Part shown: positions 1-64,000 of the stretch, in pieces | Position numbering within the stretch: the first letter of the stretch is position 1 | Layout of the letters: each line of letters begins with the position of its first letter | DNA from: Minisyncoccota bacterium | Lineage (GTDB): Bacteria; Patescibacteriota; Minisyncoccia; Phycocordibacterales; UBA9973 | Assembly (NCBI GenBank): GCA_041659785.1 | Contig: JBAZXO010000001.1 | Span: 86,941-150,940 of the forward strand | Direction: 5' to 3' | Length of the DNA stretch: 64,000 bases | Position numbers and translations under genes: made by a program | Notes under the pieces: generated by a model | Databases searched by the model: none | What the model saw: the letters and a program-made list of their open reading frames with translations, nothing else | What the model was told of the DNA's origin: nothing

Positions 1-480
1 AATATATTAGTTACTCAATTTTTTGGAAAAACAGAAGCAGGGAAGCGCCTATATGCAAACGGTACACATAGCGGAGTCGATTTTAGAGCTTCTGTGGGCA
101 CTCCAGTGAAAGCTATGGCAAAAGGTGTGGTGACGGGAACTGGAGATATCGATTTACAGTGTCCAGGTGCTTCATTTGGACGTTATGTATTCATTACATA
201 CGACAACGGTTTATCGAGTGTTTATGGACATCTTTCTTTGATTAAAGTAAGTGCCGGTGAAAAGGTTGAAAGAGGGCAAATGGTCGCTTATAGTGGCAAT
301 ACAGGTCATTCTACGGCTCCACATCTGCATGTTTCAGTATATGCCCCTAATGCCGCTGAGATAAAAAGCATACCTAGTAATACATGCCAGGGAAGGGTTT
401 TAACCCAACCCGTGTCACCAATAAATGCTTATCTCGATCCATTATATTTCTTGCCAGCTTCGTATGCAGTAAAAAGGTGA
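1..480 (+). CDS. M23/LytM family metallopeptidase; C-terminal part, 5' end cut by the window edge
   Basis: The reading frame is open from nucleotide 1 in the same frame as the ATG at 94. Motifs HSGVDF, a Gly-rich loop and GNTGHSTAPHLHVSVY are typical of the peptidase M23 catalytic domain. Confidence 0.7.
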   Translation, partial: NILVTQFFGKTEAGKRLYANGTHSGVDFRASVGTPVKAMAKGVVTGTGDIDLQCPGASFGRYVFITYDNGLSSVYGHLSLIKVSAGEKVERGQMVAYSGNTGHSTAPHLHVSVYAPNAAEIKSIPSNTCQGRVLTQPVSPINAYLDPLYFLPASYAVKR

Positions 481-657
481 TTATTCAAAATTACCATTCT
501 GTGGTATAATAAAATTATGAAAAATAATCAAAGTGGATTTATTCAAATAATAATTTTTATCATTGTTGCTTTGCTCATAATGAAATTTTTGGGGATAACT
601 GTTTCAGGAGTTTTAAATTGGTTTATGTCATTTTTTAGAGGTGTCTTGAGATAATAT

Positions 658-981
658 ATGAAAAATTTTAATACACAACGTGGTCTAAGCATACTAGGAG
701 TCATTCTCATGGGTGTGCTGATCATCTTGGTGCTCAGCTACTTTAAAGTAAGTATCAGATCTGTTGTAGAAAGCCCCACGGGCCAAGAAAATATCAACTA
801 CGTAGGAGGAGGTACAAAGAGCTTATGGACTACATATTTAGCAGAGCCAGCATCTTATTTATGGAATGATGTCTGGGTAAATATTTTTTGGAAAAGTTTT
901 ATTTCTAACATGGAGCGTATTAGAGATGGGAAGCCCACAGACTTCGATAATGCAGCTAATAACTTAAAAGTTCAGCAGTAG
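658..981 (+). CDS. hypothetical protein with N-terminal transmembrane helix
   Basis: 107-aa ORF with a hydrophobic N-terminus (LSILGVILMGVLIILVL). No recognisable motif. Confidence 0.35.
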   Translation: MKNFNTQRGLSILGVILMGVLIILVLSYFKVSIRSVVESPTGQENINYVGGGTKSLWTTYLAEPASYLWNDVWVNIFWKSFISNMERIRDGKPTDFDNAANNLKVQQ

Positions 982-992
982 TGACCTAAAGC

Positions 993-1074
993 AGATTGTG
1001 CGTACGTTAAAATGTCGCACAATCTACGCTATGTTTGCGGTACCTATATTATAGATATATAGTACCGCAAACAT
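993..1074. terminator. two consecutive long hairpins between convergent genes, probably a bidirectional terminator region
   Basis: 993-1002 agattgtgcg pairs with 1016-1025 cgcacaatct. 1031-1043 atgtttgcggtac pairs with 1062-1074 gtaccgcaaacat and extends inward through ctatat/atatag to about 19 bp. The region lies between the stop at 981 (+) and the stop at 1098 (-). Confidence 0.45.
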
Positions 1075-1097
1075 ATATTGTGCGACACGCCTATATA

Positions 1098-1490
1098 TTA
1101 ATTACATGAGCTAGAAAGCGTATATCCGGCCTGCTGTGCTTCTTCCCCTGTCGAAAAGTAGACTCTATTTTCTTGTTTGATAGTTTTACCGGCAGAGCAA
1201 CTAGTCGTGTAGTACTTACTACCCCGACTTGAAGCAAAGAAAGTTTTGCCAAAATTATTTGTTGATGGATTTTGAGTGTCTATAACGGCTGAAACTACGT
1301 TTGCCCCCTGATTAGCATTTTGGTCTGGATATTCGATTTTTAGACCCTCAGAGCTACTTTCCCTGGATAGTCTACCTAGCTCAAATGACCCCAAGCCCAC
1401 TAAAATTACAATTATAACTATTAAAATATCCTTCCCTTTTTCACTTTCGATAAATGACTTGATTTTTTCCATAAAATTATATATACTCAC
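1098..1490 (-). CDS. membrane-anchored hypothetical protein with C-terminal Ada-like (Ada_Zn_binding-type) domain
   Basis: An N-terminal TM helix is followed by a Ser/Asn-rich linker. The C-terminus FFASSRGSKYYTTSCSAGKTIKQENRVYFSTGEEAQQAGY matches the Ada N-terminal domain pattern F..R..G..C...SC....EN..F....EA..AG(F/Y) but has fewer Cys residues. Confidence 0.4.
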   Translation of the reverse strand: MSIYNFMEKIKSFIESEKGKDILIVIIVILVGLGSFELGRLSRESSSEGLKIEYPDQNANQGANVVSAVIDTQNPSTNNFGKTFFASSRGSKYYTTSCSAGKTIKQENRVYFSTGEEAQQAGYTLSSSCN

Positions 1491-1539
1491 TCTACATCGA
1501 TTTATAGATGAATTTTAACATTAATTAATATAAAACCAA

Positions 1540-1815
1540 ATGGCACATAGAAAAGCTGGCGGAACCGCGAAAAACTTAAGAGACTCTAATCCACAATACC
1601 TTGGTATAAAGCTTACTGACGGTCAAAAGGCCCAATCTGGCTCTATTATCGTTCGTCAGCGTGGTACAGCTATCATGGCTGGTACAAACGTATCTGTAGG
1701 TAAAGATCATACCCTATTCGCTCTCAAAGACGGCATAGTTAAATTTGGTTCTAAACGCAAAACTTCTTTTAACGGCAAAACTGTAGTTAAAAAAATAGTG
1801 AGTGTAGTAATTTAA
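1540..1815 (+). CDS. rpmA: 50S ribosomal protein L27
   Basis: [24 protein letters not shown]... is the typical L27 N-terminus. 91 aa. Confidence 0.9.
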
Positions 1816-1835
1816 ACAATAAGCACTATTAAATT

Positions 1836-1862
1836 AAAAAATCCCCGCTCGGGGATTTTTTA
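1836..1862. terminator. rho-independent terminator hairpin (atccccgctcggggat followed by ttttt)
   Basis: A GC stem ccccg/cgggg is flanked by an A-run and a T-run. It lies between the 3' ends of rpmA (+) and the ORF at 1883 (-). Confidence 0.6.
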
Positions 1863-1882
1863 ATAGTGACATAATATTTCTA

Positions 1883-2206
1883 TTATTTTCCTAAACATTC
1901 TTTATATTTGGAGTAACTTTCACTTATAACCAAACAAACTTTTATTTTATTTATATCTGTATAATTTTGATTATTTTCTTTTTGATTAGAGTTATTTTCA
2001 ACGTGAAAGAATATAGTGTCAACTACAATTCCAATAAAAGTTAAACTAATAACAATAACCACAGCAGTCATTATCCAATTTGTTAATTTTAATTTTTTGT
2101 CAGTATAAGAATTTGAGTTTTTTACTGCTTCAGATATAACACGACTTTCTTCAGGACTTAGTATTGTTTGCTGATTATTTTTCATATCTTTATTGGTAGA
2201 TACCAA
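1883..2206 (-). CDS. hypothetical membrane protein
   Basis: ORF with one central TM helix (WIMTAVVIVISLTFIGIVV). Confidence 0.3.
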   Translation of the reverse strand: MVSTNKDMKNNQQTILSPEESRVISEAVKNSNSYTDKKLKLTNWIMTAVVIVISLTFIGIVVDTIFFHVENNSNQKENNQNYTDINKIKVCLVISESYSKYKECLGK

Positions 2207-2408
2207 TTATATCTAATCTCTCGCCCACTCTTCTAACCTGGAAATATTTATCAGTAAATAAAGTAAAATCTATTCCTGCAAAAGACACACCTCTGTTAAA
2301 ACGTACACCTGGACCAAACAAAACACCACTAACACTAATAGGTTGTCTTGGTTCAATAGAACCATCAGGATAAGTTATAAATATATCGTTAAAACTTAAT
2401 CTTTCCAT
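2190..2408 (-). CDS. hypothetical protein
   Basis: 72-aa ORF overlapping the next gene by 17 nt. No motif recognised. Confidence 0.25.
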   Translation of the reverse strand: MERLSFNDIFITYPDGSIEPRQPISVSGVLFGPGVRFNRGVSFAGIDFTLFTDKYFQVRRVGERLDIIGIYQ

Positions 2409-2413
2409 TATTT

Positions 2414-2761
2414 TTATGTTGATTTTATAATTTCAGCCACATGAACCATATTACCGTTTACGGGTTGATTACTAAAAGTTGCTCCGGATTTATATTTTAA
2501 TAATTCTTCAACCAAATGTTCATCTTTTGAGAAAATGCTTATCTTTGCTATTTCATTTACTTCTTCTGGTGAAAAATCTGTCAAAATATAATTTCTTATC
2601 ATGTTAAACACTTCATCCCTGTTTTGAATAGTTGCCCATGTAGCAGAAAATACGATCGTCCATTTATCGATTAAATCGTCCATCTTTAATAAGGCAAGCA
2701 AATCAACTTTCCCCTTTTCTTTTTCTATTTTCTCTAAAATTTTCTTTAGTTTCTCTACCAT
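2414..2761 (-). CDS. hypothetical protein, translationally coupled to the upstream HEPN-like gene
   Basis: 115-aa ORF. Its start overlaps the stop of 2755..3198. Confidence 0.35.
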   Translation of the reverse strand: MVEKLKKILEKIEKEKGKVDLLALLKMDDLIDKWTIVFSATWATIQNRDEVFNMIRNYILTDFSPEEVNEIAKISIFSKDEHLVEELLKYKSGATFSNQPVNGNMVHVAEIIKST

Positions 2762-3198
2762 CTTTTTTCTTCTTCTATTGCTTTTATAATACCATTTTTT
2801 AAAAAAGTATGCATGTTTTTTACTTTTTCTTCTGTAAATTGTTTTGCATAAATATCGTATCTCAGATCAGTCCATTTTCCTTGATATTCTTGTGTAAAAC
2901 CTGACCACTGACTTGAATATTTTCCAGTAAGAGTAAAAATATCTGATAACCCAGAAACAACTAGTAATTGATCAAAATTATGCGTTCTAAAATATGCTGC
3001 TACCTCTTGTTTTACACCATTTCCGAATTCTGGATATTTGGATAAATGTAACGTTTTACAAGAGGCTGCTTTTAAGACACACTCAAGAACGAAACCCATT
3101 ATATAAGCTGCCATTAACCACTCGCCTGCTTCTATGAGAAATTCTGCCGTAGTTAGTCTTTCAGATGCTAATTTTTTAAACTCATTTTGAGTAGCCAT
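2755..3198 (-). CDS. HEPN domain protein
   Basis: The N-terminal helix ERLTTAEFLIEAGEWLMAAYIMGFVLECVLKA resembles the HEPN first helix (E..A..LLE.G.Y..A.F.A.QA.EKALKA). An RTHNF motif resembles the HEPN R-x-H-[DN]-L motif. Confidence 0.45.
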   Translation of the reverse strand: MATQNEFKKLASERLTTAEFLIEAGEWLMAAYIMGFVLECVLKAASCKTLHLSKYPEFGNGVKQEVAAYFRTHNFDQLLVVSGLSDIFTLTGKYSSQWSGFTQEYQGKWTDLRYDIYAKQFTEEKVKNMHTFLKNGIIKAIEEEKRW

Positions 3199-3215
3199 TG
3201 TAAAAATACGATCTT

Positions 3216-3659
3216 TTAAATTTTCTCTACGACTAGTTTAAAGAAAGATTTCTTTCCTTTTATCTCAATTGGGATCTCATACTCCCCTATTTCTTTTATT
3301 GGTTTTTCTAAGACGATGAACTCTACACTGATGTCAGCATGATGTTGGCTTTTCATTTCTTCTACGAGTTCTTTGCTGTGAATACCTGAAAATAAATGTC
3401 CTTTTTCATCTGCTTTTGCAGATATTTTTAGGACTTTTTCTTTTATTTCTTCTAAATTTTTCATCAAGAGGTCATCTTGTATTTGTCTTTCTACGACGAG
3501 CTCCTTTTTGTGTTTTTCTAATAACTCTACAGCTTTAGGTGTAGCGAGTTCGGCAAGTTTCCTCGGAACTAAAAAGTTCATCGCGTAGCCGTCGTTTACT
3601 TCTTTGATGTCATATCTTTTGCCTACCTTGGGTACATCTTGTAAAAAAATAACTTTCAT
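3216..3659 (-). CDS. rplI: 50S ribosomal protein L9
   Basis: MKVIFLQDVPKVGKRYDIKEVNDGYAMNFLVPRKLA matches the L9 N-domain consensus. Confidence 0.85.
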   Translation of the reverse strand: MKVIFLQDVPKVGKRYDIKEVNDGYAMNFLVPRKLAELATPKAVELLEKHKKELVVERQIQDDLLMKNLEEIKEKVLKISAKADEKGHLFSGIHSKELVEEMKSQHHADISVEFIVLEKPIKEIGEYEIPIEIKGKKSFFKLVVEKI

Positions 3660-3664
3660 ATGAA

Positions 3665-4891
3665 TTAGTATTTAGGTGCTAATAATAATTCTACTGCTTT
3701 ATCGAGCTGAGGATCTTTCTTTGCTTCGAAATCTTTTTGAGTATTTTCAACTACATAGTCTGGGGTCAAACCTTTTTCTGAAATAGAAGTTCCGTTTGGT
3801 GTGAGCCATTTTGCTACAGTAATTTTCAAGATAGTATCTCCTGTAATCTTTACGACTTCTTGTACAGAGCCTTTACCGAAGCTTTGTGAGCCTACTAGTT
3901 TTGCACGTCCGTTGTCTTGCATTGCACCAGCGAGAATTTCAGAAGCAGATGCAGAACCGCCATCTATCAAGATTACAAATTTTAATTTATTAGTAAAGAT
4001 GTCATAACCCTTACTTCTGAACACTTCAGCTGTTTTGTTGTTGCCGTAGTCTTCAGTTACTATCGTTTTGCCTTCTTTTAAGAACCAGCTAGATATGTCT
4101 ACGGCTGCGTCCAAATATCCTCCAGGGTTCCCTCGTAAGTCAAGCAAGAGCTTGTCTTTTCCTGAGTCTACGAACTCTTTCATTGCATTACGGAAAAGAT
4201 TTGCAGAGTTGGCAGAGAAGCTATAAAGTTTAATTACAAAAATTCCATCTTTTCTAACTTCAGTATCTAGTGTAGGTATATCGATCGTATCTCTTACTAT
4301 TGTGATATCTTTTGGCTGATGTAATCCTTCACGGAAAATAGTGAGAGTAACCGGTGTACCCTTTGGCCCACGGATCAACTTGATGGCTTCTTCGATACTC
4401 AGACCAGTCGTGATTTTTTTATCAATCTTAAGAATTTTGTCACCGGACTTTATATCTGCTCTATAGGCTGGAGTATTTTTAAGCGGAGCGATGACCGTGA
4501 GGACTTTATCTTTCATTCCAACTTCCATACCGATACCATCGAAATTCCCTGCTATTTCATCTTCGAAAGACTTTGCCTCGTCTGGGGCAAAAAATACGCT
4601 ATATGGGTCATTTAAAGAGCCTGCAAGGCCTGAAATTGCCCCATAAACTCTATTCTGATCAGTTATTTTATTAGCAGATGGGTACTTTTCATTTATCGTA
4701 TTCCAAACTTTCCAAAATGGAGCGAAGTCAGCACCAGTGGCGACCTGAGGTTCCTTTCCAGATATACCGGTGATCTTGTCTATCTCGGGGCGATTGTGGT
4801 CTCCGATATAAATACCAAAAAGAAAAAATACAGCTACAAAAAAAATAGTAGCAGTAATTGATGTACGTTTTGTTGTAAAAAATTCTTTCAT
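3665..4891 (-). CDS. ctpA: C-terminal processing (tail-specific) peptidase, S41 family with PDZ domain
   Basis: Motifs GIGMEVG and LRGNPGGYLDAAVDISSWFL are S41 signatures. There is an N-terminal TM anchor. Confidence 0.85.
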   Translation of the reverse strand: MKEFFTTKRTSITATIFFVAVFFLFGIYIGDHNRPEIDKITGISGKEPQVATGADFAPFWKVWNTINEKYPSANKITDQNRVYGAISGLAGSLNDPYSVFFAPDEAKSFEDEIAGNFDGIGMEVGMKDKVLTVIAPLKNTPAYRADIKSGDKILKIDKKITTGLSIEEAIKLIRGPKGTPVTLTIFREGLHQPKDITIVRDTIDIPTLDTEVRKDGIFVIKLYSFSANSANLFRNAMKEFVDSGKDKLLLDLRGNPGGYLDAAVDISSWFLKEGKTIVTEDYGNNKTAEVFRSKGYDIFTNKLKFVILIDGGSASASEILAGAMQDNGRAKLVGSQSFGKGSVQEVVKITGDTILKITVAKWLTPNGTSISEKGLTPDYVVENTQKDFEAKKDPQLDKAVELLLAPKY

Positions 4892-4908
4892 GCAGTATTT
4901 ATTTTAAG

Positions 4909-5151
4909 TTATATTTCTGTCTCGTTAAAATTACTGTTTTCTCTAAAATTATCAAAAGGTTCACTGGGAGCTTCTAGTTCTTTGTAGTCTTTGTACAAGA
5001 GATAACTAAAAAATATAAGAACGAGTCCAGAGACAGTGAACAAGATGTCTTTCCAAGAATAAGAAAATCCCAAGTAAGGCAAAATCGCCATACAAACACC
5101 TAAAATTAAAAGTATACGTGCTTTTCGCATAAATACATTATATTTCATCAA
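4909..5151 (-). CDS. small membrane protein
   Basis: 80-aa ORF with two hydrophobic helices. Confidence 0.3.
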   Translation of the reverse strand: MMKYNVFMRKARILLILGVCMAILPYLGFSYSWKDILFTVSGLVLIFFSYLLYKDYKELEAPSEPFDNFRENSNFNETEI

Positions 5152-5182
5152 TACCTGAAATGCAAATACTAAATTATTTCGA

Positions 5183-6895
5183 TTATTTGAAGTATTCTGG
5201 AGTATTTATAGACATCCAATCGAAGAGTCCACGTGCTATAGATGAAGCTCCGACACTGTTTGTATTTGGTCCAGCTTCCATCATTATTGCAAATGCGTAT
5301 TTAGGATTTTCGTATGGGAAAAAGCCAATGACCCAAGAGTTCACTTTGTTTTTTGCGACACCGAGCTGAGCAGTACCAGTCTTCGCCGCGACTTGTACAT
5401 AAGGTACATTTAATGATGCTGCAGTTCCCGTAGTGACAGCGAGCCTCATACCTTGATGCACAATATCAAAATAATCTTTTTTCAAATCTAAAACAGTAAA
5501 TTGATTTTCTTTTGCAGTATCACCCAATACTAAATGCGGAGTTAATAATTTTCCATTGTTTGCGATAGATCCGACAGCGCGAATCATTTCCATCGGAGTC
5601 ACCTGAAAGCCGTATTGTCCGATGGCAGTATGGTAAGTGTCTCCAATACGCCAAGGATCACCCTTGAAGTTTTTCATTTTCCATTCTGGGCTAGGTATTG
5701 TTCCAAGTTTTTCATCTGGCAAGTCGACTCCAGTTTTTTCTCCAAAGCCGAAAAGTTTTGCATACTTTTCGATATTTGCTATGCCGAGTCCTTTTTGTCC
5801 TTGGTAACCTCCCCCAACTTCATAAAAATATACATCTGAAGATACCGCTATCGCCTCCATCATATTCGTCCAGCCATTTACTCGCCAGTCTTTAAAAACA
5901 GTTTTTTGGTCTGGGAAATAGGGGTTTGGTATAGATATAGAACCCGTAGAAAGGATTTTCTTATATGGATCGATTACACCTTCTGTGAGGGCTCCCATCG
6001 AGAAGAATGGTTTGACGATTGAGCCAGGAGTATAGAGTCCAGAGATATCTCTATCTAAGAAAACTTTCCTTTTGTCGGTCAGATAGCTTTTTATTTGTGG
6101 TGCATCTTTTCCAAATGAAAGAACTTCCGAATTATATTCAGGGAAACTCGTAGAAGTCAAAAGTTCTCCATTATTTATGTCCATGATTATACCTGATCCA
6201 CCGGTGAATGTTTTATTTTCTGAAAGATTTTTAATTAAAGAAAATAATTCTTTTTGTATTCTCGAATCTATTGTTGTCACTAGGTCAGCACCTTGCTTCG
6301 GTGTATTTACAATATTTTCTGAATAGATTTTTCCTCGGGCGTCTGTCTCTATTATTTTCGCTCCATTTTCTCCTTTGAGAATATCGTTGTATTGTTTTTC
6401 CAAGCCATCTTTACCGATAAATTCCCCTTGCCAATAGTTTCCAGAGCTGTCTACTGTAGGATAGCTCACGTAGCCTAAAAGATGAGAAAATCCTGGTGAT
6501 ATATAGCTACGAGTAGGGATAGAGGTCAGCTCGCCGTCCATGCTTTCTTCGGTTTTCTTGTTCCAGGTTAATTCTACTTTATTGCGATCATAGATGATGC
6601 CTCGGTCTGTAAAAAGAACAGCTTTCTCTAAGACATTGTTCTGGCTCCTCTCAAAATAAGCATTACCTTTATGTATTTGTAGATATACAAGGCGAGTAGC
6701 AAAAATTCCCGTAAAAGCTAAAAATAAAATGCCGAGTAAAAAGATAGTTTTTTTAGGGATTGGTTTCTCTATTCGGCCTTCGAATTGTTGTCGGTCGAAG
6801 TTTTGTAAATTTTTTGAATCAAGAAAAATCTCATCGGGTTCGACGAAAGAATTTTTTTGTTTCAAATTATTTTTCTTTAATATTCTTCGTATCAT
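5183..6895 (-). CDS. mrdA: penicillin-binding protein 2 (class B transpeptidase)
   Basis: N-terminal TM helix, SxxK motif (SIVKPF), KTGTA motif and the PBP dimerisation region. Confidence 0.85.
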   Translation of the reverse strand: MIRRILKKNNLKQKNSFVEPDEIFLDSKNLQNFDRQQFEGRIEKPIPKKTIFLLGILFLAFTGIFATRLVYLQIHKGNAYFERSQNNVLEKAVLFTDRGIIYDRNKVELTWNKKTEESMDGELTSIPTRSYISPGFSHLLGYVSYPTVDSSGNYWQGEFIGKDGLEKQYNDILKGENGAKIIETDARGKIYSENIVNTPKQGADLVTTIDSRIQKELFSLIKNLSENKTFTGGSGIIMDINNGELLTSTSFPEYNSEVLSFGKDAPQIKSYLTDKRKVFLDRDISGLYTPGSIVKPFFSMGALTEGVIDPYKKILSTGSISIPNPYFPDQKTVFKDWRVNGWTNMMEAIAVSSDVYFYEVGGGYQGQKGLGIANIEKYAKLFGFGEKTGVDLPDEKLGTIPSPEWKMKNFKGDPWRIGDTYHTAIGQYGFQVTPMEMIRAVGSIANNGKLLTPHLVLGDTAKENQFTVLDLKKDYFDIVHQGMRLAVTTGTAASLNVPYVQVAAKTGTAQLGVAKNKVNSWVIGFFPYENPKYAFAIMMEAGPNTNSVGASSIARGLFDWMSINTPEYFK

Positions 6896-6910
6896 TTTAA
6901 TTTAGCAAAA

Positions 6911-7174
6911 TTACGAATAGTATTTTACTTTCTTTTTTGTTATTTCTATCACGATTAATAATATTATAGATAAAACAAAAGAAGAAAAAATTATCGTAAA
7001 GTTTTTCGTATCTTTTATCCCATAAAGTAGATCTGATAAAAGTAATAATAAAATTGCTTCCCAGAATATTGGGAAATATGCCATTGCTAAAATAGCTAAT
7101 ATTATAGATAGCCAAATAGGCATGAATAATATTGAGAATAATAGGACAAGAGATGCAAAAATTCGAAGTATCAT
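6911..7174 (-). CDS. small integral membrane protein
   Basis: 87-aa, very hydrophobic ORF immediately upstream of PBP2. The alternative frame 6897..7115 was not preferred. Confidence 0.3.
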   Translation of the reverse strand: MILRIFASLVLLFSILFMPIWLSIILAILAMAYFPIFWEAILLLLLSDLLYGIKDTKNFTIIFSSFVLSIILLIVIEITKKKVKYYS

Positions 7175-7216
7175 TCCTTCATATTACACGTTTTGACTCA
7201 AAATACAAAATATTTT

Positions 7217-8095
7217 TTAGTTAAAAATTAAACGTTTAAGTGCGCGTAGAATATAAAAAAGAATAACAAGAATAGATCCATAAAAGATAAATGGGTTGTT
7301 AACGACAAATGACAAGAAGGTGAAAAAGAAAAGCTCTATATATTTAAATGGTTTTAGAAAACTATTTGATTGAGTGTTTGTGTTGGGTGCACTTTTTGAT
7401 TTAGAAGTGTCAGTTTTTACGGCATCCAAAGCTTTTATCTGACTTTGAACTTCAGCTTTTTTATTATCCGAACTAGTCCCTACGTCGGTACGGAATTGTT
7501 CGACAGCATTTGTGGTAGAGACTATGGGGTCAGATATAAACTTCGGTGTATTCTCCCCTACTATCTTTTGAATAGTTTTTGTTGATTCAGTGCTGGCTGT
7601 ACTGATGGTGTCTAAGATAGAGTTAGCGTTTTTACTCGTATCAGTTGTATTTGTAGTGATTTTTTTTGTTACAGTACGCACACTTTTACTCGTTTCATTT
7701 TCTGCTAAGAATACTTCTTCATATTTACCAGCAGATATTAAAAATTTAGCATTTTCAATCTTGCCGAAGATATTGTGTGTTCCGACATTGGCTGTCCAGT
7801 CTACAGATATGTCCTTGATCCCTTTTGCAGGAGCGACGAAATCTTTCTTAGCTAAAAATACATCATTATCAAAAAATACTACTGTACCCGAGAGTTCTCT
7901 GTTGTCTGGATTGAAAACGAGAGCATATATTTTTATCTTGTCCCCTTCTTCGAAAGGATCTTTTGAATACCAAATATTTCCTGGTACAAAGCCGACATTA
8001 GAATTTTGTGCATGAATATTATTTACTGGCAAGAGAGAAAAAAATAATAACAATATTACTACAATATTTTTCTTTAAATTATTTTCCCATGTCAT
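7217..8095 (-). CDS. hypothetical exported protein with Thr/Ser-rich linker and C-terminal membrane anchor
   Basis: A signal peptide is followed by a beta-rich region, a T/S/N-rich low-complexity segment and a C-terminal TM helix. Confidence 0.4.
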   Translation of the reverse strand: MTWENNLKKNIVVILLLFFSLLPVNNIHAQNSNVGFVPGNIWYSKDPFEEGDKIKIYALVFNPDNRELSGTVVFFDNDVFLAKKDFVAPAKGIKDISVDWTANVGTHNIFGKIENAKFLISAGKYEEVFLAENETSKSVRTVTKKITTNTTDTSKNANSILDTISTASTESTKTIQKIVGENTPKFISDPIVSTTNAVEQFRTDVGTSSDNKKAEVQSQIKALDAVKTDTSKSKSAPNTNTQSNSFLKPFKYIELFFFTFLSFVVNNPFIFYGSILVILFYILRALKRLIFN

Positions 8096-9164
8096 ATTTC
8101 TCGAGGTAAGAAGTTAGCTGTCTACTTACTTTTATAAAAGTAGCTCTTTGAGGGAATTCTTTTAATTGCCTTGCTCCTATGTAGGTGGCTGTGCTTCGGA
8201 GTGAACCCAGCATGTCCTGAATGAAAACGTGTATGTCTCCTTTGTGTGGTATGAGGGTATATCTGCCTTCGCTTGCTCTGTGGGCATCCTTTTTGCCATA
8301 GAAATCTTGCATTGCTTTATTTGAAGAAGAGCCGAAATATTCTTTAAATTTTTGACCATTTTTAACTATAGTTTTACCTCCACTTTGTTCAAAGCCAGAA
8401 AACATTGATCCAAATAAATTAAAATCTGCGCCTCCACAGAAAGCCTTAGCAATGTCTGAAGGATATTGTTGTCCTCCATCGGCGATGATTCTGCCGACAC
8501 TCATACCATTTGCTATTCCGTGTGCAGAGTCCGCACATTCTATGACAGCAGAAAGCTGAGGGTATCCTACACCAGTCATTTTCCTCGTGGTACATGCTGA
8601 GCCTGGGCCGATACCAATCTTTACAATATCTGCTCCAGCTAAAATAATTTCTTCAGTAATTTCATTAGTTGCCACATTTCCTGCGATGATGATATGTTTC
8701 GGACACATCTTCCTGACATCTCTTATCGTTTCAAGGAAATTTTGCAAATATCCGTTTGGCACATCAAGGCAAATAAAAGAAAACTTTTCGAGTAAGCCTT
8801 TTTCTTTCATTAATTTTAATTGTTTGATATCTTGTTCGCGTATTCCTGAGGTGTATGCAATAAAGTCTGGGTCATCAAAAGTTTTAAAAAATTTCTCGTA
8901 ATCTTTAATAGAATAATATTTATGAAAAGTCGTAATCATTTTATACTTGGAAAGTATTTTAGCCATTTCAAAGGTTCCGCACGTGGCCATGTTCGCAGTC
9001 ATTATGGGAATGCCAGTCCACTTTTTAGGAGAGTGGTAAAAAGAAAAAGTCCTCTCGAGGATGACATCTTTCCTAGATTTTAGGGTGCTTCTTTTAGGCC
9101 GAAGCAATACGTCTTGATAATCTAATTTTACATCATCTATTATTCTCATATTTAAAGTATACAC
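8079..9164 (-). CDS. guaC: GMP reductase (IMPDH/GMPR family)
   Basis: Near-colinear similarity to E. coli GuaC: MRI.DD.KL.F.DVLLRPKRSTLKSR, CLDV.NGY and GIGPGS.CTTR. Confidence 0.8.
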   Translation of the reverse strand: MYTLNMRIIDDVKLDYQDVLLRPKRSTLKSRKDVILERTFSFYHSPKKWTGIPIMTANMATCGTFEMAKILSKYKMITTFHKYYSIKDYEKFFKTFDDPDFIAYTSGIREQDIKQLKLMKEKGLLEKFSFICLDVPNGYLQNFLETIRDVRKMCPKHIIIAGNVATNEITEEIILAGADIVKIGIGPGSACTTRKMTGVGYPQLSAVIECADSAHGIANGMSVGRIIADGGQQYPSDIAKAFCGGADFNLFGSMFSGFEQSGGKTIVKNGQKFKEYFGSSSNKAMQDFYGKKDAHRASEGRYTLIPHKGDIHVFIQDMLGSLRSTATYIGARQLKEFPQRATFIKVSRQLTSYLEKYDMGK

Positions 9165-9179
9165 TATTTTTGTTATACT

Positions 9180-10163
9180 GTGATAGTGAAAAATATCGTA
9201 ACAATTGGCGGGGGTACGGGTAGTTATACTGTCCTCTCAGGACTCAAACATATCCCAGATGTTTCTTTGTCTGCGCTTGTTTCTATGGCTGATGATGGCG
9301 GATCTACGGGGGTACTGAGGGATGAGCTCGGTGTATTGCCGCCTGGAGACGTTCGGCAATGTTTGGTGGCACTTTCTGAACATACCGATATAGTACGAAA
9401 GCTTATGAATTATAGGTTTAATGAAGGAACTCTTAAAGGACACAATTTTGGAAATATTTTCCTTGCAGCTCTGGAGAAAGTAACTGGAAATTTTATTGAA
9501 GGTGTCGAAGTGGCATCAGGAATTCTGAAAGTAAATGGTGTCGTGATACCCATAACGAGCAATAAGGCAGAATTATCTATATTGCTTTCCAATGGAAAAT
9601 TAATTGAAGGAGAAAATGAAATCAATCATTCAAATTTACAAGATGTCGGCATTGATAAGATTTTTTATAAAGACAATGTAGAATTAAACGAACACGCGAA
9701 AGAGGCTCTGTTAAAAGCTGATTATGTTATTCTCGGCCCCGGGAATTATTATTGTTCCCTTGTTCCAAATTTGATTGTGAATGGTTTTAAAGAAGCTATT
9801 ATAGAAAGTAAAGCGAAAATTATTCTGCCTATTAACCTCACAAATAAATTAGGACATACTACAAACTTCAAAGTAAGTAACTATGTGAACGATGTAGAGA
9901 AATATCTCGGTAAATTAGTCGATGTTATTTTAGTTAATAATGAAGAGCCATCAGCCGAACAAGTAGAACGATATAAACTTTTAGAAGGTGATGGTGTGCT
10001 CATCGAAGATGACTTCAAGGACGACAGAGTCGTCAGAGCTCCCCTGCTCTCGCATGTATTTTTCGAAAGAGCAGCTGCTGATGTTATACCCAGCACTAAA
10101 GGATTCATCCGTCACGATTCTGAAAAATTAGCTAACCGTATAAAAGAAATAATAAATAAATGA
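9180..10163 (+). CDS. YvcK/CofD-family protein (UPF0052, gluconeogenesis factor-like)
   Basis: IVTIGGGTGSYTVLSGLK...MADDGGSTGVLRDELGVLPPGDVRQCLVAL is the family signature. Confidence 0.8.
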   Translation: MIVKNIVTIGGGTGSYTVLSGLKHIPDVSLSALVSMADDGGSTGVLRDELGVLPPGDVRQCLVALSEHTDIVRKLMNYRFNEGTLKGHNFGNIFLAALEKVTGNFIEGVEVASGILKVNGVVIPITSNKAELSILLSNGKLIEGENEINHSNLQDVGIDKIFYKDNVELNEHAKEALLKADYVILGPGNYYCSLVPNLIVNGFKEAIIESKAKIILPINLTNKLGHTTNFKVSNYVNDVEKYLGKLVDVILVNNEEPSAEQVERYKLLEGDGVLIEDDFKDDRVVRAPLLSHVFFERAAADVIPSTKGFIRHDSEKLANRIKEIINK

Positions 10164-10191
10164 AGTATGTTGAGGAATTTAGTTCGTAATT

Positions 10192-12060
10192 TTATACTAT
10201 TTGTGACACGCGTAGTGCGTTGATGATGACTATTAGGTCTATCACCTCTTGGATCAAGGCTCCTGCAAGTGGTGAGATGATCCCTACGCTTCCTAATATC
10301 ATTGCGCCTACGCTTAATCCAATACCGATAAAGATACCTTGCTTGGCTACATTGATGGTCTTTTGAGCTATGTGGTAAACATCATGGATACGATTGATGC
10401 CTTCGCCTAATATCACCATGTCGGCGCTCTCGCTCGAAGCTGTCTTCCCTTTTGAGCCTAAAGCAATGCCTACTTCTGCTTGAGCTAGTGCCGGAGCATC
10501 GTTGATACCATCACCCACCATGACACAAGGCCTGTCAGTAGCTGGTATTTCTTTAATTATTCGCAATTTGTCTTCTGGTAAACACTCTGAATGAACTTCT
10601 TTTATATTTAACGCTATCCCTATTCTATCTGCGACACTTTGCTTGTCGCCAGAGAGTAAAATAATTCTCTGAATGCCATCCTTGCGTAATTCATCGAAAA
10701 GTTCATGTGAATCACTACGAAGTTTGTCATCGAGAACAATATAACCCATCACACTTTTTTCATGTGCCAAGAAGACTACAGACTTCCCTTCATTTTTAAA
10801 TTCTTCTAAAGTTTTTTCAATGTCTCCTGGAAGATCCGCGATAAATTTCTTAACATAAGACAATTTTCCAAAGATATATTTTACACCATCCACATTTCCT
10901 TCCACTCCACCACCGAATTCTTCTTTAAAATCTGTAGGAAATGAAAGTTTTAATTTTCTTTTTTCTGCTTCATTTACCATGGCTTCTGCGAGTACATGAG
11001 CGGAGAGCTGGTCGAGTGATCCAGCGATACGTACGAGCTTGTCTTCATCTCCTTCATAAGAGAAAACTCTATCTATCTGTGGTGTGCCTATTGTTACTGT
11101 CCCTGTTTTATCAAAAACGAAGCTTCGCGCTTCGGCGAGCTTTTCTAATGCTCCACCATTCTTCACAATTATTCCATGTTTTGTTATCTTGCTCATGCCT
11201 GAAATTATTGCGATAGGAGTAGCTAATATGAGTGGGCATGGTGTGGCTACCACGAGTACTGCGAGCATCCGAACGATGTCATGTGTCAGAAACCATGTAC
11301 CTCCGGCAAATATGAATGTAGTAATAGTAAAATAAACACTGTATCGATCAGCGAGTCTTATCATTGGTGCACGACTTTGTTCTGCTTCTTGTACTAGTTT
11401 TACTATGTGTGCATAAGAGCTTTCACTTGCGAGCTTCGTCACTAGGAGCGTCATTGTACTGTTTTGATTTACTGTTCCAGAGTATACGAATGATCCTTCA
11501 CTTTTTTGTCCGGGGTTGCTCTCTCCAGACAGAGTTGATTCATCAACATAAGTATTTCCTTCTTCGACTATTCCATCGATAGGTATCACTTCTCCAGGTT
11601 TGACCATGACTTTTTGTCCTATTTGTACTTCTTCTATTGGGACATCTGTAATAGTTTTTCCATCAGTTAAATGAGCTTTGTTGGGTGCTCTCGAAAGTAA
11701 TAGAGATAAGTCTCGACGTGCTCGGAAGAATGCATAGCTCTCGAGTGCTTCTCCACCTGAGAGCATTAAAAGGATTATCAATCCGGCTAAATATTGACCG
11801 AAAAAGAATGTAGCAAATAATGCGACGCTCGCGATCAGGTCGACTCCTAGATTTTTTTTAATTATTTCTTTAATTAAGTTAAACCATATTTGTATTGAGC
11901 CGAAGAAAAGTACCCATTTTAATATTTCTTTCCCTAATTCATCTTTTCCATCTAAATATAAAAAAATATATAAAAGTATAGACAAAATACTCACGAAAGT
12001 TATCACAAGGGTAAGTATTTTTTCTTTTAAAACTGATTTTATAAAATTGTTAAAATTCAT
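10192..12060 (-). CDS. P1B-type heavy-metal translocating P-type ATPase, probably Cu, without N-terminal HMA domain
   Basis: DKTGTVT phosphorylation motif and GDGINDAPAL. The TM motif is TPCPLILATP (atypical CPx). It has 8 predicted TM helices and a neighbouring cupredoxin gene. Confidence 0.8.
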   Translation of the reverse strand: MNFNNFIKSVLKEKILTLVITFVSILSILLYIFLYLDGKDELGKEILKWVLFFGSIQIWFNLIKEIIKKNLGVDLIASVALFATFFFGQYLAGLIILLMLSGGEALESYAFFRARRDLSLLLSRAPNKAHLTDGKTITDVPIEEVQIGQKVMVKPGEVIPIDGIVEEGNTYVDESTLSGESNPGQKSEGSFVYSGTVNQNSTMTLLVTKLASESSYAHIVKLVQEAEQSRAPMIRLADRYSVYFTITTFIFAGGTWFLTHDIVRMLAVLVVATPCPLILATPIAIISGMSKITKHGIIVKNGGALEKLAEARSFVFDKTGTVTIGTPQIDRVFSYEGDEDKLVRIAGSLDQLSAHVLAEAMVNEAEKRKLKLSFPTDFKEEFGGGVEGNVDGVKYIFGKLSYVKKFIADLPGDIEKTLEEFKNEGKSVVFLAHEKSVMGYIVLDDKLRSDSHELFDELRKDGIQRIILLSGDKQSVADRIGIALNIKEVHSECLPEDKLRIIKEIPATDRPCVMVGDGINDAPALAQAEVGIALGSKGKTASSESADMVILGEGINRIHDVYHIAQKTINVAKQGIFIGIGLSVGAMILGSVGIISPLAGALIQEVIDLIVIINALRVSQIV

Positions 12061-12064
12061 ATTT

Positions 12065-13153
12065 TTATTTTACCATATTGGACAGTACAGGCTCGGTATC
12101 AACAGGTAAAATATTGAATCGAAGGTGGCCGATAGTTTGGCCCAATTGTGTTTTGATATTTACTCGCCATTTCCCAGGAGATAAATCTAAACGCATTGAA
12201 TATGTTCGGAAGCCCCCATCTCGTCCACCGACGACAGGTAGACTGATCGTTCTTTCTGTCAGCCATTTACTTTGTGTCTCATCATAATGTTGCCATTCAT
12301 GAAGAATTGTAAGGTTAAGGTTTTTAGGAGAGAAAATAGCACTAAAAGCATACACAGGCTCTCCATAAACTTGCCTAAAGTCTGGATATAGATTGAAATA
12401 TCCTCTCCAGCCATAGTTTTCATAGGTTACGTCATAGTTCCCTTCTACATTTTTTTGTAGTGAGTGATACATGCCAGCATCTTTAAGAGAAAGAGGAATA
12501 GGTGGAATTAAATTTGTAAAATACAAAAAGTTAACTAATATAAAAATACCTAAAATCAAAAATACAATTAATTTTTTACTTTCAGTAAATTTATCTTTTA
12601 TAAAATGGAATAAAATTAAAAGAAATAGTGTAATAAAAATTAAGCTAATGAGTCCGGAAAGTAGAAATATTCCATCTCCAATTTTATGCAAGACTACAGG
12701 TATCAAGAAAATTGCAAATGAATAAACAGACAAGAAGAATAAACTTATTTGGAAACTTAGTCTGATGTAATGCCTCTTGAAGGATTCATTGGCAATAAAG
12801 GTGATGGCAAGCAAGGCAATGAATGGCCATGTCACCCAGATATCAGAACTTCTGAAATAAAATACTAAATAAGTAGAGAGAATTCCTCCAAAGAAAAATT
12901 GCAGTATGTTTACATACCAAAAATGTGCCTTTCCTGGGTCTTTCTCGCCACCTTCTTCATTTTCCCTCACGTGTATAAGTATGATAAAAATAGCAATGAT
13001 TATAAGGTGGCCTAAAATCCAAACATTTTCCCATAAAGTATCTACACGTTTTAAAGTAAAAATATCAAAAAGGAATCCGAAGACAAGGGATAAAGATGAA
13101 ATCGGACGTTCGAAACGTCCGTAAAAATTAGCAATAGGTTTCCAGAAAAACAT
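12065..13153 (-). CDS. polytopic membrane protein with C-terminal soluble domain
   Basis: 362-aa ORF with multiple TM helices followed by a roughly 150-aa hydrophilic domain. It sits between the cupredoxin and ATPase genes. Confidence 0.45.
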   Translation of the reverse strand: MFFWKPIANFYGRFERPISSLSLVFGFLFDIFTLKRVDTLWENVWILGHLIIIAIFIILIHVRENEEGGEKDPGKAHFWYVNILQFFFGGILSTYLVFYFRSSDIWVTWPFIALLAITFIANESFKRHYIRLSFQISLFFLSVYSFAIFLIPVVLHKIGDGIFLLSGLISLIFITLFLLILFHFIKDKFTESKKLIVFLILGIFILVNFLYFTNLIPPIPLSLKDAGMYHSLQKNVEGNYDVTYENYGWRGYFNLYPDFRQVYGEPVYAFSAIFSPKNLNLTILHEWQHYDETQSKWLTERTISLPVVGGRDGGFRTYSMRLDLSPGKWRVNIKTQLGQTIGHLRFNILPVDTEPVLSNMVK

Positions 13154-13184
13154 AATTTAACTATAACATTTTTCGTCGCTTCTA

Positions 13185-13574
13185 TTAGTTCGTTACTACT
13201 ACTGTACCCGTCATTGACGGATGGATACTGCAACGATAAGAATAAGTGCCGGCTTTAGTAAAATTGAAACTATAGGTTTGATTTTGCCCTAAGGGTGAGC
13301 TTTTAAGGTCTCCACCCGTTACAGTATGAGACATCGTATCTTTATTGGTCCAGACTATTTCTTCCCCTTTCTTCACAGTTATTGTGGGTGGAACGAATGC
13401 AAAGTTAGAGATACTGACATTATTAGTAACTTTATTTACAACGGGAGCTAGATTTGATTCTGGAGTGGTGGACTTAACTGTTGGAGTAGTGGTAACTGTA
13501 CCTTTCAATGCATAATATCCACCTCCGACGATAATCAAGATTACTATCAAACCGATAAATATATTTTTATTCAT
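13185..13574 (-). CDS. cupredoxin / plastocyanin-like blue copper protein, membrane anchored
   Basis: An N-terminal TM helix is followed by a cupredoxin fold signature: FAFVPPTITVKKGEEIVWTN...H...YSYRCSIHPSMTG, with type-1 Cu ligands H, C, H and M. Confidence 0.7.
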   Translation of the reverse strand: MNKNIFIGLIVILIIVGGGYYALKGTVTTTPTVKSTTPESNLAPVVNKVTNNVSISNFAFVPPTITVKKGEEIVWTNKDTMSHTVTGGDLKSSPLGQNQTYSFNFTKAGTYSYRCSIHPSMTGTVVVTN

Positions 13575-13647
13575 AAATTTTATTATAAGTTATTTGTAAT
13601 AATTTAATTATGTGCCAATAAAAAAGAAATGCAAATTTGGTACAAAT

Positions 13648-14052
13648 TTATTTAATTAAACGAACATGAATAGTCACAGTTCCAGATTGATTGGGCTTAT
13701 TAGAGTCACTTACGATTTCATCAAATATTGCTTCAATATGTTTATCTTCACCCGCGATAATAACCTTTTCACGCGGTTTGGGTACTCTATCATAAAATTT
13801 AACACCAGATATATCTAATTCGCCATTTATTTTTAGTATATCTAGCTGACGATTGCTTACTAATATATTTTGAGCACGGCTCAACCTTTCGTCTTTTATT
13901 CTTCTGTGCATTTCTTCAGCTAATTCTTTTCTCGCTTCAAGCATTTCATTCTTTTGTTTTTTATCAAAATTTCTATCAGGGGCAAATTCACTATCGGGGT
14001 CTGGTTTTTTATGATTTGGTTTTTTAGGTGGAAAGCTTCTCTCGATGCTCAT
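13648..14052 (-). CDS. hypothetical protein
   Basis: 134-aa ORF with a charged N-terminus. No motif recognised. Confidence 0.35.
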   Translation of the reverse strand: MSIERSFPPKKPNHKKPDPDSEFAPDRNFDKKQKNEMLEARKELAEEMHRRIKDERLSRAQNILVSNRQLDILKINGELDISGVKFYDRVPKPREKVIIAGEDKHIEAIFDEIVSDSNKPNQSGTVTIHVRLIK

Positions 14053-14072
14053 AGTTTTATGGTGTATTAAAG

Positions 14073-14366
14073 CTACTTAAGTAAAAGATATAAAATAAAG
14101 AAAAGAGCCACGAAACAAGCGAAGAAGCCTACGGTTTTACCGAAGAAGGCTACAGCTTCTTGTTTATGATTTTCGAAATAGAGATTTAATGGCTCATATA
14201 AAAACAAATATCCCATTACGAGGACAGACAATACGAGGAGCCCTAGCATCCCCATGGGTATCATTATAGTTTTCCCGGGTATATAGGAGCTTGTCGCGTT
14301 TACACCAAGAACGAGGATGGCTATATATAAGGCAGCTGCTAATGCATGTATAAATGGTTTTTTCAT
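14073..14366 (-). CDS. small membrane protein
   Basis: 97-aa ORF with three hydrophobic helices. Confidence 0.3.
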   Translation of the reverse strand: MKKPFIHALAAALYIAILVLGVNATSSYIPGKTIMIPMGMLGLLVLSVLVMGYLFLYEPLNLYFENHKQEAVAFFGKTVGFFACFVALFFILYLLLK

Positions 14367-14383
14367 TGTTTTATTATAGCAGA

Positions 14384-15085
14384 TTATTTAATTGATAAAT
14401 ACATCTTTCTTTTGTCATCCCTGAGCCTTTCTATGGAATACCTTAGTGTAGTTCTTGGCATATTTGTGATGTTTTCGTTTAAAAATTTTTCTAGAGTCGG
14501 CTCGGACTTTTTACCTACTTCACGCAACATCCATCCGACTGCTTTGTGGATGAGGTCGTGTTTATCAGGCAAAAGTATCCTCGCTAATTTTAGCGTATCT
14601 TTAAAATCATTGTTCCTGATAAAAGCAAAAGTAGAAATAATAGCAATTCTCCTGTCCCAGAGTGTCTTAGACTTTACAAGTTTATAAAGCACTGATCTAT
14701 CTTGCTTAAGTAAATAATCACCCAAGATGTAAGGTGCTGAAGTATCCACCAAGTCCCAATTATTTATATTCTTTTTATTTTTTAAATAAAATTTTACTAT
14801 TTCTCCTTTTTCCTTTTCTTTTGCATTTTCGTATTTAAAAACAAGAATCTCTAAAGCGACAAATCGATGTTCGTGCATGCCACTTACGAGAAGCTTCCTC
14901 ACATCATTCAAATTAAGGTTTATATATTTCTTGGCTACCACCCTCTGTGCTGAAACAGTAATCCCTAAAAATTTATCCCCCTCTGCATATTCGCCTTTAC
15001 CGGTTTTGAAAAATCTTTGGAGAATTTTTGCTTTGAGCGGGTTTGCAAGTAATTTTAATTCTTTTATAACGTCAACTGAGTTCAT
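14384..15085 (-). CDS. DNA alkylation repair protein, AlkD/AlkC-like HEAT-repeat glycosylase family
   Basis: HEAT-like repeat protein with WDLVDTSAPYILGDYL and AVGWMLREVGKK, typical of the DNA_alkylation family. Confidence 0.7.
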   Translation of the reverse strand: MNSVDVIKELKLLANPLKAKILQRFFKTGKGEYAEGDKFLGITVSAQRVVAKKYINLNLNDVRKLLVSGMHEHRFVALEILVFKYENAKEKEKGEIVKFYLKNKKNINNWDLVDTSAPYILGDYLLKQDRSVLYKLVKSKTLWDRRIAIISTFAFIRNNDFKDTLKLARILLPDKHDLIHKAVGWMLREVGKKSEPTLEKFLNENITNMPRTTLRYSIERLRDDKRKMYLSIK

Positions 15086-15090
15086 AATTT

Positions 15091-15408
15091 TTAATTAAAT
15101 TCAAACAGAACATCTCGAAAGTTTTCAATCCTGTTATTTTTATCAAGTTTAATTCCCTCTTTTTTGTATAAAACTAGCCTTGTCTTTGCATATTTATCAT
15201 TTAGCCACACCTTCCCATCTGCATATACTATACGATGAAATGGTATGTTCTTTTGCCCCGCCTCATAAGCTTTACCCAAGATGGCAGTGATGCTCTGCGA
15301 AGCCATAGGCCCTGCACCCGCTGCGCGAGCTATCCTGCCATATGTAGTGATTCTTCCTTTAGGAATCTCCAATGCTATTTCCACCACTCGTTCACTAAAA
15401 GTTTTCAT
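15091..15408 (-). CDS. alkyltransferase-like (Atl) protein: MGMT DNA-binding domain lacking the acceptor cysteine
   Basis: MGMT C-domain fold pattern (ITTYGRIA...) but the active-site PCHRV is replaced by PFHRIV. Confidence 0.6.
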   Translation of the reverse strand: MKTFSERVVEIALEIPKGRITTYGRIARAAGAGPMASQSITAILGKAYEAGQKNIPFHRIVYADGKVWLNDKYAKTRLVLYKKEGIKLDKNNRIENFRDVLFEFN

Positions 15409-15410
15409 AA

Positions 15411-15980
15411 CTATACTAAAATTTTAGCCCTTGCTTTTTTCCAATCCTCTTTTAGTAAACCGTATATATTTTGATCATGGAACTTACCGTTTGCCTTGCA
15501 CCTCTTAATTTTTCTTTGTATTCCTTCTAGTTTATACCCCATTTTCAATTGAGTGGCATTAGAAGCTTTGTTATTTGTCGCTACAGTAGAATTTAATCTT
15601 ATAAATTTGAGTTTATTAAACGCATAATCATTTAAAGCTATTTTTGCTTCAGTTATATACCCTTTTCTCCAATATTTTTTATTAATCCAGGACCCCGTTG
15701 TACCGTTTTGAGAATAGGTATCAATTTTATAAATACCAATAGCACCGATAACTTTCTTCTCAGATTTTAACTCAATAAAAAATTCTAGCTCGTTTTTGAT
15801 TTTTTGTTTCCAGCTTTTATTAATCTTTTTAATATATTCTTGTGCATCCTTTTTTGTATAAGGATAAGGTACAGTTGAAAGCATTTTTGAAACGTCATAT
15901 TCACCGGCCCCCTCCATGAGGTCCTTCCAGTCATCTTTTCGGGGTTCTCTGATGATTAATCTCTTGGTTTCTAATTGCAT
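15411..15980 (-). CDS. GNAT family N-acetyltransferase (RimJ/RimL-like)
   Basis: KRLIIREPRKDDWKDL start and acetyl-CoA binding region WINKKYWRKGYITEA. Confidence 0.7.
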   Translation of the reverse strand: MQLETKRLIIREPRKDDWKDLMEGAGEYDVSKMLSTVPYPYTKKDAQEYIKKINKSWKQKIKNELEFFIELKSEKKVIGAIGIYKIDTYSQNGTTGSWINKKYWRKGYITEAKIALNDYAFNKLKFIRLNSTVATNNKASNATQLKMGYKLEGIQRKIKRCKANGKFHDQNIYGLLKEDWKKARAKILV

Positions 15981-15992
15981 AATTTTATTATA

Positions 15993-16229
15993 TCAGATTA
16001 ATTCTAATTTTTCAGACCTTTTTAATCCTTTGATCTTAGCCTCTTCTTTTAAAGCGGTGGATCTGGTTTTAAATTTTTTTGAGTAAACTAACTTTACTGG
16101 TCGGCGACCAGAAGTATATTTCGCGCCTAATTTACTACTATTATGTTCAATGACTCTACGTTTCAAATCTGTAGTAATTCCAGTGTATAAAGTCTTATCA
16201 GCGCACTTGAGAATATATACGTAATACAT
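15993..16229 (-). CDS. GIY-YIG nuclease domain protein (UPF0213/YhbQ-like)
   Basis: MYYVYILKCADKTLYTGITTDLKRRVIEHN. The start was moved to the internal Met at 16229 so that it does not overlap ogt. Confidence 0.7.
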   Translation of the reverse strand: MYYVYILKCADKTLYTGITTDLKRRVIEHNSSKLGAKYTSGRRPVKLVYSKKFKTRSTALKEEAKIKGLKRSEKLELI

Positions 16230-16236
16230 TATTTTA

Positions 16237-16533
16237 TTATATAAAACTAACTCCTTCTTTGAGAAGCAATGCATGTTTAGTTTTGGTTCCGCCTTTTCCA
16301 GAATATCCACCGAGGGAACCATCGCTCCTGATAACTCTGTGACAAGGAATAGTTATAGGCATAGGATTAGCGCCGACAGCATTCGCCACCGCACGCACAG
16401 CCTTCGGCTTGCCGATCTTCTTCGCAAGTTCTTTGTATGTGAGAGTCTTCCCTTTTGGAATATCAAGCAATGCCTTCCAAACCTTTTTCTGGAATGCTGT
16501 ACCCTTTAGTTTTTCAATATCAGTTGAACGCAT
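16237..16533 (-). CDS. ogt: methylated-DNA--protein-cysteine methyltransferase (single-domain Ogt)
   Basis: [24 protein letters not shown]...[25 protein letters not shown] contains the PCHRV active site. Confidence 0.8.
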   Translation of the reverse strand: [98 protein letters not shown]

Positions 16534-16535
16534 TA

Positions 16536-16928
16536 TTATTCAGGCTTGTTGTATTGAGATAGACCAAGGATGTTCCCTTCGGAATCCTTAAACCAAGCGA
16601 GGAAGCCCATAGATCCGTTTTCCCCTAGTGGAGTTTTGCCTTTTACGACAAAACCGCCATTTTCAACAATTTTACTCAAAGCTAAGTCCATATCTGGAAC
16701 ATCAACATAAAACATTGGATACGGCATACTAGGGTCACGCTTACTAGAACCCCCGTTTATAAAACCATATTCAGTTGGCTGCATTTTCGCATCTACCGGC
16801 CCAGTCTGCCAGCTTGTATAACTAAATTGCTCCCACTCAAATGGCTTCCAATCAAAAACGTTCTGATAAAATTTCTTCGCTCGCTCCTTGTCATCCCAAG
16901 GAAATTCAAAATGTGTAACTTTGTTCAT
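16536..16928 (-). CDS. VOC / glyoxalase-bleomycin resistance family protein
   Basis: 130 aa with a VOC fold pattern (FEFPWDD...FYVDVPDMD...GFLAWFKDSEGN). Confidence 0.65.
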   Translation of the reverse strand: MNKVTHFEFPWDDKERAKKFYQNVFDWKPFEWEQFSYTSWQTGPVDAKMQPTEYGFINGGSSKRDPSMPYPMFYVDVPDMDLALSKIVENGGFVVKGKTPLGENGSMGFLAWFKDSEGNILGLSQYNKPE

Positions 16929-16997
16929 CCCGTTATTATACTAATAATATAGATTTTTTCAAAGATTTATGTTATAAATTATAGGCTTTTAAAGCAT

Positions 16998-17068
16998 TGG
17001 GAGATCGTCTAACGGTAGGACAGAGGCCTTTGAAGCCTTTAATCTAGGTTCGATTCCTAGTCTCCCAG
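16998..17068 (+). tRNA. tRNA-Gln (anticodon TTG)
   Basis: Manual fold: acceptor TGGGAGA/TCTCCCA, D-arm GTCT..GGAC, anticodon stem GAGGC/GCCTT with loop CTTTGAA, T-arm CTAGG TTCGATT CCTAG. Confidence 0.85.
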
Positions 17069-17098
17069 CAAGATTAAGTTTTTAGTACTCAAATATAA

Positions 17099-20068
17099 CT
17101 ATTTATTAATTTTCCTTATAACATACTCAAACACTTTTTCTTGAACAAACTTTTTAAGTTCGGGACTTTGATCTAATTTTTGATAAAGATTGAAATGATT
17201 ATCCAATACTCCAACAAGCTCATCTTGAAATAATTGATCAAATTTTAATTTTGCTGAATCTTTACTATTATTTCTAACTGATCCTTGAAGAATTTCACTT
17301 TTAATAAGACGCAGGCTTAAATCATTCAAAATAACTTTATCAGAATCAGTAAAGTTCGTTCCATACCTTTCGTTAATTTCTTTTATTATTTTCGAAAGAA
17401 TGTCGGTTTCTTCTTCAGTTTGCCCTTTTGAACTACCTCCACCCCCCATTGGGTCAATTTCTCCATCCTTATTCTCAAGCAAAACATTTATTTCACCTTT
17501 CTTTTCAATTTTATATGTTTCCATATCAATTGCTTCGAGGACTTCATACGGCAATAAATTTTTTCTTCTTGGTAATTTTCTAATCAAAAATTTTAAGAAT
17601 ATATAGAGTTTCTCAAGTTGAGGGTCTTCAAAGGTAACAATTTGAGAAATGAATGCATACTTTTTTAAGTAATCAAAAGCAGTAGTTTTAAAACCTTCCA
17701 TCTCTTCTTCTGTTAAATTTTCTTCCTTAATTCTTGAGACTACTCCATCAATGATAAAATTAAGCTTATCGGGAGTTGCTCCACCGAAATATTCTTCAGT
17801 AAATCCATTTATCTCAAAATCAGTGAAAAATTTAAAACCACGTACCTCACGCTCAAGGTCATGTAATATATTTGGGTTGGTAGCTTCTGAGAGTATTGTT
17901 GTTGTGTAATAAGGTTGAAAAGATTCTTTTATATCATCAGTTAAATTAACAAAATCAAGTACAAATGTATCATTTTTACCATATGTAGTTCTATTTAAAC
18001 GTGATAGTGTCTGAACTGCATTTACCCCGCCCAGCTTTTTATCGACATACATTACCGAAAGCAATGGTTGATCAAAACCTGTTTGGAATTTTTCAGCAAC
18101 AATCAAGAATTTATATTCATCCTTTTTGAACTCTTCCGCTGTTTTACTTTCTGAAATACCATTCATCTGACCCTCGGTGTATTCTAATTTTGTATCTACA
18201 TCTTTCACAGTACTAGAAAATGCTACGAGAGCTTTGTGGTGATAACCTTTTTCTTTTAGATATTTGTCAAAGGCGATTTTATAACGAACTGCATGCAAGC
18301 GAGATTTAGTGACCACCATCGCTTTTGCCCTACCGCCTATAAGTGATACAATCTTTTCTTCAAAATGTTCAGCCATGATAGCAACCTTTTTATCAATTGC
18401 ATGTTCATGTCTTTCTACATAGCCAATCAAAAGTCTCTGCGCCTTTTTCTTATCGAATTCTGGATCATCTTCTACTTTTTTCAAAAGTCCAAAATATGTC
18501 TCATAGGTCGTGTAATTTTTTAACACATCAAGAATAAACTTTTCTTCGATAGCTTGTTTCATTGAATACAATGAAAAAGGAACAAACTTACCAGTTAAAG
18601 GATCTTCATTTCCAAAAAGCTCAAGCGTTTTTTGTTTTGGGGTTGCAGTGAAAGCAAAGAAGCTTAAATTTGGCGATGCAACCTTTCTTGCCTTCATTCG
18701 CTCAACAATCTGATCTTCTATTGTTTTAAAAGCCTTCTCTTCTTTTTCTTCTTCCACTTGTGCTTCATCTAAAGTCAGCACTTGTCTCAAGTCAGCTGCT
18801 GATTCACCAGACTGTGATGAATGAGCCTCATCGATAATTACCGCAAATTTTTTACCCTCTGTTTGTTCTATCGTCTCTACAATTACAGGAAATTTTTGTA
18901 GAGTACTTGTAATAATCTTTACCCCAGATTTTAATGATTCACTAAGTTCCGCTGATGACTCAACGTGCTTAACTAGACCAGTTATTTGACTGAAGCTTTT
19001 AACCGTATCAGACAATTGCCTATCGAGCACGCGACGATCAGTAACTACAATAACTCCATCAAATACATTTTTATTAGAATTATCATGTAATTCAGCCAAA
19101 CGATGCGCTATCCAAGCGATAGTATTACTTTTTCCAGACCCAGCACTATGCTGAATAAGATAATTTTTTCCTGAACCATTAACCTTTGCATCTACAACGA
19201 CTTTCCTTACAGTATCAAGCTGATGATACCTAGGAAATATGATTTTCTCTTCCTTATATTTTTTTGTATTTTTATCTTCTCTTTCTTCAGTAACTTCTTG
19301 TATAAAATTACCAAGTAAATCAAAAACACTATCTTTAGATAAAATATCTTCCCATAAATAGTGAGTCTTGTATTTCCCTTCTGGCGCATCGGGATTACCA
19401 GACGAGCCTTTATTCCCTTTATTAAATGGTAAAAAGTACGTGGTAAGCCCTGTAAGGCGTGTAGCCATATAAGCTTGCTCAGTATCTACTGCAAAATGAG
19501 TTAAACACCTCTTAAATGACAATAATTTTTCCTTTTGATCACGATCTGTCCTGTATTGGGAAATAGCATTAATAACATTTTGCCCAGTAAATTGATTTTT
19601 AAGTTCCATAGTAAATACAGGCAAGCCATTCACAAAAATAACCATATCAATAGAATTTTCATTTTTCTCACTGTATTTAACTTGTCGCGTTACACTCAAA
19701 ATATTTCCTACATAATCAGCTAATGTTTCAGGGTTTTTATCATTCTCCGGCCTCGAGTACGCCAAATGAATATTTACTCCACGATCTTTAACTCCTTCGC
19801 GAATAACACTCAAGAGCCCGCGAGTAGAAATTTCTTCATCAAGCCTGAGAAGAAATTTCTGCTCCGCTTCCTCCCCATATTGCTCAATAATTTTATCCCA
19901 ACTTTCCTTTTGAGTATTTTTTATAAATTCCAAAACAAGCTCCGTATCCATACAAAGTTTTTTATCATAAGAAGAGTTCTGCCGTTTTCTATATCCTTGT
20001 GCCCCCACTAATTCCCCCTCAATAAATTCCTCAAATCCTGATTCTTTTGTGTTTGTTTTTTGTGTCAT
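17099..20068 (-). CDS. hsdR: Type I restriction enzyme R subunit
   Basis: 989 aa with an HsdR N-terminal domain, IQHSAGSGKSNTIAWIAHR Walker A and IIDEAHSSQSG DEAH box. Confidence 0.9.
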   Translation of the reverse strand: MTQKTNTKESGFEEFIEGELVGAQGYRKRQNSSYDKKLCMDTELVLEFIKNTQKESWDKIIEQYGEEAEQKFLLRLDEEISTRGLLSVIREGVKDRGVNIHLAYSRPENDKNPETLADYVGNILSVTRQVKYSEKNENSIDMVIFVNGLPVFTMELKNQFTGQNVINAISQYRTDRDQKEKLLSFKRCLTHFAVDTEQAYMATRLTGLTTYFLPFNKGNKGSSGNPDAPEGKYKTHYLWEDILSKDSVFDLLGNFIQEVTEEREDKNTKKYKEEKIIFPRYHQLDTVRKVVVDAKVNGSGKNYLIQHSAGSGKSNTIAWIAHRLAELHDNSNKNVFDGVIVVTDRRVLDRQLSDTVKSFSQITGLVKHVESSAELSESLKSGVKIITSTLQKFPVIVETIEQTEGKKFAVIIDEAHSSQSGESAADLRQVLTLDEAQVEEEKEEKAFKTIEDQIVERMKARKVASPNLSFFAFTATPKQKTLELFGNEDPLTGKFVPFSLYSMKQAIEEKFILDVLKNYTTYETYFGLLKKVEDDPEFDKKKAQRLLIGYVERHEHAIDKKVAIMAEHFEEKIVSLIGGRAKAMVVTKSRLHAVRYKIAFDKYLKEKGYHHKALVAFSSTVKDVDTKLEYTEGQMNGISESKTAEEFKKDEYKFLIVAEKFQTGFDQPLLSVMYVDKKLGGVNAVQTLSRLNRTTYGKNDTFVLDFVNLTDDIKESFQPYYTTTILSEATNPNILHDLEREVRGFKFFTDFEINGFTEEYFGGATPDKLNFIIDGVVSRIKEENLTEEEMEGFKTTAFDYLKKYAFISQIVTFEDPQLEKLYIFLKFLIRKLPRRKNLLPYEVLEAIDMETYKIEKKGEINVLLENKDGEIDPMGGGGSSKGQTEEETDILSKIIKEINERYGTNFTDSDKVILNDLSLRLIKSEILQGSVRNNSKDSAKLKFDQLFQDELVGVLDNHFNLYQKLDQSPELKKFVQEKVFEYVIRKINK

Positions 20069-20093
20069 ATTATTTTTATCTATTATAAAGATA

Positions 20094-20513
20094 TCATCTT
20101 ATGATAATTTTATCACTAAATTCTCCTTTTAATGCTTCTTTTAAATCACCGTCAGCTGTCACAACTTCAATATATCCATCATCAAATAAAGTTCTCTGAG
20201 TTTGAAGAATTGTCGCGATAGATGCCATAATTGAGATATCTCCTAACCCTTTTAATCCATAAAATGAAACAATATTATTATATTTATTTAAAAAAGTCTT
20301 GTAGTTTTCTAAATATTTTACTTCATCAAAGGAATCTTTTTGAATATCAATAAATTTTATTCTTTGAATTTTGTTTCTATAATTTGGAGATAATGATTTA
20401 AGAATTTCTATTTCATCTTTTAATTCTTCTGTAATAAAAAATTCATCAGATGAATCAAATGATCTTTCATCTCTTATAAATTTATTTAAAATATTTGTAT
20501 CTATGATTTTCAT
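20094..20513 (-). CDS. PIN-like domain protein embedded in the R-M operon
   Basis: MKIIDTNIL N-terminus with acidic residues (D5, E~29, D~92, TADGD~121) spaced as in PIN nucleases. There is a 4-nt ATGA overlap with the upstream ORF. Confidence 0.45.
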   Translation of the reverse strand: MKIIDTNILNKFIRDERSFDSSDEFFITEELKDEIEILKSLSPNYRNKIQRIKFIDIQKDSFDEVKYLENYKTFLNKYNNIVSFYGLKGLGDISIMASIATILQTQRTLFDDGYIEVVTADGDLKEALKGEFSDKIIIR

Positions 20514-21715
20514 ATTTCTGATCGATATTCAATCCATTTTTCCTTTCTAAATCGGCCAAATATTATCATTTGTGCTTGATTAGGATAAATGGAATTATTC
20601 TTAATGGCTGTATTAACTTTATTAAAAGCAACATCTCCACAAAATTTTTTTACTGAAGTTGATATATGAGGATGTGTAAACCATTTTTTTATATCTTGGA
20701 AAATACTGGGTTCTCTTTCAGGAAGTTTTAATAATTCTTGAAGTTCTTTATCAATTTTTTTCCTAAAACGCAAAATAAATAATATAGCGGTGTAAGATAT
20801 CTTATACTGTTCTTTAAGATTATTGATCAACTCCTTGTTAATATTTTCTGTTTTTATATTATCTGTGACAGATTTTGGTAGTAGAAATTCAGATACAACA
20901 TCATTCATTAACTTAAATTTTTTATCATCCTTTATTTTTTTAATCGAATAACTTTCAATAGAATGTGAGTATTCTTCCATACCAATAACCACCAATAAAT
21001 AAAGTAACGTATATATCTGCCTAAAATGATTTTCGTCTGGATTTATTTCACTTGGTAAAAATACAAAGGGTATTTTTTTATCTTTTACTACAAAGCCACT
21101 GGTATTTCTGTAAAGATCGAAGGTGTTTTTTATTTCAGGCAGAATACCATTTGTTCTTACACCTTGAGAAATATTAATATTCTCTTTACCTTGTATTTTT
21201 TCAATAAGATATTCTTTTGACTTTTCAGCGGAGTCTCTCGTTCTAAAATAATTAAGATCAATATTAAAATAATTTATTATATAATTCACAGCCTCTTGAA
21301 TACTTTTAGATTTTAAAGAACCTGAAAAATCACACATAAAATTATCTGGCAATTGCAACACAACAAACGATTGTATTCTAATTTGTCTATCTATTATTCT
21401 TTTTGACGTTGTGTCACCCCTACCTTTTCTCTTATGTATAGTAAGTAAATCTTTAGGAAATTTGTCCAATCTATTGTCTTCAATGTTTTTTAATTCTTTT
21501 TTTAAATTATTTTCATCCAACAAAAACATTTGCCAAGGTAAATGAATTTTTTCACTTATATCTTTCAGTTCATTGAATGTTATTGATCCTTTTTCAAAAG
21601 CATTTTTGAATACCTCATGTTCAGTAAGTTTTTCTTCAGGATAAAAATTTAATAAAGTTTTAAAAACCTCATCATCTAATTCTACTGCCTTGGTTGTTAC
21701 AGATTTCAAAATCAT
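20510..21715 (-). CDS. hypothetical 401-aa protein embedded between hsdS and hsdR
   Basis: Long ORF with AT-rich codon usage like its neighbours. It has no Walker A, no HExxH and no motif I recognise. Confidence 0.45.
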   Translation of the reverse strand: MILKSVTTKAVELDDEVFKTLLNFYPEEKLTEHEVFKNAFEKGSITFNELKDISEKIHLPWQMFLLDENNLKKELKNIEDNRLDKFPKDLLTIHKRKGRGDTTSKRIIDRQIRIQSFVVLQLPDNFMCDFSGSLKSKSIQEAVNYIINYFNIDLNYFRTRDSAEKSKEYLIEKIQGKENINISQGVRTNGILPEIKNTFDLYRNTSGFVVKDKKIPFVFLPSEINPDENHFRQIYTLLYLLVVIGMEEYSHSIESYSIKKIKDDKKFKLMNDVVSEFLLPKSVTDNIKTENINKELINNLKEQYKISYTAILFILRFRKKIDKELQELLKLPEREPSIFQDIKKWFTHPHISTSVKKFCGDVAFNKVNTAIKNNSIYPNQAQMIIFGRFRKEKWIEYRSEI

Positions 21716-21719
21716 AAAT

Positions 21720-22949
21720 TTATACTTTTACTTTCCCAGTTACAACATTTGAAATAAGAGAAAATTTATATTCTTCCAAAAGTTTAATTGATGTTTTAAT
21801 ATTTTTCCTCACTAAGTTCATTTTTATTAATAATGATTCTATTTTTTCTTCAATATCCTTTGACGGAACTCTTATTTTTTCTAATAATAAAATTTTTATA
21901 TTCAATGGCTTATTACGTCCAGCAGAACCTCTTGAGGATTCATTAAGTATATGATCACCAAATTTTGTCATTAGTAGAGCTAATAAGTATTCAGTTTTTA
22001 CAATACCGTCCCTTAATAAATAATACCTATGCGATACAACACACCCACTTTCATCTTCACCAGCAAAAGCAACTGCACCTTCCCACGCAAATTGTCCACT
22101 TATAATAAGATCTCTTGAAATTACTTTATAGAAATCTGATTCTTTTATGTCTTTACCCAACTGAAAATCTTTATGAAAAAGTCCTCTGCCTCTATTATAT
22201 AAACCTAGAGCAGTGTATTCAGAATAATCTTCTATATTAATTGGATTTTCGGATAATTTAAATAAATTTTTAATTCTAATAATTTTTCCTTTACCTTTTA
22301 TTTGTTCATTCATAGCAATTGAAACAATCTCCTCTTTTAAGAGTTCGATCTGCTTTTCTTTTTTCTCAATAATTTCCTCAATCATTATTGTTTTATCGTC
22401 AATATAGTCTGCAATTTTTGTTTGCTGTTCTGGTGAAATTATTAAAATTGGGAAATTAACCAGTGTATCATCTTTTAATGTCCAACGATGATCCACAGAA
22501 ACACCGTTACCAAAAGGATGGAATATACCCTCAAAATAATGTTTTTGAAAAAAATAATTATAATATTGTGAGTTTGTCTTTTTATCTTTTTTTCTTAATG
22601 TAGAATAGGCAGGACTAATTATGCCTTCATATTTTGAGGCATCAACAAAACCTCTTACGAGATCCATGGGATTTAAAACTATGTCTCCTTTTATTATTTT
22701 TCGATACCCTTCGTAACTTGCCGCAATTTGTCCTTCATTATTTGAAACATCCCTAGTTTTTATACCACTCAAAGTAAGTGATAATATTTCAGATTCAGAA
22801 TTATTAAAAGATCGTTCTTTCAAGAGATTAAAAACTTCTTTAACTTTTCCAACTTTCCATTCCTTTGGAATTTTCCCCAACCATTCAACCCCAGAATCTT
22901 TATATTCAGAATATTTCTCATATTTTTTTGTAAGGTTTAATGTTTGCAT
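21720..22949 (-). CDS. hsdS: Type I restriction-modification specificity subunit
   Basis: 409 aa with two target-recognition domains separated by conserved repeats. Typical HsdS N-terminus: ...WLGKIPKEWKV.KVKEV. Confidence 0.85.
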   Translation of the reverse strand: MQTLNLTKKYEKYSEYKDSGVEWLGKIPKEWKVGKVKEVFNLLKERSFNNSESEILSLTLSGIKTRDVSNNEGQIAASYEGYRKIIKGDIVLNPMDLVRGFVDASKYEGIISPAYSTLRKKDKKTNSQYYNYFFQKHYFEGIFHPFGNGVSVDHRWTLKDDTLVNFPILIISPEQQTKIADYIDDKTIMIEEIIEKKEKQIELLKEEIVSIAMNEQIKGKGKIIRIKNLFKLSENPINIEDYSEYTALGLYNRGRGLFHKDFQLGKDIKESDFYKVISRDLIISGQFAWEGAVAFAGEDESGCVVSHRYYLLRDGIVKTEYLLALLMTKFGDHILNESSRGSAGRNKPLNIKILLLEKIRVPSKDIEEKIESLLIKMNLVRKNIKTSIKLLEEYKFSLISNVVTGKVKV

Positions 22950-22950
22950 A

Positions 22951-24705
22951 CTATAATTGCTTCAGTAAATCAAGAAGTTCATTCTCTACCTTTTCAATAT
23001 CTTTTTCTATTGCTTCCAAACTTCTTGGCGCTTCGTATTTGTAGAAATAGCGGGTAAATGGAATTTCATAACCTACAATACCAGTTTTTCCATCTTTATG
23101 GTCCACAACAGATTCATTAATCCAAGCATCTGGAACATAAGGTTTTACCTCTTTGTCGAAGTACTCTTTAATATCCATATCATAGGGCACATTTTCATAG
23201 TCTCGTAACGATTTATCTATTTCAATATTGCCTTTTTTATCTTTAGAAATTTTTCCATCAACCATAAGTGGACGTTCTATTTGAATTTGCCTATATGCAA
23301 AATCAGTCGTTTTAAAAATCTTAGAAAATTCATTCTCTTCAAACTTTTCATAAAGTTCTTCTATTCTCTTTTTTGATTCAGCATCAATCTCATGACGCTT
23401 GCTGCCAAGACTCTTACGAGTCTTTTTGAAAAATGTACGTGCATCTATGAGCTGAACTTTACCCTTCTTTTCTTTTGGTTTTCTATTGGTTACAAACCAT
23501 AAATATGTATTTATGCCAGTGTTATAGAAAAGTTGATCAGGTAGTGCCACGATTGTTTCCAATAGATCTTTTTCTAATATCCATCTTCGTATTTCACTTT
23601 CTCCGCTTCCTGCATCTCCAGTAAATAGTGGTGAACCATTGTGAACTATAGCAATACGCGACCCGCCATCTTTTTCAGGCTTCATTTTAGAAATGAGATG
23701 TTGTAAAAATAAAAGCTGACCGTCGGAAATACGAGGAGTACCAGCACCAAAACGTCCAGCATATCCACGAGACGCTTCACGTTCTACGACATCTTTATCT
23801 TTTTTCCAATCAACTCCATAAGGAGGATTTGAGATCCCGTAATCAAAAACTTCACCAAAAAATTGATCATTGGATAAAGTGCTAGCCTTAGAATGATCTT
23901 TTTCTCCGCCACGAATAAGATCTGGGTTGTCTCCCTTTATCAACATATCAGACTTTGCCACAGCATAAGTGACTGAATTTAATTCTTGACCATATAAAAA
24001 TATATCTGCATCTGGATTGATGTTTCCTAAAATATAATCTTTAGCAACTGAAAGCATCCCAGACGTGCCGCATGCAGGGTCATATATCTTTTTAATAACA
24101 TGTGGTTTTTTAAGGTCTTTTATGTCAGGAAGAAATAATAACTTTGTCATTACCCCTATGACGTCTCGTGGCGTGTAGTGTTCTCCAGCTGTTTCATTAG
24201 ACATTTCAGAAAACTTTCTAAGTAATTCTTCAAAAATTTGTCCCATTTGGTGGTTATCTACTTTTGATGGGTGTAGATCAACTTTATTTATTTCCTGAAT
24301 TACCAAATAAAGAAGATTACCACCTTCAAGACGTTCAAGCTGTTTACTGAAATCAAATTTCTCAAAGATATCTTGAACATTCTTACTATATCCATTTAAA
24401 TATTGTTTGAAATTTTTTGCTAAATGCTTTGGTTCTCCGAGTAAATTTCTAAAATCATATTCTGAGATATTATAAAAGGCCGCCCCAGATGTTCTCTTGA
24501 GAATAGGATCAAGATCGTTTATTTTTCCCTTATATTCATTATATTTTACAAGAACTTTCTCTTTACTGTCTGCAAGGATAGAATCAAGGCGTTTTAAAAC
24601 CAATAAGGGTAGTATTACATCTTGGTATTCATGTTGTTTCCAGCCACCACGCAAGATGTCCGCTATACTCCAGATCGTCGATGCTTTTTGATTAAAATTT
24701 TCCAT
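22951..24705 (-). CDS. hsdM: Type I restriction-modification DNA methyltransferase (N6-adenine)
   Basis: HsdM_N domain, SAM-binding DPACGTSGML and catalytic NPPYG. Confidence 0.9.
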   Translation of the reverse strand: MENFNQKASTIWSIADILRGGWKQHEYQDVILPLLVLKRLDSILADSKEKVLVKYNEYKGKINDLDPILKRTSGAAFYNISEYDFRNLLGEPKHLAKNFKQYLNGYSKNVQDIFEKFDFSKQLERLEGGNLLYLVIQEINKVDLHPSKVDNHQMGQIFEELLRKFSEMSNETAGEHYTPRDVIGVMTKLLFLPDIKDLKKPHVIKKIYDPACGTSGMLSVAKDYILGNINPDADIFLYGQELNSVTYAVAKSDMLIKGDNPDLIRGGEKDHSKASTLSNDQFFGEVFDYGISNPPYGVDWKKDKDVVEREASRGYAGRFGAGTPRISDGQLLFLQHLISKMKPEKDGGSRIAIVHNGSPLFTGDAGSGESEIRRWILEKDLLETIVALPDQLFYNTGINTYLWFVTNRKPKEKKGKVQLIDARTFFKKTRKSLGSKRHEIDAESKKRIEELYEKFEENEFSKIFKTTDFAYRQIQIERPLMVDGKISKDKKGNIEIDKSLRDYENVPYDMDIKEYFDKEVKPYVPDAWINESVVDHKDGKTGIVGYEIPFTRYFYKYEAPRSLEAIEKDIEKVENELLDLLKQL

Positions 24706-24716
24706 ATTGTTTATTA

Positions 24717-25853
24717 TTATTTAGTAAATAAATGCAAATACTCTTTTAAATAAAAGATCCTATCTTTTCTCCGACCTGTTTTTTCGGTAAATAATCCTAA
24801 TTTTTCAAAATCTTCAGCGATAGCAGATGCTGTAGGAAAAGTAACAGAAAGCATGGACTCAATGTCTCTTATAGTGACAACTGGTTGAGAAAACAGTAAT
24901 CGTAAAAGTTCCTTGCCAAGTTTTTGGCGTTTTACACCCATACCTTTTTCTATAGCAGTCTCATATTTCTTTCGTAGATCTATTATTTTTTCTAATGTTT
25001 CTCGCGCATTCTTTGCAGTTTCAGATACTCCAGTAAGAAAAAAACGAACCCAATGTTCTTTATCGTTTGTCTCACGGACACGTGAAAGAGCATCATAATA
25101 TTCAGTACGATGTTTTTCAAAAAAATCGGAAATATAGAGAGTGGGTTTTTTTATAATACCCAAACTCACCAAATGAAGAGTTATAAGAAGCCTACCAATA
25201 CGTCCATTCCCATCCAAAAATGGATGTATCGTTTCAAATTGATAATGGGAAAGGGCAATTTTTATAATATCAGGTATATTTACATTTTTATTGTGCCAAA
25301 ATTTTTCAAGATCACTAAGTAACTCAGAAATCTCCTCATGATGAGGAGGAATAAAAACAGCATCTTTAAGAGTGGCTCCGCCAATCCAATTTTGGCTTCG
25401 ACGAATTTCTCCTGGTAATTTTGTATACCCGCGTACGCTTGAAAGAAGAACCTTATGTGTATCTTTTACAAGTCTTATTGAAAGAGGAAGTTTTTCAAGC
25501 TCCGCAATAGAAAAATTTATTGCCTTAACATAATTTTGTACTTCTTCCCAATCATCTCTTTTCTCTGGATTAATTTCAAGCTCAGGTAAAAGGGCTTCAT
25601 CAAGCTTTGTATGAGTTCCTTCAATTTTACTTGAAGTGGTAGCTTCTTTTGCAATATGCATTTTTATAAAAAAATCTACGTCAGGTATTAATTTAGAAAA
25701 AGCATTGAGCTCGCCCAAATATCGCATAGAATCAGAAAGAAGTAGATCAATTCTTTTATCTGCCCATTCAAAATTTCTATTTACCAATGAAGGTTTAAAA
25801 CTTTTATAACCATCATTTTGTCTATATGTTCCTGACTTATATTTATCAGCCAT
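24717..25853 (-). CDS. Fic family protein (class II, N-terminal inhibitory motif)
   Basis: [14 protein letters not shown] Fic motif, an upstream SSKIEG matching [ST]xxxE[GN], and a C-terminal winged-helix region. Confidence 0.85.
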
Positions 25854-25948
25854 AAAGACAGTATATACCTTTAATATCCAAAAGTCAAATTAAAGATTAA
25901 AGGCTTAACTTTTAATTAGAACCTTTATAATTAAAATCAGTGTTTTAA

Positions 25949-27040
25949 TCATTTATCCACAGAAATTATCTTAACTAGTGCCAGCTCAAGCGGAAGTTCG
26001 GCGATAAAAGTATTATCCATATTTTGATATGCTTCAAGCAACACAGCCAACGTAGAAGAAGTAAATAAATGGCCGTCTTTGCCTGCCCCGTTTGAAGCCG
26101 AAAGCTTTCGTTCGGGGTCTTCCTTTATCAATGCCTTAAGAAATGCTAAATCTTCTTCGCCTAAATCCCCTGCCATATCCTTTTCTAATTTCGGAGCATA
26201 ACGCAAGATTATTGCCATTCGGAATTTCTGGATGATGAGCTTGAAATATAATTTCATATCTAAATTTGATTCTGATGCAATTCGCACAGCAGTGATTCCT
26301 TTTTCTAAATCTTTCTCTGCGATTGCACTTATAAAATCATTTACGAGGGTCGTCTTCGGTGCGCCAGTTATCTTCTCTATATCTTCTCTCTCAATCTTTT
26401 TACTCTTTTTGTCTTTACTGGAGAAATTTAAAACTTTCTGAAGCTCACCTAGGCCGTCACGATATGAACCATCTGCAAGGATAGCGAGGAGCTCGGCTGC
26501 ATCCTTTTCTAAATCATAACCTTCTTCCTTCGCAACGTATAAAATTATATTCTTTAACATGAGCTCGGAAGCCTTTTTGAAAGTGAAAACCTGGCAACGA
26601 GAAACAATAGTCTCAGGGACTTTATGCAGTTCTGTCGTAGCTAAAATAAAGATGACATGCTTTGGTGGCTCTTCGAGAGTCTTCAAGAGTGCACCCCAGG
26701 CGTCCTTGGAGAGCATGTGTACTTCATCTATGATGTAAACTTTGTATTTCGAATCGAATGGCAACACTCGCACGCCGTCGCGAAGTTCTTTTATATCTTC
26801 AATTCCTCTGTTCGAGGCGGCATCTATCTCATAGAGGTCATTTACTGATACACCTATCTCCTTTGCAAAGATACGGGCTACGGTCGTCTTGCCTGTGCCT
26901 CTACTACCTACGAAAAGGTATGCATGAGAGACCTTATTTGACTCCACAGAGCTTTCTAATACATCTATGATGTGGTCTTGCCCGAAGACTTGATCCCATT
27001 TCTGTGGCCTGTATTTACGATATAAAGCTAAGTCGTGCAT
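25949..27040 (-). CDS. dnaX: DNA polymerase III subunit gamma/tau (short form)
   Basis: LYRKYRPQ, GSRGTGKTT Walker A, IIDEVHMLS and SRCQVF. The start is placed at MHDLALYRK; the ORF track extends it 15 nt further, to 27055. Confidence 0.85.
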   Translation of the reverse strand: MHDLALYRKYRPQKWDQVFGQDHIIDVLESSVESNKVSHAYLFVGSRGTGKTTVARIFAKEIGVSVNDLYEIDAASNRGIEDIKELRDGVRVLPFDSKYKVYIIDEVHMLSKDAWGALLKTLEEPPKHVIFILATTELHKVPETIVSRCQVFTFKKASELMLKNIILYVAKEEGYDLEKDAAELLAILADGSYRDGLGELQKVLNFSSKDKKSKKIEREDIEKITGAPKTTLVNDFISAIAEKDLEKGITAVRIASESNLDMKLYFKLIIQKFRMAIILRYAPKLEKDMAGDLGEEDLAFLKALIKEDPERKLSASNGAGKDGHLFTSSTLAVLLEAYQNMDNTFIAELPLELALVKIISVDK

Positions 27041-27085
27041 CCGATAATTGTACATAAAAAAAACAAAACTAGCAAAATTTTATAA

Positions 27086-27126
27086 GGTCCTCGGTTTCCT
27101 GGGTCCCTATCCCAGCCAGACCATTC
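27086..27126. repeat. copy 1 of a 41-nt GC-rich core element (GGTCCTCGGTTTCCTGGGTCCCTATCCCAGCCAGACCATTC) nested in a 21-bp AT-rich stem (27061-27082 / 27127-27147)
   Basis: 38/41 identical to the reverse complement of 61426-61466. The flanking stems differ between copies, but each is self-complementary. Confidence 0.5.
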
Positions 27127-27275
27127 TAAAATTTTCTAGTTTTGTTTTTTTACTATTTTTGAAATAGTGCTTTTCGCAGGGGTTTTGCGAGTGACGACGA
27201 GCGAACTTCAGGATTTTTTAAGCTTCAAAAAATCCGTACCGAAGAAAAGTAGTTATTTCAAAAATTTAACGAGTT

Positions 27276-28316
27276 TTAAATACTTTTCAAAAATCTTTTT
27301 ATTATTTCTTCTACTTGTTTAGCATTTTCGGTTTCCATTAATTTTACACGGAGTTCTTTTGCCCCCTCGAAGCCATTCACATATGCCTTGAAATGCTTTT
27401 TCATAACTGAGAAATTTTTGTGTTTAGGTTTTGAGAGTTCTTTTTCGAAAACTTCTGTATGCTCCACCATAACTTTCAACTTTTCTTCTAACGAAGGACA
27501 GACCTTCGTTTTTACGAAGGTCTGTCCTTCGTTTTCTTTGTTTTCTATTAAGAAAAACCATGGATTGCCGAAAACTCCTCTTCCTATCATCACCCCATCG
27601 CAGCCGTATTCTAACGCCTTCGCTTCTCCGTCTTCCATACTTGTGATATCTCCATTGCCGATTAGTAAAGTATCTTTGCCACTTTCTTCAATAAGCTTTT
27701 TTACTTTTTTAATATAATCCCAATGAGCAGGAACAAGAGACATCTCTTTTACAGTACGTAGATGAATCGTCAATGCAGAAATGTCCTCTTTTAATAATTC
27801 TGGTATCCATTTATCTATTTCTTCTTTATTGAAGCCGACTCGAGTCTTCACCGATACTGGTATATGCGCACGAGCAGCCTCTATGCCTGCGTGAGCTGCT
27901 TGGATAATCTTCCTCGCTAGCTCTGGAGTCCTGATAAGTGCCGATCCTGCACCTTGCGCTACGACTGATTTATCTGGACAGCCCATATTTATATCTATAC
28001 CGTCGAAGCCAAGGCTAGCGATATACTGGCAAGCCTTTTTCATATTCTCTGGATTAGCACCGAAAACTTGTGCTACGATAGGCCTCTCGTTCTCTGAAAA
28101 TACCAACATGTGGGAGAGTTTCTTCTTGGCGAGCTTATTACACAGACCATCTGCAGCCACGAACTCTGTCCAGAAGACTATCCTGTCTTTGTTTTCTCTA
28201 TTCTTACTGTATTTCGCCAAGATATGACGAAAAGCGATATCAGTGACATCCGACATGGGTGCCAAGCAAAAGAATGGTTTCTTTAATTTTCCCCAAAAAT
28301 TTATTTCATTATTCAT
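27276..28316 (-). CDS. tRNA-dihydrouridine synthase
   Basis: Dus family: CLAPMSDVTD, VAQVFG and DINMGCP motifs. Confidence 0.8.
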   Translation of the reverse strand: MNNEINFWGKLKKPFFCLAPMSDVTDIAFRHILAKYSKNRENKDRIVFWTEFVAADGLCNKLAKKKLSHMLVFSENERPIVAQVFGANPENMKKACQYIASLGFDGIDINMGCPDKSVVAQGAGSALIRTPELARKIIQAAHAGIEAARAHIPVSVKTRVGFNKEEIDKWIPELLKEDISALTIHLRTVKEMSLVPAHWDYIKKVKKLIEESGKDTLLIGNGDITSMEDGEAKALEYGCDGVMIGRGVFGNPWFFLIENKENEGQTFVKTKVCPSLEEKLKVMVEHTEVFEKELSKPKHKNFSVMKKHFKAYVNGFEGAKELRVKLMETENAKQVEEIIKRFLKSI

Positions 28317-29155
28317 TTGAATTTATCATAAACTTTATTTCCGAAACGTAAATCAATATATTCTAAAGATGAATATTTAGTACTGAACTTTGTTTTAAGT
28401 GGTTCAGCATTTAATGCAGCTTCTAGGTTCTCCGCGACGGTCTGAAAATTAGAATTTATATTGAAAATTATTTTAGGCAGAGAGGCTAACGCTGTATTCC
28501 CTTTCGACAAATATATTTCTGTATCTCCATTGTCCGCTACATAAAGTGCTACAGGTTTTATATTTAGGCTCACAAGAACATCTTTAAATAAAACTAATTG
28601 CTGAAATTTTTGTTTAGAGAAATAAGTACCATCTGTCGAGCCATAAAATTTAAAATAAACTTCTCCAGAGAAATACGGTGCTTCGTCCATGACATAACCA
28701 GTATCATCCAAGAAAAAACATGTTTCATCTGCGGTCGGTAGTGTGGCTCCACACCATGTATATTTCGCCACTCGTTCTGTCAGATCTACTTCTAATATAT
28801 GATTGTTCTTAATAGATAGGTTTATATCTTTAAGCCTTTTAAATTTATCTTGTAGAACATTTTTTATAGCACTCTGTGGGTATAAAAATATATTTGATTT
28901 AGAGAAGAGCCAGAAATATTTCCCCTGGATCTGATCTTCTACAGTGCTCTTTAACATTTCAGTATCTACGACGCTGTTGCCACTTATCTGTACTTCAGTA
29001 ATCTTTACCTTATTGAGGTTCGACAGATAAGCAGCTAAGAAAAAAACAACAAAAAATCCCAACAAAGAGAATAAAATTTTATTTAAAATAGCCCTACGTC
29101 TTTCCTTTTTTAACTCCAAAAGACGCGGAGAATTTAAAACATTTCTTTTCTGCAT
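28313..29155 (-). CDS. FtsQ/DivIB-like cell division protein (TM helix + POTRA)
   Basis: Basic N-terminus, a single TM helix, then a POTRA-like KITEVQISGNSVV...LEVDLTER. Confidence 0.5.
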   Translation of the reverse strand: MQKRNVLNSPRLLELKKERRRAILNKILFSLLGFFVVFFLAAYLSNLNKVKITEVQISGNSVVDTEMLKSTVEDQIQGKYFWLFSKSNIFLYPQSAIKNVLQDKFKRLKDINLSIKNNHILEVDLTERVAKYTWCGATLPTADETCFFLDDTGYVMDEAPYFSGEVYFKFYGSTDGTYFSKQKFQQLVLFKDVLVSLNIKPVALYVADNGDTEIYLSKGNTALASLPKIIFNINSNFQTVAENLEAALNAEPLKTKFSTKYSSLEYIDLRFGNKVYDKFK

Positions 29156-29185
29156 TCTTTTTACTTTATAAACTTTATAAACTTT

Positions 29186-30496
29186 TTACTTTATGAACTC
29201 TTTTCCGCCCATGTATTTACGTAGAACTTCTGGAATCTTTACTGAACCATCAGCTTGCTGGTAGTTTTCAATAATTGCGATCAATGTACGGCCAAGAGCA
29301 ATAACAGTAGCATCATTCATATGAACGTGCTCTATTTTTCCATCACTTCTGCGTACTCTAGTATTTAAACGACGAGACTGGAAACCTCCAGTAGAATCTG
29401 AGCTATGAGTTTCTCTATATTTGTTTTGCCCTGGCATCCAAGTCTCAATATCTATCTGCCTACTATCTGGAAAGCCCATATCTCCAGTACACACAGCCAC
29501 GACTTGATAAGGTAACTTTAAAGTTTGTAAAACGTATTCCTGAATTGCTACTAGAAAATTTTGTTCTTGCATAGAATTTTCTGGCAATGAAAAAACTTCC
29601 ATCTCTAGTTTATCAAATTGATGCTGACGCAAAATTCCATTTGTATCTTTTCCTGCTGCTCCTGCTTCTCGTCTGAAAGCAGTTGAATATCCAGCATATC
29701 GCACTGGTAATTCCTTTTCTTCAAAAATTTTATTCATGTGCATTGATCCGAGGGTATGCTCTGCGCTCCCGATCAACATCAAATCATCATTGGGAAATAA
29801 ATAATGTTCTTCGGGTGTCATGTATCGTGCCATTTTCATCTGTACAAGTGGTCGGATAAAAACTGGCGGTATGACTGGTAGAAATTTCGAAGGGTTTATG
29901 GATACTTTTGCTTCTTCTGCAATTTTCTTTAATGTTTCTTCATTTGTTAAAATATCTAAACACATTTGGATTAAACCAAATTGCATGATGACTAAGTCAC
30001 CTTTTAAATATGCGTACCTTGAACCCGAAACTTCTCCTGCTGTTTCGGTATCTATTATTCCTAATGCTTTTCCAATTTCGTAGTGTTCTTTAGGTGTGAA
30101 AGAAAATTGTGGTTTTTCTCCCCAATTTCTTATTACTTGGTTTCCACTTTCATCAGGACCAACTGGTGTATCGACAGAAGGAATATTCGGTATTTTCAGC
30201 ATTATTTTCTGCCATTCTTCTATTATATTTTTTAATTTCTCCTCTTTTGCTTTAATATCATCCTTTACGATGCGCATCTCTTCAATGAGTTGAATCTTGA
30301 GTGCAGAATCTTGGTTGCGAGCGATGTCATTTGATACCCTATTAACCTCACTGCGAAGTTCTTCCACTTCTTTGAGTTCTTTTAAGCGTGCATCATCGAG
30401 CGTAATCAACTGCTCGATGTCTATATCTATGTGCTTTTTCTTCGCACCAGCCTGCACAATGTCTTTGTTTTCACGAATAAATTTGATATCTAACAT
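29186..30496 (-). CDS. serS: seryl-tRNA synthetase
   Basis: MLDIKFIREN... coiled-coil N-domain and class II core motifs. Confidence 0.9.
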   Translation of the reverse strand: MLDIKFIRENKDIVQAGAKKKHIDIDIEQLITLDDARLKELKEVEELRSEVNRVSNDIARNQDSALKIQLIEEMRIVKDDIKAKEEKLKNIIEEWQKIMLKIPNIPSVDTPVGPDESGNQVIRNWGEKPQFSFTPKEHYEIGKALGIIDTETAGEVSGSRYAYLKGDLVIMQFGLIQMCLDILTNEETLKKIAEEAKVSINPSKFLPVIPPVFIRPLVQMKMARYMTPEEHYLFPNDDLMLIGSAEHTLGSMHMNKIFEEKELPVRYAGYSTAFRREAGAAGKDTNGILRQHQFDKLEMEVFSLPENSMQEQNFLVAIQEYVLQTLKLPYQVVAVCTGDMGFPDSRQIDIETWMPGQNKYRETHSSDSTGGFQSRRLNTRVRRSDGKIEHVHMNDATVIALGRTLIAIIENYQQADGSVKIPEVLRKYMGGKEFIK

Positions 30497-30567
30497 ATAT
30501 AGAGTATATAATATAATTCGTATCTTGAAAAGCAGAATATATCTTTTTCTGCTTTTTTAGTTAATTT

Positions 30568-31428
30568 ATGAAAATTCAAAAACTTCCGAAAAATAATTTT
30601 CCGAAAGCATTATTAGAAATTCCCCAACCACCGAAAGATCTATGGACTATGGGTGAATTGCCACCCGAAAATTTAGTTTACCTTTGCGTTGTTGGTTCAA
30701 GAAAATTTACTTCATATGGCCGCGATGCTTGTGAAAAGATAATAGGAGGACTTAAAGGTTATCCAATAGTAATAGTTTCTGGACTTGCTATGGGCATCGA
30801 TGCTATCGCTCACAAGAAAGCATTGTCTGTGGGACTGCGAGCTTTAGTATTTCCTGGCTCAGGATTATCACCAGAAGCAATGTATCCAAAAACGAATGTA
30901 AAATTAGCAGAAGAGATTTTTGAAAATGGAGGATGTTTTATCTCAGAGTTTGAGCCTGATTTCAAGGCAACGTTGTGGAGCTTCGGAAGAAGAAATAGGC
31001 TCATGGCAGGAATATCTAAAGCTACTCTTATTATAGAAGCCGAGGAAAGGTCTGGTACACTCATAACAGCCAGACTTGCCACAGAATACAATAGAGATGT
31101 ATTAGTTGTACCCGGATCAATTTTCTCTCCAAATTCCAAAGGGGTAAATAAATTATTACATCAGGGGGCTACGCCCGTTACTTGCAGTGAAGAAGTGTTA
31201 GAAGCACTTGGCTTCGAACTTCCAAAGAATAAAGAAAAACAAGCTAAACTCTTTTCAGATTTACTTCCTGAAGAAAAAATGGTTACTGTAATACTGCGTG
31301 AACCTGTCCCTCGTGATGAACTAATCCGTGCGATGAAAATGCCCACACCGACAGCAAATGCACTCCTCTCTGCTATGGAAATAAAGGGACTCATAAAAGA
31401 AGAAATGGGTGAAATTAAGTTGACTTAA
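30568..31428 (+). CDS. dprA: DNA processing protein DprA/Smf
   Basis: GSRKFTSYGRDA, SGLAMGIDAIAH and GTLITARLA. Confidence 0.85.
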   Translation: MKIQKLPKNNFPKALLEIPQPPKDLWTMGELPPENLVYLCVVGSRKFTSYGRDACEKIIGGLKGYPIVIVSGLAMGIDAIAHKKALSVGLRALVFPGSGLSPEAMYPKTNVKLAEEIFENGGCFISEFEPDFKATLWSFGRRNRLMAGISKATLIIEAEERSGTLITARLATEYNRDVLVVPGSIFSPNSKGVNKLLHQGATPVTCSEEVLEALGFELPKNKEKQAKLFSDLLPEEKMVTVILREPVPRDELIRAMKMPTPTANALLSAMEIKGLIKEEMGEIKLT

Positions 31429-31469
31429 ATTTGCGTTTAAAAACATTTTCGTGTAATACTTGCTAAACA

Positions 31470-33707
31470 ATGAAATTATTAATTGTCGAATCACCATCGA
31501 AAGCGAAGACTATTGAGAAATATCTCGAAGGCGCTTCCTCCTCTCCGGCGGATAAATTTACTGTGCGCGCATCTGTCGGACACATTCGTGATTTACCAAA
31601 ATCAAATAAACAAGCTATCGACATAGACGGTGGATTCATTCCGCATTATGAAATTTCAAAAGGTAAAGAAAAGATTGTTCACGAACTCCAAGGACTCGCA
31701 GAAAAAGCAACGGAAGTATTACTCGCTACAGACCCTGACCGTGAAGGAGAAGCTATCGCTTGGCACATAGAGACATTACTTAAACAAGATAAGAAAGTTA
31801 AGGCGCCTATATCAAGAGTAACTTTTCACGAGATTACGAAAGAAGCCGTCGAAGAAGCAATCAAGGCTCCAAGGAAAATTGATACAGATTTACGTAAAGC
31901 TCAAGAAGCACGTAGAGTGCTAGATAGACTCGTCGGATACGATTTGAGTGGACTTATATGGAAAAAGGTTCGATACGGACTTTCTGCAGGCCGAGTTCAA
32001 TCCCCTGCACTTCGTATAATAATGGAACGTGAAAGAGAAATTCGTGCTTTTGTGCCTGAAAAATTTTGGAAAATATTAGGACTTTTCGAAACATCAAAGA
32101 AAGATAAAATCACACTCACTTGTTCCGAAGAGCCACGAGAAGAAAAGTTATTTGAGAAAATAATGACCGAGGGCAAAAAAGGTTCTTGGATAGTTAAAGG
32201 AGTAAAAGAGTCCGAACAAAAGAGGTCTCCTCGTGCACCATTTACTACCTCTACTCTCCAACAAACAGCCTCTTCACGACTTGGATATTCTCCTTCACGC
32301 ACGATGCAGATAGCTCAGAAGCTCTACGAGGCTGGACACATCACATATATGAGAACAGACAGTACAAATTTGTCAGCTGTTGCAGTATCTCAGATTTTAG
32401 CATTCGTAAAAAAAGAATACGGAGAAAATTATGCTGAAGCTAGAATTTATAAAACTAAATCAAAAAATGCTCAAGAAGCACATGAAGCTATCCGCCCTAC
32501 ACATATAGAAAAGCTGCAAGCTGGCACAGATGACCAAAGCAAACTCTATAGACTCATCTGGGAACGAGCTATCTCTTCACAAATGACAGAAGCGAAATTA
32601 CTTAAGACGAAAATCACTGCAATAGTAGAGGGCCATGATGATATACCAGAATTCGGAGCAGTCGGATCTCGATTACTTTTCCCAGGATGGCTCGCTGTAG
32701 ATACTGGAGCACGAGGCGAAGACGTAGAACTTCCTTTATGTGAAGAAGGAGAAAAATTAAAATTACTTGGCTTAAGCGGAGAAGAAAAGTATACCGAGCC
32801 TCTAGGAAGATATTCTGAAGCAGGACTCATTAAAGAACTCGAAGCACGAGGCATCGGCCGACCTTCTACTTATGCTTCTATTATGCGAACGATAGAAGAC
32901 CGAGGTTATGTACGAAAAGAAGGTAAAACTCTCTTCCCTACTGATGTCGGTGAAGTCGTGTCTGATTTCTTAGAAGCACATTTTGCAAATTATATTTCAG
33001 ATACATTTACTGCTGAGATGGAAGATGAGCTCGATGAAATATCTCGTGGTGAGCGTGAGTATGAGAAAACATTGAAAGATTTCTATATACCATTTCTCAA
33101 AGAAATAAAAATTAAAGAAAAATTAGAAAAAGCTACAAACCTAGGTGATGCACCAGAAAATATAAAATGCCCTAAATGTGGTAGCTCGATGATCATCAAG
33201 CTTTCTCGAGGAGGTAAATTTTATTCTTGTTCTAAGTATCCAGAATGTGATGGAGCACTGATGCTCGACGGCACAGAATTAAAAGGTCCTGAAGAAACAG
33301 GAGAAATGTGTCCACTCTGTGGCGAGAAAAAAGGTAAATCCGGTGGTGGTAAGCTCGTCATCAAAGAAAGACGCGACGGTACAGGTACATTTATTTCTTG
33401 TTCACGTTATCCTAAGTGTAAATTTATTAAAAAAGACGAAGCCGAAGAAGCCAGAAAACGCACTGGAGTGATGTGTCCAGTTTGTAAAACAGGAGACATA
33501 TCCGAGAGACGTGGAAGATTCGGAATATTTTATTCTTGTTCAAATTATCCTGATTGTAAATTTGCTATTAAAGCAAAACCCACTGGAAATATATGTAAGG
33601 AGTGCGGCAGTCTAATGATGGAAGGTACGAAAACTATCCCTGAACGTTGTTCAAACAAAGCTTGCAAGATGCATAATCCTCATAAAATACCTAAAATAGA
33701 AGCCTAA
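31470..33707 (+). CDS. topA: DNA topoisomerase I with C-terminal zinc ribbons
   Basis: MKLLIVESPSKAKTIEKYLG Toprim start, active-site region, and several CxxC...CxxC zinc ribbons. Confidence 0.9.
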   Translation: MKLLIVESPSKAKTIEKYLEGASSSPADKFTVRASVGHIRDLPKSNKQAIDIDGGFIPHYEISKGKEKIVHELQGLAEKATEVLLATDPDREGEAIAWHIETLLKQDKKVKAPISRVTFHEITKEAVEEAIKAPRKIDTDLRKAQEARRVLDRLVGYDLSGLIWKKVRYGLSAGRVQSPALRIIMEREREIRAFVPEKFWKILGLFETSKKDKITLTCSEEPREEKLFEKIMTEGKKGSWIVKGVKESEQKRSPRAPFTTSTLQQTASSRLGYSPSRTMQIAQKLYEAGHITYMRTDSTNLSAVAVSQILAFVKKEYGENYAEARIYKTKSKNAQEAHEAIRPTHIEKLQAGTDDQSKLYRLIWERAISSQMTEAKLLKTKITAIVEGHDDIPEFGAVGSRLLFPGWLAVDTGARGEDVELPLCEEGEKLKLLGLSGEEKYTEPLGRYSEAGLIKELEARGIGRPSTYASIMRTIEDRGYVRKEGKTLFPTDVGEVVSDFLEAHFANYISDTFTAEMEDELDEISRGEREYEKTLKDFYIPFLKEIKIKEKLEKATNLGDAPENIKCPKCGSSMIIKLSRGGKFYSCSKYPECDGALMLDGTELKGPEETGEMCPLCGEKKGKSGGGKLVIKERRDGTGTFISCSRYPKCKFIKKDEAEEARKRTGVMCPVCKTGDISERRGRFGIFYSCSNYPDCKFAIKAKPTGNICKECGSLMMEGTKTIPERCSNKACKMHNPHKIPKIEA

Positions 33708-33726
33708 AATAGGATTTTTAGAAGCC

Positions 33727-35220
33727 TTGCACCCGTGCTATAATCCCAGCATGGCAGATGTAAAGGAGTTAATAGCACTTATCGGCCCCGGAATAAGTAA
33801 GAAAGAAGAAGAACTTATAGAAAAAGCTTATAAGTTTGCTGAAAAAGCGCATTCTACACAAAAAAGATTGAGCGGTGAACCATATTTCATTCACGTTTTC
33901 GAAACTGCAAAGAATTTAGCAAACCTCGGTATGGATACACCGACCATTGTCGCAGGATTACTCCACGATGTATTAGAAGACACTCCTACACCAGAAGAAG
34001 TAATCAAAAAAGAATTCGGTGATGATATTTTGTTTTTAATAAAAGGTGTCACTAAACTTGGAACCTTAAAATATCGTGGACACGAGAGACATGTAGAATC
34101 TTTGCGTAAATTTTTCGTTGCGATGGCAAATGACTTGCGGGTAGTCATCATAAAATTTGCTGACAGACTTCATAATCTAAAAACTTTACAATATGTACCC
34201 GAAGAAAAAAGACAACGCATAGCCATAGAGTCTATCGAAGTATACGCTCCCCTTGCGAACCGCCTCGGAATGGGAAAGCTCAAAGGTGAGATCGAGGATG
34301 CTGCTTTTCCGTATGCTTACCCTAAAGAATACGCTCAAGTAGAAGAAATAATTAAAGAGAAACAAGAATCATATCAAAAAAATCTTAAAGAAGTTCATGA
34401 AGAGCTCGTAAAAGAATTAAAGAAAAATAAAGTAAAGTTTATTGAAATTGACTACCGAATGAAACATAAATACAGTCTTTACAAAAAACTTGTAAAGTAT
34501 GATTTCGATTTAGAAAAAATACACGACATCGTTGCTCTTCGTGTCGTTGTTAACACGCTAGAAGAATGTTACCAGGTATTGGGCCTAGTTCACTCTATCT
34601 GGAATCCACTTCCTGGTAGAATAAAAGATTACATCGCACTACCAAAGCCGAACGGTTATCGTTCTATTCATACCACTATCTTTACTGGACTCGGAGGAAT
34701 TGCAGAAATTCAGATAAGAACGAAGGACATGCATGCTGAGGCTGCTTATGGTATCGCTGCACACTTCGCTTATAAAGAACAAGGTGTAAAAAAAGTTAAA
34801 GGTGACAAGGATAAATTTAAATGGATTGAAGAATTAAAAGAATTAAATTACAACCCAGATGATCCTAAGAATTTTATTGATCACCTCAAGATGGACTTTT
34901 TCAATGACCGTATTTTCGTCTTTACCCCAGAGGGAGACGTCGTGGACTTACCAGAGGACTCAACTCCGATAGATTTCGCTTACTCTATTCATACAGACAT
35001 TGGAGATCATATATTTGGAGCTAAAATAAACAGAAAAATGTCTCAAATTTTTACCAAATTAAAAAATGGAGACATCGTAGAGATATCAACTAGAAAAGAT
35101 TCTAAACCATCTGGTAAGTGGCTTGAGTTTGTCAAAACAACTGTCGCAAAAAAACACATAAAATCATATCTAGAAAAAAACAGCTTGCTCTCGAAGCTTA
35201 TGTCTTTCGGACGTAATTAA
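33727..35220 (+). CDS. (p)ppGpp synthetase/hydrolase Rel/SpoT homologue: HD + synthetase + TGS, no ACT domain
   Basis: HDVLEDT hydrolase motif, synthetase motifs (DIVALRVV, YRSIHTTI) and TGS (FVFTPEGDVVDLP). The true start is probably the internal Met at 33751. Confidence 0.85.
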   Translation: MHPCYNPSMADVKELIALIGPGISKKEEELIEKAYKFAEKAHSTQKRLSGEPYFIHVFETAKNLANLGMDTPTIVAGLLHDVLEDTPTPEEVIKKEFGDDILFLIKGVTKLGTLKYRGHERHVESLRKFFVAMANDLRVVIIKFADRLHNLKTLQYVPEEKRQRIAIESIEVYAPLANRLGMGKLKGEIEDAAFPYAYPKEYAQVEEIIKEKQESYQKNLKEVHEELVKELKKNKVKFIEIDYRMKHKYSLYKKLVKYDFDLEKIHDIVALRVVVNTLEECYQVLGLVHSIWNPLPGRIKDYIALPKPNGYRSIHTTIFTGLGGIAEIQIRTKDMHAEAAYGIAAHFAYKEQGVKKVKGDKDKFKWIEELKELNYNPDDPKNFIDHLKMDFFNDRIFVFTPEGDVVDLPEDSTPIDFAYSIHTDIGDHIFGAKINRKMSQIFTKLKNGDIVEISTRKDSKPSGKWLEFVKTTVAKKHIKSYLEKNSLLSKLMSFGRN

Positions 35221-35230
35221 ATTTGTGTGA

Positions 35231-36259
35231 TTAAACGCTAAATTTAGAAATATTGTACAAATCAGTATCATCTTTTTCTGTTTCTTCTTTTGTTCTGTCG
35301 TCGAGAGGAGCTTCTTCTGCTATAGCTACTTCTTCTGTCGGACGTTGGGCGTCCGAATTTTCTTCAGGTGTTTTTGTTATAGTATTTTGCGCAATATAAT
35401 TCTCCATCATTTCCGTTGGATTTTTTTGTATCTCTCCCTTATGAATTAGGTCTAGAATTGTACGCAAGTCTTCAGTAGAAAAGAAATCGATTTTAATTTG
35501 TCCACCGAGCTCTTTCCTATCTATATGTACGCGAGTGCCGAGCTTTTCTTGGAATTCTTCTTCGAGCTCAGATATCTCTGGATCAGGCATAAATTCTTTC
35601 TTACGGACACGGTCATAAGCAATCTTACGAGCTAATCTTTCTGCTTCACGAACGGTTATCTTTTTATATACAATTTCTTTAAATAAAACTAATTGCTCTT
35701 CTGGATGATCTGCGAGCATTAATATTGGTCTGGTGTGCCCCTCTGTAATCTTGCCTTCTGATAGAGCATTCAAAATTTCTTCAGGTAAGGTTAAAATACG
35801 TAAAGAGTTGGATACGTATTCCCTGCTTCTGCCCATTTTTTTGGCAATTTCGGCATGAGTAAATTTAAATTCGCTGACTAATCGAAGGAAAGCTCGTGCG
35901 CGATCGACAGCATTTAAGTCTTCGCGTTGTAAGTTTTCAATAATTGCAAGCTCAAGCTTCATTATCGCTGTGTCTCCTGTGCGAATGACCACAGGTACTT
36001 GTGAGACTTGAGCTAATTTTGCTGCACGAAGTCTGCGTTCTCCTGCAATCAATTCATATTCTGTAACAAGTCCACCTCCACCTTCTTTCTCGAGCTCTAC
36101 ACGAGAGACGATAAGTGGCTGAAGGACTCCGTATTGTTTTATTGAGTCAGCTAAATCTTGAAGTCTGGCTTCATCGAAATCTCGCCTTGGCTGAAAGGGG
36201 TTTGGTTTTATTTTATCGGTGTCAATCCAGAAAATTGAATTGGAATATAAATTAGACAT
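35231..36259 (-). CDS. parB: chromosome partitioning protein ParB/Spo0J
   Basis: ParB N-domain with GERRLRAAKLA and IIENLQREDLN, plus an HTH. Confidence 0.85.
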   Translation of the reverse strand: MSNLYSNSIFWIDTDKIKPNPFQPRRDFDEARLQDLADSIKQYGVLQPLIVSRVELEKEGGGGLVTEYELIAGERRLRAAKLAQVSQVPVVIRTGDTAIMKLELAIIENLQREDLNAVDRARAFLRLVSEFKFTHAEIAKKMGRSREYVSNSLRILTLPEEILNALSEGKITEGHTRPILMLADHPEEQLVLFKEIVYKKITVREAERLARKIAYDRVRKKEFMPDPEISELEEEFQEKLGTRVHIDRKELGGQIKIDFFSTEDLRTILDLIHKGEIQKNPTEMMENYIAQNTITKTPEENSDAQRPTEEVAIAEEAPLDDRTKEETEKDDTDLYNISKFSV

Positions 36260-36294
36260 GGATTGATTCTAGCATATTTTTTTTAAAAATATAA

Positions 36295-36323
36295 TTGATT
36301 TTATGCTGAATATGAAGTAAAAT
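36295..36323 (+). promoter_or_regulatory. putative sigma70-like promoter for tRNA-Leu/murA (TTGATT, 17 bp spacer, TAAAAT)
   Basis: -35 at 36295-36300 and -10 at 36318-36323, about 20 nt upstream of the tRNA 5' end. Confidence 0.4.
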
Positions 36324-36342
36324 GTTGAAACGGTGTGGATAA

Positions 36343-36426
36343 GCCCGGGTGGCGGAATTGGTAGACGCGATAGACTCAAAATCTATTGTTGGCAACAACA
36401 TGAGAGTTCGATTCTCTCCCCGGGCA
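36343..36426 (+). tRNA. tRNA-Leu (anticodon CAA), long variable arm
   Basis: Acceptor GCCCGGG/CCCGGGC, anticodon loop CTCAAAA, long variable arm and T-arm GAGAG TTCGATT CTCTC. CCA is not encoded. Confidence 0.85.
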
Positions 36427-36432
36427 CATTTT

Positions 36433-37764
36433 ATGAAAAATAAAAAAGCACAATTAAGTAATTCGATTGATTTCCAAGTAAATGGTGGGAAGAAATTGAG
36501 CGGGAGTATTAAAACAAACTTTTCTAAAAATGGTTCTGTCGGACTTTTGTGTGCTTCACTTTTAAACAAGGGCACGACTACCCTACACGGTATTGCAAGA
36601 ATCGAAGAAGTAAATAGAGTTATTGAAATTTTAGAAAGCATCGGAGTGAAGGTTAAATGGAGTGACAAAAATACAGTTATAATTACTCCGCCCAAGAAAT
36701 TTAATTTAAAAAATATAAATGTTGAGTCAGCTATTAGGACTCGCTCTGTCGTAATGTTGATAGGGCCCTTGGTTCACTACCTTTCTTCTTTTTCTCTACC
36801 TCACGCGCAGGGATGCAATCTAGGTAAACGTACAATCGCTGCGCATATTTATGCTTTAGAAGAATTCGGTATAAAAATAAAAACTACCTCAATAGATTAT
36901 GAAATTACTGCCAAGAAATTAAAGCCAACAGAGATAGTAATGTATGAAACTGGAGAAACTGCTTGTGAGAACACTCTGTTCGCTGCAGCCTTGATCGATG
37001 GGGCTACCACCATAAGCTTCATGAGTAATAATTATATGGTTCAAGAAATTTGTTTCTTCCTTGAGACTCTCGGAGTAAAAATCGATGGCGTTGGAACTTC
37101 TACTCTAGTCGTTCATGGAGTTAAAGAAATAAACAAAAATGTTGAATATTGGAATAGTGAAGACCCCATAGAATCTATGATGTTTATTTCGGCTTGTATT
37201 GTTACAGACTCAAAACTCACCATAACCAGATGTCCAATCGACTTCCTTTCCCTAGAACTTGAAAAATTACGCAGGATGCATTTAAAATTTAAGATCTTAA
37301 AGAGATATTATTCTTACAACGGCCGTACGAAGCTCGCTGATATAGAAATTTTCCCAAGTAAATTGATAGCACTTCAAGATAAAATACACGCCAATATTTA
37401 CCCTGGAATCAATATCGACAATCTTCCATTTTTCGTACCTATCGCAATAAAAGCAAAAGGTCAGACAATGATTCATGACTGGTTCTATGAAGTACGAATG
37501 ATATATATGACAGAATTGAATCGCCTTGGTGCAAACATAAACCTCACAGATCCGCATCGCCTCTATATCCAAGGTGGCACACCATTAAAAGCCGCTCAGG
37601 TTGTCTGTCCTCCAGCACTTCGTCCGTCGATGGTTATCCTCATTTCAATGCTCGGAGCTCCTGGAACTTCAATCCTTAGAAATGTCTATATGATAAATCG
37701 TGGCTATGAAGAAATAGCAAAACGTCTAAACTCTATTGGTGCAGATATTAAAATACTAAAGTAA
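36433..37764 (+). CDS. murA: UDP-N-acetylglucosamine 1-carboxyvinyltransferase
   Basis: The C-terminus INRGYEEIAKRLNSIGADIKIL matches the MurA end ([22 protein letters not shown]). The start was moved to MKNKK, since the ORF-track start overlaps the tRNA. Confidence 0.85.
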   Translation: MKNKKAQLSNSIDFQVNGGKKLSGSIKTNFSKNGSVGLLCASLLNKGTTTLHGIARIEEVNRVIEILESIGVKVKWSDKNTVIITPPKKFNLKNINVESAIRTRSVVMLIGPLVHYLSSFSLPHAQGCNLGKRTIAAHIYALEEFGIKIKTTSIDYEITAKKLKPTEIVMYETGETACENTLFAAALIDGATTISFMSNNYMVQEICFFLETLGVKIDGVGTSTLVVHGVKEINKNVEYWNSEDPIESMMFISACIVTDSKLTITRCPIDFLSLELEKLRRMHLKFKILKRYYSYNGRTKLADIEIFPSKLIALQDKIHANIYPGINIDNLPFFVPIAIKAKGQTMIHDWFYEVRMIYMTELNRLGANINLTDPHRLYIQGGTPLKAAQVVCPPALRPSMVILISMLGAPGTSILRNVYMINRGYEEIAKRLNSIGADIKILK

Positions 37765-38645
37765 TGAAAAAAGTTATTGTAATATTGGGACAGACTGCTA
37801 CAGGTAAAAGTAATTTGGCTGTTAAGATTGCTAAGAAAATAAGTGGCGAGATAATTTCTGCTGATTCTAGGCAAGTTTATAAAGGTCTAGATATCGGCTC
37901 AGGTAAAATATCTAAAAAAGATATGAAGGGCATACCCCACTATCTACTTGATGTGGCAAATCCTAAAAATAAATTTACCGTCACAGAATTCCAACAAAAA
38001 GCAATCTACGCTATCGCTGAGATTATAAAAAATGGCAAGACACCCATCATTTGTGGAGGAACAGGATTTTATCTTGATGCTATAACTAAAGGCGTAGTTT
38101 TCCCCGAAGTTCCACCAAATATTAAACTTCGAAAAATTTTAGAAAAGAAATCTGAAATAGAATTAATCAAAATATTAAAAAAACTTGACCTCAGGCGCGC
38201 TAAAAATATTGATGTAAAAAATAAAGTCCGCCTGATTAGAGCGATAGAGATAGCTAAGGCCTTGGGTAAGGTTCCCGAGGTGACAGAGATGAAACCCATT
38301 TATAAATTTATAAAAATAGGATTGTATTTACCTGAAAATTTACTGAAAAAAAATATAGAAAAAAGGGTAAAAAAGATGTTTAAAGACGGCTTACTAAATG
38401 AAATAAAAAAACTTAAAAAGCCTGCCCGCCTTGGAGGGGCTGGGATTTCTAAGAAAAGGCTTCAAGAATTCGGCTTCGAATACAATGAACCCACTTATGA
38501 AAAAGTCGTAATAGAAACACTTAAATATGCCAAAAGACAAATGACTTGGTTTAAACGCGACAAAGAAATAAAATGGGTGGATGCCAGTCTCGCCGAGCCT
38601 AGGCAGACATCGAAAAATACAGATGCTATAATTAAAAAATTATGA
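37764..38645 (+). CDS. miaA: tRNA dimethylallyltransferase
   Basis: ILGQTATGKSNLA P-loop and ISADSRQVYKGLDIG. Confidence 0.85.
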   Translation: MKKVIVILGQTATGKSNLAVKIAKKISGEIISADSRQVYKGLDIGSGKISKKDMKGIPHYLLDVANPKNKFTVTEFQQKAIYAIAEIIKNGKTPIICGGTGFYLDAITKGVVFPEVPPNIKLRKILEKKSEIELIKILKKLDLRRAKNIDVKNKVRLIRAIEIAKALGKVPEVTEMKPIYKFIKIGLYLPENLLKKNIEKRVKKMFKDGLLNEIKKLKKPARLGGAGISKKRLQEFGFEYNEPTYEKVVIETLKYAKRQMTWFKRDKEIKWVDASLAEPRQTSKNTDAIIKKL

Positions 38646-38983
38646 AAACATTAATACATTTTATTGTTTCTACTTTAGCCATATTAATAACAGCTTATTT
38701 TTTACCAGGAGTACATGTAACGGGTCTACTCGCTGCGCTTGTGTTAGCAGTCGTACTAGGAGCCATCAATGTTATCTTGCGTCCAATACTAATATTCCTT
38801 ACATTGCCACTCACAATAATAACACTCGGCCTTTCTGTGCTGTTTATCAATGGCTTTCTTGTAATGCTCGCGAGCTATATCGTGCCTGGATTTAAAGTAG
38901 ATAGTTTCTGGTGGGCATTTTTATTCGGCATTGTCCTCGCTATCGTAAACTGGGTTTTGCAAATGTTTGAACAAGGAGAATAA
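38642..38983 (+). CDS. DUF360/YvlD-like 4-TM membrane protein (phage holin 4 superfamily)
   Basis: 113 aa with 4 TM helices and LPGVHVTG...VLGAINV.LRPIL pattern. Confidence 0.55.
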   Translation: MKTLIHFIVSTLAILITAYFLPGVHVTGLLAALVLAVVLGAINVILRPILIFLTLPLTIITLGLSVLFINGFLVMLASYIVPGFKVDSFWWAFLFGIVLAIVNWVLQMFEQGE

Positions 38984-39010
38984 AAATTGTTAAGTATTAA
39001 TACGTTAATA

Positions 39011-39039
39011 TTGACAAATAACACTTAGAATGCTATTAT
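39011..39039 (+). promoter_or_regulatory. strong sigma70-like promoter (TTGACA, 17 bp spacer, TATTAT) for the GC-rich orphan gene
   Basis: Consensus -35 at 39011-39016 and -10 at 39034-39039. It is followed by a ~150-nt leader containing a 13-bp stem (39086-39098 / 39134-39146). Confidence 0.5.
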
Positions 39040-39195
39040 ATTTTTAAATAAAATGTTCCTTAAATAAATATTAGCAAGGAAAGTATTTTGGTGGTAGCAC
39101 AATGAAAATCTAAATTAAGGAGGTTTTTATCGCGCTACCACCAAAAAACCCTGTAGCTTTGAGGGTGGACGAGATTCCACAACACAGGAGAATAC

Positions 39196-39684
39196 ATGCG
39201 CGATTTGAAATTTATCCAAAACCTTGAGGTTTATACCTCATCTGTTACCCATAAGGAGCTCAGCCAGGAAGCAGCAAGGTTGAAGCCCCCTGCTCTGAAT
39301 GGTGGAAAATTTGTTGGGATTCTTCCCGAGCCGCTCAGATGGCTCTGGGCCTACATTTCTCGCACCCAGAAAAACCTCGAGGAGAGGATCAACAAAATTG
39401 ACCTGGAGATGCTCAGCAAAAATACAAAGGAGAAAAACGCTGCTCTCGACGATGAAATTCAAGCTTCCATCCAAGAGATTCGGAATCTGTACGATTTTTT
39501 CTGGATCGCTACGTGTAGCGAGCTCAACCTCCAGAATAACCACAATTTCAGCGTATGCAAGGATTGGGCGATCCACTACGCCGACCCCATCTGCATTGGC
39601 AGCAGGGATGGTCACCCGGAAGAAGGCATCAGCCTTTCGATTCATTTTATCGACATCTCCGACCTCTTCAAAAACCACAACTAG
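39196..39684 (+). CDS. hypothetical 162-aa protein encoded by a compositionally distinct (GC-elevated) gene
   Basis: SD AGGAG lies 7 nt upstream of the ATG. Local GC is about 47-50% versus about 33% background. It has its own promoter and terminator. Overlapping ORFs in other frames are treated as artefacts of the high GC. Confidence 0.5.
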   Translation: MRDLKFIQNLEVYTSSVTHKELSQEAARLKPPALNGGKFVGILPEPLRWLWAYISRTQKNLEERINKIDLEMLSKNTKEKNAALDDEIQASIQEIRNLYDFFWIATCSELNLQNNHNFSVCKDWAIHYADPICIGSRDGHPEEGISLSIHFIDISDLFKNHN

Positions 39685-39705
39685 CCCATCAATCACCCAC
39701 CCATG

Positions 39706-39739
39706 CCCCGGCCAAAAGCTGGGGTTGTTTTTTTATTTA
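39706..39739 (+). terminator. rho-independent terminator (CCCCGGC-caaaa-GCTGGGG followed by TTGTTTTTTTTATTT)
   Basis: 7-bp GC stem with one G-U pair followed by a U-run, directly after the stop at 39684. Confidence 0.55.
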
Positions 39740-40002
39740 GTAAAATTTTTAATCCACCACTTTTTAATAAAAGGCAAAGATTGAACAGAGATAAAATACC
39801 CTATTGGTGGAACAAGAGCATTTAAATAATAATTTCCTGTCCCGATAAAATACAAAACTTTTACTGCAATTAAATAGATAATTGCTGAAATAAGTAAAAC
39901 GCGAAAATAACTTGTCTCCCAGGCTTTATCAGCTTCCACTCTTAAATTTCTCTCTTTAATAAGTTCAACTTCTTTTTCTAATTTTTGAATTCTTTCTTCC
40001 AT
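39733..40002 (-). CDS. hypothetical membrane protein
   Basis: 89 aa with an N-terminal coiled-coil-like segment and two TM helices. Confidence 0.35.
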   Translation of the reverse strand: MEERIQKLEKEVELIKERNLRVEADKAWETSYFRVLLISAIIYLIAVKVLYFIGTGNYYLNALVPPIGYFISVQSLPFIKKWWIKNFTK

Positions 40003-40021
40003 AAAATTATTTATTAAGCGG

Positions 40022-40092
40022 CGGGCGATGAGGGAATCGGACCCCCGCCAAAGGTTTTGGAGACCTTCGTTCTACCACTAAACTAATCGCCC
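40022..40092 (-). tRNA. tRNA-Trp (anticodon CCA)
   Basis: Reverse complement folds as acceptor GGGCGAT/ATCGCCC, D-arm GTTT..GAAC, anticodon stem AAGGT/ACCTT with loop CTCCAAA, and T-arm GGGGG TCCGATT CCCTC. Confidence 0.8.
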
Positions 40093-40103
40093 GTATGATT
40101 TAA

Positions 40104-40128
40104 ATAACAAAAAACGACCCTAGGTCGT
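40104..40128 (-). terminator. terminator hairpin for rpmG (ACGACC-tag-GGTCGT followed by U-run on minus strand)
   Basis: Inverted repeat acgacc/ggtcgt with a flanking A/T run, about 40 nt downstream of the L33 stop. Confidence 0.5.
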
Positions 40129-40167
40129 TTTAGTATAGCAGAAAAGCAAAGAAAATATAAGCAAAAT

Positions 40168-40326
40168 CTATTTTTTGACTTCCTTATGCTTCGTCTGCTT
40201 TCGGCACCATTTGCAGTATTTTTTAAGCTCGATTTTTTTAGTAACGAGTTTCTTGTTCTTGCTGGACCAGTAATTTATCCTTTTGCAAGTCGTACAGGCA
40301 AGTTTTATAAGTCTATCTTGTGACAT
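40168..40326 (-). CDS. rpmG: 50S ribosomal protein L33 (52 aa; below ORF-track size cutoff)
   Basis: Manual translation of the minus strand: MSQDRLIKLACTTCKRINYWSSKNKKLVTKKIELKKYCKWCRKQTKHKEVKK. This matches the L33 C-x2-C...C-x2-C zinc ribbon and consensus. Confidence 0.8.
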   Translation of the reverse strand: MSQDRLIKLACTTCKRINYWSSKNKKLVTKKIELKKYCKWCRKQTKHKEVKK

Positions 40327-40362
40327 GTATATAGATTAATATAAAAAACGATTAAATGCAAG

Positions 40363-41541
40363 CTAAATAACGACTCTAGGCAACAGAGCACTAATACGTG
40401 TAGTTATTTCATAATTAATAGTATTTATACGCAAGGCCAACTCTTCGGCTGTAATTTCTTCCTTATTTTGAGCCCCGATAATTATAACTTCATCTTCTAC
40501 TTTTACATTTTTAAGATGGCTAACATTTACTACCAGCATATTCATCATTACTCGTCCTAATATTTTACATTTTGTGCCACTAATTAAGACAAAGCCATTA
40601 TTCGAAAAACCACGATCAAATCCATCAGCATAACCCTGAGGAATGATGGCAACTTTGGTTTCCTTGTTTGTTTTATAAGTTAAACCATAACCAATGGTGT
40701 TCCCTTTCGGTAAAGTTTTAATTTGTGCAATTTTTGTTTTCCAAGAGAGTACAGGCTTCAAACTAAATTTAGTTTTATAAAAATCTTTCAAATGCTCCGA
40801 AGGCCACAGGCCATACACACCGATACCAAGACGTACAAGTGGATGAATTCCTTCGCTCTTTTCATAAACCAAGAGTCCAGAAGTTGCAGAGATATGTGTT
40901 AGGAAGCTTGCCCCGCCTTGGCGTGGGTTTTTAAAACCATTTTCTTCTGCAATAGAGAGAGCTTTCTTATATTCTAAAATTTGTTTCTTTGCATGAGAGA
41001 AATCAGTGGTGTCTTCAATGTTCGCAAAGTGCGCATACATACCAGTAAGTTTTATAAATCCTGCCCGTCCTTTGACGTGGTTATGTTTTTTAATTTCTGC
41101 AAAAAGTTTAGGTAGTTCTTTCAAGAGAAAACCTTCTCTGCCGAGATAAGCATCTACTGGCACATGAATTTCTTGAACCTTTTTTAACATTTCAGCCATG
41201 GCTGAAATGTGTTCTAATTGATCTAAAGAAAAAACTGATAATACGCAACCTAATTTAATGGCTTCTTTTAAATCTAATTTTTGTACGTATCCTAAGACCA
41301 ATGTCTTTTTTGAGCTTATTTTACGTAATAATTTAAGCTCCTCGATACTATCAACTTGAAAATAGTCTACATGGGGTTCTAATATTTTTGCTATTTCATT
41401 CTGTCCGTGGCCATAAGCATTACCCTTTATGGCAACAGAAAATTTAGTTCCCTTTTTAGCTACACTTTTTAAAACTTTGATATTATGAATCAAATTTTTA
41501 CTAGAAAGTTCTATATATGAAAGTGGTAAATCTTTTTTCAC
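40363..41541 (-). CDS. alr: alanine racemase
   Basis: AIKGNAYGHG PLP-lysine motif and a C-terminal beta domain. Confidence 0.85.
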   Translation of the reverse strand: MKKDLPLSYIELSSKNLIHNIKVLKSVAKKGTKFSVAIKGNAYGHGQNEIAKILEPHVDYFQVDSIEELKLLRKISSKKTLVLGYVQKLDLKEAIKLGCVLSVFSLDQLEHISAMAEMLKKVQEIHVPVDAYLGREGFLLKELPKLFAEIKKHNHVKGRAGFIKLTGMYAHFANIEDTTDFSHAKKQILEYKKALSIAEENGFKNPRQGGASFLTHISATSGLLVYEKSEGIHPLVRLGIGVYGLWPSEHLKDFYKTKFSLKPVLSWKTKIAQIKTLPKGNTIGYGLTYKTNKETKVAIIPQGYADGFDRGFSNNGFVLISGTKCKILGRVMMNMLVVNVSHLKNVKVEDEVIIIGAQNKEEITAEELALRINTINYEITTRISALLPRVVI

Positions 41542-41545
41542 AATA

Positions 41546-42511
41546 TTATTTAACAGTAGTTTTTAATTTCTGTTCTCTTTTAAATCTCTCAATTGCAAGA
41601 TTAATTAATTTATCTAAAAGCTTCGGCAATGGTAGTCCACTTGCTTCCCACAACTTCGGATACATACTGATAGCAGTAAATCCAGGTAAGGTATTTATCT
41701 CATTTACTAGAACATCTCCATTTTTTTTCAGGAAAAAGTCTACTCGACTTAAGCCTTCACAATTTAACGTTTGGAATGTTTTAATAGCCAATTCTTGAAT
41801 TTTCTTTGTTGTTTTTTTATCAATCTTTGCGGGAATTTCTGCCACTGATCCAGCATCTATATACTTCGCGTCATAAGAATAAAAATCTTGATTAGCAATA
41901 ATCTCACCAGGAATAGATGCTATGGGCATATCATTACCTAATAGAGCACATTCTATCTCTCGTCCTTTTATAAATTCTTCAATAATTATTTTTGAATCGT
42001 ATTTAAATGCATCACTAATTCCTTTTTTAAATTCTTTTTCATTTCGTACTTTACTTATCCCTACTGATGAACCCATATTGGCGGGTTTAATAAACATTGG
42101 CGAACCTAATTCCTTTTTTATTTTATTAAAATTTATTTTGTCATTTTCCTTAATAGCAACAAATTTTCCAATTGGAATGCCTGCGTCTCGAAGAATTCTT
42201 TTCATTATCTCTTTATCCATACCGACAGCTGAACCAAGAACACTGGGACCAATAAATGGCACCCCTGCGAGCTTCAGAAGTCCTTGCATACTACCATCTT
42301 CACCAAAAGGTCCATGCATTACTGGAAAAATAACATCAAAATTTTTAATAATGTTTAAATTAAATTTACCAGATCTATCTATTTTTATTGGAGTTACTAG
42401 ATATTTTGTTTTATCTAGGGCATTTATCACATTCTTTGCAGACACCAAAGACACCTCGTGCTCGGCTGATTTGCCTCCGAAAAGGACACCAATTTTTATT
42501 TTCCTTATCAT
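41546..42511 (-). CDS. ddl: D-alanine--D-alanine ligase
   Basis: KIGVLFGGKSAEHEVSL start and ATP-grasp motifs. Confidence 0.9.
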   Translation of the reverse strand: MIRKIKIGVLFGGKSAEHEVSLVSAKNVINALDKTKYLVTPIKIDRSGKFNLNIIKNFDVIFPVMHGPFGEDGSMQGLLKLAGVPFIGPSVLGSAVGMDKEIMKRILRDAGIPIGKFVAIKENDKINFNKIKKELGSPMFIKPANMGSSVGISKVRNEKEFKKGISDAFKYDSKIIIEEFIKGREIECALLGNDMPIASIPGEIIANQDFYSYDAKYIDAGSVAEIPAKIDKKTTKKIQELAIKTFQTLNCEGLSRVDFFLKKNGDVLVNEINTLPGFTAISMYPKLWEASGLPLPKLLDKLINLAIERFKREQKLKTTVK

Positions 42512-42537
42512 AGAAAACAGTATACTCCGATTTTATC

Positions 42538-43638
42538 TTAGAGCAATTTAACTACATCATGATAAGTGATGATGATCATGAGCAAAATCAGAAGACCAAA
42601 ACCAATCATATTTGCAGTATTGGCAACTTTGGGATTCATCCTTGAGCCTTTAATTTTTTCGATAAGTAAAAAGAATAATCGTCCGCCATCAAGCGCTGGA
42701 AATGGAAGCAAATTTATTATAGCGAGGTTAATTGAAATTAAAGCTGCAAAAGAAAGAAGATAAACAAAACCAAACTGATAAGCATCTCCGACGATACCTA
42801 CCATTCCGACTGGCCCAGTAACAGCAGCAAAGCTACCTTTACCCCTTATACCCTCATAAATAAGCGTATAAAGCCCAACAGCGGTACCTTTAGTCATATT
42901 CCAGTCTAAACGCAGCCCCTCAAAAATAGCTGTAAAAAAGGGCAATTTAGCCGTCCCAATCTCATCCATAGATATACCTATTGCAGGCTTTCCATCAGTA
43001 GGGCTCACGACTGGAGTTACTTTCGCTAAATTAATCTCTGTATTTTTACCACGTATATATCCGATATCAATTTCTTTTCCCCCACTTCCAACAACAAAAG
43101 ATTTAATAGACTCGGGACTTACGAAGGTCGTAAAATTGTCACCACTTTTTATATTTACAATTTTGTCTCCAATCTTTAATCCAGCTTTTTCCGCAGGAGA
43201 TTTCGCTAAAACAGAAACGACTACTAAATTTATATCTTGGAGTTTAAAACCCGCTCTTTCACTACCAACTGAAGTCGGAAGTCCAGACATAAAACCAATA
43301 GAAAACAAAAGCCAAGCTAATAAAAAGTTAGCGAAGATTCCAGCAAATAGAACTATCGCTTGTTTCCATTTTGCTTTATTTACGAAACTTCTCTCAGCAT
43401 CAGGGCCAGTAGTGTTTTCTTCATCTGGATTCTCACCAAAAATTTTAACAAAGCCACCAATAGGTAATAAATTAAAAGTATATTCCGTCTCCCCTTTTTT
43501 AAAACCAAATAACTTTGGCGGAAAGCCAAAACCAAATTCATCTACTCTAATACCAAACTTTTTCGCAGTAAAAAAATGCCCAAACTCGTGGACTAAAACT
43601 AATACCAATAAAATTACGATAAAAATTACGATACTCAT
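42538..43638 (-). CDS. rseP: RIP metalloprotease RseP (site-2 protease, M50 with PDZ)
   Basis: HEFGHFFTAKKFG HExxH, PDZ segment and a C-terminal LDGG motif. Confidence 0.85.
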   Translation of the reverse strand: MSIVIFIVILLVLVLVHEFGHFFTAKKFGIRVDEFGFGFPPKLFGFKKGETEYTFNLLPIGGFVKIFGENPDEENTTGPDAERSFVNKAKWKQAIVLFAGIFANFLLAWLLFSIGFMSGLPTSVGSERAGFKLQDINLVVVSVLAKSPAEKAGLKIGDKIVNIKSGDNFTTFVSPESIKSFVVGSGGKEIDIGYIRGKNTEINLAKVTPVVSPTDGKPAIGISMDEIGTAKLPFFTAIFEGLRLDWNMTKGTAVGLYTLIYEGIRGKGSFAAVTGPVGMVGIVGDAYQFGFVYLLSFAALISINLAIINLLPFPALDGGRLFFLLIEKIKGSRMNPKVANTANMIGFGLLILLMIIITYHDVVKLL

Positions 43639-43644
43639 AGATAT

Positions 43645-44196
43645 TTATCCCATTACTTCTTTTTCTTTTTTCTCGAAAGTTGCTTCTAGATTACCATTCG
43701 TCTCAGTAATGATCTTTTGCAATTCTTCTTTCGCGCGGAATCTCTCGTCTTCGGTCATCTTGGCCTCTTTCTCTAATTTCTCTATATCTACCACTACTGC
43801 TTCGCGTTCTTTCCGTACAATGATTCTACTTTCTTCTAATTTTTCTTTTAGAACTTTTACAAGGGTTTTTCTTGTGTCAGTAGTCAATTGCGGAAAGATA
43901 ACTCTTATGCCCTGATCATCAGTAGCTACAGATAAGCCTAAATTTGAGCCCACGATAGCTTTCTCAATACCTTTTATCTGGCTTTTATCCCAAGGAGCAA
44001 CACGTAATGTTTTCGGATCTTCGATAGACACAGAAGCTACGTTTTTGAGTGGAACATAAGCGCCATATGATTCGACAGATACACCATCGAGTATCATAGG
44101 TGAAGCTCGCCCAATGTTTAATTGACTATATTCCTTACCTAAAAAGTCTTCTACCTTTTTAAGTTCTGCTTTAAAATTTGAAAAATTGTATTGCAT
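43645..44196 (-). CDS. frr: ribosome recycling factor
   Basis: Full-length similarity to the RRF consensus (..LNIGRASP..LD.V.VE.YG...PL...A.V...). Confidence 0.9.
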   Translation of the reverse strand: MQYNFSNFKAELKKVEDFLGKEYSQLNIGRASPMILDGVSVESYGAYVPLKNVASVSIEDPKTLRVAPWDKSQIKGIEKAIVGSNLGLSVATDDQGIRVIFPQLTTDTRKTLVKVLKEKLEESRIIVRKEREAVVVDIEKLEKEAKMTEDERFRAKEELQKIITETNGNLEATFEKKEKEVMG

Positions 44197-44224
44197 GGCT
44201 TTATTGTATCATGTAAAAGTTAAT

Positions 44225-44986
44225 TTAAAAAATGGGGATAATTAATGTCAGAGACTCCATCAAACTCTTAGTGGAACTCCCGGGCATACGCAGAAGTTCC
44301 CGAACTTTAAAAATATGTTGAAAGCAAGTTTGTAAATTATTTTGAACATGGAAGGTTCCATCTGAAGGATGGAGTAAAATGGAAAAATCATTTACAAACT
44401 TGTTATGCAAAGAAACTTCCAGCTCATTTAGAAACTTTAAAGCTTTAGCACGGCTTGAGTTTAAAACAATAATTTCATTTCCTTCTTCGTCTTCTTCATC
44501 AGGTGCAGCAATTAATTCTTTAATAAACTCAATCCTATCTCGTAGTGGCATCATGATAAATTTCTCAGCTTCTTTTGTATCTCCCTTCTCACTAGAAAAT
44601 GAAGAAATTAAATAAAACCTAGAAACTAGGGTCCGTAAAAGAGCATTTGCATCTGGTACTATAAGGAAAAAATGGGTATCTTGTATTGGCTCTTCAAACA
44701 TTTTCAATAAGCTATTTTGTGCTTCGAGTAAAAAACTGTTAGCAGAAACAATAAATACCTTTTTCCCTGAGGAAAAACTTTTCTGATTTGCATAAGACTT
44801 TAAATTACGAGCATCTTCGATTTTAAAAGAATCTAGCTGAATATGAACAAAGTCTGGATTACCGACAGTGTCTATCCCTAAACTTTTTAAAAATTCTATA
44901 ATCTCAAGAGAAACAACATCACTCACCCCTTCTATCAAATATGCGTGATGCAAATTATTTTTATCTAAGTGTTGTGAAATATTCAT
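44225..44986 (-). CDS. holB: DNA polymerase III delta-prime-like subunit (clamp-loader AAA+ fold without Walker A)
   Basis: HAYLIEG, LLKMFEEP and RTLVSRF motifs. The start was moved to the internal Met, because the ORF-track extension is encoded by the GC palindrome. Confidence 0.6.
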   Translation of the reverse strand: MNISQHLDKNNLHHAYLIEGVSDVVSLEIIEFLKSLGIDTVGNPDFVHIQLDSFKIEDARNLKSYANQKSFSSGKKVFIVSANSFLLEAQNSLLKMFEEPIQDTHFFLIVPDANALLRTLVSRFYLISSFSSEKGDTKEAEKFIMMPLRDRIEFIKELIAAPDEEDEEGNEIIVLNSSRAKALKFLNELEVSLHNKFVNDFSILLHPSDGTFHVQNNLQTCFQHIFKVRELLRMPGSSTKSLMESLTLIIPIF

Positions 44987-44995
44987 CGATTTTGT

Positions 44996-45038
44996 GTCGG
45001 ACGTCCAACGTCTAGAATTCGGACGTTGGACGTCCGAC
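44996..45038. repeat. perfect 17-bp GC-rich inverted repeat (GTCGGACGTCCAACGTC / GACGTTGGACGTCCGAC) with a 9-nt spacer containing GAATTC
   Basis: Arms at 44996-45012 and 45022-45038 are exact reverse complements. The repeat lies immediately 3' of the mreB stop. Confidence 0.6.
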
Positions 45039-45042
45039 AAGA

Positions 45043-46074
45043 TTATTTTTTACTTAAAACTGTCTTTTTATAGACGTCCAAATGTTCTAGAGCGATACCT
45101 GTACCCTTAACTACACAAAAAAGAGAATCTTCTGCGAGAGTTGCTTTAACTCCCGTTTTCCGATAAACCAAATCTGTAAAATTACGTAATTGAGATGAAC
45201 CACCAGTCATGATAATTCCATGGTCAATAATATCGGAAGCGAGCTCTGGAGGAGTTTCTTGTAAGACGTCTTTTATTGCTTTTATGATCTGCCTTAATTC
45301 TGCATCTATGGCTTTGACTATTTCATTCGTCCCCACCTGAGCTGACCTTGGTAATCCTTGTATAAAATCTCTACCTTTTATGGTGACACGAAGTTCTTCA
45401 TCTAAAGCAACAGCTGCGCCAATTTTAATTTTTACTTCTTCGGCAGTTCTATCACCGATAGCTAAGTTGAAAGTTTTTTTAATATAGTCCGCAATAGCAG
45501 CATCTATTTTATTTCCAGCAAATTTAACTGAAGTAGAAGCCACAATTCCACCGAGAGATATCACTGCTACGTCTGTCGTACCACCTCCGATATCGACTAC
45601 CATATAACCCTTTGATTCATAAATAGGAATACCTGCACCGATAGCTGCTAAGATTGGCTCCTTAACCACGTACGCATTCTTGGCACCAGCACGTAATGCT
45701 GCTTCTATGACCGCTCTTCTTTCGGTCGAAGTCACTCCTGCTGGAACAGATATCATTACATCTGGTTTAAAGAAACTGAATTTTCCCATCGCTTTACTAA
45801 TAAAATAACGAAGCATCGCTTCAGTTACTCGGTAGTCTGCAATTACTCCATCTTTCATTGGACAATAAGTTATTATTGAGTCTGGAGTTTTACCTATCAT
45901 GTCCTTAGCTTCAAAACCAATTGCCACAATTTTATTGTCTTGCTCAGAAACCGCTACAACAGAAGGCTCGTTTAGAACGATACCCTTGCCCGGTACGAAT
46001 ACTAGAGTATTTGCTGTGCCTAAATCTATTCCTAATTTACGTGAAAAAAATCCCATAGGGCTAATATAACACAT
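45043..46074 (-). CDS. mreB: rod shape-determining protein MreB (actin-like ATPase)
   Basis: GIDLGTANTLVFV phosphate-1 motif and full-length actin-fold motifs. Confidence 0.9.
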   Translation of the reverse strand: MCYISPMGFFSRKLGIDLGTANTLVFVPGKGIVLNEPSVVAVSEQDNKIVAIGFEAKDMIGKTPDSIITYCPMKDGVIADYRVTEAMLRYFISKAMGKFSFFKPDVMISVPAGVTSTERRAVIEAALRAGAKNAYVVKEPILAAIGAGIPIYESKGYMVVDIGGGTTDVAVISLGGIVASTSVKFAGNKIDAAIADYIKKTFNLAIGDRTAEEVKIKIGAAVALDEELRVTIKGRDFIQGLPRSAQVGTNEIVKAIDAELRQIIKAIKDVLQETPPELASDIIDHGIIMTGGSSQLRNFTDLVYRKTGVKATLAEDSLFCVVKGTGIALEHLDVYKKTVLSKK

Positions 46075-46102
46075 ATTTATGCTAGAATGAAATTATTAAA
46101 AT

Positions 46103-48073
46103 ATGAAAATAATATCAGTAATACCACTTAAAAAAGGCATACTAAAAGGAGATTTAACCTATTTCACGAGCTTGGACATACCTGTCGGAAATGTTGTATC
46201 TGTGCCTATAAGGAATAAAGAAACCTTAGCATTGGTGACATCTAGCGAAGAGCTCAAAGAAAGAAAAAGCAATGTAAAAGGCATGGATTTTAATTTAAAA
46301 AAAGTTACAAAAGACAAAGGAGCTTCTATAATTCTCCCGGAATTTCTTAATACTGTTTTTGACACCAGTAGATATTTTGCTCAAAATAAAAACAAAGTTC
46401 TCACCTCATTGATACCATCTATTTTTATAGAAGAATATGACAAAATAATAAAAATAAAAAATACAAATAAAAATGACGATGCTGATAAAAAAAATATACA
46501 AAACATAAGGTCTGAAAAATTGTTATTCCAATATCCACTAGAAGATCGTATATCTATCTACAAGACTATCGTTCGTGAATCTTTCGCAAGGGGTAAATCT
46601 ATCTTTATGGTCTTACCTACCCAATTTGATATAGAAAAATTTGAAACTCAACTCTCAAAAGGTATTGAGCAGTTTACTTTCTCCATGCACAGTGGAATAA
46701 ATGCCAAGAAAAACTTAAAAACTTATGAAAAAATAATAAATTCCACCCATCCTGTCCTAATACTCGGCACTGCTCCATTTTTATCTATACCTAGGAAGGA
46801 TATTGGCACCATAATTCTAGAACACGAGAATTCAAATGCTTATAGAATGATGATGGGGCCACATATAGACCTCCGAGTTTTTGTAGAAATTTATGCTTCT
46901 AAAATAAATGCAAAATTCATAATGGCTGATGAGATATTACGTTATGAAACAATAGGCAGAAAAGATATAGATAATTTAAACCCCTTACATCCTCTTTCTT
47001 TTAGGATTGATTTTACAGGAGAAATAGAAATTTTGGTAAAAGAGCCCAAAGCTCAAATAGAAGGGCTAAGGGTAAAAGAAGAAAGTAAAAAATTCCAAAT
47101 ATTTAAAGATAAAAGTATTGAAGAAATAAAACATGCAATAGAAAATAAGAAAAATGTTTTTATTTTTTCCTTAAGGAAAGGCCTAGCCACTATGACCATA
47201 TGCAAAGATTGTGGTGAGACAGTAGGTTGTGAAAAATGTGGATCACCACTCGTACTTTATATGTCTCATCAAGAGAAAAAAAGGATGTTTGTATGCAATA
47301 AATGTGAAATGAATATAGATGGAGATGTATCATGTAAATATTGTGGCAGTTGGAATCTATTACCTCTGGGCATCGGCACGGACACTGTGTATGAAGAAAT
47401 AGAAAAACTCTTTCCTAAAGTTAAAATTTTCAAATTAGATAAAGAGTCATCAAAAACAAAAAGTGGCGCTCAAAAAATAATAAAAGATTTTATAGAAAAT
47501 GAAGGTTCGATACTAGTCGGCACTGAGATGACATTTTTCTATCTTAAAGACAAAGTGCCACTTTCGGTTATTGCTTCTTTTGATTCACTTTGGAGTATCC
47601 CTAATTTTAAAATGGGTGAAAAAATTATTCAGATAATACTTTCTACGATAGACAATACGACAGAGAAAGTTATCGTTCAAACAAAAAACGAAAAAGATCC
47701 CGCAATTCAAGCAATAAAATCAGCAAACCTACTATCTTTTGTACGTGAAGAATTAGAAGACCGACAAAAACTTTCTTATCCACCATATAAACGTTTTATA
47801 AAAATAACATATTTGGGCGACAAAACAGATATTCCAAAAGTAAGTAAAATATTAGAAGAAATTTTCAAAGAATATTCTCCTGAAATTTTCAGTGGTTTTG
47901 TCTCTCGTTTAAAAGGTAAATATGTCACCAATGCACTCATAAAAATAGATACAAAAAAATGGTCTTTACCAGAGCTATCCCATGATTCATCAATTGACGA
48001 AAATCTCTTCACAAAACTTCAATCCCTTCCACAACCCTTTGAAATATTTGTGGATCCAGAGGATTTACTTTAA
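46103..48073 (+). CDS. priA: primosomal protein N' (PriA)-like, with degenerate helicase motifs
   Basis: N-terminal 3'-DNA-binding-like domain, a Cys4+Cys4 zinc region (CKDCGE..CEKCGS..CNKCEM..CKYCGS) followed by GIGTDTVYEEIEKLFP. At the Walker A position, GSGKT is replaced by LEDRIS. Confidence 0.6.
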   Translation: MKIISVIPLKKGILKGDLTYFTSLDIPVGNVVSVPIRNKETLALVTSSEELKERKSNVKGMDFNLKKVTKDKGASIILPEFLNTVFDTSRYFAQNKNKVLTSLIPSIFIEEYDKIIKIKNTNKNDDADKKNIQNIRSEKLLFQYPLEDRISIYKTIVRESFARGKSIFMVLPTQFDIEKFETQLSKGIEQFTFSMHSGINAKKNLKTYEKIINSTHPVLILGTAPFLSIPRKDIGTIILEHENSNAYRMMMGPHIDLRVFVEIYASKINAKFIMADEILRYETIGRKDIDNLNPLHPLSFRIDFTGEIEILVKEPKAQIEGLRVKEESKKFQIFKDKSIEEIKHAIENKKNVFIFSLRKGLATMTICKDCGETVGCEKCGSPLVLYMSHQEKKRMFVCNKCEMNIDGDVSCKYCGSWNLLPLGIGTDTVYEEIEKLFPKVKIFKLDKESSKTKSGAQKIIKDFIENEGSILVGTEMTFFYLKDKVPLSVIASFDSLWSIPNFKMGEKIIQIILSTIDNTTEKVIVQTKNEKDPAIQAIKSANLLSFVREELEDRQKLSYPPYKRFIKITYLGDKTDIPKVSKILEEIFKEYSPEIFSGFVSRLKGKYVTNALIKIDTKKWSLPELSHDSSIDENLFTKLQSLPQPFEIFVDPEDLL

Positions 48074-48122
48074 GCTTGATATATTTGAAATATAATTTAT
48101 AATACTAAATGAGGAGGTTCTT

Positions 48123-48515
48123 TTGAGATACATACACGTAAAAGCCGATGATAATCGGCCTCACCTATTTGGGTTCCAAGGAAACCCAAGCAAGGCCAAA
48201 CAATCGGCAGAAAAAAGTTATGGAAAAGGGAGATTGTTTATTCCCTTTCACTTAACGCCCAATGTTCCCAGGGTCATAGATGAAATAATATTCTTTCATC
48301 ACCCCAGCGAAACGCCGTTCGTGAAAAAAAACATCGAAGCAAATAAGCTTTTCGGGTGGATTGATTCGGAATTTGATGGAGACCCTGGCGAGATATTCAT
48401 TCTCTACCACGAACCATCTAATCATGTCGCACAAGCCCCCCTCCTCCAACAAAGGAGAAAGAAAAAGCCAAGAGGCCGTTGGCGTCGCTATCGTCAACAA
48501 CAAGAAGCCGCATAA
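48123..48515 (+). CDS. hypothetical protein, GC-elevated orphan gene with TTG start and basic C-terminal tail
   Basis: SD GAGGAGG precedes the TTG. About 45% GC. A terminator follows at 48536. The opposite-strand ORF 48252..48503 was not preferred. Confidence 0.35.
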   Translation: MRYIHVKADDNRPHLFGFQGNPSKAKQSAEKSYGKGRLFIPFHLTPNVPRVIDEIIFFHHPSETPFVKKNIEANKLFGWIDSEFDGDPGEIFILYHEPSNHVAQAPLLQQRRKKKPRGRWRRYRQQQEAA

Positions 48516-48535
48516 GCAAGAATCAACACAACTAA

Positions 48536-48570
48536 GGGCGACCAGAAATGGACGCCCTCGTTTTATTTTA
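48536..48570 (+). terminator. rho-independent terminator (GGGCG-accagaaatgga-CGCCC followed by TCGTTTTATTTT)
   Basis: GC stem plus U-run between the convergent 48123 gene and rsmI. Confidence 0.5.
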
Positions 48571-49257
48571 GGCGACGATTACAGTAAATTCCCCTCTTTG
48601 TTTATCAGGATTTTTATTAAAATATTCCAAAACTTCTACTGGTGTCCCAGTTACGAATTCTTCATAAATTTTTGTTAACTCTCTCGCAACACAGACCTTC
48701 TTCTGATTCTCTTTGGGACAAAATTTCACAAGTGACTCTAATGTTTTTAAAATTCGATGAGGAGACTCATAGAAAACCATCGTCCTTTTAGCATCTCTAA
48801 TTTCTTTAAATAAAGTTTCTCTTCCCTTTTTATGAGGGAGAAAACCCAGAAAAGTAAATTCATGAGTTGGTAAACCTGAAGCAGAAAGTGCAGTAATGAC
48901 CGCGGAAGCACCCGGTATCGGAATTATATCTACGCTATAGCGTAGATTGATATCTTCTTTAATTTTAGATACAAGCAATGCTCCAGGGTCAGAAATTCCT
49001 GGTGTACCAGCGTCTGACACTAATGCTAAATTTTTACCTTCGCTCAATAATTCAAAAATTTTATCTGTCTTCGCGAGTTTACTCTGAGCGTGATAGCTCA
49101 TCGTCGATTTATCGATATTGTATTTTTGCAAAATCTTTTTAGTAACTCTCGTATCTTCGCACAATATCAAATCGACATCCTTTAGGGTCTCAATAGCCCT
49201 GAATGTAATATCTCCCATATTTCCTATTGGCGTCGCAACTACATAAAATTTACCCAT
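48568..49257 (-). CDS. rsmI: 16S rRNA (cytidine1402-2'-O)-methyltransferase
   Basis: MGKFYVVATPIGNMGDITFRAIETLKDVDLILCEDTR is the RsmI/tetrapyrrole-methylase family signature. Confidence 0.85.
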   Translation of the reverse strand: MGKFYVVATPIGNMGDITFRAIETLKDVDLILCEDTRVTKKILQKYNIDKSTMSYHAQSKLAKTDKIFELLSEGKNLALVSDAGTPGISDPGALLVSKIKEDINLRYSVDIIPIPGASAVITALSASGLPTHEFTFLGFLPHKKGRETLFKEIRDAKRTMVFYESPHRILKTLESLVKFCPKENQKKVCVARELTKIYEEFVTGTPVEVLEYFNKNPDKQRGEFTVIVA

Positions 49258-49350
49258 ACACTTATTTTTTAATTATATTATATAAAGCTAAATTAAACAA
49301 TTGAGAAAATAAGTGTGTGGGTTTAGACATTATGTTTATGATTTTAGCAT

Positions 49351-49383
49351 ATAAAAATAAAAAAGCCCCGAACGAATCGGGGC
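49351..49383 (-). terminator. rho-independent terminator on minus strand (GCCCCGA-uucgu-UCGGGGC followed by UUUUUUAUUUUU)
   Basis: The inverted repeat 49365-49371/49377-49383 is preceded on the plus strand by ataaaaataaaaaa. It lies downstream of the 49406 gene. Confidence 0.55.
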
Positions 49384-49405
49384 GAGGTTTCTGGTGAATA
49401 TTTCA

Positions 49406-49951
49406 CTAAGCCGCTAAAAATTTCTGTGGCTCAAGAATTGGTTTTTTTGTCTTTTCACGAAAACACGGGGTTATGTCACCTGGCATCAGGTAATCTTCCA
49501 ACCATAGCCAACCTATTTCGACTCTACCCCTTCGTGCACAGACAAATGGAACGTAGTAGGAATACTGTAACCCCTTTTTGGGATTCATTTCAGCTTGTTT
49601 CACTACTGACTTCCACAAAAGAAGTTTTTTATCCCCGAAAGCTTTAAGAAAAGGCTCAACACCATTTTCTCGGATAGCGTAACCGTCCAACAAACCCAAA
49701 CAAGAGTTTATAAGCGGAAGAAAAGTGATGGTGCTTTGTTGTATATATTCAAATACTTCCTTTGCTTTTATTTTTATATTATTTCTTTGATTGGGGTGTA
49801 ACCAAAGCTCCAAGGAGCCAAGCCTATACTCGAGAAACCCAGTATGCTCGAGCTCCAGTAATACTGGTTTTCTGTTATACGGATAATAAGGACAATCCGT
49901 CCGTTTCACGATAATATAATCGGAAACAGCTTGTGCTAAAGTTTTGCTCAT
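49406..49951 (-). CDS. hypothetical protein (moderately GC-elevated)
   Basis: 181-aa ORF with no motif I recognise. It is followed by a strong terminator. Confidence 0.4.
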   Translation of the reverse strand: MSKTLAQAVSDYIIVKRTDCPYYPYNRKPVLLELEHTGFLEYRLGSLELWLHPNQRNNIKIKAKEVFEYIQQSTITFLPLINSCLGLLDGYAIRENGVEPFLKAFGDKKLLLWKSVVKQAEMNPKKGLQYSYYVPFVCARRGRVEIGWLWLEDYLMPGDITPCFREKTKKPILEPQKFLAA

Positions 49952-50079
49952 GATTTCTCCCTATGGGTTAATTGATTATTGGGAAAGTGACTCTTTTATT
50001 GACGAGGTGCGACGAAATACAATTCTATTTCTTAAATAGAACCATACTATAAGCACATTTGTCAAATATAGACTTATTT

Positions 50080-50535
50080 TTATTTTCTATACTTTCGGGT
50101 GCGCCATTTATCTGCAATCTTTATTCGAGTGAGTGAACGTTCAAGTTCAGCTTCAAAATGTTCAAAATCAACATTATCTTTATTCTCCATTAATTTCTTT
50201 AATTCTTCTGAACGAGTTCTAGCTTGAGCGATTTTCTCTTCTGAAAGTTCTGCGACGTGTTCAGCGAAATCAGCCAATACAGCAACTTCTGTGTCCCCTT
50301 TTTCATTTTGTTTCACTTCCACGAAACCTCCCACCACAGCCATGGGTACATGTTCAGCATTTATAAATGCGACAACGTCTCCTGAAGTGAGCCCTGTGAT
50401 TAAGGGAATATGATTTGGCAATACTGTTATCTCACCCAGAGTAGTAGGTAAACTAACTTGGTCTACCATTTCTTCCAAGACCAATCTCTCGGGAGTTACT
50501 ATTTTTAATTTTAATTGCTTCATAGATGAGTTCAT
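50080..50535 (-). CDS. atpC: F1Fo ATP synthase epsilon subunit
   Basis: LKIVTPERLV..VLPNHIPLITGL consensus. Confidence 0.85.
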   Translation of the reverse strand: MNSSMKQLKLKIVTPERLVLEEMVDQVSLPTTLGEITVLPNHIPLITGLTSGDVVAFINAEHVPMAVVGGFVEVKQNEKGDTEVAVLADFAEHVAELSEEKIAQARTRSEELKKLMENKDNVDFEHFEAELERSLTRIKIADKWRTRKYRK

Positions 50536-50611
50536 AAAGTTATAAAGTTATAAAGTTATAAAGTTTTTAAAATTCTTACTTTATGAACTTTAAGAACTTT
50601 TTACTTTTAAC

Positions 50612-51994
<1,383 letters not shown>

Positions 51995-52020
51995 TTATAA
52001 TTTACTAATAATTTTTATAA

Positions 52021-52983
52021 TTAACCGACTGATGTCATCCCTGCACTTATCTCTGATATCTCCCTCGTAATGTTCGCTTGTCTGGCTTTATTGAACATTA
52101 GAGTTAGGTCATCGATCATCTCTCCGGAAGCATCACTTGCATTTTTCATTGCTATCATTCTGGATGATTGCTCTGATGCGTTTGATTCGAGAATCATCTG
52201 ATATATTTGCATCCTTGTGAGTTTCTCAGCTAATGATTCTATCAATGTATTAAAATCTCCTTCAAATAAATAATCTATTGATTTTTCTCCAGACGTTCCT
52301 CGTCCGGAATCCGGACGAGGAACGTCTGGAGATTTTTCTGGCTCTAAAGAATCTATAACTTCTTTTAAACTATCTTTAGATATGGGCAAAATTTGTTTTA
52401 TGTTTGGTCTCTGAGTAAGGGCTGAAATAAAATCTGTGTAAGCAAATAAAACTTTATTATAATTCGCAGTACTGTATTCATCTATTGCCAACTTTGATAT
52501 TGGGAGGACATCAGAAAGAGAGATGTTATCTGGTAATTCTGTAAAGCTAGCAATGATTTTCCTACCAAGGCGACGCATAGACATATCACCCTTTTTACCG
52601 ATTGTTACAAAATCTATATTTATATTATTATTGCTTGCCCCACCATGGCGTGGGTCAAGCTTCAATAAAGAAATAACTTTTTTGATAACTTGAGCGTTGT
52701 AAGCACCACAAAGTCCACGATTGGAAGTAATAAGTATAACTAAAATATTTTCATGACTGTCTTTCTTCTCGCGTTCTAAGAAAAGTGGATGTGTAGACTC
52801 CTCTAAATTTTTAGCAATGGATGTCAAAATTTCCCAAGAATATCCGGCATACAAACGCGAAGCCAAAGTGGAAGATACGGCCCTCTTCATCTTGGAAGCA
52901 GCCACAAGCTCCATCGCCTTGGTGATTTTCTTTGTGTTCTTTACACTTTTTATTCTTCTTTTAATTTCTTTTGTCCCTGCCAT
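52021..52983 (-). CDS. atpG: F1Fo ATP synthase gamma subunit
   Basis: KEIKRRIKSVKNTKKITKAMELVAASKMKRA N-terminus and conserved C-terminal helix. Confidence 0.9.
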   Translation of the reverse strand: MAGTKEIKRRIKSVKNTKKITKAMELVAASKMKRAVSSTLASRLYAGYSWEILTSIAKNLEESTHPLFLEREKKDSHENILVILITSNRGLCGAYNAQVIKKVISLLKLDPRHGGASNNNINIDFVTIGKKGDMSMRRLGRKIIASFTELPDNISLSDVLPISKLAIDEYSTANYNKVLFAYTDFISALTQRPNIKQILPISKDSLKEVIDSLEPEKSPDVPRPDSGRGTSGEKSIDYLFEGDFNTLIESLAEKLTRMQIYQMILESNASEQSSRMIAMKNASDASGEMIDDLTLMFNKARQANITREISEISAGMTSVG

Positions 52984-53007
52984 ATATTAGGTTCTAGTTA
53001 TTAGTTT

Positions 53008-54519
53008 CTAGTTAAAATTCTTTTTGAAATCTTCTATAACCTTTTTTAATTCTTCTTCGCCTTTATCGCTCCACATTTTCTTCTCAATGATTTCTTTATA
53101 AAATGCTTTTGCATTGTGTTCACTATAGTCTGTGAGGCCTTGTTCGAATTCTTTTATTTTTTCAACTGGAACATCATCCATATAACCTTTCGTAAGGGCA
53201 TAAAGAGTGACTACCTGATGTTCTGTCTTTACTGGCGCGTATTGAAGCTGTTTCAATACTTCCACTGCTCTTTTGCCTCTTTCGAGCTGACGTTTTGTAG
53301 AATCATCGAGATCAGAACCAAATTGAGCAAATGCTTCGAGCTCACGGAATTGTGCGAGATCGAGCTTGAGTGTACCTGCAACCTTTTTCATAGCTTTTAT
53401 TTGCGCAGTAGATCCTACGCGAGAAACTGAAAGTCCAACGTTCACTGCAGGACGAATACCTTTATAGAAAAGATCTGTCTCTAGGAAAATTTGTCCGTCA
53501 GTAATAGAAATAACATTTGTAGGAATATACGCCGACACGTCACCAGCTTGTGTCTCTACTATAGGCAATGCAGTGATAGATCCGCCGCCGTATTCTTTAT
53601 TTCTTCGGCAAGCACGCTCAAGTAAACGTGAATGCAAATAGAAAACATCTCCAGGGTACGCTTCACGGCCTGGTGGACGACGCAAGAGAAGCGAAATTTC
53701 TCGATATGCTACGGCATGCTTCGAAAGATCATCATAAATAATAAGTACATCTTTCCCTTGATCCATAAAGTATTCTGCAATAGATACTCCTGTATAAGGT
53801 GCAATATAAGAAAGTGAAGCTGCTTCTGAGGCAGATGCTTTAACGATAACTGTGTATTTCATTGCGCCACCTTCTTCTAACCTTGCTTCGATTTTTCTAA
53901 GTTTAGAATCTTTTTGACCGATAGACACATAAACACATATCATGTCTTGGCCTTTTTGGTTTAAAATAGCATCGATAGCAATCGCTGTTTTACCTGTTTG
54001 ACGGTCACCAATGATGAGCTCACGCTGACCACGACCAATAGGGATAATGGCATCGATAACCTTGATACCAGTCGCGACTGGCTGGTCCACAGACAAACGA
54101 GTAATAACTCCTGGGGCTACCTTTTCTATCGGATAAGTTTGCAGACCGTCTTTTCCGGCTTTAATGACACCCTTACCATCGACTGCTTCGCCAATTGAGT
54201 TCACTACGCGTCCTAATATATGATCAGAAATTGGTATTTCAAGAATCTTACCCGTAGCTTTAACTTCATCCCCTTCTTTAATAGCAGAAAAGTCTCCAAG
54301 AATGATTACTCCAACTGCATCTTCTTCCAAGTTTAGAGCTACACCCACTTCGCCTCCAGGAAAAGTCACCATTTCTGAAGATTTAATATCAGATAAACCA
54401 GAAACCTTGGCGATACCATCGAAAACTTCCAACACCCTACCTATTTTCTCAACCTTTATCTGGGCGGTAAAGTTTTCTATTTCTCTTTTTAAATTTTCTA
54501 CGATGGTATTGTTATTCAT
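53008..54519 (-). CDS. atpA: F1Fo ATP synthase alpha subunit
   Basis: GDRQTGKTA Walker A. Highly conserved. Confidence 0.95.
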
Positions 54520-54920
54520 AAAGGTTTTGTTAAGTGTTCTTGTAATCTTTCAATCTTATTTTTCATTGTTAGGTCTATAACTTCGTCATTTACTTCTATT
54601 TTTATTCCGCCCAGTAATCTTTTATCTAAATTTTCAACTATTCTTATTTCTTTAGCTTTGTAACGATGTGCGAGTGTAGCGGTGAGTTCCTTTTTCATTT
54701 TTTCATTAATCTTGTCTGCGCTAGAAACCTTTGCTACAACTCTACCCTCGTGTTCGTTAATTATTTTATTTAGATGTGAGAGTATGCTGGGAGCTTTTGA
54801 AAGAAATCTTCTTTTTTCTAAAAATTTAACAACCTTTGCAGAAAAATGATCTTCTCCACCCTTTTCTTTTGATGCTAAATAAATAGCTTGTGCTATATCG
54901 TTGTTTGATATTGCAGTCAT
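54516..54920 (-). CDS. atpH: F1Fo ATP synthase delta (OSCP) subunit
   Basis: Position between atpF and atpA, OSCP-like helical N-domain, and 4-nt overlap with atpA. Confidence 0.75.
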
Positions 54921-54925
54921 ATTAC

Positions 54926-55387
54926 TTATAAATTATTTAAATCTTGCTTACTACTAATCAATTTCTCGGTGGCTAGCATTGCGAGGTTTACGATTTCTTT
55001 CTTGGCATCTTCTACCATTTTTACCTTTTCTGCTTCTAGTGTTTTTTTACCATTTTCGATAACTAGCGCAACTTCTTTTTTTGCATCTTCTAACATTAAT
55101 GCTTTTTTAGTTTCAGATTCCTTTTTACCGTCTTGAAAAATTTTATTTGCTTCAGACTGGGCTTTTGCAAGCATTGCATCGTACTCTGCTTGAGTTTTTG
55201 TAAGTAGAACTGCATTTGTCTTCGCATCATCTATGCCCTTGCCTATTTTCTCACTTCTCTCCGCCATTAGTTTAGAAAGTGGCTTCAATGCAAAGATATA
55301 AAGAACGACAAAAACGACTCCGAAGTTGATAGCTTGAGCAACGATAATTTTCCAGTCTATGTGAAATGTTGAAATAATTGATTCCAT
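54926..55387 (-). CDS. atpF: F1Fo ATP synthase subunit b
   Basis: Single N-terminal TM helix, a long Ala/Lys/Glu-rich coiled coil, and its operon position. Confidence 0.75.
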   Translation of the reverse strand: MESIISTFHIDWKIIVAQAINFGVVFVVLYIFALKPLSKLMAERSEKIGKGIDDAKTNAVLLTKTQAEYDAMLAKAQSEANKIFQDGKKESETKKALMLEDAKKEVALVIENGKKTLEAEKVKMVEDAKKEIVNLAMLATEKLISSKQDLNNL

Positions 55388-55453
55388 AATTTTTTTTATT
55401 TTTTAAAAGAAACTTTCGCAACACAATTTATAATTATGTTGCGTGAGCTTCGT

Positions 55454-55678
<225 letters not shown>

Positions 55679-55719
55679 TTATTCGGGATTAACTAATAAT
55701 ATTTTGACCTTTAATAAAA

Positions 55720-56610
55720 TTATGCTATCTCTTTAATAAATTCTTTAACTAATTCCTTTTCACTTTCCATGCTATCGTGCGTTACCGTATTGTGGGCAGG
55801 TTCATGCTCCTCGTGTTCATCATGATCAGACGATGCAATGGTAAAGTAAACCACAAGCAAAATTGAAAAGATGAGAGCCTGAATAACTCCGACGAGCAAT
55901 TCTAGAAAAAGAAACGGAATTGGAACAATATATGCCACAAGGGCTGCCATGGAGGCCAAGAGGACCTCTCCGGCAAATACGTTACCAAATAGACGAAACG
56001 AGAGTGATGCAACTTTTGCAAATTCACCAACAATTTCGATTAAACCAACAAAGAACGTGATGGGTGCTACGAGAATAATCGTAGGCTCGTGGCGAATTTT
56101 CTTAAATATTCCTCCGAGCACTTTTAGATTAACATACTTATTGAAAGTTTTCCATATACCTATAGAAAATGCTCCGAAAAGGTTCGCACCGAGTACAGCC
56201 ATAAATGCGAGTGCAACGGTTGTGTTGATGTCTGCTGTACCTCCACGTAGAAATGGGATGAATGCTAGACCCTGTTCACTCTTTTCTACGATACCGAAAC
56301 CTCCAAGTGGCATAATACCTAGCCAATTGTTTATAAGAATAAAGAAAAAGACTGAAATAGCAAAAGGGAAAATTTTAAGAGACAATGCTCTATCATTTGT
56401 GACTTGGTCGCACATGCCTAGTGCGCCCTCCACGACAATTTCAAAAAGATTTTGTAATTTACCAGGAATTGTTTTGAGTTTAAAACGTAAAGCTAGGGAC
56501 AAGATAACAATTATTGTAACTGCAATCCAACTCGTAAGAAGTGAGTTGGTAATAGTAAAATTAGTAAACTGATGTATTGGCTCTGCAAATAATGTAATGT
56601 TTTCTTTCAT
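55720..56610 (-). CDS. atpB: F1Fo ATP synthase subunit a with His/Asp/Glu-rich C-terminal extension
   Basis: Conserved R in the penultimate helix (LSFRLFGNVFAGE). The C-terminal tail is SSDHDEHEEHEPAHNTVTHDSMESE. Confidence 0.85.
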   Translation of the reverse strand: MKENITLFAEPIHQFTNFTITNSLLTSWIAVTIIVILSLALRFKLKTIPGKLQNLFEIVVEGALGMCDQVTNDRALSLKIFPFAISVFFFILINNWLGIMPLGGFGIVEKSEQGLAFIPFLRGGTADINTTVALAFMAVLGANLFGAFSIGIWKTFNKYVNLKVLGGIFKKIRHEPTIILVAPITFFVGLIEIVGEFAKVASLSFRLFGNVFAGEVLLASMAALVAYIVPIPFLFLELLVGVIQALIFSILLVVYFTIASSDHDEHEEHEPAHNTVTHDSMESEKELVKEFIKEIA

Positions 56611-56611
56611 A

Positions 56612-56914
56612 TTATTTCTTGTCTATGTCTTGCAATTTTTTCATATAATCCTTAACCACGTAAAATATTTTAAAACATGAAAATAGGAAAGCTACGCCGG
56701 TCAAAGAAAGGAAAATGATCGGCTTTGTCCCATAGTGTGCATCCAGCATTTTACCGAAAATTAATGCCAAAACTACAGGCACCACTATCCACGTAGAAAC
56801 CTCACTAAATATCTGCATTGCTGGCTTCCACCAAGGGCCACCGCCATTGCGGGGCAAGCCACTCGGAGAGGCAGGCAAATCATTATTTAAGTTGTTTTTA
56901 TCTTCATTAATCAC
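56612..56914 (-). CDS. AtpZ/AtpI-like small membrane protein at head of atp operon
   Basis: 2-TM protein matching the ATPase_gene1 pattern (W..A......W.VVPVVLALIFG..LD...GT.P....L...G). It lies immediately upstream of atpB. Confidence 0.55.
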   Translation of the reverse strand: MINEDKNNLNNDLPASPSGLPRNGGGPWWKPAMQIFSEVSTWIVVPVVLALIFGKMLDAHYGTKPIIFLSLTGVAFLFSCFKIFYVVKDYMKKLQDIDKK

Positions 56915-57000
56915 AAAAAGAAAGGCAATTGCGCCTTTCCTATATCATACCAAAAAGGAAAAATTAATGCAAAATGTGATGTATACTATATTTATAGTAT

Positions 57001-58068
57001 ATGACCACAAACAAAAAGGTATTTTTCCAAATATTAATATTGTTACTTTTCCTCAGCACTGCAATGCCGACTTTTGCAGCTTCGGTAGCACCAGTGGTAA
57101 AAAAAGCTACAACATCAAAACCTTTAGAAAAATTATTCTACTATATTCCTGGATTTTCAACATTCTACTCCTTGCAAGCAAATGGAAACAAGGCGAATAT
57201 TTTCGCACCTCAAGTTTATAAAGTAGATGCTGATGGCGTACTCACTGGATCTATTTCTGACATAGCGCTTGAAGTTGTAAATAAAAATAAAACACCTATT
57301 ATGCCCTTGGTGTCCAATGAAAACTTCGATCCTGATACGATGCATACGATCCTACAATCAACTGATTTACAAAATAAAATTATAAGTGAATTGATTGCTG
57401 AAGCTAAGTCTAAAAATTATATCGGTTGGCAGTTTGATTTCGAACACATCATGGCCACAGATCGAAATACATTCTCTTCATTTGTAGAATTAACTGCAAA
57501 AAAACTTCACAAAGAAAAGCTGAAGCTATCGGTAGCATTGATTGCGCGTTCCTCTAACAAGCCAAGTGACCTCCCTGCAGGATCATGGGACAAATATGCT
57601 GGAGTTTTCGACTATAAACGCATTGGTAGAGCAGCGGACTTTGTAACACTTATGGCATATGACGAGCCCGCATCCGTGGGTCCGGTCGCAAGCTTGCCAT
57701 GGGTTAAAAAAGTCCTTGCCTATACTGAAAAGCACATTCCAAAATCTAAAATTTCTTTAGGCATACCTACATATGGATGGCTATGGAATACAGACACGAA
57801 TACGAAAATCCGAAGTATGCCATATCAAAAAGTTCAAGACCTCATGGATAGTAAAGGTTATATAGGTAAGGGATTTGATAAAACCTTGCAAACCTCGTGG
57901 ATTACTTACACACAAGGAGCAGGAGCAAATTTAGTCCATTACAAACTTTGGTATGAAAATGCGGCTAGCTTTAAAACAAAACTTTCTTTAGCTAAATCAC
58001 AAAAAATTAGAGGCATCTCGCTCTGGGTTGTCGGTATGGAAGATCCTAATATTTGGAAGAGTTTTTAA
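57001..58068 (+). CDS. glycoside hydrolase family 18 (chitinase-like) exported protein
   Basis: Signal peptide. The GH18 catalytic region YIGWQFDFEH matches the DxxDxDxE-type motif, and the TIM-barrel strands are conserved. Confidence 0.65.
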   Translation: MTTNKKVFFQILILLLFLSTAMPTFAASVAPVVKKATTSKPLEKLFYYIPGFSTFYSLQANGNKANIFAPQVYKVDADGVLTGSISDIALEVVNKNKTPIMPLVSNENFDPDTMHTILQSTDLQNKIISELIAEAKSKNYIGWQFDFEHIMATDRNTFSSFVELTAKKLHKEKLKLSVALIARSSNKPSDLPAGSWDKYAGVFDYKRIGRAADFVTLMAYDEPASVGPVASLPWVKKVLAYTEKHIPKSKISLGIPTYGWLWNTDTNTKIRSMPYQKVQDLMDSKGYIGKGFDKTLQTSWITYTQGAGANLVHYKLWYENAASFKTKLSLAKSQKIRGISLWVVGMEDPNIWKSF

Positions 58069-58520
58069 ACCTATTTTGATTATGAGTTATTAACATTTAG
58101 TATTGCATTTTTTTACAAATATTTTTATACTGAGATAGTGAAAAACATGATTACAAATTTCCAAAACCGACGTAGAACAATCTCAAAATTTGAGGTTGTT
58201 TAGAGTGTTTGTAATTTTTCCTAAAATATTAAAACGAACTTTCAAAAACGGCCTCAATCAAGGGGTCGTTTTTGTTCTTCATAAAGCATTTAGTTGATTT
58301 GGAAGCTCGCTTCTGAAACGAAGCAAAGAGTGTTGAAAATCGATTGCTATACCCCCGCATCGGGTGACAAATTCTTGTGACAGAAGAATGGTGCGCTGGG
58401 AACTCTGTGGCAACACAGTAGCTTTAACGGGATTGCCAATCCCATCGATACACTCTGAGCCATAGTCAGCTGAAATGCAAAAGAAAGGAGGCGCATCGGC
58501 CGCAAGCATAGCCGCATCAC

Positions 58521-58556
58521 AAAAGGGTTACGTTTAACGTAACCCTTTTCTTAATT
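58521..58556. terminator. perfect hairpin GGGTTACG-tttaa-CGTAACCC flanked by AAAA/TTTT (bidirectional terminator)
   Basis: 8-bp perfect stem with A- and T-runs on either side. It lies downstream of the yafQ-like toxin gene. Confidence 0.5.
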
Positions 58557-58582
58557 TTCCCTGAACGAGAATTATTCTGATA

Positions 58583-58864
58583 CTAAAACAACTGCGAGTG
58601 AGAGCCAATATCAACTAATATTAGAATTAAATTTTCTTTTTCTATTTTATAAATTAGAAGTAAATCCCCTTGGATATAACATTCTCGACAATCAGAGAAT
58701 TCTCCACTTAATTTGTGATCTTTATATATAAGTGGCAAATTCTTACCAATTGCAAGATAGTCTATAACAAACCCCAAATCTTTTAAAACAGATTTTTTCG
58801 CTCCAGAATTTCTAATCTTTTTAAAAGACTTTTCAAAAGATTTTGTCTTTTTTATCAAATACAT
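58583..58864 (-). CDS. yafQ: YafQ/RelE-family type II toxin (mRNA interferase)
   Basis: DH.L.G....RECYIQGDLLLIYKIEKENLILILVDIGSHSQLF matches the YafQ C-terminal signature. Confidence 0.75.
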   Translation of the reverse strand: MYLIKKTKSFEKSFKKIRNSGAKKSVLKDLGFVIDYLAIGKNLPLIYKDHKLSGEFSDCRECYIQGDLLLIYKIEKENLILILVDIGSHSQLF

Positions 58865-58865
58865 T

Positions 58866-59120
58866 TTATTTTAAATCTGCAAAAAGCTCTTTAGAATTTT
58901 TATATGATTTCCCGTATTTTAAAGCGTAGGCAATTTCTTTATCCCATTTTGCTTTTATAGAAGCAAGATTTTTTGTGGGAGTAAAAGGTAAACCATTTTC
59001 AGTAATAACTTGGTTTAAAAACATTTTAACAGCAGTAGACATATCAATGCCAAGAGAAGACAAAGTCTTATTTGCCTTATTTTTTATATTTTCTTCAATT
59101 CTTATATTTAATGTGGTCAT
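58866..59120 (-). CDS. dinJ: DinJ/RelB-family antitoxin
   Basis: MTTLNIRIEENIKNKANKTLSSLGIDMSTAVKMFLNQV matches DinJ (ribbon-helix-helix). The start is at the internal Met, so the upstream palindrome is an operator. There is a 1-nt gap to the toxin gene. Confidence 0.7.
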   Translation of the reverse strand: MTTLNIRIEENIKNKANKTLSSLGIDMSTAVKMFLNQVITENGLPFTPTKNLASIKAKWDKEIAYALKYGKSYKNSKELFADLK

Positions 59121-59149
59121 ATTGCTAGTATATACAATGTACATACATT
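59121..59149 (-). promoter_or_regulatory. dinJ-yafQ promoter with embedded palindromic operator (ACAATGT-acat-ACATTGT), probably a leaderless transcript
   Basis: On the minus strand: TTGACA, 16 nt, TATACT, 5 nt, then the ATG. The 7-bp inverted repeat at 59126-59143 sits inside the spacer. Confidence 0.4.
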
Positions 59150-59254
59150 GTCAATACAGTTATTCACAAGTTTAAAGAGCGAAAAATAGGAATCATGCCA
59201 AAAAAATACCCCTTCCTTTCGGTTGGGGCACGCATTAAGCATATATTAGATATT

Positions 59255-59566
59255 TTAGTTAGGATTTTTGAGAATATCAATCCAACCCTTGCGGTCAGAT
59301 GTTCTAAACCATCCTTTTACTTTTAAATCCAGGTTAATGGGATTATTTTTTTTAATAAATCCTTCAAAAAGCCAACTTTCCCCAGAGCCATCTTCCCATT
59401 TAAGGCTGTTGATGCCAACCTCGATATCACATGTACCACCTGGAAAATCCGGCCCATACACAGTAAAGGTCACCGTACGGTGACATCCCTTTTCAACCTT
59501 ACTAAAAAATGCAACTGCAAGATCCCACTTTGATGGAGCATTGAGGATTGAATTCATGCGTGTCAT
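59255..59566 (-). CDS. hypothetical protein
   Basis: 103-aa ORF. No motif recognised. Confidence 0.35.
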   Translation of the reverse strand: MTRMNSILNAPSKWDLAVAFFSKVEKGCHRTVTFTVYGPDFPGGTCDIEVGINSLKWEDGSGESWLFEGFIKKNNPINLDLKVKGWFRTSDRKGWIDILKNPN

Positions 59567-59712
59567 ACGACACCTCTTTAAAAGAACTTCTATGCATTAG
59601 ATGAGGAATGCATACAACCCCCTTATTTCCCATTTTTAATTGGGAAACGACTTAGCTATACAGCTAAGAATCTAAATATATTATACACTCATATTGAGTT
59701 TTCGTCAATTTG

Positions 59713-59784
59713 TGAGCGTGGATGGGATCGAACCATCGACCTCTGTCTTATCAGGACAGCGTTCTACCACTGAACTACACGCTC
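59713..59784 (-). tRNA. tRNA-Ile (anticodon GAT)
   Basis: Reverse complement folds as acceptor GAGCGTG/CACGCTC, D-arm GTTC AGTGGTA GAAC, anticodon stem CTGTC/GACAG with loop CTGATAA, and T-arm GATGG TTCGATC CCATC. Confidence 0.85.
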
Positions 59785-59884
59785 AAACAAAATTAAAGGA
59801 CACTGAAAGCCGACGTTTCAGTCGGCTCCCCGACCACATGCGTCGGGGCTACACGCCCAAAACATTAATAAATATAACACAAAT

Positions 59885-59912
59885 AAAACAAAAAACCACC
59901 TTTCGGCGGTTT
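59885..59912 (-). terminator. terminator for the RNA-binding protein gene (ACCGCC-GAAA-GGUGGU hairpin + U-run on minus strand)
   Basis: Hairpin with a GNRA loop followed by a U-run, 50 nt downstream of the stop at 59960. Confidence 0.5.
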
Positions 59913-59959
59913 TTTGTTTTTTGAGAAGTTAATTAAAACCCACGCCGAAGCGGGGCAAG

Positions 59960-60277
59960 TTAGTATTCTCGGCGTCCTCCTCCACTGTATCCACCTCGGT
60001 CATTTCCGCCAGTTCTTGGTGGGCGAGCTTCCATAGGGCGAGCTTCGTTGACAGTAAGCTTACGTCCTTCAAAATCTTGATCATTAAACATAGAAATAGC
60101 TTTTGAAGCTTCATCTTGTGATGACATTTCTACGAATCCAAAACCTTTTGAACGACCAGACATTTTGTCCATGATAATCACAGCAGAAACAACGTTTCCA
60201 GCTTGTGCGAAGAGCTCTTTAAGAGCATCCTCTTGTGTACTGTAAGGTAATCCCCCTACATATAGCTTTGTAGCCAT
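59960..60277 (-). CDS. RRM-type RNA-binding protein with Gly/Arg-rich tail
   Basis: RNP2 LYVGGL, RNP1 KGFGFVEM, and a C-terminal RGG/GGYSGGG tail. Confidence 0.8.
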   Translation of the reverse strand: MATKLYVGGLPYSTQEDALKELFAQAGNVVSAVIIMDKMSGRSKGFGFVEMSSQDEASKAISMFNDQDFEGRKLTVNEARPMEARPPRTGGNDRGGYSGGGRREY

Positions 60278-60397
60278 AACTTATTCTTCTTCCTTTTTTA
60301 ATAAAAAGGACAAAAAACTATTTATAAACGTAGAAACTCTATTTCGCTAAATGAGACCTACAAATAAAAGTATACCATACGAAAAATAAAAGACAAA

Positions 60398-61393
60398 TTA
60401 TTCTTCATCTTCATCTTCCGCCCCTGAATTGGCGGACAAGCCCACTACTCCAGAATCCAAATCTTTTATTATTTCTTCTATTCCTCCTTCTAAAATTTTA
60501 GGTAGATTATGCCAAGACTTTTTGATGCGATGATCTGTCACACGGTCTTGAGAAAAGTTGTAAGTACGAATTTTCTCAGAACGGTCACCAGTACCTATCT
60601 GATTCTTTCTCTCACCAGCATATTTACTTGCTTCTTTTTCTTCTTCAAGCTGTTGTAGTTTCGCGGTCAAAATCATCATCGCTTGTTCACGGTTTGCGAG
60701 CTGACTTCTTTCATTTGTAGAACGCACATCGAGCCCTGTAGGCTTGTGAATTATGCGCACAGCAGTCTCAACCTTGTTCACATTTTGTCCGCCCTTACCA
60801 CCAGAACGAGAATACTCCATTTCGAAGTCAGCTGGGTTTATTATAAAAGTTATTTTCTTCTTAATTGGAAGCACTGCTACAGATGCCGTAGATGTATGCA
60901 CTCGGCCATTCTTCTCAGTTGCGGGAATTCTCTGCACTCGGTGCACGCCTGTCTCATAACGCATTTTCTTATAAACATCCTTACCCTTTATCTCAAAGCT
61001 CGCCTCTTTGTAACCATTAAGGTCACTCTTATTTTCATAATTTACTTTCCACTGCCAGTGTTGCATCTCAGCAAACTTCTCATACATATGAGCGAGCTCC
61101 CAAGCGAAAAGCGAAGCTTCGTCTCCGCCAGCTCCTGCACGCACCTCGAGAACTATTTCATTAGGAAATTCTTCAGCCTCTTTATCTTTATCTAAAATTT
61201 CTTGTACCTGTTTCTCTATTCTCTCTCTTTCTTCTTGAATAAATTTTAGTTCTTTAGCTGCCATCTCATGGAGAGAGTCATCGCTCGCAAGCATCTCGCG
61301 AACTTCTGCTTCTTCACGAAAAAGTTTCTCCAAAATACTCGCCAAGTAGCTCGTATTGTGATTCTTTTTAAGTTCTTCTATGTCTAGGCTCAT
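60398..61393 (-). CDS. prfA: peptide chain release factor 1
   Basis: GGQ motif (SGGKGGQNVNK) and RF1-type PAT tripeptide (RIPATEKNGRVHTS). Confidence 0.9.
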   Translation of the reverse strand: MSLDIEELKKNHNTSYLASILEKLFREEAEVREMLASDDSLHEMAAKELKFIQEERERIEKQVQEILDKDKEAEEFPNEIVLEVRAGAGGDEASLFAWELAHMYEKFAEMQHWQWKVNYENKSDLNGYKEASFEIKGKDVYKKMRYETGVHRVQRIPATEKNGRVHTSTASVAVLPIKKKITFIINPADFEMEYSRSGGKGGQNVNKVETAVRIIHKPTGLDVRSTNERSQLANREQAMMILTAKLQQLEEEKEASKYAGERKNQIGTGDRSEKIRTYNFSQDRVTDHRIKKSWHNLPKILEGGIEEIIKDLDSGVVGLSANSGAEDEDEE

Positions 61394-61425
61394 GTTATTA
61401 AAAAATAAAGTTATATAATTTTTTT

Positions 61426-61466
61426 GAATGGTCTGGCTGGGATAGGGACCCAGAGATCCGAGGACC
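61426..61466. repeat. copy 2 (inverted) of the 41-nt GC-rich core element, nested in an AT-rich stem (61410-61425 / 61467-61487)
   Basis: The reverse complement GGTCCTCGGATCTCTGGGTCCCTATCCCAGCCAGACCATTC matches 27086-27126 at 38/41 positions. It lies between rpmE and prfA. Confidence 0.5.
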
Positions 61467-61498
61467 TGAGAAAAAATTGATATAACTCTATTTTTTAG

Positions 61499-61717
61499 TT
61501 ATTTTTTAGCTTTTACGGTTGCAGCTCGGCGCTTGTTGAATCGTTCTACGCGTCCAGCAGTGTCCATAATCTTTTCATTTCCAGTATAGAAAGGGTGACA
61601 ATGGCTACAAATTTCCATCTTTATATCTCCCATTGTTGAGCCAACTTCAAAAACCGCTCCGCAAGCGCAGGTGGCCTTTGTCTTTAAATCATATTTTGGA
61701 TGTATGCCTTTTTTCAT
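61499..61717 (-). CDS. rpmE: 50S ribosomal protein L31
   Basis: MKKGIHPKY start and Cys motifs (C..C...C.HC) with HPFYTG. Confidence 0.9.
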
Positions 61718-61746
61718 TGCCTAAAAATATTATCACAAATTTAATT

Positions 61747-63099
61747 CTAAAGCAAATCTATATTGTCTTGTATTTTTGCTTTAAAATTCATAACGCTTCT
61801 ACCATAAGAACAAGTGGACCCTCCAGAACCATAATATTTACAAGCAGCCTTCTTTTGAGCGCTAGCACTGTCACCCACGGCTCCCAGATCTGTAAGGTAC
61901 ATAGCAGAAGCCATAAAAGCATCGTGTGGTGACCATGGATTAGCATAATGTCCTAGGATATTTTGTAAACGTGATGCAAACATTTTCCAAGTCGAAGGAA
62001 TAAACTGAGCTGGACCCATGGCTCCACCGTACCCAGCCACACCAGCGATAGGACAAGACACGGCAGTTTGATACGCATTAAAAGCAAGATCATTGGTTAT
62101 TTCTAGAAATGGCTGAACGTCACGTGTGGGCTTCATCACATTTGCAAATGGTGTTCCTGTATTTTTCCCGACACCCGCACCAGTATCTGGATTGGTTAAA
62201 TAACATTGACCGACATTGGCTCCGAGATTACTTTCCTGAGTAAGTATCGCAAGTAAAAATGCTGGATCAATACCTAATTTACTTTTTGCATCATTAGCAT
62301 ATCCAAGAGCGGTACCGAAATCAATTTTCGTAGAAATACCAGCAAGACTGAAGAGTGCGCTACGGATCTTGTCAGCTTGAGCCTTTTTTTGTGCAGCGAG
62401 AGTATTGTAAGCAACTTCTTTTTGTTTAGAGATAGCGAGCAATTGCTTTTTATCAGCCTCCGCTTTTGCAGTACTCCTTTGTGCATTTTCTAACTCTGCT
62501 TTTGCATCAGCTTCAGCATTTTGCTTTTTTTCAAGACTTTGTTTCTCGACTTCAGTCTGAACCTTCACTCCATTAATAATATCTACAGAATTTTTTACAG
62601 CTTGTTTGATTGAATTATAAGATTCTAAATCACTATAAAAATCTGACACGCTATTATTAGAAAGAACAAGGTCTACTAAATTATTATTATCAAATTCATT
62701 AGTATTACGCAGAAGCTGAGCAAGCGAATTATGTTCACGATCTATTTTAGTAGTGAGTGAGTTAATAGTATCAACTTTTTCTCCTATATTTATTTTTAAT
62801 TGAGCGATGGCGAGTGCCCGAGCTTTTATTTTTGCTTTCAGTGCATTGATCTGAGCAGTCAAATAAGCCACGTCCCCTTTCAATGTACCGGTGGCTTTTT
62901 GTTGCTCTTTTTGTTTGTTTATAAGGTCGGCAAGCTCTGCTTCAATTTGAACAAGTTCACTTCGGCAATAATCCTTATCAACCTGACTAGAAGATGTAAC
63001 TAATGTCAGACAGTCAAAAGCAGCATTTGCTGTGAGTACAAATGATGATGAAAAAACTAAACTAAAAATAAAAAAAGTTATGACTATCTTCCTTGTCAT
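61747..63099 (-). CDS. exported coiled-coil protein with C-terminal lytic transglycosylase (SLT/MltB-like) domain
   Basis: Signal peptide, then about 250 aa of Ala/Lys/Gln-rich coiled coil, then LAILTQESNLG and GPAQFIPSTW motifs. Confidence 0.6.
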   Translation of the reverse strand: MTRKIVITFFIFSLVFSSSFVLTANAAFDCLTLVTSSSQVDKDYCRSELVQIEAELADLINKQKEQQKATGTLKGDVAYLTAQINALKAKIKARALAIAQLKINIGEKVDTINSLTTKIDREHNSLAQLLRNTNEFDNNNLVDLVLSNNSVSDFYSDLESYNSIKQAVKNSVDIINGVKVQTEVEKQSLEKKQNAEADAKAELENAQRSTAKAEADKKQLLAISKQKEVAYNTLAAQKKAQADKIRSALFSLAGISTKIDFGTALGYANDAKSKLGIDPAFLLAILTQESNLGANVGQCYLTNPDTGAGVGKNTGTPFANVMKPTRDVQPFLEITNDLAFNAYQTAVSCPIAGVAGYGGAMGPAQFIPSTWKMFASRLQNILGHYANPWSPHDAFMASAMYLTDLGAVGDSASAQKKAACKYYGSGGSTCSYGRSVMNFKAKIQDNIDLL

Positions 63100-63194
63100 A
63101 ACTCTTATTATAGCAGTAAACGAGGAGCATAAACAAATTTATTTGTTTAATGTCCGAGTGCAACTGCTATATGGTAATCCATATATCATATTTT

Positions 63195-63857
63195 TTATTC
63201 TTTTGCGGGGGCTGCTGCTTCAGCTCCGGCTTCACCTTCCTCTTCTTTCTTGCCTTTCTTTTCTACTTCGATAGCAGATAGATCAACAGGTGCTACGACT
63301 TCTTCTTTTTCTTCTACTTGTTCTACAACAGAAACGACAACTTCAGTAGGCTCATTCATTACGACAACTCCAGCTGGAAGTTTAACATCAGAAACGAAGA
63401 CCTGATCATTTAGTGTTTTAAGTTTAGAAATATCAACGACAAGGTTGTGTGGTAAGTCGTTTGGCAGAGCTTCAATTTCGAATTCATGCATAACTTTAAC
63501 GAGGTTTCCAGTTCCAGTCTTAACTGCATCTGATACACCTTCGAATACAAGAGGTACATGGACACGAATTTTCTTTTTCATGTCGATAGCGAGGAAGTCT
63601 ACGTGTGTAGGCTCATCTGTAATAGGGTTTACTTGAACTTCATGGATAAGAACATCGATGTTTCCATCTAGCATTTCAATTTTAACAGCAGAAGACTCTC
63701 CAGCATCTCGCCAAACTTTCTTGAATTCAACTATTGGAACTGAAATAGAAGTTGTTTTCTTACCTGCTCCATAAAAAACAGCAGGGATTTCCCCTTCTTT
63801 TCTTATAGCATCTAATTTCATGCTTTCGTCTCTCTTTTTAGCTTTGATTGTAAACAT
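63195..63857 (-). CDS. rplY: 50S ribosomal protein L25 / general stress protein Ctc
   Basis: L25 N-domain (KAKKRDESMKLDAIRKEGEIPAVFYG), Ctc C-domain and an acidic Ala/Glu tail. Confidence 0.85.
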   Translation of the reverse strand: MFTIKAKKRDESMKLDAIRKEGEIPAVFYGAGKKTTSISVPIVEFKKVWRDAGESSAVKIEMLDGNIDVLIHEVQVNPITDEPTHVDFLAIDMKKKIRVHVPLVFEGVSDAVKTGTGNLVKVMHEFEIEALPNDLPHNLVVDISKLKTLNDQVFVSDVKLPAGVVVMNEPTEVVVSVVEQVEEKEEVVAPVDLSAIEVEKKGKKEEEGEAGAEAAAPAKE

Positions 63858-63864
63858 GAAGATG

Positions 63865-63892
63865 ATTATACATGAAAAATATGTAAATGCAA
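63865..63892 (-). promoter_or_regulatory. putative promoter for rplY (TTGCAT, 16 nt, TATAAT on minus strand) preceded by a 10-bp hairpin CCCTCTCCTT/AAGGAGAGGG at 63917-63939
   Basis: The -10 TATAAT is the complement of 63865-63870 and the -35 TTGCAT is the complement of 63887-63892. Confidence 0.35.
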
Positions 63893-64000
63893 ATTCACCT
63901 CACCCCTTTCTTTCCCCTCTCCTTAATAAGGAGAGGGGCTGGGGAGAGGTTAAACATGGTGACTAGCCTCATGTTCTTCTGCTATATGTGATGCGATATA

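Follow-up and report, generated by a model that had tools for sequence, protein, structure and literature searches.

What keeps a small, GC-rich gene with its own promoter, structured leader and terminator in place amid more AT-rich surroundings, and what does its leader do? The gene lies in the 64-kb stretch of DNA analysed here (the window), from a metagenome-assembled genome of Candidatus Paceibacterota, where a first-pass annotation took a 162-aa open reading frame (ORF) for a recently acquired inducible resistance or stress gene, governed by stalling on a three-residue (MKI) leader peptide or by transcription attenuation. Our comparison with relatives suggests a different answer, namely an autonomous, strongly transcribed single-gene unit that would be long resident at its locus in a group of Paceibacterota (candidate phyla radiation), with expression set post-transcriptionally by the 5′ UTR rather than by leader-peptide attenuation. 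The components closest to the comparison itself (a coding family, a conserved 5′-UTR RNA, an incidental mini-ORF, a family-wide excess of GC at third codon positions, GC3, and a recent exchange) can together be held with good confidence. Once 5′-UTR control and a force maintaining GC3 are added, the balance tips only slightly in favour of the whole as the best explanation. The findings so far do not indicate a new kind of mechanism.

A single-gene unit with a predicted promoter and terminator

The outer parts of the unit are as follows.

39011-39016, + strand: -35 hexamer TTGACA, read directly
39031-39039, + strand: extended -10 element TGCTATTAT, with TG at 39031-39032 and TATTAT at 39034-39039
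39046, + strand: predicted transcription start, placed solely from the position of the -10 element and implying a 5′ UTR of about 150 nt
39196-39684, + strand: ORF of 162 aa, member of a small uncharacterised family, supported by codon GC, dN/dS and relatives
39685-39704, + strand: C-rich 3′ UTR CCCAUCAAUCACCCACCCAU, GC 0.55
39705-39735, + strand: intrinsic terminator, stem 39705-39725 followed by the T-rich tail TGTTTTTTTA

The TTGACA, 17-nt spacer and TATTAT reported at first pass are all present, and the two hexamers match the consensus at 11 of 12 positions, with a TG extension. The further claim that this is the strongest promoter in the window is fair insofar as it is the only site to combine a perfect -35 hexamer, a 17-nt spacer and the TG extension, but on hexamer count it ties with others, being one of eight 11/12 sites in the 64 kb. 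Promoter-like sites as a class are not enriched there (44, against 49 expected from shuffles). Among relatives, TTGACA is unchanged in all five alignable leaders, and the five close leaders all retain the TGn extension; an upstream TTGACA also occurs in the distant L003, L008, L017 and L018, the last of which has the extended -10 element TGCTATAAT. Near-consensus hexamers, a spacing within 16-18 nt and retention in relatives thus mark a sigma-70-type promoter, whose activity is predicted.

At the other end, a G+C-rich stem-loop of eight pairs, six of them G-C, follows the stop codon and runs into a T-rich tail, as expected of an intrinsic (rho-independent) terminator. The stem is kept in L001, L004, L005 and L006, with a G·U pair replaced by A-U in L004, and C-rich tracts resembling the 3′ UTR of the window recur in L001, L004 and L006. 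The initial description therefore holds: the gene is monocistronic and self-contained, served by its own promoter, a structured leader and, after the ORF, a terminator conserved in four relatives.

A fast-evolving protein family

The reading frame behaves as a coding sequence: dN/dS is 0.27 when read in this frame, compared with 1.1-1.6 in the others. A word-indexed protein search returned the query alone and a profile search of the same database added two members, so that the family became visible only in a full HMMER scan of 1.84 billion representative proteins, which yielded thirteen distant relatives with E-values down to 4e-37. Their alignment (A1) has the motifs LPExLxKLW, FFW and W.VYY..P.C..C..RH. 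An AlphaFold model built from just 12 sequences (pLDDT 80, pTM 0.73) predicts a helical bundle and a small beta-sheet followed by a Cys-x2-Cys-x3-His knuckle. The second knuckle position is Cys in 10 of the 12 aligned members; it is replaced in the window copy (CIGSRDGH, with residues C133, S136 and H140), and L001 has T136. The ligand set of a C-x2-C-x3-H zinc knuckle is thus incomplete in the window copy. One relative, P0009, has an N-terminal membrane helix followed by RQRRR, a topology that would put the domain in the cytoplasm. The product is a fast-evolving, probably cytoplasmic protein from an undescribed family.

The ORF had gone unrecognised at first pass, and it remains so after profile and fold comparison. 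Pfam gave isolated best hits, each in one of 12 members; the best NCBIfam model, SocB, scored 15 bits where the cutoff is 210; PHROGs and PADLOC gave no consistent match; all matches to PDB sequences had E of at least 0.11, and all Foldseek matches against PDB and BFVD had E of at least 0.3. A phage, plasmid or defence origin likewise finds no support in tblastn, PHROGs or PADLOC. Like DksA/TraR and the ZAS anti-sigma factors, the protein is small (about 150-190 aa) and has long helices in antiparallel arrangement, with Cys and His residues clustered close to the C-terminus. However, the DksA comparison (Foldseek E = 3.9, TM 0.24) means no similarity, and resemblances to SocB and ZAS are unsupported; whereas ZAS proteins carry HxxxCxxC, the family has C-x2-C-x3-H, in reverse order, with three ligands only, degenerate in the window copy and without a Pfam hit.

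A conserved structured leader

Between the predicted start and the ORF lie the following elements.

39054-39060, + strand: pyrimidine box GUUCCUU near the transcript 5′ end, a candidate anti-Shine-Dalgarno sequence
39083-39149, + strand: hairpin P1, a 9-nt loop closed by pairing of 39086-39111 to 39121-39146, interrupted by two 1x1 mismatches
39102-39113, + strand: mini-ORF ATG AAA ATC TAA in the 5′ arm of P1, judged incidental
39117-39123, + strand: Shine-Dalgarno-like AAGGAGG, from the end of the P1 loop into the start of its 3′ arm, judged incidental
39165-39180, + strand: hairpin P2, GUGGA, loop CGAGAU, UCCAC, five pairs
39186-39190, + strand: Shine-Dalgarno (SD) sequence AGGAG, 5 nt upstream of the ATG

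With a folding energy of -44.6 kcal/mol (z = -4.98), the 155-nt leader is more stable than every one of 200 shuffles. The stem first noted at 39086-39098 with 39134-39146 is real, and forms the base of a longer hairpin whose arms of 29 nt each (39083-39111 and 39121-39149) are 83% complementary. The consensus fold of P1 has 24 pairs, six of them changed on both sides and some of them invariant G·U pairs. Taking P1 and P2 together (29 pairs), 97.9% of cells are paired and seven pairs are changed on both sides. Among 500 shuffles, that paired fraction was never attained and the doubly-changed count was attained once; slid controls paired in 42-53%. P2 is paired in five of five sequences, its closing A-U being G-C in L004 and L006. 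Two G·U pairs in the leader are invariant, and function as pairs only in RNA of the + strand. Leader identity is 70-89% between lineages whose proteins are only 33-46% identical. The covariation counts come from the five close leaders, which are all related to one another, with three distant leaders available besides, and so they carry limited weight.

Beyond the close relatives, L002 and L018 have 24-bp hairpins of unrelated sequence at the equivalent position (z = -6.9 and -7.5), and in the leaders of L008 and L009 we found neither a pyrimidine box nor a long hairpin. What is conserved in P1 is thus stem length and pairing: the loop varies, and in distant members so does the sequence of the whole stem. 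The search for the leader in relatives that the first-pass annotation had proposed accordingly returns a hairpin conserved with compensatory changes, in a transcript that is itself predicted. Taken together, the alignments indicate that P1 and P2 form a conserved structured RNA element on the + strand.

This element has no counterpart in the collections that we scanned. Rfam scans at the gathering threshold and with looser cutoffs, together with ARAGORN, found only four tRNAs in the window, plus generic hairpin noise, and the best sub-threshold Rfam match on the region was a miRNA model that scored 28.5 bits where 90 are required, which is what a generic hairpin gives. A covariance model of the leader (R1) recovered just its own training leaders and a reverse-strand echo of the hairpin, and a pattern scan for P1 over metagenome and viral contigs returned one chance match, within a transposase gene (L014). 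A REP or MITE palindrome was rejected, the arm sequence and R1 giving no second copy within the 64-kb window. So was an integron cassette: the unit has a conserved promoter of its own, its palindrome lies 5′ of the ORF and inside the transcript, the attC consensus was compared by eye, and no integrase was seen among the ORFs listed at 36000-43000. Supported by covariation and absent from Rfam, the leader offers a testable RNA element in a group in which few regulatory RNAs are known.

The first reading rested on the mini-ORF and on AAGGAGG, both of which do lie within the hairpin. Among relatives, MKI-stop is retained in L004 alone; its equivalents are ATG-TGA in L001, an ORF with no nearby stop in L005, and a sequence in which ACG replaces ATG in L006. 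AAGGAGG shrinks to AGG, that is, to its stem portion. By this comparison both sequences appear incidental. The SD sequence of the gene itself lies outside both hairpins, and all relatives have an SD-like run of purines ahead of the start codon. P1 is not a terminator, because it is followed by AAAAAA rather than by a U-run, and the leader folds contained no terminator/antiterminator alternative and no alternative SD-sequestering pairing with P1 or P2. The proposal of leader-peptide or attenuation control does not survive these observations.

A more specific proposal, which is possible but on present evidence doubtful, starts from the pyrimidine box. GUUCYUU or UUCNUU occurs at +7 to +11 in seven of 10 leaders, the distant L002 and L018 among them, and the box of L003 starts at +20. 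The box might pair with the purine-rich SD region and so close a domain enclosing P1 and P2, which would limit ribosome access or shield the mRNA, and P1 would then be a handle by which a double-strand-specific factor (such as RNase III or a helicase) could open the leader or process it. In ROSE and fourU thermometers, an upstream pyrimidine stretch sequesters the SD sequence in cis, and the conserved UUCYUU is similarly complementary to the AGGAG ribosome-binding site; unlike theirs, the pairing here would be long-range (about 125 nt), would enclose two hairpins, is weak and is missing from the consensus fold. The best duplex between box and ribosome-binding site has z of -1.5 to -3.8 against shuffles in seven leaders, and is no better than shuffles in L003 (-0.5) and weaker in L018 (+0.9). 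Its energy is weak, at -5 to -10 kcal/mol. Pairing of the box with the SD region appears in the minimum-energy folds of L002 and L004 and is absent from the RNAalifold consensus; in the fold of the window itself the box pairs instead with GAGGG in the linker.

A resident locus, a recent exchange and a family-wide excess of GC

The gene sits upstream of tRNA-Trp and rpmG, and the locus has its equivalent in related lineages. L001, L004, L005 and L006 carry it at the same place, adjoining the Vut_1, ALDH and TPP-enzyme genes, with tRNA-Trp downstream in L001 and L004, where the contig extends that far. Between L001 and L004, dS of the gene (1.33) lies within the range of its neighbours (1.1-2.1); with dS similar, its dN is 0.41 against 0.04-0.07 for ALDH, the TPP enzyme and Vut_1. 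The gene evolves 6-10 times faster than its neighbours, which is unusual for a family kept at a fixed locus. Its conservation at that locus in four relatives, fast-evolving though it is, counts against recent acquisition. Among the ORFs at 36000-43000, a few scanned against Pfam and the rest inspected by eye, no integrase or transposase was seen, and with the three closest sequences as queries L001 was the sole match in genomes, with none in viral contigs. A recently acquired island was accordingly rejected: the locus is occupied in four relatives, no mobility gene was seen among the ORFs at 36000-43000 and composition alone (GC3 z = 5.4) would fit. A conserved partner gene was also discarded, since the convergent 89-aa membrane-protein gene is common to L001 only, and partly to L005, and distant loci have other neighbours.

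Part of the unit was, however, exchanged recently with a related lineage by homologous recombination.

39150 to at least 40313, no strand: tract of recent recombination or transfer with L001, from segment identity and dS

Over this tract, from about 39150, the window is 94-96% identical to L001, and the genes to its left are 77-85% identical. The left breakpoint falls in or just past the 3′ arm of P1, and the tract measures at least 1.2 kb, its right end being unreached. Identity to L001 is 73% in the promoter, 43% in the 5′ leader and 72% in P1; it is 96% in the linker, P2 and SD region and 96.5% in the ORF. Correspondingly, dS is 0.087 in the ORF, 0.26 in the 89-aa gene and 0.96-1.6 in the left flank. 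Of the earlier suggestion of horizontal acquisition, gene exchange as such is therefore visible, but a recent foreign origin is unsupported.

That suggestion had been read from base composition. The ORF is indeed GC-rich (47.6% against 35.8% for the window, the 33% background first given being slightly low), and with codon-position values of 0.48 (GC1), 0.33 (GC2) and 0.62 (GC3) it is an outlier at third positions (z = 5.4; mean 0.288, sd 0.061 and maximum 0.436 in the 61 other ORFs of the window). Nevertheless, relatives from low- and moderate-GC hosts are all GC3-rich compared with their own neighbours (0.46-0.84, the lowest being L006 at 0.46), and an excess over the host of 0.2-0.5 persists across lineages with saturated synonymous sites. 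In L017 (49% GC), family genes in at least three tandem units have GC3 of 0.63-0.66 against 0.58 in a neighbour. Since the deviation is common to relatives, it does not date an acquisition; high GC3 is a trait of the family across low- and moderate-GC hosts rather than a sign of recent import. The inference from GC to a horizontally acquired gene thus fails (locus shared by relatives, GC3 high family-wide, neighbour-like dS between L001 and L004), a cautionary case of GC deviation giving the wrong answer.

The non-coding linker and 3′ UTR are GC-rich as well. High GC3 and the C-rich 3′ UTR may be maintained by a gene-specific force; the candidates are selection acting on the mRNA and a recombination hot spot with GC-biased repair. 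Strong selection on mRNA structure in the coding region was rejected, folding against synonymous shuffles giving only a slight trend (z of -0.3 to -2.4, negative in eight of eight). GC-biased gene conversion has been put forward for recombination-associated GC3 enrichment in bacterial genes (PMC4450053); as in that hypothesis, recombination is directly seen here, GC3 is raised and linker and 3′ UTR are GC-rich, whereas the effect is very large (GC3 +0.2 to +0.5) and confined to a single gene of about 0.6 kb. The locus thus provides a small natural test between GC-biased gene conversion and mRNA selection in bacteria.

Alternative explanations

The transcript might be a non-coding or dual-function structured RNA, and its ORF a by-product of GC-rich, stop-poor sequence. 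GC-rich patches in AT-rich genomes are often RNA genes, and three ORFs of 152-162 aa overlap here in differing frames. Those at 39299-39784 (+) and 39238-39696 (-) were rejected as overlapping genes, however: their lengths do not exceed those expected from synonymous shuffling, and dN/dS in these frames is above 1. Moreover, the region matches no Rfam family, tRNA or tmRNA, the GC excess is concentrated at third codon positions of one frame, and the relatives are recognised at the protein level, each with an SD-like purine run before its start codon. An RNA-only reading is refuted as the sole explanation, and we give it next to no credence. Scarcely more probable is the recently acquired gene under leader-peptide or attenuation control with which we began, already largely refuted by comparison. 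It can point to a short ORF and SD-like sequence inside a stable leader hairpin, to the GC3 outlier and to the tract of exchange, and its layout recalls attenuators of the ermC, cat and cmlA type, in which a stand-alone gene has a short ORF and a stable hairpin in its leader. Here, in contrast, the leader ORF and AAGGAGG are unconserved, the main SD sequence lies outside the hairpins, an A-run follows P1 and alternative pairings are missing; synteny in four lineages and neighbour-like dS speak against recent arrival, and the product resembles no resistance protein, nor any phage, plasmid or defence family.

Two further explanations deserve more weight than these, and each bears on one of the added parts of our reading. 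P1 could serve mRNA processing or stability and nothing else, either as an RNase III site or by blocking 5′-end-dependent decay; the SD sequence would then stay free, and the box would have a different function, such as that of a protein or DNA operator site at +10. About 24 bp over 26 positions is the length class of RNase III double-stranded substrates, conservation of stem length and pairing with a free loop (and, distantly, a free stem) sequence suits such a role, and strong promoter, GC-rich body and strong terminator suit a design for abundant, stable mRNA. RNase III sites in long double-stranded stems occur in the E. coli rnc and pnp leaders, and ompA has a 5′ stem-loop; P1 is likewise a long, near-perfect 5′-UTR stem, with pairing rather than loop sequence conserved. 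Unlike a 5′-terminal protective stem-loop, though, P1 begins about 37 nt from the predicted 5′ end, it has no sequence relation to described elements and no Rfam match, and conservation of the box goes unexplained; we consider this account rather unlikely. On composition, the original home of the family could be lineages with a GC content near 50%, L017 among them. Its presence in AT-rich lineages would then go back to an old transfer that amelioration has not fully erased, or to alleles being replaced repeatedly across the conserved leader and the terminator/tRNA flanks. The L017 genes do match the GC3 of their neighbour and stand in at least three tandem units, a recombination tract whose breakpoint falls in the leader can be observed directly, the window is a mosaic (promoter and P1 closest to L004, ORF closest to L001), and L006 looks as though partly ameliorated. 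Against this, gene dS between L001 and L004 equals that of the neighbours, as co-divergence predicts, and synonymous sites within the subclade are saturated (pS 0.62-0.83) yet GC3 is still 0.46-0.63. No donor emerged either, the viral scan giving no relative, the genome scan only L001 as a close orthologue, and the leader-hairpin DNA pattern scan of the metagenome collection only a chance match. Foreign ancestry of this kind is an explanation that we take seriously but do not expect to be right, and a long-resident gene whose GC3 is maintained in place remains the reading that we prefer.

A tentative family-wide module and a second orphan gene

Read more broadly, this long-resident unit could be one case of an undescribed expression module that is family-wide among Paceibacterota-like bacteria. 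Such a module would combine an extended -10 promoter of consensus type with a pyrimidine box at the 5′ end, a hairpin in the 5′ UTR whose stem runs to about 24 bp, and a hyper-evolving ORF that stays at about 50-60% GC regardless of host GC (31-49%); it would end in a C-rich 3′ UTR with a strong terminator. We advance this as a tentative idea, less likely than not to be right. If it were true, the leader would define a new class of cis-regulatory RNA, the GC3 excess would stem from selection acting directly on properties of the mRNA or from GC-biased gene conversion at a bacterial hot spot, and the rapid change of the protein would be driven by a conflict or interaction in which it takes part. 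Candidate phyla radiation bacteria have many unannotated small genes and very few known regulatory RNAs.

The first-pass annotation had also pointed to a smaller GC-elevated orphan of similar layout at 48123-48515. This gene exists (TTG start, 130 aa, GC 44.5%) and has a promoter and a downstream stem-loop, but it is an ordinary syntenic lineage-specific gene, with an excess mainly at GC1 (0.54) and a GC3 of 0.43 (z = 2.3). A link between the two orphans was rejected, the proteins being unrelated (hhalign probability 0.06%). A GC3-rich 207-aa neighbour in L018 is likewise unrelated to the 162-aa family.

A stand-alone gene encoding an undescribed protein family

The window (64 kb, 35.8% GC) belongs to a metagenome-assembled genome of Candidatus Paceibacterota (candidate phyla radiation). 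The gene considered here is surrounded by ordinary housekeeping genes, and its product, encoded on a 318-kb contig, carries the database label "hypothetical protein". Immediately upstream of its unit lies a holin-family membrane protein gene (Pfam scan) and immediately downstream tRNA-Trp (ARAGORN); the remaining neighbours, from reading ORF translations, we take to be ParB-like, MurA, MiaA, L33, alanine racemase, Ddl, and RseP genes. The unit comprises the following features.

Promoter (by sequence): TTGACA, 17-nt spacer, TATTAT, with a TG extension
39083-39149 (+): P1, a long leader hairpin with 29-nt arms
39102-39113 (+): mini-ORF, MKI-stop, within P1
39117-39123 (+): AAGGAGG
39165-39180 (+): P2, a small hairpin
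39186-39190 (+): Shine-Dalgarno (SD) sequence, AGGAG
39196-39684 (+): family gene, 162 aa
39705-39725 (+): terminator stem, followed by a T-rich tail

The first-pass annotation had described the promoter (to which we add the TG extension), a 13-bp stem that proves to be the base of P1, the mini-ORF, AAGGAGG, the 162-aa ORF, and the terminator, all of which are present. Seven other window sites also reach 11 of the 12 hexamer positions, and none of these has the TG together with a perfect -35 and 17-nt spacing. The family gene forms a transcription unit of its own, bounded by a near-consensus promoter and an intrinsic terminator. The 3' UTR before the terminator (39685-39704) is C-rich (CCCAUCAAUCACCCACCCAU), with comparable tracts in the relatives' loci L001, L004, and L006.

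The ORF is GC-rich (47.6%), as had been noted, with the excess in third codon positions (GC1 0.48, GC2 0.33, GC3 0.62); its GC3 lies at z = 5.4 against 61 other window ORFs (0.288 ± 0.061, maximum 0.436). It codes for a protein and is no RNA gene: neither Rfam nor ARAGORN gave a match in this region, and comparison with its L001 orthologue (94% identical) puts dN/dS at 0.27 for the annotated frame and 1.1-1.6 for the two others. The product is translated and fast-evolving. Two overlapping long ORFs were rejected as genes, as they match chance expectation for GC-rich sequence encoding the family protein.

When 1.84 billion representative proteins were scanned in full with HMMER, 13 relatives came up (E-values 4e-37 to 1e-4), one of which, P0012, is a spurious repeat protein. 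True relatives span 150-190 aa and have the motifs LPExLxKLW, FFW, and W.VYY..P.C..C..RH in common. The AlphaFold model (pLDDT 80, pTM 0.73, from only 12 sequences) predicts a helical bundle with a small sheet of three strands; the tail, which holds the Cys/His motif, is poorly modelled. In the window copy of this motif Ser replaces the second Cys. A search of database families and solved folds found nothing beyond generic helical bundles, and the family is undescribed.

A GC3 excess recurring across the family

The GC excess is a trait shared across the family. Wherever a relative comes from a host of low or moderate GC, its gene is the GC3 outlier, or among the highest, within its own locus.

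Table. GC3 of family genes and their neighbours (L001, L004, L005, L006, close relatives)
Locus; family gene; neighbours
L001; 0.60; 0.19-0.27
L004; 0.56; 0.28-0.30
L005; 0.63; 0.24
L006; 0.46; 0.16-0.26
L002; 0.73; 0.20-0.37
L003; 0.58; 0.44
L008; 0.84; contig without neighbouring gene, flank GC 0.36
L009/L011; 0.54; 0.23-0.56, some neighbouring small genes equally high
L018; 0.73; 0.29-0.50, one unrelated 207-aa neighbour also 0.73

Only in L017 (host GC 49%), whose family genes stand in a tandem array, is the gene compositionally native. That array (L017 1076-2945) comprises a member of 178 aa, an internally duplicated one of 275 aa, and the beginning of one more gene. TTGACA promoters lie ahead of the 275-aa gene and of the truncated third gene, and the first two genes are followed by near-identical terminators.

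G-ending and C-ending codons are enriched alike in the family gene. The window's ATP synthase and ribosomal protein genes do not show this enrichment, and ordinary expression-linked codon bias therefore does not explain the excess. The linker, P2, and 3' UTR are also GC-rich (0.50-0.55), and the 5' leader and P1 are not. There are three candidate explanations: the locus recombines and may undergo biased gene conversion (a hypothesis described in PMC4450053), the mRNA may be under selection, or alleles from a GC-richer pool may repeatedly have replaced the resident ones.

A resident gene with recent exchange

Horizontal acquisition had been proposed from the GC deviation. Since the excess recurs across the family, it does not date an acquisition here, and the gene occupies the same locus in L001, L004, L005, and L006. 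The L001 locus belongs to a different Paceibacterota genome and shares the window's gene order between the ParB-like gene and rpmG, apart from an additional 3.8-kb Vut_1/aldehyde dehydrogenase/TPP-enzyme block and a HIT gene. In L004 (protein identity 46%) the order is Vut_1, ALDH, TPP enzyme, family gene, then tRNA-Trp and rpmG, and its left neighbours are common to L005 (39%) and L006 (33%). Between L001 and L004 the dS of the family gene (1.33) resembles that of its neighbours (1.1-2.1), whereas its dN is far higher (0.41 versus 0.04-0.07), which indicates that it co-diverged with the locus while its protein changed 6-10 times faster. It is a resident, fast-evolving gene, and it is this fast evolution at a fixed locus, together with the lasting composition anomaly, that gives it moderate interest.

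Recent exchange between the window unit and the L001 lineage nonetheless occurred. Compared with L001, the promoter is 73% identical, the 5' leader 43%, and P1 72%; the values then rise abruptly to 96% over the linker, P2, and SD and 96.5% over the ORF. The ORF has a dS of 0.087 and the next gene one of 0.26, against 0.96-1.6 for the three left-hand genes. The window's promoter and P1 are nearest to L004 (87-89%), which makes the unit a mosaic.

A conserved structured leader

The leader folds with z = -4.98 (matched by 0 of 200 shuffles), and promoter and leader can be aligned across the window, L001, L004, L005, and L006 despite 33-46% protein identity. Over these five leaders, 97.9% of cells in the 24 pairs of P1 and five of P2 are paired, with seven pairs changed on both sides; the paired fraction was reached by 0 of 500 shuffles and the doubly changed count by 1 of 500, and slid controls were only 42-53% paired. 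Two G·U pairs are invariant, placing the structure in the + strand RNA. The apical loop of P1 varies freely. In the distant loci L002 and L018 this position is taken by 24-bp hairpins that are unrelated in sequence (z = -6.9 and -7.5). A conserved double-stranded element sits in the 5' UTR, in an RNA that is itself undescribed.

Leader-peptide attenuation, as the first-pass annotation had suggested, fails two defining tests, conservation of the leader ORF and alternative hairpins that would mask the SD or terminate transcription. Among the four close relatives MKI-stop is retained in L004 only, and AAGGAGG is reduced to AGG, the stem-forming part; the SD itself falls outside P1 and P2. The mini-ORF is incidental, and the leader a conserved RNA structure. 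The earlier observation was accurate and its interpretation holds only in part. What is familiar is the kind of arrangement, a gene with a cis-acting structured leader.

Control would be exerted post-transcriptionally via this leader. We favour a version in which the UTR is closed by pairing between the SD and a pyrimidine box, GUUCYUU, and in which P1 may be acted on by a double-strand-specific factor. The box begins 7-11 nt from the predicted start in seven of 10 leaders (at +20 in an eighth) and is able to pair with the SD, as it does in the minimum-energy folds of L002 and L004; the pairing is weak and absent from the consensus fold. The main rival is that P1 serves purely in processing or stability.

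Neighbouring genes and a second orphan

Gene content varies among relatives between the holin-family gene and tRNA-Trp (window 38984-40019; L001 4050-7880 and 8811-9316). The 3.8-kb block and HIT-domain gene occur in L001 and partly in L004-L006, not in the window. An 89-aa convergent gene (39733-40002, -), a predicted two-helix membrane protein without a match in the Pfam scan, lies inside the recently exchanged tract (98% identity to its L001 counterpart); the 89-aa gene inserted here in L005 is a different one. In L018 (8558-9181 and 10001-10495; compare window 59960-60277) the family member adjoins the ATP synthase operon and a gene for an RRM-domain protein, which are orthologous to window genes at about 50-60 kb.

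The GC-elevated orphan at 48123-48515 had been likened to the 162-aa gene. Its excess is real, chiefly in first codon positions, yet it is unrelated to the family, and it is an ordinary lineage-specific gene: its 130-aa product ends in a strongly basic C-terminal tail (RRKKKPRGRWRRYRQQQ), and it has syntenic relatives (76-80% identity) that are flanked by a 515-656-aa gene and by a TP_methylase gene. In L015 the called start codon directly follows a -10-like TATAAT, hinting at a leaderless or differently started mRNA. A 181-aa ORF (49406-49951, -), without a Pfam scan match and with its own terminator-like stem-loop (49383-49365), lies between the TP_methylase gene and a 151-aa ORF (50080-50535), presumably the last ATP synthase gene.

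The mechanical ORF call of the MurA-like gene (36349-37764) begins within tRNA-Leu(CAA) (36343-36427), so its true start must be further downstream. Finally, a 17-nt palindromic motif, CGGACGTTGGRCGTCCG, occurs three times in the window (35339-35355; 44998-45014, -; 45020-45036) with none expected by chance; two copies build a perfect 19-bp hairpin (44995-45039) at a gene's end, and the motif may be a small repeated palindromic element.

Follow-up and report, generated by a model that had tools for sequence, protein, structure and literature searches.

A GC-rich, well-folding non-coding element between two terminators, downstream of a candidate attenuator-like leader, in a Candidatus Paceibacterota genome

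A MAG of Candidatus Paceibacterota (CPR) carries, in the intergenic region between a GH18 gene and a yafQ toxin gene, a real element that is GC-enriched, unusually well-folding and non-coding, and that matches no known family. The element, here called X, was analyzed within a window of 64,000 nucleotides taken from a 318-kb contig of the MAG; all positions refer to the window. Our best explanation, to which we give a probability of roughly 0.4, is that X is a strain-specific non-coding RNA made only upon read-through of an upstream terminator (T1). The initial annotation had proposed a structured ncRNA or a gene remnant. The RNA half of that proposal is borne out on single-sequence evidence, namely a significant fold that favours the plus strand, GC enrichment, the exact fit of X between two terminators, and a promoter and switch-like leader upstream. 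The remnant half fared worse, there being no credible protein similarity. The structured-RNA reading is partly supported, and conservation does not contribute to that support.

The intergenic region that houses X is 514 nt long. It is bordered by the GH18 gene (57001-58068, plus strand; NCBI MFA5931909) and by the yafQ toxin gene (58583-58864, minus strand; NCBI MFA5931910, YafQ toxin), and the consecutive accessions of the two proteins indicate that no protein-coding annotation lies between them. On the GH18 side the next genes are atpB and an atpI-like gene (55720-56914, minus strand). On the other side yafQ is followed by relB (58866-59144, minus strand) and a hypothetical gene of 103 aa on the minus strand, and beyond the latter by tRNA-Ile, an RRM protein gene and prfA. 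The toxin gene is thus convergent with the element as read on the plus strand, and the plus strand beyond the second terminator (T2) is antisense to yafQ-relB. When the whole 64-kb window was scanned with Rfam 15 at gathering thresholds, 4 tRNAs were the only matches.

The interval had been flagged for a GC content above that of its surroundings, and the composition agrees: 58276-58524 contains 46.6% GC compared to 35.8% for the window. A 200-nt GC profile peaks at 0.485 (58300-58499), with the flanks and neighbouring intergenic DNA at 0.25-0.33. GC enrichment of this kind is what structural RNAs show in AT-rich genomes, and it counts in favour of the ncRNA reading. On the plus strand X (58286-58478) is predicted to form a multi-helix domain of ~193 nt between T1 and T2. 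A 14-bp helix (58286-58299/58464-58478) closes the domain, and inner helices pair 58305-58308 with 58457-58460, 58327-58333 with 58450-58456, and 58339-58344 with 58444-58449. Nested within these long-range helices, which close the whole element and which the initial annotation had missed, are hairpins at 58309-58324 (GCTTC/GAAGC), 58352-58400, 58405-58418 (CTGTG-GCAA-CACAG, with a GCAA loop) and 58429-58443 (GGGATT-GCC-AATCCC), all on the plus strand. The four hairpins that had been named at the outset are all found in the sequence, two of them with altered details. The GGGATTG hairpin exists with a stem of 6 bp and a 3-nt loop, not with 7 bp and a 1-nt loop, and the ATTCTT...AAGAAT hairpin exists at 58372-58390 with a loop of 7 nt (GTGACAG). 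The latter is unused in the minimum-free-energy fold of X.

The core of the element (58284-58482, plus strand) folds at -66.2 kcal/mol (z -4.20), and none of 200 dinucleotide shuffles was as stable. The plus-strand fold of X comprises 66 pairs, 5 of which are G-U, and the closing helix includes three U-G pairs. For the minus strand the corresponding values are -57.1 kcal/mol (z -2.34, reached by 8 of 200 shuffles) and 2 G-U pairs. Since the fold is both stronger and richer in G-U pairs on the plus strand, a plus-strand RNA is moderately preferred to a palindrome of the DNA alone. A coarse scan of the window (200-nt scanning windows with 20 shuffles each, hence noisy) yielded 21 windows out of 492 (~4%) with z<=-4, which places the fold of X in the top few percent and means that it is not unique.

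X fills exactly the gap between two features that have the G+C-rich stem-loop and T-run of intrinsic (Rho-independent) terminators. T1 (58243-58274, plus strand) has a 13-bp stem, a 6-nt loop and a T-run, and was found by a terminator scan. T2 (58521-58549, plus strand) has inverted arms of 14 nt, and TTTTCTTAATTTT comes after them; it is the terminator that had been placed at the end of the stretch from the start, and its arms are indeed perfect. The scan assigned 13 pairs to each of them, and two such structures were found where 0.6 were expected from shuffles of the region. Both are flanked by A-runs as well as T-runs and could be usable on either strand, with the better T-runs on the plus strand. 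T2 lies 34 nt past the stop codon of the convergent yafQ, and for that reason probably serves both strands. Part of it is present in a contig from a 98%-identical strain (L030), which has 58531-58582 in common with the window. Between X and T2 a single-stranded tail is predicted that contains a Shine-Dalgarno-like tract, AAAGGAGG (58483-58490, plus strand). The tract is unpaired in the predicted fold, and no start codon is found 5-12 nt after it.

Upstream of T1, a sigma-70-like promoter (58103-58131, plus strand) consists of TTGCAT (58103-58108), a 17-nt spacer and TATACT (58126-58131), with a predicted transcription start at ~58138. This hexamer pair was unlisted in the promoter consensus scan because its -35 box matches at only 3 of 6 positions. 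The promoter had been put forward as a plausible one upstream of the element. It is real, but the leader and T1 intervene, so that it does not drive X directly, and X lacks one of its own. Over 42 nt, 58115-58156 (the TATACT -10 box with about 25 nt from the beginning of the transcript) and 9163-9204 are direct repeats with 79% identity. In the latter copy lie the promoter and start of a CofD/YvcK-like gene (9186), a bona fide gene that is not preceded by a Shine-Dalgarno sequence. The CofD/YvcK-like Pfam domain begins at residue 4 of its product, which implies a leaderless or near-leaderless start. The repeat suggests that leaderless mRNAs and promoter duplication occur in this genome.

From the predicted transcription start runs a candidate leader ORF of 21 codons (58138-58203, plus strand; GTG...TAG; MKNMITNFQNRRRTISKFEVV) that itself looks leaderless; its GTG is the counterpart of the start at 9186. 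It contains three consecutive Arg codons, CGA CGT AGA (58168-58176). The tripeptide RRR occurs once in the 16,563 codons of the window's long ORFs, and its expected number in 21 codons is ~0.001. Segment 1 (58175-58186) starts right at the end of these codons and is predicted to form a 12-bp hairpin with segment 2 (58190-58201), which ends at the leader stop codon. An alternative 12-bp pairing of segment 2 with segment 3 (58246-58257), which lies within the 5' arm of T1, would make an antiterminator; segment 3 paired with segment 4 gives T1. All of these segments were assigned on the plus strand. The 1:2 hairpin has a local energy of -12.4 kcal/mol and is present in the minimum-free-energy fold of the full leader. 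When the upstream leader was dinucleotide-shuffled 3000 times, a single shuffle reached the energy of the 2:3 duplex (-15.9 kcal/mol), and as long as the 3' arm of T1 has yet to be transcribed, this pairing is the one that the nascent transcript adopts in its minimum-free-energy fold. The whole leader folds at z -4.75.

The candidate ORF thus places a run of regulatory codons at segment 1, the modelled 1:2, 2:3 and 3:4 pairings would be mutually exclusive, and the Arg codons, segment 1 and the stop codon are placed as in classical attenuation. No operon for the cognate amino acid follows, only the ORF-less X between T1 and T2. Rfam leader models gave noise-level scores on the leader (Phe_leader 17 bits vs. 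a gathering score of 55), and 192 kb of related loci, none of which span this interval, contained no homologue of the leader. We infer on good grounds, from this modelled geometry, that the leader is a candidate ribosome-mediated attenuator. The reading was formed after the sequence had been viewed, which makes its p-values post hoc, and for this reason, and because the leader has no orthologue to compare it with, we keep it at that level. The similarity of segment 1 to 3 and of segment 2 to 4 could come from a duplicated hairpin and not from selection for a switch.

If the parts act together, the unit would extend over ~410 nt (58138 to ~58550) and would comprise the promoter, the leader ORF, the switch with T1, X, the AAAGGAGG tract and T2. 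It would have two outputs, a short leader RNA that ends at T1 and a long form that includes X when T1 is read through. With the leader translated smoothly or not at all, T1 would form and only the ~137-nt leader RNA would be made; T1 would also be favoured by a ribosome that had arrived at the stop codon of the leader, since segment 2 would then be covered. A ribosome stalled on the Arg codons would instead cover segment 1. Segment 2 could then pair with the 5' arm of T1 as an antiterminator, and RNA polymerase would continue through X and end at T2. A sponge-type or trans-acting role for X would agree with its exposed Shine-Dalgarno-like tract and its compact fold, although this is pure conjecture.

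Taken to its full extent, this proposal says that an Arg-codon ribosome-stalling attenuator gates a structured non-coding RNA, and not a biosynthetic operon, in a CPR bacterium, and that the unit is a sensor of translation or Arg-tRNA status with a regulatory-RNA output in an organism unable to make its own amino acids. In that specific form we consider it rather unlikely. Attenuators normally precede protein-coding operons, and the missing ORF after the attenuator counts against the ncRNA reading in general. So do the missing promoter of X itself, the ~4% of 200-nt windows that likewise reach z<=-4, and the searches, in which no homologue of either X or the leader was found.

Known RNA classes did not account for X. 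The initial annotation had found no match to SRP, RNase P or tmRNA signature motifs or to the riboswitch consensus sequences it checked, and no Rfam family was matched either, whether 1.2 kb or X alone was scanned and whether gathering thresholds or E<=10 applied; what X alone returned at E<=10 was a single 7.8-bit partial match to Plant_SRP, for which the gathering score is 105. ARAGORN detected no tmRNA or tRNA in the element region. 6S RNA and SRP RNA were rejected, with no support from sequence features and no Rfam match at E<=10, and features supporting an integron attC site (in T2 or X), a group II intron domain V, or a hammerhead or other small ribozyme were likewise not seen. A retron msr-msd was rejected after its potential neighbours (GH18, atpI, atpB, tRNA-Ile, the RRM protein and prfA) had been checked: there is no adjacent plus-strand reverse transcriptase, and T2 and then the convergent yafQ/relB lie downstream. 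The plus-strand ORFs (28, 33 and 25 aa) are not hydrophobic and have no Shine-Dalgarno sequence, and the lone Shine-Dalgarno-like tract at 58483-58490 has no start codon, all of which speaks against a type I toxin mRNA. Recoding of TGA in the plus-strand frames was dismissed in view of stops that are a mix of TAA, TAG and TGA. The likeness of CCTCCTTTCT and TGGCTCAGA on the minus strand to 16S rRNA termini was considered a post hoc coincidence, and no rRNA match was obtained.

The comparative evidence on X is empty, not negative. The sole other copy retrieved (L001) is 100% identical. Searches of the 64-kb window and of 255 kb of related loci with blastn, nhmmer and a single-sequence covariance model gave no second copy. 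Degenerate probes from the 76-aa minus-strand frame found nothing in JGI metagenomes and IMG/VR, and the same was true of an exact 24-mer in IMG/VR and of blastn against phage and plasmid collections. Synteny on the GH18 side was followed through GTDB genomes and five further contigs, and relatives of GH18 with 80-87% protein identity (L002, L032-L036) have unrelated DNA downstream, as do the relatives of the toxin with 55-86% identity (L016-L028, 13 JGI loci). In two of the latter, ATTCGAACATCCTCCCAAGTTCGGAGCC was observed directly downstream of yafQ (L017 ~634-665 and L018 ~752-783), in surroundings that otherwise differ between the two. The contigs of closer strains end before X, at 58531, inside T2, in the 98%-identical L030 and at 57425 in L031 (94%). 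Strains of 94-98% identity are represented in ERZ27249449, ERZ27237587 and JGI 3300014208, and the organism itself was seen in SRR18595301 as well as in the two ERZ sets.

One locus (L029, JGI Ga0376277_0142816) is an identity mosaic when aligned to 55793-60188 of the window. Its block of RRM, tRNA-Ile, hypothetical gene, relB and yafQ is 94-97% identical, about 95% at the nucleotide level, and its yafQ joins straight to atpI/atpB, which are only 73-76% identical. The whole of 56981-58584, with GH18, the leader, X and T2, is missing from this locus, and the breakpoint is the yafQ stop codon (58585). The mosaic suggests, as judged from the alignment, a recent exchange between species of the block that carries the toxin-antitoxin pair. 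On the loci reached, X is strain- or species-specific and sits at a junction that varies between related genomes. Lack of conservation together with lack of transcription had been listed by the initial annotation as speaking against its proposal, and the first half of this pair is what we found, with no homologue of X anywhere searched. That none of the related loci reached contains X makes a syntenically conserved RNA less likely.

Such a distribution is also what would be seen if X were non-functional relic DNA, the unrecognisable rest of a decayed or foreign gene that was possibly once under control of the leader. X would then be stranded between two terminators at a recombination-prone junction, and its fold would merely reflect imperfect inverted repeats. 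We regard this as the main rival, somewhat less probable than the best explanation. It fits the fact that X is missing from all relatives examined, including the locus that has the same toxin-antitoxin pair (95%) joined directly to atpI, and it fits the unrelated downstream DNA in the GH18 and toxin relatives, the missing promoter of X, a GC content (46.6%) that resembles coding or foreign DNA, and the two long stop-free frames on the minus strand. The protein searches weigh on the other side. The similarity check that had been recommended for revealing a pseudogene was run, and it produced no credible match in any frame: a concatenated six-frame query had none at E<=10 among 5.8 billion protein clusters, and Pfam matched none of 10 frame segments. 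With phmmer, the 82-residue minus-strand frame matched three of 1.84 billion representatives, all of them repeat proteins aligned through 5-8 stretches, in which a single unit gave 11/19 identities and 25 bits; these scores are sums over the stretches, and the matches were therefore rejected as artefacts. Tblastn of all ORFs against the window revealed no paralogue remnant, and tblastn and tblastx against the window and related loci gave nothing credible. A tblastx double match to 4966-5166 was discarded, being antisense to a real gene there and resting on a 12-nt DNA match. A gene fragment could have decayed past recognition. Stops in the plus-strand frames of X are about as frequent as in random sequence, the fold is significant and favours one strand, and the leader has kept both its ORF and its 12-bp alternative pairings intact, which would not be expected of a long-dead unit.

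The strand bias of the fold bears also on the idea that the minus strand of X is an extended 3' UTR of the relB-yafQ operon, transcribed by read-through of T2 and ending at T1, which we regard as unlikely. The minus-strand T-run of T2 is short (TTTT, then G), which makes read-through plausible, T1 also has a minus-strand T-run, and the minus strand folds better than chance (z -2.34, 8 of 200 shuffles). That fold is, however, 9 kcal/mol weaker than the plus-strand fold and has fewer G-U pairs, and X was found beside the toxin-antitoxin pair in 0 of 14 relatives, one of these 95% identical. A further point, that 58290-58311 in the 5' part of X is 73% complementary (16/22) to 58597-58618 at the 3' end of yafQ, read on the same DNA strand, is offset by the fact that such a value is what chance would give in an AT-rich region of 2 kb. 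The complementarity, although probably due to chance, would permit pairing in a minus-strand read-through transcript.

Less probable again is that X is MITE-like, a small element that is mobile but non-autonomous, or else associated with recombination, whose terminal inverted repeats would be 58286-58299 and 58464-58478. The outer ~35 nt on each side do form an extended imperfect inverted repeat, X lies within a segment that differs between related genomes, and the genome has at least one other repeated palindromic element (27086-27122 and 61430-61466). Against this, X has inverted termini but no further copy of it came up in the 64-kb window or in 255 kb of related DNA (blastn, nhmmer and covariance model), the JGI metagenome, IMG/VR, phage and plasmid searches returned nothing, no clear target-site duplication was seen, and the closing helix, with its three U-G pairs, is more in keeping with a helix of RNA than with one of DNA. 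Finally, it is very improbable that X encodes a small protein, either in a 25-33-aa plus-strand ORF or in the 76-codon open frame of the ORF list (58279-58509, minus strand; judged non-coding), for although the latter is uninterrupted and stop-free over 82 codons, a stop-free frame of this kind is by our estimate expected in ~1/6 of random segments of this GC content, and the frame has, as first described, neither a ribosome-binding site (no Shine-Dalgarno sequence) nor a Pfam domain, no promoter, a composition apart from that of the window's genes (Lys 1.3% vs. 9.5%, GC3 41% vs. 28%), no homologue in six-frame, Pfam and phmmer searches, and no call in the NCBI annotation. The initial view that the interval holds no convincing ORF is in line with the absence of a coding signal in any frame.

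Other repeated or palindromic sequences were observed elsewhere in the window. A GC-rich core of 37 nt, GGTCCTCGG.T..CTGGGTCCCTATCCCAGCCAGACC, is present twice, at 27086-27122 (plus strand) and 61430-61466 (minus strand), within ~97-nt AT-rich palindromic flanks, and one copy lies just upstream of prfA in sense orientation. A pattern search gave 2 matches where 0 were expected. The core has no Rfam match and is not in 36 related loci; the two copies may represent a small structured repeat. The ATP synthase gamma-subunit gene (52021-52983, minus strand) harbours at 52286-52332 a pair of perfect 22-bp inverted arms around a 3-nt loop, CTCCAGACGTTCCTCGTCCGG-AAT-CCGGACGAGGAACGTCTGGAG, and the surrounding 200 nt fold at z -7.6. 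A 25-nt GC-rich sequence, CTTGCCCCGCCTTGGCGTGGGTTTT, and its complement are found at 40907-40931 and 59935-59959 with 92% identity, one copy just downstream of the RRM-protein gene. This is probably a reused terminator hairpin.

At present X is a single-genome orphan, and its main value is that of a concrete and cheaply testable candidate. If it is a relic, it merely marks a strain-variable junction. Should the unit be functional, it would be an instance of classical leader-peptide attenuation from the Candidate Phyla Radiation, and an unusual one in that the controlled product is an RNA and not an operon; it would also offer a hint of the way in which ultra-small symbionts sense their supply of amino acids.

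Among known systems, X as a structured non-coding RNA resembles orphan strain-specific sRNAs with Rho-independent terminators in being stand-alone, intergenic, GC-enriched in an AT-rich genome, equipped with a strong terminator and without a family. Unlike typical members of that group, it is larger and more branched (~195 nt, a 14-bp closing helix and at least 4 internal helices) and has no promoter of its own. It falls in the size range of 6S RNA and shares with it the pairing of the 5' and 3' ends. It differs from 6S RNA, SRP RNA, RNase P RNA and tmRNA in that it has no Rfam match at E<=10 and no tmRNA call by ARAGORN, and in that its predicted fold is branched with no central bubble.

The leader is best compared with the attenuators trpL, pheL, hisL, leuL and thrL of Enterobacteria. 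Alike are the promoter, the short ORF, the run of codons for one amino acid just before segment 1, the stop codon in segment 2, and the predicted mutually exclusive 1:2, 2:3 and 3:4 pairings, of which 3:4 is an intrinsic terminator. In contrast to the enterobacterial systems, the codons here are for Arg, the ORF is apparently leaderless, no biosynthetic gene or ORF follows, and the host is a CPR bacterium. CPR bacteria generally lack amino-acid biosynthesis, and we know of no classical Arg attenuator. For an RNA as the controlled product, the closest likeness is to the B12-controlled EutX of Enterococcus and Rli55 of Listeria, reportedly described in 2014 by DebRoy et al. and by Mellin et al. 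as riboswitch-gated non-coding RNAs. The sensor here would be a translated leader peptide and not a ligand-binding aptamer, and there is no sequence or structural similarity to either RNA. The logic would nevertheless be the same: a conditional terminator upstream decides whether the body of a non-coding RNA is made downstream, and the long form contains the functional domain.
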